A program made the translations under genes and the position numbers. DNA of 28,329 nt, from contig CAYJVS010000002.1 of the NCBI GenBank assembly GCA_964373635.1, forward strand, positions 1-28,329, written 5' to 3'. The stretch is from an uncultured Gammaproteobacteria bacterium. GTDB lineage: Bacteria; Patescibacteriota; Patescibacteriia; Buchananbacterales; GWA2-38-13. Of the stretch, positions 1-28,329 are shown in pieces. Position 1 is the first letter of the stretch; each line of letters begins with the position of its first letter. Under the pieces are notes generated by a model. That model did not search any database. It saw only the letters and a list, made by a program, of their open reading frames with translations, and was not told where the DNA came from.

Positions 1-104
1 GAGTACAGTGAGTGGAGGCTACCACGTACGCTGGCAGCAGTCAAGGCGCGGGTGGAGGATGGCCAAATATTGTCGCGAGGGAAATTTTTTGCTATGGTGA
101 TGCC

Positions 105-1133
105 ATGGTGCGTTCTCCATCCGGCTGGCCCATAGTCGGCCATCAGGCGGTCGTGGCGTTTCTGCAGCGGAGTTTTGCCCGCGGGGCGGTGAGCCACGCC
201 TATTTGATGGTGGGCCCCGCCCAAGTGGGCAAAACCACCCTGGCGGCCCATTGGGCGGCGGTTTTAGTCTGCGCGAACCCGCAACCGGGGGCCATGGCCT
301 GCGGCGCGTGCGTTTCTTGCGTCCGCCGTTTAGCCCAGACCCATCCGGATCATCATTGGGTCATGCCGGAGGCGGGTTCCGCTGACGGCAGCGGACCGCC
401 GCGCGTCAGCCTGGAGCGCGTCCAGGAGCTCCAGACCAAACTCTCCCGCCGGCCCGTGATTTCCCCGCGCACCGTCGCGGTGATTGCCGATGCGCACACC
501 CTGACGGAATCGGCCGTTAACGCCTGGCTCAAAACCCTGGAAGAACCGCGCGGACAAACGACGCTGGTGTTGACCGCGGAAAATCTGCTGCAACTGCCGG
601 CCACGGTGCGCTCGCGCTGCCAATTATTGCGGATGTCCCCTCTACCAGCCGCCGAGATCGCCGCCGCCCTGAAGGCGCGCGGAGTCAGTCACGGGATGGC
701 GTTGGAACTGGCCGAGCATGCCGCCGGGTGTCCGGGTCGCGCGTTTGAGTGGATTACCGACGCCGAACGCCGCCATCGCTTCGTGAGCGGAGGGCAACAG
801 TTGTTGGCCCTCATGACGCAACCAGTCCACGAGCGGCTGCAGTCGGCCGCGGCGCTCCTGAAAACCTGGAACGCGGCGGACGTTCCCGTGACCTCGGCCC
901 TGCGGGAGCAGTTGCAGAGTTGGACCATGGCGGCGCGAAATCAGCTCTTGTCGGCCGTTTTTGTGCCGGCGGCCGCCGGCGAGGCAATGCCGGCGCGGGC
1001 GGTCGAGCACGATCTTTGGAGGTGGCGGAATTTTTTGGATGAACTCCGGGAGGCGGGAATGATGCTTTACGCGCATGTCAACCCGCGGCTGGTGCTGGAA
1101 ACGGTGCTGTTAGCGGTACCGTCGCGAACCTAA
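105..1133 (+). CDS. holB: DNA polymerase III subunit delta' (clamp loader)
   Basis: Walker A GPAQVGKTT, Zn motif CGACVSC, HPD, NAWLKTLEEP and TVRSRCQ (SRC) motifs. ATG at 105 chosen over GTG at 12. Confidence 0.92.
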   Translation: MVRSPSGWPIVGHQAVVAFLQRSFARGAVSHAYLMVGPAQVGKTTLAAHWAAVLVCANPQPGAMACGACVSCVRRLAQTHPDHHWVMPEAGSADGSGPPRVSLERVQELQTKLSRRPVISPRTVAVIADAHTLTESAVNAWLKTLEEPRGQTTLVLTAENLLQLPATVRSRCQLLRMSPLPAAEIAAALKARGVSHGMALELAEHAAGCPGRAFEWITDAERRHRFVSGGQQLLALMTQPVHERLQSAAALLKTWNAADVPVTSALREQLQSWTMAARNQLLSAVFVPAAAGEAMPARAVEHDLWRWRNFLDELREAGMMLYAHVNPRLVLETVLLAVPSRT

Positions 1134-1158
1134 CCGCCGTCTATTTTTGTCGCGGGCT

Positions 1159-2214
1159 ATGAAGCTGGTGCGGTTAATAATTCTGGGGCTGGTGATTACC
1201 GGGGTGACGGCCGGCTGTTTGCGCTTCGGGCGGTCCAAAACCCCGCCGAGCGCCGGGGTCTATCGGTCGCAATCCAAGGGCGAACGGTGGGAAGCGCGGC
1301 ACCGGCTGGTGACGCCGGGCGGGGTGGGTTCATTGGCCGGCATCACGGTGTCAGCCGTGTTTACCGATTCGCAGGATTCGCAGGCGATGTACCTCTCGGT
1401 CCCCGGCGGGGGATTAGTCTATACGTTTGATGCCGGGGCCACTTGGACGCAGGCGCCGGGATTAAGCAGCGGGACCGTCAACGCCGTCGCGGTTGACCCG
1501 CGGCAGACGTGCGTGCTGTACGTCGCGTTGTCCAACGTCTTGGTGAAAAGCGTGGATTGCGTTCGGAGTTTCAAGGAAATCTATGTTGACCCCCGGCCCA
1601 ACGCCGTCACCAGCGTCGCGGTGGATGGCGTGGATTCCAACGTCGTGTACCTGGGCACCTCAAGCGGCGATTTTTTGCGCAGCGTCAACGGCGGGACGAG
1701 TTGGTCGAGGATTCGGCAGTTCGCGAGCGGGCTGTCGTGGTTGATGCCTGATCCGAATAACCCGCGCCGGATGTACGCCTTGACCGCGCGCGAGGGCCTG
1801 TTCCGCGCTGACGATAGCGCGCAAAACTGGGTCAGTCTGGCCGCGGGATTAGCGCCGTATGCTTCGGGCCAAGGCATCCGCGGCCTGCAATTTATCGCGG
1901 ACCAACCGAATACGCTGTTGATGCTCAACCGGTATGGGCTGCTGCGGAGTGGTACGGCCGGCGACAGTTGGGAGGCGTTGTCCCTGATTACGCCGCCGCT
2001 GGCGACGGAAATTTTGGCCTTTGCCGTCAATCCGAAAAACAGCCAGGAAGTTTACTACGCCACGGCGTCAACGTTTTACTCCTCCCTTGACGGCGGGGTG
2101 AACTGGGTGACGCGCCGTCTGCCGGCCCGCCAAGCCCTGCCGCGCCTGATGTTTATTCACCCGCGCGATCCCCTCACGTTGTACCTGGCGCTGGAGGTCG
2201 TACCGGCGCGTTGA
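1159..2214 (+). CDS. Putative lipoprotein with Asp-box/BNR repeats (beta-propeller, HCF136/sortilin-like)
   Basis: Signal peptide ending in VTAG-C. About six Asp-box-like repeats: TFDAGATW, SVDCVRSF, SVNGGTSW, ADDSAQNW, SGTAGDSW, SLDGGVNW. Confidence 0.75.
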   Translation: MKLVRLIILGLVITGVTAGCLRFGRSKTPPSAGVYRSQSKGERWEARHRLVTPGGVGSLAGITVSAVFTDSQDSQAMYLSVPGGGLVYTFDAGATWTQAPGLSSGTVNAVAVDPRQTCVLYVALSNVLVKSVDCVRSFKEIYVDPRPNAVTSVAVDGVDSNVVYLGTSSGDFLRSVNGGTSWSRIRQFASGLSWLMPDPNNPRRMYALTAREGLFRADDSAQNWVSLAAGLAPYASGQGIRGLQFIADQPNTLLMLNRYGLLRSGTAGDSWEALSLITPPLATEILAFAVNPKNSQEVYYATASTFYSSLDGGVNWVTRRLPARQALPRLMFIHPRDPLTLYLALEVVPAR

Positions 2215-2238
2215 AGGTGGACGGTTGGAGCGCCGCTG

Positions 2239-2799
2239 GTGTCTATGTTTCCCCTGATTGCGAAACACGTTGAGGAATTTGCCGCCATTGTGGCCGCGGC
2301 CAAGCGCGACGTGGCCTCGGTGCGAACCGGCCGGGCCAACCCGCAAGCGGTTGAGTCCGTGCCGGTATTGGCCTACGGCGTGCGCACCCCGTTATTGCAA
2401 CTGGCCTCAATTTCAGCTCCGGACCCTTCGCAACTGGTCGTGGAGCCCTGGGACAAAAGCCTGCTCAAAGACGTGGAGCGCGCGCTGACCGAGGCGCGTT
2501 TAGGCCTTACCCCCGCGGTGGTGGGAACAACGGTGCGCCTGAAAGTCCCGCCGTTAACGGCCGAGACGCGGGCCGAGCTGATCAAGACCGTCAACGCCAA
2601 AGTTGAGCAATTCAAGATCCGGCTCCGCACCTTGCGCGATCGCATTCGGGACGAAGTGCTGCAGGCGGAAAAAGCCAAAACCGTGACGCAGGATGACCGC
2701 TATGCCTCCTTTCGGGAGCTGGATGATCTGACCAAGGAGCATACGGCCCAGCTCAAAGCCCTCGCGGACCAGAAGGCCAAGGAAATCACCACTATCTGA
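2239..2799 (+). CDS. frr: Ribosome recycling factor
   Basis: VRTGRANP, LVVEPWDK and VPPLTAETR motifs, 186 aa. TTGGAG lies upstream of the GTG start. Confidence 0.95.
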   Translation: MSMFPLIAKHVEEFAAIVAAAKRDVASVRTGRANPQAVESVPVLAYGVRTPLLQLASISAPDPSQLVVEPWDKSLLKDVERALTEARLGLTPAVVGTTVRLKVPPLTAETRAELIKTVNAKVEQFKIRLRTLRDRIRDEVLQAEKAKTVTQDDRYASFRELDDLTKEHTAQLKALADQKAKEITTI

Positions 2800-2825
2800 T
2801 GCCATCCTGATACCGCGAGCGGACT

Positions 2826-2853
2826 GCCGCTCCCCAATGGGACGGCTTTTTTT
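2826..2853 (+). terminator. Rho-independent terminator after frr
   Basis: Stem GCCG(C)TCCC-CAAT-GGGACGGC followed by T7. Confidence 0.7.
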
Positions 2854-2869
2854 ATCGGCATCGCCATGC

Positions 2870-2898
2870 TTTACAGCCCGCTGGTTCTCTGGTATAGG
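2870..2898 (+). promoter_or_regulatory. Sigma70-type promoter for rseP
   Basis: TTTACA-17 bp-TATAGG with a TG extended -10. Confidence 0.5.
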
Positions 2899-2931
2899 TA
2901 AAGGGTACTGGCGGTTTGACGCTCTTCAACC

Positions 2932-4077
2932 ATGCTCATCACCTTAGTCTCATTTTTCGTCATCTTGAGTTTGCTGGTTTTAGTCCACGAGCTGGGTCAT
3001 TTTGTGGTGGCCCGGCGGTATGGCGTGCACGTGGATGAATTCGGGTTGGGATTCCCGCCCCGCCTGATGGGCGTCTACCGCGATGTGGAATCGCGACGAT
3101 TTCACCTGGTGGGGCGCGGCGTGACTTCCGCGACGGCGACGATCTATTCCATCAACTGGGTGCCGCTGGGCGGGTTTGTCAAAATTAAAGGCGAGCAGGG
3201 CGAGGCCGCAAATGAACCGGACAGTTTCGGTCAGCAGCGGATCCGCCGCCGGCTGGCGATTTTGTCCGCCGGGGTGGCGATGAACGCGTTGCTCACGGTC
3301 ACACTCTTAAGTTTGGGCTTCACGCTCGGCTTGCCCCAAGTGATCGCTGACCCGCTGCCGCCGGGGGCGGTTGTCAGCGGCGTCAACATTCAAATCGTTG
3401 AGGTGGTGGCCGGACTGCCAGCAGAGGCCGCGGACTTGCAGACCGGCGACGTCTTGGCGAGTTTTGACGGCCAACGGTTCACGACCTTGCCGGAGGTGCA
3501 GCAGTACCTGGATCAACGGACCGGCAATCCGGTGACCGTGGTGATTGAGCGCCGCGGCGAGCGTTTGACGCGCACGGTCGTTCCGACGTTCTTGCCCGAG
3601 ACCGGACGCGGCGGTTTTGGCATGGGATTGGTGCGGACGGGCGTGATGCGCTTTGCGCCCCACCGCGCGATCTGGATGGGGACCCAAACCACGCTGACGT
3701 TGACGCAAGACATCATGTTCGCCCTGGGCGGGATCGTGCGGGATTTGGTTTACCGGCGGCCGGTAGCTCTTGACGTCAGCGGGCCAGTGGGGATCGCGGT
3801 GGTTTCGGGCGAGGTCACGCGGTTGGGCTGGCGGTATCTGTTGCCGTTCACGGCGCTGCTCTCGCTGAACTTGGCGATTGTCAATTTTTTGCCGTTTCCG
3901 GCGCTGGACGGCGGGCGGGTGGCGTTTTTGCTCATTGAACGCTTCCGCGGCCGGGCGGTCAACGCGCGCGTTGAGGCGATCATCCATCACTTCGGTTTTA
4001 TTTTGCTGATGCTCTTGGTCCTCTTGATTACCTACCGCGACATCGCGCGGCTGGTGACCCGCGCGGCCAGCGGCTAG
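2932..4077 (+). CDS. rseP: RIP metalloprotease (M50) with PDZ domain
   Basis: HELGH zinc motif, GGFVKI, central PDZ-like segment and NFLPFPALDGG. Confidence 0.92.
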   Translation: MLITLVSFFVILSLLVLVHELGHFVVARRYGVHVDEFGLGFPPRLMGVYRDVESRRFHLVGRGVTSATATIYSINWVPLGGFVKIKGEQGEAANEPDSFGQQRIRRRLAILSAGVAMNALLTVTLLSLGFTLGLPQVIADPLPPGAVVSGVNIQIVEVVAGLPAEAADLQTGDVLASFDGQRFTTLPEVQQYLDQRTGNPVTVVIERRGERLTRTVVPTFLPETGRGGFGMGLVRTGVMRFAPHRAIWMGTQTTLTLTQDIMFALGGIVRDLVYRRPVALDVSGPVGIAVVSGEVTRLGWRYLLPFTALLSLNLAIVNFLPFPALDGGRVAFLLIERFRGRAVNARVEAIIHHFGFILLMLLVLLITYRDIARLVTRAASG

Positions 4078-4083
4078 GCGGCG

Positions 4084-4111
4084 GTTGACCGTTGGAAGTT
4101 GGAAGTTGACC
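4084..4111. repeat. Period-7 array (GTTGnnn)x4
   Basis: gttgacc gttggaa gttggaa gttgacc. Confidence 0.75.
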
Positions 4112-4222
4112 AAACCGCTTGATCACGTTCCTTCCTCTGTTACCTGGCCATTGTTCACTGATAACGCTCAACTTTTCCCCCACGGGGGATCTCCCGCGGG
4201 GGGGGGACAACTGGCAACTCCC

Positions 4223-4588
4223 ATGCGCATTCCGATTCCCGCCGGCGCTCCGGTTAACCTGCGCGATTTCCTGCACCGTTGCGGTTACGGCACGCACTTC
4301 AATCCGGCCGCGAACCGTTTGAGTTTTGTGCGACGGTTGGGGCCAGCCGCCTACCCGAGATTTCACCTCTACCTGGGAAACGACCTGGCCGGCCAGTCCT
4401 CCTTCAACTTGCATCTGGATCAGAAGGCACCCCGCTATGCCGGGGCTCCCGCCCACAACGCCGAGTACGCGGGGCCCGTGGTGGCCGCCGAGGCGGAACG
4501 GATCGCCCGTCGACTCCAAACTGCCGTGAGTCCCACGCCGCCGCCAGAGCCACCCCGCTCGTGGTGGCCGTGGCGGATTAAAAGTTGA
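4223..4588 (+). CDS. Hypothetical protein, 121 aa
   Basis: Protein-like from MRIPIPAGAPV onward (FLHRCGYG, YPRFHLY, LHLDQK, AHNAEY). The ORF-track extension to 4085 runs through repeats. Confidence 0.7.
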   Translation: MRIPIPAGAPVNLRDFLHRCGYGTHFNPAANRLSFVRRLGPAAYPRFHLYLGNDLAGQSSFNLHLDQKAPRYAGAPAHNAEYAGPVVAAEAERIARRLQTAVSPTPPPEPPRSWWPWRIKS

Positions 4589-4611
4589 ATGTTGTCAGTT
4601 GAACGTTGTGA
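4584..4611. repeat. Period-7 array (GTTGnnn)x4
   Basis: gttgaat gttgtca gttgaac gttgtga. Confidence 0.75.
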
Positions 4612-4723
4612 GTGTTCACCGCGTCGCGGACTACCAAGGTAACGACGAGCAACTTTTATACGGCTCTTCCGGCATTGGTGTGGGTACTACACCGTCCCTT
4701 ACGGCGCGAGGTTCGCGCCGGAT

Positions 4724-4854
4724 TCCCCTCTTAAGGTAAGAGGGGACGAAGGGGAGTTATGAGTTTGAGGCAAAAAACGCTGGAATTCCCCAAAACCATG
4801 GCGGTCGCGCCCCCTGCATAACCCACCCCCTCCCTCCCTTGCCGTAAGGGAGAG
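4724..4854. repeat. Inverted pair of REP-like hairpin elements
   Basis: 4724-4761 tcccctctt-aaggt-aagagggga...gttatg, and an inverted related copy at 4817-4854 cataac...ctccctt-gccgt-aagggag. Confidence 0.7.
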
Positions 4855-4934
4855 ATCCGCTGCACCGCTCATGACCCTTGTCGTACCCACGGAAAAGCCG
4901 GAAGAACCCTTTAAACTATCCACGGTCAACTGAT

Positions 4935-6212
4935 ATGCGCCAGAGTCAACTCTTTACTCGGACCGAACGGCGGCCGCCCGCGGATGAAGTCAGCCTGAAC
5001 GCGCGGCTGCTGCAGCAAGCCGGCTTCATTGACAAGGTCGCGGCCGGCATTTACAGCTACTTGCCGCTCGGCTTAAACGTCTTGCGAAAAATTCAGGGCA
5101 TCGTGCGCGAGGAAATGCTCGCCCTGGGCGCGCAGGAGGTGCTGCTGCCGGCGTTGCATCCCAAGGAGCCGTGGGCGGCAACGGGCCGCTGGCGCGACCC
5201 GGGTCCGGCGGTGATGTATCAGTTCACCGGCCACGGGGAGCAAGATTTTGGACTCGGCTGGACGCACGAGGAAATCGTCACCCCGCTGGTTGCCCGGCAC
5301 GTGCGTTCCTACCGCGACTTGCCCTTGGCCGTGTTTCAAATTCAGGACAAGTTCCGCAACGAACCGCGCGCCAAATCCGGGTTGCTCCGCGGCCGGGAGT
5401 TTTCCATGAAAGATCTCTACAGTTTCCACCGCGACCGCGCGGACCTGGAACGGTACTACGAGCGCGTGAGCGCGGCATACCAAAAAATATTTACCCGCTG
5501 CGGGTTGGTGGCCGTGGTAACCGAAGCCTCCGGCGGGCCGTTTGCCCCCTTTTCCCACGAATTTCAGGTCGTCACCCCGTACGGCGAGGATGTCATCGTC
5601 CGCTGCCCCGCCTGCCAGGTGGCCCAGAATCGCGAGCTTTGCCGCGATGGGGCCACGCCGTGTCCGCGGTGCGGCCACGCCCGGCAGGAAGAGAAAGCGA
5701 TTGAAGTGGGCAACATTTTTCAGCTCGGCACCCGCTTTTCCGACGCCTTCGCGTTGCGGTATGTGGACGAAGCCGGTGCACTGCAGCCGGCGGTGATGGG
5801 CTGCTACGGGATTGGGCCCAGCCGTGTGATGGGCGCGATCGTGGAGATTCACCACGATGATAAAGGCCTGCGCTGGCCGTTTGCGGTCGCTCCCTTTGCC
5901 GTCCACCTGCTCGCGCTGGGCGCCGCGGCCGCGGTCAAGCGCCAGGCCGCGGCGGTGTACGCCGAGCTCCAATCCGCGGATGTCAGCGTCCTGTTCGACG
6001 ATCGTTTGGAGCCGTCGGCCGGAGAGAAATTTCATGACGCGGATTTGCTTGGTCTGCCGTACCGCGTCGTGGTCTCGGCGAAAACCGGCGCGAAGGTGGA
6101 GGTCAAGCCCCGCGACCAGAAATCCGCGGACGTGACCACGGTGGCGGCGTTGGTTGCCCGCTGCGCGGCGGCGGTGAAGGCGCTGTCCCCGCCGCGGCCA
6201 GCGGCGCCATGA
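4935..6212 (+). CDS. proS: Proline--tRNA ligase, short bacterial type
   Basis: MRQSQLF start, THEE, FRNEPRAKSGLLRGREFSMKDLYSF (motif 2), IEVGNIFQLG, GCYGIG and a C-terminal anticodon-binding domain. 425 aa. Confidence 0.96.
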   Translation: MRQSQLFTRTERRPPADEVSLNARLLQQAGFIDKVAAGIYSYLPLGLNVLRKIQGIVREEMLALGAQEVLLPALHPKEPWAATGRWRDPGPAVMYQFTGHGEQDFGLGWTHEEIVTPLVARHVRSYRDLPLAVFQIQDKFRNEPRAKSGLLRGREFSMKDLYSFHRDRADLERYYERVSAAYQKIFTRCGLVAVVTEASGGPFAPFSHEFQVVTPYGEDVIVRCPACQVAQNRELCRDGATPCPRCGHARQEEKAIEVGNIFQLGTRFSDAFALRYVDEAGALQPAVMGCYGIGPSRVMGAIVEIHHDDKGLRWPFAVAPFAVHLLALGAAAAVKRQAAAVYAELQSADVSVLFDDRLEPSAGEKFHDADLLGLPYRVVVSAKTGAKVEVKPRDQKSADVTTVAALVARCAAAVKALSPPRPAAP

Positions 6213-6257
6213 CCGCGGCGATTCGCGTTAGCAGACTTAGCAGACGTTGACGTCGGT

Positions 6258-7313
6258 ATGTTGCGTCGGTGGTTCAAAAAAACGGCTCGCGACATTGGGA
6301 TTGATTTGGGCACCTCCAACACGCTCCTGTTCATCCAGGACCGGGGGGTGGTAATTAACGAGGCGTCGGTGGTGGCGCTCAACACCCGCACCGGTCAGAT
6401 TTTGGCCGTGGGCCGTGAGGCGCTCAAGATGCAAGGGAAAACCCCGCCGCACCTGCAGGTCGTCAATCCGCTGGTGGATGGCGTGATTTCGGACTTTGAG
6501 GTGGCCGAAAAGATGCTGCGGTACTTTTTTGACCGCGTCTACCGCGAACAGCGGATCCTCGCGCCGCGGCCGCGCGTGGTGATCGGGATCCCGCTGGACG
6601 TCACCGAGGTGGAAAAGAAAGCCGTTGAAGATGCGGTCATCTCGGCGGGGGCGCGCGAGGTGCATTTGGTGCCGACCGTCTTGGCGGCGGCGGTCGGCGC
6701 GCGCTTGCCGATCCAAGACGCCTCGGGCAACCTGTTGGTGGATTGCGGCGGCGGCGTGACGCAAGTGGCGGTGATTTCGCTCTCCGGCGTGGTCGCCGCT
6801 AAAAATATGCGAGTCGCCGGGACCGAAGTTGACACCGATATCGTCAACTACGCCCGGCAGGAATTCAACTTGATGGTGGGGGAGCGCGCGGCCGAAGAGG
6901 TCAAACTCTACTTCAGCCGCGTCAAGGAGGGCACCCCCGCCCCGAGCGTGAAGATGCGCGGCCGCGATTTGCTCACCGGGTTGCCGCGCGAGGTCACCGT
7001 CACCGGCGAGCAGGCGGCGGTGGCGGTCAAGCGCGCGTTGAAAAGTTTGGTCGAGGGGATTAAGTCCACCCTTGAGGTGACGCCGCCGGAATTGGTCGCC
7101 GACATTTACCTCCGGGGGATTACGCTGGTGGGCGGCGGGGCGGCGTTAGTCGGGCTGCGGGCGGCCATTGCCGAGGCCACCAAGATGAACGTGGTGATCG
7201 TTGATGATCCGATGACCTGCGCGGTGCGGGGCATGGGGATGCTCTTGGAAGACGCCGCGTTGCTCCAAGAAGTCTCGGTGCCGTCCTCGCAGCAGGAAGA
7301 ACCAACGCGGTAA
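6258..7313 (+). CDS. mreB: Rod shape-determining protein MreB
   Basis: DIGIDLGTSN, PLVDGVISDF, VDCGGGVT, GITLVGGGA. Confidence 0.96.
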   Translation: MLRRWFKKTARDIGIDLGTSNTLLFIQDRGVVINEASVVALNTRTGQILAVGREALKMQGKTPPHLQVVNPLVDGVISDFEVAEKMLRYFFDRVYREQRILAPRPRVVIGIPLDVTEVEKKAVEDAVISAGAREVHLVPTVLAAAVGARLPIQDASGNLLVDCGGGVTQVAVISLSGVVAAKNMRVAGTEVDTDIVNYARQEFNLMVGERAAEEVKLYFSRVKEGTPAPSVKMRGRDLLTGLPREVTVTGEQAAVAVKRALKSLVEGIKSTLEVTPPELVADIYLRGITLVGGGAALVGLRAAIAEATKMNVVIVDDPMTCAVRGMGMLLEDAALLQEVSVPSSQQEEPTR

Positions 7314-7354
7314 GAATCCTCAAGGGTTTACGGTTGAGGTTTTTTCCCACGGCT

Positions 7355-8167
7355 ATGCCTCGGCGGCTCTCCCCATGGTGGCGCAATCCCATCAGTCTGA
7401 CGCTGGGCGCGATCGCGGTTACCGTCACGCTGCATCAGATCGGGTGGCTCGCGGGGTTGGAGGGCGGGGTGGCGCGAATCTTGGCGCCGGCGCAGTTTTG
7501 GACCCACCGGGCGGCCGCGGGAATTTGGCAGCAGCTTCGGGCGTGGCGGCCCACCCCCGGGGTACGGGAAGAAAATCGTCAGCTACAGGCGGAGGCGGTG
7601 CAACTCAGGGTGGCCAATCAACGGCTCCGCCAGCAGGTCGAAGAGTTGGCGGAAGCGTCCGAACAGCTCGCCTTTGCCCGGCAACGGAAATTTCCGTCGG
7701 TTCCGGCTCGCGTCATCGGCAAAACCTTGGGATCGGAGGCCCAAGCGCTGACCATCGATCAGGGGGCGCGGGCGGGCATCCGGGCCGGCCTTCCCGTCAT
7801 TGCCCGCGATGGCGTGTTGATCGGACGCGTCGTTGACGTCGGCTTGGAAACGGCCAAGGTGATGTTGCTCACCGACGGCCGGAGCGTCACGCCCGCGACG
7901 CTCCAGACCAATTTGGCCGCGGGCGGCGTGATCAGCGGCGAATTTGGGGTGAGTCTTAAAATGGATTTGATCCCGAAGGATCAAGCGCTCGCCGTTGGCG
8001 CGGTGGTGATGACCTCGGGATTGGAGCCGGCGTTCCCGCGGGGGCTGCTGATTGGCACGGTTAGCCGCGTTGACGCCAGCCCTGGGCGGTACTTTCAGGT
8101 GGCGTACCTCAAGCCTCTGGTGAGCTATCAGACCGCGCAGGTGGTCTCGGTCCTCTTGACGCGGTAA
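7355..8167 (+). CDS. mreC: Rod shape-determining protein MreC
   Basis: N-terminal TM helix, coiled coil, ARVIGK...LTIDQGARAGI and FPRGLLIGTV. Lies directly after mreB. Confidence 0.92.
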   Translation: MPRRLSPWWRNPISLTLGAIAVTVTLHQIGWLAGLEGGVARILAPAQFWTHRAAAGIWQQLRAWRPTPGVREENRQLQAEAVQLRVANQRLRQQVEELAEASEQLAFARQRKFPSVPARVIGKTLGSEAQALTIDQGARAGIRAGLPVIARDGVLIGRVVDVGLETAKVMLLTDGRSVTPATLQTNLAAGGVISGEFGVSLKMDLIPKDQALAVGAVVMTSGLEPAFPRGLLIGTVSRVDASPGRYFQVAYLKPLVSYQTAQVVSVLLTR

Positions 8168-8173
8168 CGGGAT

Positions 8174-8722
8174 ATGACCGTTGGTCGCTGGTGGGGAGAG
8201 GTGACTGCGCCGGCCGTAACCGTGACCGGGTTGGTCGTTTTACAGTTGACGGTTTTTTCGGACGCGCCCCCGCCGTTTGGGCAACTTGAGGTGCTGGTCA
8301 TTTGGGTCATGTACCGAACCTTGCGCCGTGGCGTAGCGCCGGCCTTGCCCTGGGCCGCCTTTGGGGGGTTGCTCTTGGATGGGTTCGCGCCGCGGGGCTT
8401 TGGCGTTTCCGCCTGGAGTTTGGTGGCCACGGCCCTGACGCTGCACCTTCTCGGCACCGCGCTGTTGACGAATCGCACCTTGGTGTCGTTGGTCACCTTG
8501 GGCATCGCGGGGAGCGGCGTCGCGGAGATGACTCGATTCGCCAGTCAGTGGATCTATGTGCAGCTGGGATGGAGTCCCTGGACGGTGCCTGTGCCCGCGG
8601 CGTCGCGGCTGGTGACCCGCATCCTTTTTCACGTCGGAGTTTTCGTTGTCGTGTTTTGGGTCCGGCGTCAGATGAGCCGGCGGTCGCGGCAGCTTCCCCA
8701 TTTGACCATGGCCGCGGGCTGA
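8174..8722 (+). CDS. mreD: Rod shape-determining protein MreD-like membrane protein
   Basis: Multi-pass hydrophobic protein with a GGLLLD motif, located between mreC and mrdA. Confidence 0.7.
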   Translation: MTVGRWWGEVTAPAVTVTGLVVLQLTVFSDAPPPFGQLEVLVIWVMYRTLRRGVAPALPWAAFGGLLLDGFAPRGFGVSAWSLVATALTLHLLGTALLTNRTLVSLVTLGIAGSGVAEMTRFASQWIYVQLGWSPWTVPVPAASRLVTRILFHVGVFVVVFWVRRQMSRRSRQLPHLTMAAG

Positions 8723-8753
8723 AGCCTCGAGCGAAGTTTTTCTCCGGGGGTAC

Positions 8754-9148
8754 GCCCCGTTAGACAACTTGGCCTGCACCAAATCCTGGTAACAACCATT
8801 GCTCGTTGCTCAACCGTGGGTTGGCGTTAGCGTAGTTGTTGGTCTTCTCGTATTGTTTTCATTAAAATGAGCAAAGTAGTCTAGTTCCTGTTGCAATAGT
8901 GGTAACCACCCCTACCCCCTCCTTGTAAAGGAGGGGAAATCGCCCATAATTTCCTCCTCCTTACGAAGCGTTCTCCCCCTTGCGAAGGGTTCTCCTCCTG
9001 ACGAAGCGTTCACCCCCTTCGAACGGTTCTCCTCCTTACGAAGGAGGAGTCAGAGGAGGTTGAGTGCGAAGCACTCAAGGGGGAGTTAGAGGGGGTAGAT
9101 ACCCGGTATCCTGGAAGTTATATTTCAACACCCACTAGCTAACGGGGT
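8754..9148. mobile_element. Non-coding inverted-repeat (MITE-like) element, 395 bp, ending at the mrdA start codon
   Basis: Ends GCCCCGTTAG / CTAACGGGGT form a 9/10 inverted repeat. The left 17 nt match the 15608 element at 14/17. Confidence 0.55.
8905..9098. repeat. Nested REP-like cluster with five tandem 18-19 bp units
   Basis: Units at 8952, 8971, 8990, 9009 and 9027, consensus TTCTCC(T/C)CCTT(A/G)CGAAG(C/G)G. Complementary arms at 9041-9049 and 9077-9085. Confidence 0.8.
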
Positions 9149-11104
9149 ATGCGCCTGCGCCGTTCGTACGATCCGTTTGCCGTGCCGTCGCTGGCAACCA
9201 GCGCCGGCGGCGGTGGCGTGATCATTCGGACTTCCCTTGAGGTCGCGTCCGTGCCGTTGCCGGGTGAAACACGCCAGTATCTCGGCCGTTTGGTTGCCCC
9301 GGTCCACTTGCGCTGGTGGTTTGGCGTGATGACCGTCGGCCTGATTATTTTGGCGCTTCGGGCCGGCATGCTGCAGCTGGCCGGCGGCGATTACTACCGC
9401 GGGTTGGCGGAAGGCAATCGCCTGCGCCTCCACGAATTGCCGGCGCAACGCGGCTTGTTGTTTGATCGCTTTGGCGCGCCGTTGGTCCGGAACGACCCGC
9501 GGTTGCAACTCGAGGTCATCCCCCTGGACCTCCCGCCGCCCGGGGCGCGGCTGACGGCCTTGATTGAAGAAGTGGCAGGATTGATCGGCCGGCCGCCGGC
9601 GGAGGTCGGGCGGCAGGTGCGGGCGATGCCGCGGGATTCGTATCAACCGGTCGTGGTGGCCGAGGATTTGACGCACGATCAGGCGATTCGGCTGACGGTT
9701 ATCGCCAGCCGTTTTCCCAGTGTGCGCCTCGGCCAGTCGAGTGTCCGCGCGTATCTTCACGGTGAGGCAACGAGTCTGTCTCACGTGCTGGGGTACTTGG
9801 GGAAAATTTCCCCCGCGGAAGCCGAACGGACGCGGGAATCGGGCTACGCCCCAAACGACCGCATGGGCAAGTCGGGGCTGGAGCTGTCCCTCGAAGAGGC
9901 GCTCCGCGGCATCAACGGGCGCGAGCAAGTTGAAGTTGACGCGATCGGCCGCCGCCAAGAATTGATCGCGCAAACTTCACCCGTCAGCGGCGCCGCCGTC
10001 ACGCTCACGGTTGATGTGGCGGCGCAGCGGGCGCTGGAGGCCGCGCTCCAGTCGGCGATTGCCGCCGCGGGCGCCCCGGGGGGAGCGGCCGTCGCGTTGG
10101 ATCCGCGGACCGGCGAGGTGCTCGCCCTGGTTTCGCTGCCAACCTTTGACAATAACCAATTTTCCGCCGGGATGCGTCCCGAAGATTTTTCGCGGATGAC
10201 GAACGATCCGGGTTTGCCCCTGTTCAACCGCGCCATCCAGGGGACCTACCCGTCAGGATCGGTGATTAAACCCGTGGTCGCGGCGGCGGCGTTAGCGGAG
10301 GGCATTATCACCGAGCGCACCACGATCATGAGTACGGGCGGTTTGCGGTTTGAACCGTGGTTTTTTCCCGACTGGAAGGCCGGCGGTCACGGCCCCACCA
10401 ATTTGTCCCTGGCGTTGGCCGAATCGGTCAATACCTATTTCTACCACGTCGGGGGCGGATATCGGAGCTTCGCGGGCTTAGGCGTGGAGCGGTTGACCGC
10501 GGCCTTTCGGCGGGTGGGCTTGGGTCTTCCGACCAACATCGGGCTGGCGGGTGAAGCCGCGGGTTTAGTGCCAAGTCCAGCCTGGAAATTGCAAACTACC
10601 GGACAAGCCTGGTATATCGGCGATACGTATCATTTGGCAATCGGTCAAGGCGATCTCCTGGTCACGCCGGTGCAGGTGGCCAATTATACCGCGATGATCG
10701 CCAATGGCGGCACGTGGTTTCAGCCCCATCTCGTGCGCGAGATCCGTCCGGCGGGTTCAACGGTGGGCAATCGCGCGGCCCCGCGGGTAGTGCGCGCTGG
10801 AGTGTTTTCTCCCGAACATCTGGCGGCGGTGCGGCGCGGCCTGCGCCGGGCGGTCCAGACGGGCAGTGCCCGCGCGCTGGCGGGCCTCTCCCTCGCGGCG
10901 GCGGGCAAAACCGGGACCGCGCAATGGTCAACGGTGAAACCCCCGCACGCCTGGTTCACGGGCTACGCGCCGGCGGACAACCCGCGCGTTGTCCTCACGG
11001 TCGTGGTGGAAGAAGGCGGAGAGGGGAGCGTGAGCGCGGTCCCGGTGGCGGCGCGGTTTTTCCAATGGTGGGCAGAGCACCGCGTGTCCTCAAGCGACTC
11101 GTGA
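9149..11104 (+). CDS. mrdA: Penicillin-binding protein 2 (class B transpeptidase)
   Basis: RGLLFDRFG dimerisation domain, SxxK (GSVIKP), SxN (ESVN) and KTG (GKTGTA). Follows mreBCD. Confidence 0.93.
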   Translation: MRLRRSYDPFAVPSLATSAGGGGVIIRTSLEVASVPLPGETRQYLGRLVAPVHLRWWFGVMTVGLIILALRAGMLQLAGGDYYRGLAEGNRLRLHELPAQRGLLFDRFGAPLVRNDPRLQLEVIPLDLPPPGARLTALIEEVAGLIGRPPAEVGRQVRAMPRDSYQPVVVAEDLTHDQAIRLTVIASRFPSVRLGQSSVRAYLHGEATSLSHVLGYLGKISPAEAERTRESGYAPNDRMGKSGLELSLEEALRGINGREQVEVDAIGRRQELIAQTSPVSGAAVTLTVDVAAQRALEAALQSAIAAAGAPGGAAVALDPRTGEVLALVSLPTFDNNQFSAGMRPEDFSRMTNDPGLPLFNRAIQGTYPSGSVIKPVVAAAALAEGIITERTTIMSTGGLRFEPWFFPDWKAGGHGPTNLSLALAESVNTYFYHVGGGYRSFAGLGVERLTAAFRRVGLGLPTNIGLAGEAAGLVPSPAWKLQTTGQAWYIGDTYHLAIGQGDLLVTPVQVANYTAMIANGGTWFQPHLVREIRPAGSTVGNRAAPRVVRAGVFSPEHLAAVRRGLRRAVQTGSARALAGLSLAAAGKTGTAQWSTVKPPHAWFTGYAPADNPRVVLTVVVEEGGEGSVSAVPVAARFFQWWAEHRVSSSDS

Positions 11105-11108
11105 GCGG

Positions 11109-11117
11109 TGTGGATAA
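11109..11117 (-). promoter_or_regulatory. Perfect DnaA box
   Basis: TGTGGATAA, the reverse complement of TTATCCACA. Confidence 0.55.
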
Positions 11118-11122
11118 GGCCC

Positions 11123-11151
11123 TTGACAGGCCTGGCGTCAACCCGTACACT
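11123..11151 (+). promoter_or_regulatory. Sigma70-type promoter for greA
   Basis: TTGACA-17 bp-TACACT. Confidence 0.6.
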
Positions 11152-11184
11152 CTTTTTTGTGTCTGCTTTTTTCCCTCGTACGCC

Positions 11185-11649
11185 ATGACGCATTACCTTA
11201 CGCCCAGCGGCCTGGACAAGCTGCGGCGCGAATTGGAGGAACTCAAAACCATCAAGCGTCAGGAAGTGATCAGCCGGATTAAAGTCGCGCGGGAACAGGG
11301 CGACTTGTCCGAAAACGCCGAGTACGCCGACGCCAAAGATGAGCAGGGTTTCATTGAAGGGCGGATTTTGGAGTTGGAAAGTTTAATCAACCAGGCGGTG
11401 GTGATCACCACGAACGGCAACGGCGGGGACGTGGTGAGCCTTGGTTCAACGGTCCTGGTGGATTGCGGCGGCAAGCAGCTGCGCTATACCATTGTCGGTT
11501 CCAACGAAGCCAACCCCGCCCAAGGCCTGATTTCCAATGAGTCGCCGCTGGGCGGGGCATTCTTGGGTAAACGCGTGGGTGATCGAGTGGCCGTGACGGT
11601 GCCCAAAGGCGCCCTGGAGTGCGTGGTTATTGACGTGCATCACGATTAG
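11185..11649 (+). CDS. greA: Transcription elongation factor GreA
   Basis: YLTPSGLDKL, GDLSENAEY and ISNESPLGGAFLG. ATG at 11185; the ORF-track extension to 10714 overlaps mrdA. Confidence 0.96.
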   Translation: MTHYLTPSGLDKLRRELEELKTIKRQEVISRIKVAREQGDLSENAEYADAKDEQGFIEGRILELESLINQAVVITTNGNGGDVVSLGSTVLVDCGGKQLRYTIVGSNEANPAQGLISNESPLGGAFLGKRVGDRVAVTVPKGALECVVIDVHHD

Positions 11650-11934
11650 GGTTGGGAAATAAATAACGTGGCTCACTGGTCAGCGTTTGGTTGAAGTTCG
11701 CTCGGATGTACGCCAGATTTGCCTGAAGAAAATTTGAAGCAAAAGCCTGGTCCTGGTGAAGATTTTTTTCCGGCCAACAATGGCGTTCAGCCCAAGGCTG
11801 ATCCGCCCGATGGCGTTGTCCGCGGCGGAGAGGATGAGATGTCAAGCCTGAGGCTGATCAGCCTAGGGCTGAAAATTGAAAAGGCTATTTTTTGACCAGC
11901 CCTTAGCGGAGGTTTAGCCGCCGTCCCACGGCGG

Positions 11935-11969
11935 AAACCATACGCCATCCGATGGGGTATGGTTTTTTT
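11935..11969 (+). terminator. Rho-independent terminator downstream of greA
   Basis: AAACCATAC-g-CCAT-ccg-ATGG-g-GTATGGTTT running into T7. Confidence 0.65.
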
Positions 11970-12034
11970 GGAGTTGAACCCATGGCGCGTGACTCCCGCT
12001 CCCAACTCCCGAAAGTCCGGGAGAGCCGCGGTTT

Positions 12035-12078
12035 AACTTTTCGGGGTATTGCACGATCGTGCAATACCCCGAAAAGTT
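12035..12078. repeat. Perfect 44-bp spacerless palindrome
   Basis: AACTTTTCGGGGTATTGCACGA|TCGTGCAATACCCCGAAAAGTT. Confidence 0.95.
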
Positions 12079-12355
12079 TTTATTTGCTCTTCTACCCCGC
12101 GGCTCTGCCGCGGGGAACCAATCCGCAAGGGGTTCCCTGCCTACGCCGGGCTTCGGCAGGCAGGCAAGGGGGCCGTGTTTTCCCCAAGGTCTCGGGCGGG
12201 GTTACTGCCCCGCTCACGAAAACGAGCGAGTTTATTGGGCCAGGCAGGGCAGGCGGGCCGCCGGGAAGCGCTGGGACATTTTTTTCGGGTTGACAAACCA
12301 ACGGATTGAACTAGAGGACATTTCTATATCCCGTTGACAAAACCAACGGATTGCG

Positions 12356-12384
12356 TTGACTCATTCGTTAGTTTTGGCTAAACT
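12356..12384 (+). promoter_or_regulatory. Sigma70-type promoter for lysS
   Basis: TTGACT-17 bp-TAAACT, ending 16 nt before the ATG at 12401. Confidence 0.5.
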
Positions 12385-12400
12385 ATGGCTATTGCGGCGT

Positions 12401-13858
12401 ATGGGTAATTCAGTCCCCGATGAGGTCACCGTTCGGCGCGGCAAACTTGAACGCTGGCGCCAGCTTCAGGTCAATCCGTACCCGTCAAAGTTCGCGCGCA
12501 CGCACACCGTGGAGGAAGCCCGAAAGCAACCAATGGGCACGGTTGTCGCGGTGGCTGGACGTTTAGTCACGATTCGCGCCATGGGCAAATTGACGTTTGC
12601 GCATCTTGCTGATTCCAGCGGTAAAATGCAAATCCAGCTCCGCGCCGATCAGTTGACGCCGGGCAACGCCTATCAATGGTTTGTGGACTTGGTTGATCCG
12701 GGAGATTTTATCGGCGTGGTGGGGTCACTGGTTACCACGCGCGCGGGCGAACTGACCGTGGCTGCCACCCGGTACGAACTCCTGGCCAAAGCGTTGCGGC
12801 CGCTGCCGGAGAAATGGCATGGGCTGAAAGATCACGAACTGCGTTACCGCCAGCGGTACCTGGATTTGGCCGCTAACCCGGCGGTGCGAACCCTCTTTGT
12901 CCAGCGGGCGCGATTCGTTGCCGCCTTCCGGCGGTATCTTGACGCCCAGGGTTTTTTGGCAGTGGAAACGCCGGTCTTGGAGCACGTCCCCGGCGGGGCC
13001 GAGGCCGAGCCGTTTGTCACCCACCATCGGACGCTGGATTGCGATTTCTATTTGCGCATTTCTTTGGAGCTGCATTTGAAGCGGCTGATCGTTGGAGGCT
13101 TCGACCGCGTCTACGAAATCGGGAAGGTTTTTCGCAACGAGGGGATGTCGCGGGAGCACTTGCAGGAGTTCACGGAACTGGAGTGGTACGAGGCCTACGC
13201 CGACTACCGTGATTTGATCGCGCGGGTGCAGGACTGCTACGGTCAAGTTTTGCAGGAGTGTTTTGGCAGGCTCAAGTTTACCGCGCAAGACACGACGCTG
13301 GATTTCACCCCGCCGTGGCCCGAGGTTGATTACACCACCGCAGTGCGCGAACGGATCGGCCTTGACGTCACGGTCGCGAGTCTCGCCGAACTCCAAACCG
13401 CCGTGCGCCAAGCCGGCGTGCCGGTGGACATGACGGTTGGCCGCGGCCGGTTGATAGACCAGCTCTTTAAGGCAACCGTTCGTTCCCATCTGATCCAACC
13501 GACGGTGGTCAGCAACCACCCGGTGGCCGTTTCTCCCTTGGCCAAACGCCACCCCCAGCACCCCGAACTGACCGAACGGATGACCGTGGTCGTTGCCGGC
13601 ACTGAAGTGGGAAACGGCTTTTCCGAATTAAATGACCCCCTGGACCAGCGGGAGCGGTTCCGCGAGCAGCGGCAGCTCTCTGCCGCCGGCGACCGCGAAG
13701 CCCACATGACCGACGAGGATTTCCTGGTGGCGCTTGAGCACGGTCTGCCGCCCACCGCGGGCTTTGGCGTGGGCTTGGACCGGCTGCTGATGCTGGTGAC
13801 CGATCAGCCCTCCATTCGCGACGTCGTGTTATTCCCCATGATGCGCCCCGAGGGGTAG
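12401..13858 (+). CDS. lysS: Lysine--tRNA ligase (class II)
   Basis: OB-fold N-terminus, LAKALRPLPEKWHGL, RYRQRYLDL, YLRISLELHLKRL, FRNEG and GFGVGLDRL. Confidence 0.97.
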   Translation: MGNSVPDEVTVRRGKLERWRQLQVNPYPSKFARTHTVEEARKQPMGTVVAVAGRLVTIRAMGKLTFAHLADSSGKMQIQLRADQLTPGNAYQWFVDLVDPGDFIGVVGSLVTTRAGELTVAATRYELLAKALRPLPEKWHGLKDHELRYRQRYLDLAANPAVRTLFVQRARFVAAFRRYLDAQGFLAVETPVLEHVPGGAEAEPFVTHHRTLDCDFYLRISLELHLKRLIVGGFDRVYEIGKVFRNEGMSREHLQEFTELEWYEAYADYRDLIARVQDCYGQVLQECFGRLKFTAQDTTLDFTPPWPEVDYTTAVRERIGLDVTVASLAELQTAVRQAGVPVDMTVGRGRLIDQLFKATVRSHLIQPTVVSNHPVAVSPLAKRHPQHPELTERMTVVVAGTEVGNGFSELNDPLDQRERFREQRQLSAAGDREAHMTDEDFLVALEHGLPPTAGFGVGLDRLLMLVTDQPSIRDVVLFPMMRPEG

Positions 13859-13877
13859 CGGTTGAAGCAGTTTGACC

Positions 13878-14291
13878 ATGGTTCGCGTCATGGCCTTTGG
13901 GACGTTTGATGGCCTGCACCCGGGGCATCGGCACTACCTGCGCGAGGCCAAACGCCAGGGCGACGAATTGGTGGTGGTCGTGGCGCGGGACGCAACGGTA
14001 AAGCGGGTCAAGGGCCGGCTGCCGCTCCAGGATGAAACCACGCGGTTGGCGCGGGTCAGCCAGTTGCCCGAAGTTTCCCGCGCGGTGCTGGGCCGGCGCC
14101 GCGATCCGGCCGGCATCATCGCCGAATATCAACCGCGAATAGTGTGCCTCGGGTATGACCAGCAGGCATTTACTCAAGGATTGGCGCAGCGGTATCCGGG
14201 GGTCAAGATTATTCGCATTTCTGCTTTTCACCCGGAGCGGTTTAAAAGTTCGCTCCAACGTTCCGCGCCTTTGCCACCGGTTCAACTATGA
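13878..14291 (+). CDS. Cytidylyltransferase-family protein (RibL-like FAD synthetase / TagD-like)
   Basis: MAFGTFDGLHPGH (HxGH), LVVVVARD, CLGYDQ. The stop overlaps the serS start (ATGA). Confidence 0.8.
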   Translation: MVRVMAFGTFDGLHPGHRHYLREAKRQGDELVVVVARDATVKRVKGRLPLQDETTRLARVSQLPEVSRAVLGRRRDPAGIIAEYQPRIVCLGYDQQAFTQGLAQRYPGVKIIRISAFHPERFKSSLQRSAPLPPVQL

Positions 14292-15601
14292 TTGACCTCA
14301 AACAGCTGCGCCATGACCCCGAACGTTTTCGTCAGGCGGTTCGCGATCGCACGGCGCCAGTTTCGGTTGACGAAATTTTGGCGCTTGATGTCAAGCACCG
14401 AGATCTGGAACGCCAGGTCCAAGGCTACCGCCAACGACTGCGTGCGCGATCCCAGCGCAAGCCGACCGCGGCGGACATCAAACGGCTCAAGCGTTTAGGC
14501 GAGGAGTTGCGCGCCATCGAAGTTCAGGCGCGCGAGATGGCCGTGCAACTGCAACGGTTGCTGGAGCGGTTTCCCAACGTGCCGTCAGCGGATACGCCGG
14601 TAGGCAGCGGCCCGGAAGGCAATGTGGTGTTGCGGGTGGTCGGCGATCAACCGAAATTTTCCTTCCCGCCGTTGCCGCACTGGGAGTTGGGCGACGGGCT
14701 GGACATGATGGACAGCCAACGGGCGGCCGCGGTGAGCGGCAGCCGTTTGGTCTATCTCAAGCGCGAGCTGGTCTGGCTGCAGTTCGCGTTGATTCAATAC
14801 GCGCTGGCGGCGGTCACCGACCAAGCCACGCTGGAGCGGATTGCCCGCCGGGCCCAGCTGGTCGTGTCGCCGCGGCCGTTTGTGCCGGTGTTGCCGCCGG
14901 TGTTCATCCGTCCGGAGATGTTGCAGAAGATGGCGCGATTGGAACCCAAAGAAGAACGCTACCACCTCGAACGCGACGATCAGTACCTGATCGGCAGCGC
15001 GGAACACACCCTTGGCCCGCTGCACGCGGGAGAAACGCTGGCGGAAGGCGCGCTGCCCGTTCGTTACGTGGGTTATTCCACGTGTTTTCGGCGCGAGGCC
15101 GGTTCCTACGGCAAAGACACCAAAGGGCTGATCCGGCTCCATCAGTTTGACAAAGTCGAGCTGGCGTCGTTTTGCGCGCCCGAAACGTCGATGGCGGAGC
15201 ACGATTTCATGGTGGCGATTCAGGAACATCTCGTGCAGGGTTTAGGATTGCCGTACCGCGTGGTGCAGATGTGCACCGGCGACCTGGCGTTGCCCGATGC
15301 GCGGCAGATTGACCTGGAAGTCTGGTTTCCGGGGATGCAAACGTACAAGGAAACCCACACCGCTGACCTGAACACGGACTATCAGTCGCGGCGGTTGCAG
15401 ATCCGCGTCAAGCGTGCCACGGGAGTGACCGAATTGGTCCACATGAATGACGCCACGGCCGTCGCGCTCGGCCGAACTCTCGCCGCGGTGGTGGAAAATT
15501 ATCAGGCAGCGGACGGTTCGGTGCGGCTACCCAAGGTTTTGCGTCCGTATCTGCCGCGGTCACTTGATTCCCTGCGCGCGCGTGCGGTGGCCGGAGCTTG
15601 A
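14288..15601 (+). CDS. serS: Serine--tRNA ligase
   Basis: MIDLK start, coiled-coil arm, LIGSAE, CFRREAGSYGKDTKGLIRLHQFDKVE, and HMNDATAVALGR. Confidence 0.96.
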   Translation: MIDLKQLRHDPERFRQAVRDRTAPVSVDEILALDVKHRDLERQVQGYRQRLRARSQRKPTAADIKRLKRLGEELRAIEVQAREMAVQLQRLLERFPNVPSADTPVGSGPEGNVVLRVVGDQPKFSFPPLPHWELGDGLDMMDSQRAAAVSGSRLVYLKRELVWLQFALIQYALAAVTDQATLERIARRAQLVVSPRPFVPVLPPVFIRPEMLQKMARLEPKEERYHLERDDQYLIGSAEHTLGPLHAGETLAEGALPVRYVGYSTCFRREAGSYGKDTKGLIRLHQFDKVELASFCAPETSMAEHDFMVAIQEHLVQGLGLPYRVVQMCTGDLALPDARQIDLEVWFPGMQTYKETHTADLNTDYQSRRLQIRVKRATGVTELVHMNDATAVALGRTLAAVVENYQAADGSVRLPKVLRPYLPRSLDSLRARAVAGA

Positions 15602-15607
15602 TGGTAT

Positions 15608-15756
15608 GCCTCGTGGGACAACTTCGAATGTGCGTCCACGGTGAATTTAGAGAGAGATCATCATGTGTGGCGCAAAAACTCGCCCAAAGAAGCTCGGCGA
15701 TCCGTGGTTTTCAGCCGGGAAAAAATTATATTACGGTCGAAGTTGTCCCACGGGGT
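15608..15756. mobile_element. MITE-like element, 149 bp, 20-bp terminal inverted repeats, flanked by AT
   Basis: Inverted repeats 15608-15627 and 15737-15756 match at 18/20 (both mismatches G.T). GGTATGCC occurs at both junctions (15603-15610 and 15754-15761). Confidence 0.7.
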
Positions 15757-24074: not shown

Positions 24075-25334
24075 TCAAGGCAGGTAACCAATCGGATCAA
24101 CCGGAATGCCGTTGCGGCGGACTTCAAAATGAAGGTGCGGCCCGGTGGTGAGCTTGCCGGCCCCGCGGGTGCCGGGCGTGCCGCCGGAACGGGCAATCAA
24201 TTGGCCCCGCGCGACAAATTCTTCGGCGCGGACTTCAAAACCGGAGACATGGCCGTAGACGGACGCTAAACCGGTATTGTGAATCAACATGACGTAACTG
24301 TACCCTTTCGCCCCGCCGTCTTTGATTTTGGCCACGTACCCGCCTTCCGCCGCGTACACCGGCGAGCCTTGCGGCGTGCGGATGTCAAGACCCGGATGTT
24401 CGTAGACGTACCGAAAGGGGTATTCATTATCGTGGAACTTGGTGGTGATATAGCGGCCGTCGGTCGGCCACCGCAGTCGCGGTTCGCCAAAACTTGCCAA
24501 CCGCTCGGCCTCTTGGCGCCGTTCCAGCTCTTGCCGGATTTTTCGTTCCAAATCAACAATCTCGGCATTATTTTGTCTCTGTTCGGCCTTGAGCTCTTGG
24601 ACGTAACGGGAAAATTTTTGTTCGGAACGCTCCGTCTCCTCAAGCAACGTGGCGTGGTAGCGCGCCTTTTCCGTCAAATTTTGCCGTTGTTGGGTTAAGG
24701 TGGCTTTCAGTTCCTCCTCCTCGGCTTTTTTTTTGGTCAAAGTTGCTTGTTGCAGCTCCAGCTCGCGCTTGAAGACTTTGAGCTCGGTCAACGCTTGCTG
24801 CAACCGTTCTTGCACGTCTTGGAGCCGTTGGTAGGAGTCAAAAAAATCCGACAGCCGCGGTCGCGTCACCATGATTTCCAGATAGCTGACTTGGTCGTTG
24901 CGGTAGATGAGTTGGAGCAGCTGCGCGATGCGCCGCTGTTGCGCGATGATCCGGTTGTTGTGGGTGAGAATTTCCCGCTGGGTGCGCTGAATTTCGAGGT
25001 TGGTGGCGGCGATTTGCTTGGTCGTGAGCTCAATATCCAGCTCGGTTTTGGCGATTTCGTTTTCCACCAGGCTGATTTGATTGCGCAGATTGGCCGCTTC
25101 TTTTCGCGTCTCGTTGATTTGTTTTTCGTACGCTTCAATGCGGCGTTTGATTTTTTCAATCTCGGTTTTCCGCTGGTCAATGCCGGTGTTATAGGCTTTA
25201 ATCTCATCCTCCGCTGCCCCCGCGGTCGAAACGTCCCCACCGGAGATGGCGGTGGCGAGGATTAACGCGATTCCGGCAATTCCCCGCCAGTGCTTCCGGC
25301 CGGGTCTTGGTGGGCGTCTTTGCCGCCAGGTCAT
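24075..25334 (-). CDS. Coiled-coil plus M23 peptidase (EnvC/NlpD-like architecture)
   Basis: Signal/TM segment, long coiled coil, HPGLD (HxxxD), YGHV and TTGPHLHFEVR (HxH). ATGA overlap with the gltX stop. Confidence 0.88.
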   Translation of the reverse strand: MTWRQRRPPRPGRKHWRGIAGIALILATAISGGDVSTAGAAEDEIKAYNTGIDQRKTEIEKIKRRIEAYEKQINETRKEAANLRNQISLVENEIAKTELDIELTTKQIAATNLEIQRTQREILTHNNRIIAQQRRIAQLLQLIYRNDQVSYLEIMVTRPRLSDFFDSYQRLQDVQERLQQALTELKVFKRELELQQATLTKKKAEEEELKATLTQQRQNLTEKARYHATLLEETERSEQKFSRYVQELKAEQRQNNAEIVDLERKIRQELERRQEAERLASFGEPRLRWPTDGRYITTKFHDNEYPFRYVYEHPGLDIRTPQGSPVYAAEGGYVAKIKDGGAKGYSYVMLIHNTGLASVYGHVSGFEVRAEEFVARGQLIARSGGTPGTRGAGKLTTGPHLHFEVRRNGIPVDPIGYLP

Positions 25335-26785
25335 AACGCCGCTCCCCTCCTCTGGCCGACACAAGCAATCGCCGCGGCCAGCCGTTCCAGGGTCGCTGAT
25401 TTTCCCAACACGGCGGCGACCTCAAAAGGACTTGGGCTGGATTCGCGGCCGGTGAGCGCGACCCGCAAGGGCCACAGCACCTCGCCGTTGGAAAGGTGCT
25501 GGATGGCGATCCACGCCCGGATGCGCGCGGTCAGTCCGCTGGCGGTGAAGTCCTCCGGCGGAACTTCGGCTAAAAAATCCTTGAGTTGCCCTAACACCAT
25601 GCCGGCGGATTCCGGTGTTTGCGTTTTCCATGGGATTAATTTCGCCGTCAAACTCGGTGGCCGAAAGAAATATTCCACCAGCGCCGGCAGCTCCCCGAGA
25701 CGTTTGATGCGCTGCTGCTCAACGGCGACCACCTGGCGGAGGTACGCGCGATCCGCGGCGGGTTCGGCCAAGCCCGCGGTTTGTAAAAACGGCAGCGCGC
25801 GTTCCAGCAACTCATCCACGGGCAGGTGGCGGATGTACCAGCCGTTGATCCAGTTGAGTTTTCCCGGGTTAAAGACGGCCCCGCTCTTGTTGACGCGTTC
25901 CAGCCGGAAGGCGGCAATCATGTTGTCCCGGTCAAAGATCTCTTGTTCCGTGCCGGGGTTCCATCCCAGGAGTAAGACAAAATTGAGCACGGCCTCCGGG
26001 AGATAGCCGGCGGCGCGGTAATCGTCCACCGCGACATCGCCGGTGCGCTTGGAAAGCTTAGAGCGGTCCGCGCTGAGCAACAGCGGCAGATGGGCGTAGG
26101 CGGGCGGCGTCCAGCCCAGGGATTGGAAGAGGATGAGGTGTTTGGGGGTTGAAGGCAGCCACTCCTCGCCCCGAATGACATGCGTGATGCCCATCTCGTG
26201 ATCGTCAACCACGGCGGCCAAGTGGTAGGTGGGGAAACCGTCGGATTTAATGATGATTTGGTCGTCCAGGGTATCGAGGGAAAAGTTGAGCGGCCCGCGC
26301 ACCAGGTCGGTGAAGGTTATCGTCCCGGTCGGGGGCAGCTTCATGCGGATGACGTGCGGCGTCCGCGCGGTTAGCTTCCGGGATACCTCGGTGGCCGCGA
26401 GGTTCCGGCAATGTCCGTCGTACCGAATGGCGGTTTTTTGGGCGGTTTGCCGGTGGCGAATTTCCTCCAATCGTTGCGGCGTGCAAAAACAGCAGTACGC
26501 GTGGCCGGTGTCGAGCAACCGCTGGGCAATTTCGTGGTAGAGGTTGAGCCGCCGCGACTGAATGATCGGTTCATTATCATAGGTTAAGTCTGCCCACCGC
26601 AGGCTGGCCGTGATATTGGCGACGGCGCCGGGAGCCAAACGCGTTTGATCGGTGTCTTCAATGCGCAACAAAAATTGTCCCTGATTGCCGCGGGCGTACA
26701 GGAAGTTATATAGTGCCGTCCGCAAACCGCCGATATGCAGTTTGCCGGTGGGACTGGGGGAAAATCTAGTGCGAACCTGGGGCAT
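25331..26785 (-). CDS. gltX: Glutamate--tRNA ligase
   Basis: RFSPSPTGKLHIGG, LRIEDTD, DGFPTYHLA, HVIRGEEW and KLSKR. Confidence 0.97.
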   Translation of the reverse strand: MPQVRTRFSPSPTGKLHIGGLRTALYNFLYARGNQGQFLLRIEDTDQTRLAPGAVANITASLRWADLTYDNEPIIQSRRLNLYHEIAQRLLDTGHAYCCFCTPQRLEEIRHRQTAQKTAIRYDGHCRNLAATEVSRKLTARTPHVIRMKLPPTGTITFTDLVRGPLNFSLDTLDDQIIIKSDGFPTYHLAAVVDDHEMGITHVIRGEEWLPSTPKHLILFQSLGWTPPAYAHLPLLLSADRSKLSKRTGDVAVDDYRAAGYLPEAVLNFVLLLGWNPGTEQEIFDRDNMIAAFRLERVNKSGAVFNPGKLNWINGWYIRHLPVDELLERALPFLQTAGLAEPAADRAYLRQVVAVEQQRIKRLGELPALVEYFFRPPSLTAKLIPWKTQTPESAGMVLGQLKDFLAEVPPEDFTASGLTARIRAWIAIQHLSNGEVLWPLRVALTGRESSPSPFEVAAVLGKSATLERLAAAIACVGQRRGAAL

Positions 26786-27527
26786 GGGAACGTCGCTGTA
26801 TCATGACGAGTAAAGGGAAAAGGCAGGTGGCGGTCAATATGCGGGGCCAGCGCCCGGGTTCGCGCGCCAGGCGGTACAGCCATTCCAACCCGGCCCGGCG
26901 CGCGATCGGCGGCGCGCGCCGCGCGCGGCCCGACCAATAGTCGAACGCCCCGCCCACCCCAACGGCGAGTCGGAGACCGGGGAATTCAGTCAGGTGATCC
27001 GCGAGCCACCGTTCTTGTTTGCCATGGCCAAACGCCGCGATCAAGATTTCGGGTCGCGCCCGCGTCAGCCGGTGTTTGAGCGCTGCGGTCATCACCGACG
27101 GGTCCGTGATTTCACCGCCGTCGGTGGCATCGGCAACGACAAGCGCGGGGTACCGCCGGCAAAACCGTTGGGCCGCGCGTTCCGCGACGCCGGGTTGGCC
27201 CCCGACAAAAAATACCCGTCGTTGATGTCGCGCGGCCAGCGCCATGAGCGTGTCAAGCAAATCCACCCCGGGATAGCGGGCCATGATGGGCGTGCCGAGC
27301 ATGCGGCTGGCCCAGACCAGACCCACGCCGTCAGCGACGGACAAACTGGCCTCCGCGAGCGCGCGCCGCAGTCCAGGATCGCGCCGGGCGGCAACCAGCA
27401 TCTCGGGGTTGGGCGTCACCACCAGGCGCGGCCGCCCGCCCTTGAGCCACTGTTCCAGTTGCCCGTCAACTTCCTCGCGGGTGAGGTTGTCAATCCGCGC
27501 GCCTAAAATGTATACCGGCGGTCTCAT
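26766..27527 (-). CDS. WecB/TagA/CpsF-family glycosyltransferase
   Basis: VVTPNPE, VADGVG, RYPGVDL, FGHGKQE, GVGGAFD and GLEWLYRL...EPGRW. Confidence 0.92.
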   Translation of the reverse strand: MRPPVYILGARIDNLTREEVDGQLEQWLKGGRPRLVVTPNPEMLVAARRDPGLRRALAEASLSVADGVGLVWASRMLGTPIMARYPGVDLLDTLMALAARHQRRVFFVGGQPGVAERAAQRFCRRYPALVVADATDGGEITDPSVMTAALKHRLTRARPEILIAAFGHGKQERWLADHLTEFPGLRLAVGVGGAFDYWSGRARRAPPIARRAGLEWLYRLAREPGRWPRILTATCLFPLLVMIQRRSHAPGSH

Positions 27528-28084
27528 GGGGGACCGAAGCGAAAGGTTTCCAGCGGCCGGTGCAGCGGTCCTACGGGCGTCAAGACGCTCTGCATGAGGG
27601 TAAAATTGCTGACCCGGAACCGCTGCGGTTGGCAGGCAATCGCCGGCAATGGTTGCGCCAGGTGTCCCTTGACGCGACCGAGGGTCACGTGCGGCCGCCA
27701 GGGGCGGGGATCAATGCTAAAGCCGTGCCGGTGTAACATTGATCCCAGCCTCGCGCGCAGTTGCATCACCCGCGACATCCCCGGTCCATCGCAGGCGACG
27801 ACGATGACGCGTGCAGGACCAGTGGGCGGCAGCTGCCCGACGTGTTCCGTTGTCAACTCCACGGACGTCAATCCCTCGGCGATGGTTTGCGCCGGCTCCC
27901 GCAGAAGTTTGAGCCGTTCAACGGGCACCGCGGGACCAAGGAAGTGGAGCGTCAGATGCAGGTTTTCGGGGTTCACCCAGCGGATGGCGGCACCGGACTG
28001 ACGTTTGAGCGCGGCGACCGCCGTGGATACATTCCGCTGGACCAGCGGCGGCAACTCGAGAGCGAAAAAACACCGCATCGTCAT
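27524..28084 (-). CDS. thpR: RNA 2',3'-cyclic phosphodiesterase (2H family)
   Basis: MRCFFAL, HLTLHFLG and PWRPHVTLGR (two HxT motifs). Confidence 0.9.
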   Translation of the reverse strand: MTMRCFFALELPPLVQRNVSTAVAALKRQSGAAIRWVNPENLHLTLHFLGPAVPVERLKLLREPAQTIAEGLTSVELTTEHVGQLPPTGPARVIVVACDGPGMSRVMQLRARLGSMLHRHGFSIDPRPWRPHVTLGRVKGHLAQPLPAIACQPQRFRVSNFTLMQSVLTPVGPLHRPLETFRFGPP

Positions 28085-28126
28085 ACCGCCGCATCCACCC
28101 GTCGCGCCGAGCAGGGGCGCAGGTTG

Positions 28127-28155
28127 ACTCTACCATAGTATTGGGGCTGATTCAA
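28127..28155 (-). promoter_or_regulatory. Possible sigma70 promoter for the thpR operon
   Basis: On the minus strand TTGAAT-17 bp-TAGAGT with an upstream TG. Confidence 0.4.
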
Positions 28156-28167
28156 CCGGCTGCACTC

Positions 28168-28191
28168 GTTCCCACCTAAGTTCCCACCTAA
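28168..28191. repeat. 12-bp tandem duplication
   Basis: GTTCCCACCTAA x2. Confidence 0.85.
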
Positions 28192-28220
28192 AGTTTTGGA
28201 AGCGTTACCTGCAATCTTGC

Positions 28221-28316
28221 CACCCTCTCCTCTTCGGCCCCCTCACCAGTCCTCTCCTCCTTTGCTAAAGCCATGGCGGACCAGTCGGACCTCCTCCCCC
28301 TCACCCCGGTTCCCTC
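28221..28316. repeat. Pyrimidine-rich REP-like half sites
   Basis: CCCCCTCACC at 28238-28247 and 28296-28305; composition resembles the arms at 4817 and 8905. Confidence 0.5.
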
Positions 28317-28329
28317 ATATGACAAACTA

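What the first reader, a model, noticed from the sequence alone, without database searches (positions are those of the whole stretch)
8754..9148. 395-bp inverted-repeat element ending exactly at the mrdA start codon
Seen: GGT-AC|GCCCCGTTAG...CTAACGGGGT|ATG-CG. The left end GCCCCGTTAGACAACTT matches the left end of the 15608 element (GCCTCGTGGGACAACTT) at 14/17. Removing it leaves only 29 nt between the mreD stop and a start position, which fits the normally tight mreBCD-mrdA operon. Inference: an older member of the same family inserted into the ATG, the left AT copy has drifted to AC, and the interior has collected nested REP repeats.
Basis: partly seen in the sequence, partly recalled or inferred. 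Interest (0 to 1): 0.7.

Follow-up and report, generated by a model that had tools for sequence, protein, structure and literature searches.

The report
Nested mini-transposons on mrdA start codon
The 395-bp insert between mreD and mrdA is a decayed copy of a tiny hairpin-ended mobile element family of ultra-small (Patescibacteria) bacteria that lands on gene start codons, later split by a second, unrelated mini-transposon.

Summary
The element spans 8755-9147. It is flanked by TACG (8751-8754) and TATG (9148-9151), and that ATG is the conserved mrdA/PBP2 start.

The insert has two layers:
- **Outer element:** about 139 nt (8755-8883 plus 9138-9147). It belongs to a genome-wide family with terminal inverted repeats (TIRs) CCCCGTnnGACAACTT and a 4-bp YATG direct repeat. 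In 15 of 16 paired copies the right-hand ATG opens an 87-1167 aa ORF.
- **Nested element:** a 252-nt TA-flanked MITE (8884-9135) sits inside the outer element's right TIR. It carries the "REP-like" 19-nt tandem hairpins.

About 100 relatives have the upstream gene and mrdA overlapping or less than 100 nt apart (median 6 nt). This genome has 426 nt. An independent Logan assembly shows the same occupied left junction.

The same TIR/TATG elements occur in other Patescibacteria. Three full-length (~300 bp) relatives encode only a 94-100 aa GIY-YIG nuclease that starts at the captured host ATG. No such parent was found in this genome.

This scan has noted the family before on other DNA. I found no published description. 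Mobilisation by the nuclease is inferred, not shown.

The parts
8174..8722 (+). mreD-like gene (182 aa), last gene before the insert; stop TGA at 8720-8722
   Evidence: ORF. No Pfam hit. It is 21-32% identical to the gene at the same position between mreC and PBP2 in relatives.
8723..8750 (+). Original mreD-mrdA spacer (28 nt). 8734-8749 (AAGTTTTTCTCCGGGG) itself resembles a family right end.
   Evidence: 3 mismatches to the TIR pattern on the minus strand. The same-genus genome G001 has a 30-nt spacer ending GGAAGTTTCT-ATG.
8751..8754 (+). Left copy of the 4-bp direct repeat, decayed to TACG (old start codon now ACG)
   Evidence: Eleven of 16 paired copies carry TATG on both sides.
8755..8883 (+). 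Outer hairpin element, left part. Left TIR is 8755-8770 (CCCCGTTAGACAACTT). The inner half of the right TIR is 8874-8883 (AAGTAGTCTA, one mismatch).
   Evidence: family. (end-to-end alignment with the copies on C80, C50, C3, C1, C4 and C16).
8882..8883 (+). TA, left copy of the target duplication of the nested element
   Evidence: other copies of the nested family are flanked by TA on both sides.
8884..9135 (+). Nested TA-flanked MITE ('family 2', 252 nt). Left TIR starts GTTCCTGTTG at 8884. Right TIR is TATTTCAACACCCAC at 9121-9135.
   Evidence: The canonical form is 121 nt, with copies 98-100% identical on C155, C24, C5 and C34. The first 74 nt here are 92% identical to it.
8954..9043 (+). 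19/38-nt tandem array of half-hairpins (CTCCTCCTTACGAAGCGTT) inside the nested MITE
   Evidence: Tandem Repeats Finder. The same modules occur in the expanded family-2 copy on C38.
9096..9124 (+). Promoter-like match TAGATA-17-TATATT, ending 24 nt upstream of the mrdA ATG, inside the nested MITE
   Evidence: 2 sites found against 0.1 expected in shuffles. This is a consensus match only; function is untested.
9136..9137 (+). TA, right copy of the nested element's target duplication
9138..9147 (+). Outer element, terminal part of the right TIR (GCTAACGGGG). It has 4 nt more than the consensus GTCTAACGGGG once the nested element is removed.
9148..9151 (+). Right copy of the direct repeat TATG. 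ATG 9149-9151 is the mrdA start codon.
9149..11104 (+). mrdA / PBP2 (651 aa; PBP dimerisation and transpeptidase domains)
   Evidence: Pfam PF03717 and PF00905. N-terminus conserved in relatives from residues 1-8.

Best explanation
The insert is mobile-DNA debris in two layers.

**Layer 1.** A non-autonomous, roughly 139-nt hairpin-ended element inserted at the T|ATG of mrdA and duplicated the 4-bp target. It belongs to a Patescibacteria family with TIRs CCCCGTnnGACAACTT. The host gene therefore kept an intact start codon at the element's right end. The old, left copy has since mutated to ACG.

**Layer 2.** A TA-targeting MITE of an unrelated and more recently active family inserted into a TA inside the first element's right TIR. 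It brought a minisatellite of half-hairpins, split the TIR, and probably immobilised the outer copy.

Shown here:
- the anatomy of both layers;
- family membership;
- 4-bp flanking repeats;
- that the insert sits on the true start codon;
- that relatives lack the insert.

Inferred:
- The outer family is moved in trans by the 94-100 aa GIY-YIG nuclease that its full-length relatives encode. I put this at about 50%.
- Its start-codon seat results from a YATG target word (53% of confident starts in this genome are TATG), an orientation-specific insertion mechanism, and selection against other sites.
- mrdA is still expressed by read-through from mreBCD or from a promoter-like site in the nested element. 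The whole insert folds into one closed structure.
For: **Family and anatomy**
- 18 exact TIR matches in the genome, none for the control pattern.
- 16 paired copies of 83-423 nt. Fifteen have a right-flank ATG opening an 87-1167 aa ORF.
- The core aligns end to end with the subfamily: 74% identity to C80, 78% of aligned columns to C50.
- The nested element has TA on both sides and TIRs shared with a 121-nt family whose copies are 98-100% identical.

**It is an insertion**
- In 29 relatives the mreD stop to mrdA ATG distance is -23 to +70 nt in nearly all. Same-genus values are 30 nt, or an ATGA overlap.
- In 71 metagenome loci the median is 6 nt.
- Here it is 426 nt.

**True start**
- MR.R..DPF is conserved at the N-terminus.

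**A 4-bp duplication rather than an element-borne TATG**
- An independent insertion of the same element type at the PBP2 start in metagenome contig L118 is flanked CATG/CATG.
- An element nested in the C16 copy is flanked CCTG/CCTG.

**Directionality**
- Interiors of homologous copies align only in the forward direction when oriented by the downstream gene.

**Wider family and parent**
- 17 of 17 pattern hits in other Patescibacteria MAGs are paired, YATG-flanked elements (16 TATG/TATG, one TATG/CATG).
- Three ~290-305-bp versions encode a GIY-YIG ORF that starts at the left-flank ATG and reads through the TIR as MPRxTT.
- The MITE L131 and the full-length L158 come from the same genome. Their right ends are identical over 24 nt, and their left ends differ at one base over 24 nt.

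**Not a mis-assembly**
- A Logan contig from run ERR4904391 is identical across mreD, the left junction and the start of the nested MITE.

**Fold**
- -163 kcal/mol, z = -5.2, closed by the residual TIR pairs.
Against: - No empty allele, and no intermediate allele (outer element without the nested one), was found. The closest relatives are only 54-58% identical in PBP2, so the insertion is inferred from comparison across genera, not strains.
- No GIY-YIG gene flanked by these TIRs exists in this 90%-complete assembly.
- All family copies here are diverged, 83% identity or less. Nothing shows recent movement in this genome.
- Only 9 nt of the right TIR adjoin the ATG. Four extra nt in that TIR are unexplained.
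- TATG is the commonest start context here. Part of the start-codon association may therefore follow from the target word plus selection. My rough null of 27-45% start sites among tolerated TATG sites rests on crude gene calls.
- Expression of mrdA across the insert is untested.
Confidence: 0.85

Rival explanations
1. The insert has been co-opted. The nested MITE supplies an outward promoter, and/or the large closed RNA structure tunes mrdA expression separately from mreBCD. On this reading it is retained for function rather than merely tolerated. This is compatible with the mobile-element origin.
For: A promoter-like site (TAGATA-17-TATATT) ends 24 nt upstream of the ATG, with 2 sites found against 0.1 expected. 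The fold is strong and closed. The decoy left ATG is inactivated to ACG. The occupied allele is identical in a second assembly.
Against: The promoter match is consensus-only, and it lies in a variant part of the nested element that other copies do not share. No relative has such a spacer. No expression data exist. The genome shows no Shine-Dalgarno signal, so no special rescue of translation initiation is needed.
Confidence: 0.12
2. The two ends match by chance. The spacer would then be only a cluster of REP-like hairpin repeats, possibly RAYT-associated, that accumulated between mreD and mrdA.
For: Only 9 nt of inverted repeat adjoin the ATG. The genome holds a Y1-transposase (RAYT-like) gene on contig C122, with similar hairpins about 800 nt away. 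Hairpin modules of the interior occur at many sites, often at contig ends.
Against: With the nested element removed, the remainder aligns over its whole 139 nt to family copies, including the inner half of the right TIR at 8874-8883. The left 17-mer is identical at three other sites. The hairpin modules lie inside an element with its own TIRs and TA duplication.
Confidence: 0.03
3. Assembly artefact: the contig was joined through repeats, and the real genome has a short mreD-mrdA junction.
For: Both repeat families break the assembly elsewhere, with many copies at contig ends. The copy number of the 19-nt array may be mis-assembled.
Against: Gene order across the insert is the conserved mreC-mreD-mrdA order. 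An independent Logan contig reproduces mreD, the left junction, the outer element and the first 70 nt or so of the nested one without a single difference until its last few bases. Both unique flanks directly abut family ends.
Confidence: 0.03

Closest known systems
Bacterial MITEs co-transcribed as hairpins (Neisseria Correia elements, ERIC, RUP); comparison from my own knowledge of these families
   Same: Small (about 80-400 nt), non-coding and multi-copy, with TIRs that can fold the whole element into a hairpin. They sit in transcribed intergenic DNA of operons and can nest.
   Different: Correia elements duplicate TA and derive from DDE-type logic. This family duplicates 4 bp (YATG). It sits on start codons in one orientation. 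Its only coding relatives carry a GIY-YIG nuclease and no DDE transposase.
Ssn nucleases with NTS/SRM hairpin repeats (Chenal et al. 2025, Nat Commun, PMC11893778)
   Same: A small single-domain GIY-YIG protein whose gene is flanked on both sides by copies of a hairpin-forming repeat that is also dispersed through the genome (paper sections 7 and 10).
   Different: Ssn is described as a site-specific ssDNA nuclease that modulates transformation, not as a transposase. Its repeats are not reported to sit on start codons with target duplications. The nuclease tested here matches best UPF0213 BH0048 (PDB 1ZG2, E = 1e-5). Membership of cd10448 could not be tested.
IS630/Tc1-mariner-derived (Stowaway-like) MITEs, for the nested element
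   Same: TA on both sides, 15-16-nt TIRs, canonical length about 121 nt, near-identical copies.
   Different: No IS630-type DDE_3 transposase was found in this assembly. The interior of this copy is expanded by a 19-nt minisatellite.
MIRUs of mycobacteria (intergenic repeats in operons whose small ORFs overlap the flanking stop and start codons); from my own knowledge
   Same: Repeats that live exactly at gene junctions of polycistronic operons and preserve the downstream start.
   Different: MIRUs are tandem 40-100-bp units without TIRs or a target duplication, and they rely on translational coupling. Here the left mini-ORF (MPR-stop in TTAG-type copies) does not end at the second ATG.

Membership tests
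MITE (generic) | Small size and no coding capacity | tested here: met
   The outer core is 139 nt and the nested element 252 nt. The only ORFs are 33 aa or shorter, low-complexity, with no Rfam or Pfam signal.
MITE (generic) | Terminal inverted repeats and a flanking target-site duplication | tested here: met
   Outer element: a 16-nt TIR (the right one split, one mismatch plus a 4-nt indel), with flanks TACG/TATG. Nested element: 15-nt TIR with flanks TA/TA.
MITE (generic) | Multiple dispersed copies | tested here: met
   16 paired copies of the outer family. About 23 family-2 ends.
Start-codon hairpin elements of Patescibacteria with GIY-YIG parents (noted by this scan; no publication found) | TIR CCCCGTnnGACAAC..., 4-bp YATG direct repeat, and a right ATG that is the host start codon | tested here: met
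   The left repeat carries one substitution.
Start-codon hairpin elements of Patescibacteria with GIY-YIG parents (noted by this scan; no publication found) | Fixed orientation relative to the downstream gene | tested here: met
   The interior aligns with 6 other subfamily copies only in the forward direction.
Start-codon hairpin elements of Patescibacteria with GIY-YIG parents (noted by this scan; no publication found) | A full-length partner with the same ends that encodes only a GIY-YIG nuclease | tested here: inconclusive
   Found in other genomes (L157, L158, L168). Not found in this 90%-complete genome: 5 GIY-YIG hits, none with these TIRs.
Ssn / SRM system | Nuclease belongs to the cd10448 clade | not testable with these tools
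   Pfam GIY-YIG PF01541 matches. The best solved relative is UPF0213 (1ZG2). No CDD search was available.
Ssn / SRM system | Site-specific ssDNA cleavage next to the hairpin repeat | not testable with these tools
   This needs biochemistry.
IS630/Tc1-mariner-derived MITE (nested element) | TA target duplication and TIRs | tested here: met
IS630/Tc1-mariner-derived MITE (nested element) | A cognate DDE_3 transposase with matching ends | tested here: not met
   No PF13358 hit in the assembly, which is 90% complete and fragmented.
REP/REPIN-RAYT | No target duplication; REP palindromes associated with a RAYT gene | tested here: not met
   Both elements have flanking duplications and TIRs that span the whole element. 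A Y1_Tnp gene exists on C122, but it is not linked to these ends.
Correia (CREE) | TA duplication with 26-bp Correia TIRs | tested here: not met
   The outer element has a 4-bp YATG repeat and unrelated TIRs.

The most novel reading that the evidence does not exclude
The outer element would represent a new class of transposon. Its only protein would be a ~95-aa GIY-YIG nuclease translated from the captured host start codon. It would insert in one orientation at YATG with a 4-nt staggered cut, so it colonises start codons of even essential operons (here mreBCD-mrdA; independently the same gene in another lineage, and infB) without killing the gene. In this copy, the nested insert would now contribute a promoter or RNA structure to mrdA control.
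Probability: 0.35. Interest if true: 0.85.

Novelty: new variant of a known kind. Interest (0 to 1): 0.5.

Why it matters
Patescibacteria have tiny, gene-dense genomes with almost no spacer DNA. This locus shows how mobile DNA still finds room. The element duplicates the start codon it lands on, so a normally fused cell-wall operon junction (median 6 nt) can tolerate a 426-nt structured insert. That insert then becomes a landing pad for a second transposon.

If the small GIY-YIG protein is the mobilising enzyme, the family would be the smallest self-contained transposon type and a new transposase chemistry. It would also offer a natural system for studying translation initiation without Shine-Dalgarno sequences.

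Practically, such inserts break MAG assemblies and can mislead gene-start annotation.

Tried and rejected
- **Rfam.** No family at gathering threshold in the window. Only chance-level hits appear in 8600-9300.
- **ORFs.** No credible ORF in the spacer.
- **Empty site.** An exact search for the predicted junction (TTTCTCCGGGGGTAYGCGCCTGCGCC) in metagenome contigs gave 0 hits.
- **Close relatives.** A PBP2 search in metagenome contigs found nothing above 54% identity, so no strain-level comparison is possible.
- **Exact protein look-up.** PBP2 is not on record elsewhere. MreD gave one readable contig, which carries the occupied allele.
- **Distribution in the order.** The TIR pattern is absent from the 30 other genomes of the order, so the family was not inherited with the locus.
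- **Autonomous partner in this genome.**
  - The GIY-YIG hits on C20 and C65 have different flanking repeats. The C39 hit is below cut-off.
  - There is no DDE_Tnp_1 and no DDE_3.
  - One Y1_Tnp gene is not linked to these ends.
- **Translational coupling.** I considered coupling through a leader ORF that starts at the left ATG. I rejected it because that codon is ACG here, and in other TTAG-type copies the ORF stops after 3 codons.
- **IS200/IS605-type element.** Rejected because its ends do not form an inverted repeat with each other, and because non-TATG 4-bp duplications (CATG/CATG, CCTG/CCTG) indicate a true target duplication.
- **Literature.** Three full-text searches found no description of start-codon-inserting GIY-YIG or MITE elements in CPR bacteria. 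One further search was rejected for a formatting slip.

Full report
**Setting.** The window is contig C2 of a 1.07-Mb, 162-contig, 60% G+C assembly that is 90% complete. Its relatives are small (0.7-1.4 Mb) genomes, and the matching elements elsewhere lie in Patescibacteria MAGs. Around the finding lie:
- mreB (6258-7313);
- mreC (7334-8167);
- a 182-aa mreD-like gene (8174-8722);
- PBP2/mrdA (9149-11104).

The spacer 8723-9148 is 426 nt. Its G+C is about 50%, against about 65% in the flanks.

**Observation.** The sequence reads ...GGGGG-TACG|CCCCGTTAGACAACTT... on the left and ...CTAACGGGG|TATG-CGCC... on the right.

The 9-bp inverted repeat would not be convincing alone. The pattern CCCCGTNNGACAACTT, however, occurs 18 times in this genome and never as the reversed control. 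The exact 17-mer recurs at three other sites.

**The family in this genome.**
- I paired ends into 16 elements of 83-423 nt.
- Eleven carry TATG on both sides. The others differ by one base on one side.
- Oriented by that repeat, the ATG on the right opens an ORF of 87-1167 aa in 15 of 16 copies.
- The interiors fall into subfamilies. Within a subfamily they align only in the forward direction relative to the downstream gene, so insertion is directional.
- No two copies are more than 83% identical.
- Two further short families share the CCCCGTTAGA core but have other flanks.

**Anatomy of this copy.**
- BLAST against the genome splits the spacer. Positions 8747-8828 match family copies. Positions 8881-9114 match a different, abundant repeat.
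- That second repeat is a MITE in its own right. Its canonical length is 121 nt, its TIRs are GTTCCTGTTGAAAAA.../...TTTTTCAACAGGAAC, it has TA on both sides, and copies on C155, C24, C5 and C34 are 98-100% identical.
- In the window it spans 8884-9135, with TA at 8882-8883 and 9136-9137. Its interior is expanded by a 19/38-nt tandem array at 8954-9043, as in the copy on C38.
- Immediately to its left is AAGTAGTCTA. This is the inner half of the outer element's right TIR, with one mismatch.
- Immediately to its right is GCTAACGGGG.
- With 8884-9137 removed, the remaining 139 nt align end to end with the copies on C80, C50, C3, C1, C4 and C16. Identity over the longer element is 74% to C80, and 78% of aligned columns match C50. 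Four extra bases in the right TIR remain unexplained.
- The 'REP cluster' is therefore the cargo of one nested TA-flanked MITE that split the outer element's right TIR.

**Is it an insertion, and is the ATG the true start?**
- In 29 relatives from the same genus to the same class, the mreD stop and the first ATG of PBP2 overlap or lie at most about 70 nt apart in nearly all. G001 has 30 nt; G002 and G003 have an ATGA overlap.
- In 71 metagenome loci the median distance from the upstream gene is 6 nt.
- The PBP2 N-terminus MR.R..DPF is conserved from the first residues, so ATG 9149 is the start.
- None of the 30 other genomes of the order has the TIR pattern.
- A Logan contig from run ERR4904391 is identical through mreD, the left junction, the outer element and the beginning of the nested MITE, and ends there. 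This argues against mis-assembly and shows the occupied allele in a second data set.
- No empty allele was found.

**The family elsewhere.**
- A scan of one genome per prokaryotic species for TATG plus the TIR gave 17 loci. Most sit in MAGs labelled as Patescibacteria lineages: Minisyncoccia, Paceibacterota, Parcubacteria, Saccharibacteria. A few MAGs are unclassified, and one is labelled Gammaproteobacteria.
- All 17 are paired, YATG-flanked elements: 16 are TATG/TATG of 71-202 nt (one of them ends in ATG), and L132 is TATG/CATG.
- At least 10 sit on long ORF starts, including infB in L134.
- In five of those genomes I searched for GIY-YIG. Three small GIY-YIG ORFs (L157, L158, L168) lie inside elements of about 290-305 bp with these TIRs.
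- Each ORF begins at the left-flank ATG, reads through the TIR as MPRxTT, and ends in or just before the right TIR.
- L158 and the MITE L131 come from the same genome. Their right ends are identical over 24 nt, and their left ends differ at one base over 24 nt.
- The protein matches Pfam GIY-YIG. Its best solved relative is UPF0213 BH0048.
- This reproduces, for this TIR type, what earlier agents of this scan reported on other DNA.

**Target duplication.** Two cases show that the 4 bp are copied from the target rather than carried by the element:
- Metagenome contig L118 has an independent insertion of the same element type at the PBP2 start codon, flanked CATG/CATG.
- The element nested in the C16 copy is flanked CCTG/CCTG.

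**Why start codons?**
- This genome shows no Shine-Dalgarno signal, and 53% of 224 confident starts have T at -1. TATG is therefore the commonest start word.
- With crude gene calls, about 244 TATG sites are gene starts and about 671 are intergenic.
- Even a generous null of 45% start sites among tolerated sites makes 15 of 16 unlikely (about 6e-5, my arithmetic).
- The target word and selection clearly explain part of the pattern. The gene calls are rough.

**Consequences for mrdA (inferred).**
- The left start codon is dead (ACG), so no decoy ORF remains.
- The 411-nt RNA spanning the insert folds to -163 kcal/mol (z = -5.2), with the residual TIR pairs closing the structure. The two flanks would therefore lie together.
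- A promoter-like match ends 24 nt upstream of the ATG, inside the nested element.
- Whether mrdA is expressed by read-through or from this site is untested.

**Comparison with known systems.**
- Both layers meet the generic MITE definition.
- The nested one looks IS630/mariner-derived (TA duplication), but no such transposase is in the assembly.
- The outer one differs from Correia, ERIC and RUP elements in its 4-bp YATG duplication, its fixed orientation on start codons, and its GIY-YIG-only parents.
- The nearest published system is Ssn with its flanking hairpin repeats (PMC11893778). That system is described as an ssDNA nuclease affecting transformation, not as a transposon.
- Three literature searches found no description of such elements.

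**Verdict.** This copy is a decayed, nested and probably immobile member of the family. The family itself is unusual and apparently unpublished, but it has been noted repeatedly by this scan. Its mechanism of movement remains an inference.

Noticed in passing
window 8734-8750: The original spacer just left of the insert (AAGTTTTTCTCCGGGG+G) resembles a family right end (11 of 14 specified bases). Several other copies also have GGGG or GAGG just before their left TATG (C16, C15, C50). This could be a remnant of an older tandem element or a target that mimics the element's own end.
   Followed up: partly
window 9138-9141: Four extra bases (GCTA) remain in the outer element's right TIR once the nested MITE and one TA are removed. 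This could be a small duplication or an excision footprint. It is unexplained.
   Followed up: no
L118:2686-2830 (metagenome contig Ga0155437_114): An independent insertion of the same element type sits exactly on the PBP2/mrdA start codon in a different Patescibacteria lineage. It is flanked CATG/CATG.
   Followed up: partly
G000 contig C16:9028-9330: A family copy carries another family-type element (163 nt) nested near its left end, flanked CCTG/CCTG. This is a non-ATG 4-bp duplication.
   Followed up: partly
G000, whole genome: There is no Shine-Dalgarno enrichment upstream of 224 confident starts, but T at -1 occurs in 53% of them (A 10%, C 30%, G 7%).
   Followed up: partly
G000 contig C122:337-1317 (minus strand) and 2108-2160: A Y1-transposase (RAYT/IS200-like) gene lies about 800 nt from two copies of the hairpin CTCCCCCTTCGGAAGGGGGAG. 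That hairpin resembles the modules inside the nested MITE. This may be a REP/RAYT system.
   Followed up: no
G000 contig C39:8269-8440 (minus strand): A degenerate GIY-YIG-like ORF (17.8 bits, below cut-off) is preceded by CCCCGTTAGAGGCCTT. It may be a decayed coding relative of the hairpin families.
   Followed up: no
G000 contigs C20:2908-3129 and C65:5365-5547: Two intact 78-84 aa GIY-YIG ORFs are flanked by other inverted repeats (for example GTCATTGCGAGCG.../...CGCAATGAC). These represent a different small-nuclease/repeat pairing in the same genome.
   Followed up: no
G000 contigs C4:10037-10134, C9:14034-14130, C24:8190-8287, C64:1669-1765 and others: Two more short palindromic families (about 87-100 nt) share the CCCCGTTAGA core. 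One is flanked CCCG/CGGG. The other has ends CCCCGTTAGACAATGG/AAGGG and often sits at contig ends.
   Followed up: no
window 12035-12078: A perfect 44-bp palindrome whose arms contain TTTTCGGGGTAT, reminiscent of the family's right end.
   Followed up: no
L129, L130, L133, L137 (other Patescibacteria MAGs): Four 71-79-nt copies (TIR CCCCGTATGACAACTT) share the right flank TATGCC(C/T)GAAAT, followed only by 19-23-codon ORFs. They may sit in a conserved non-start context or inside another repeat.
   Followed up: no
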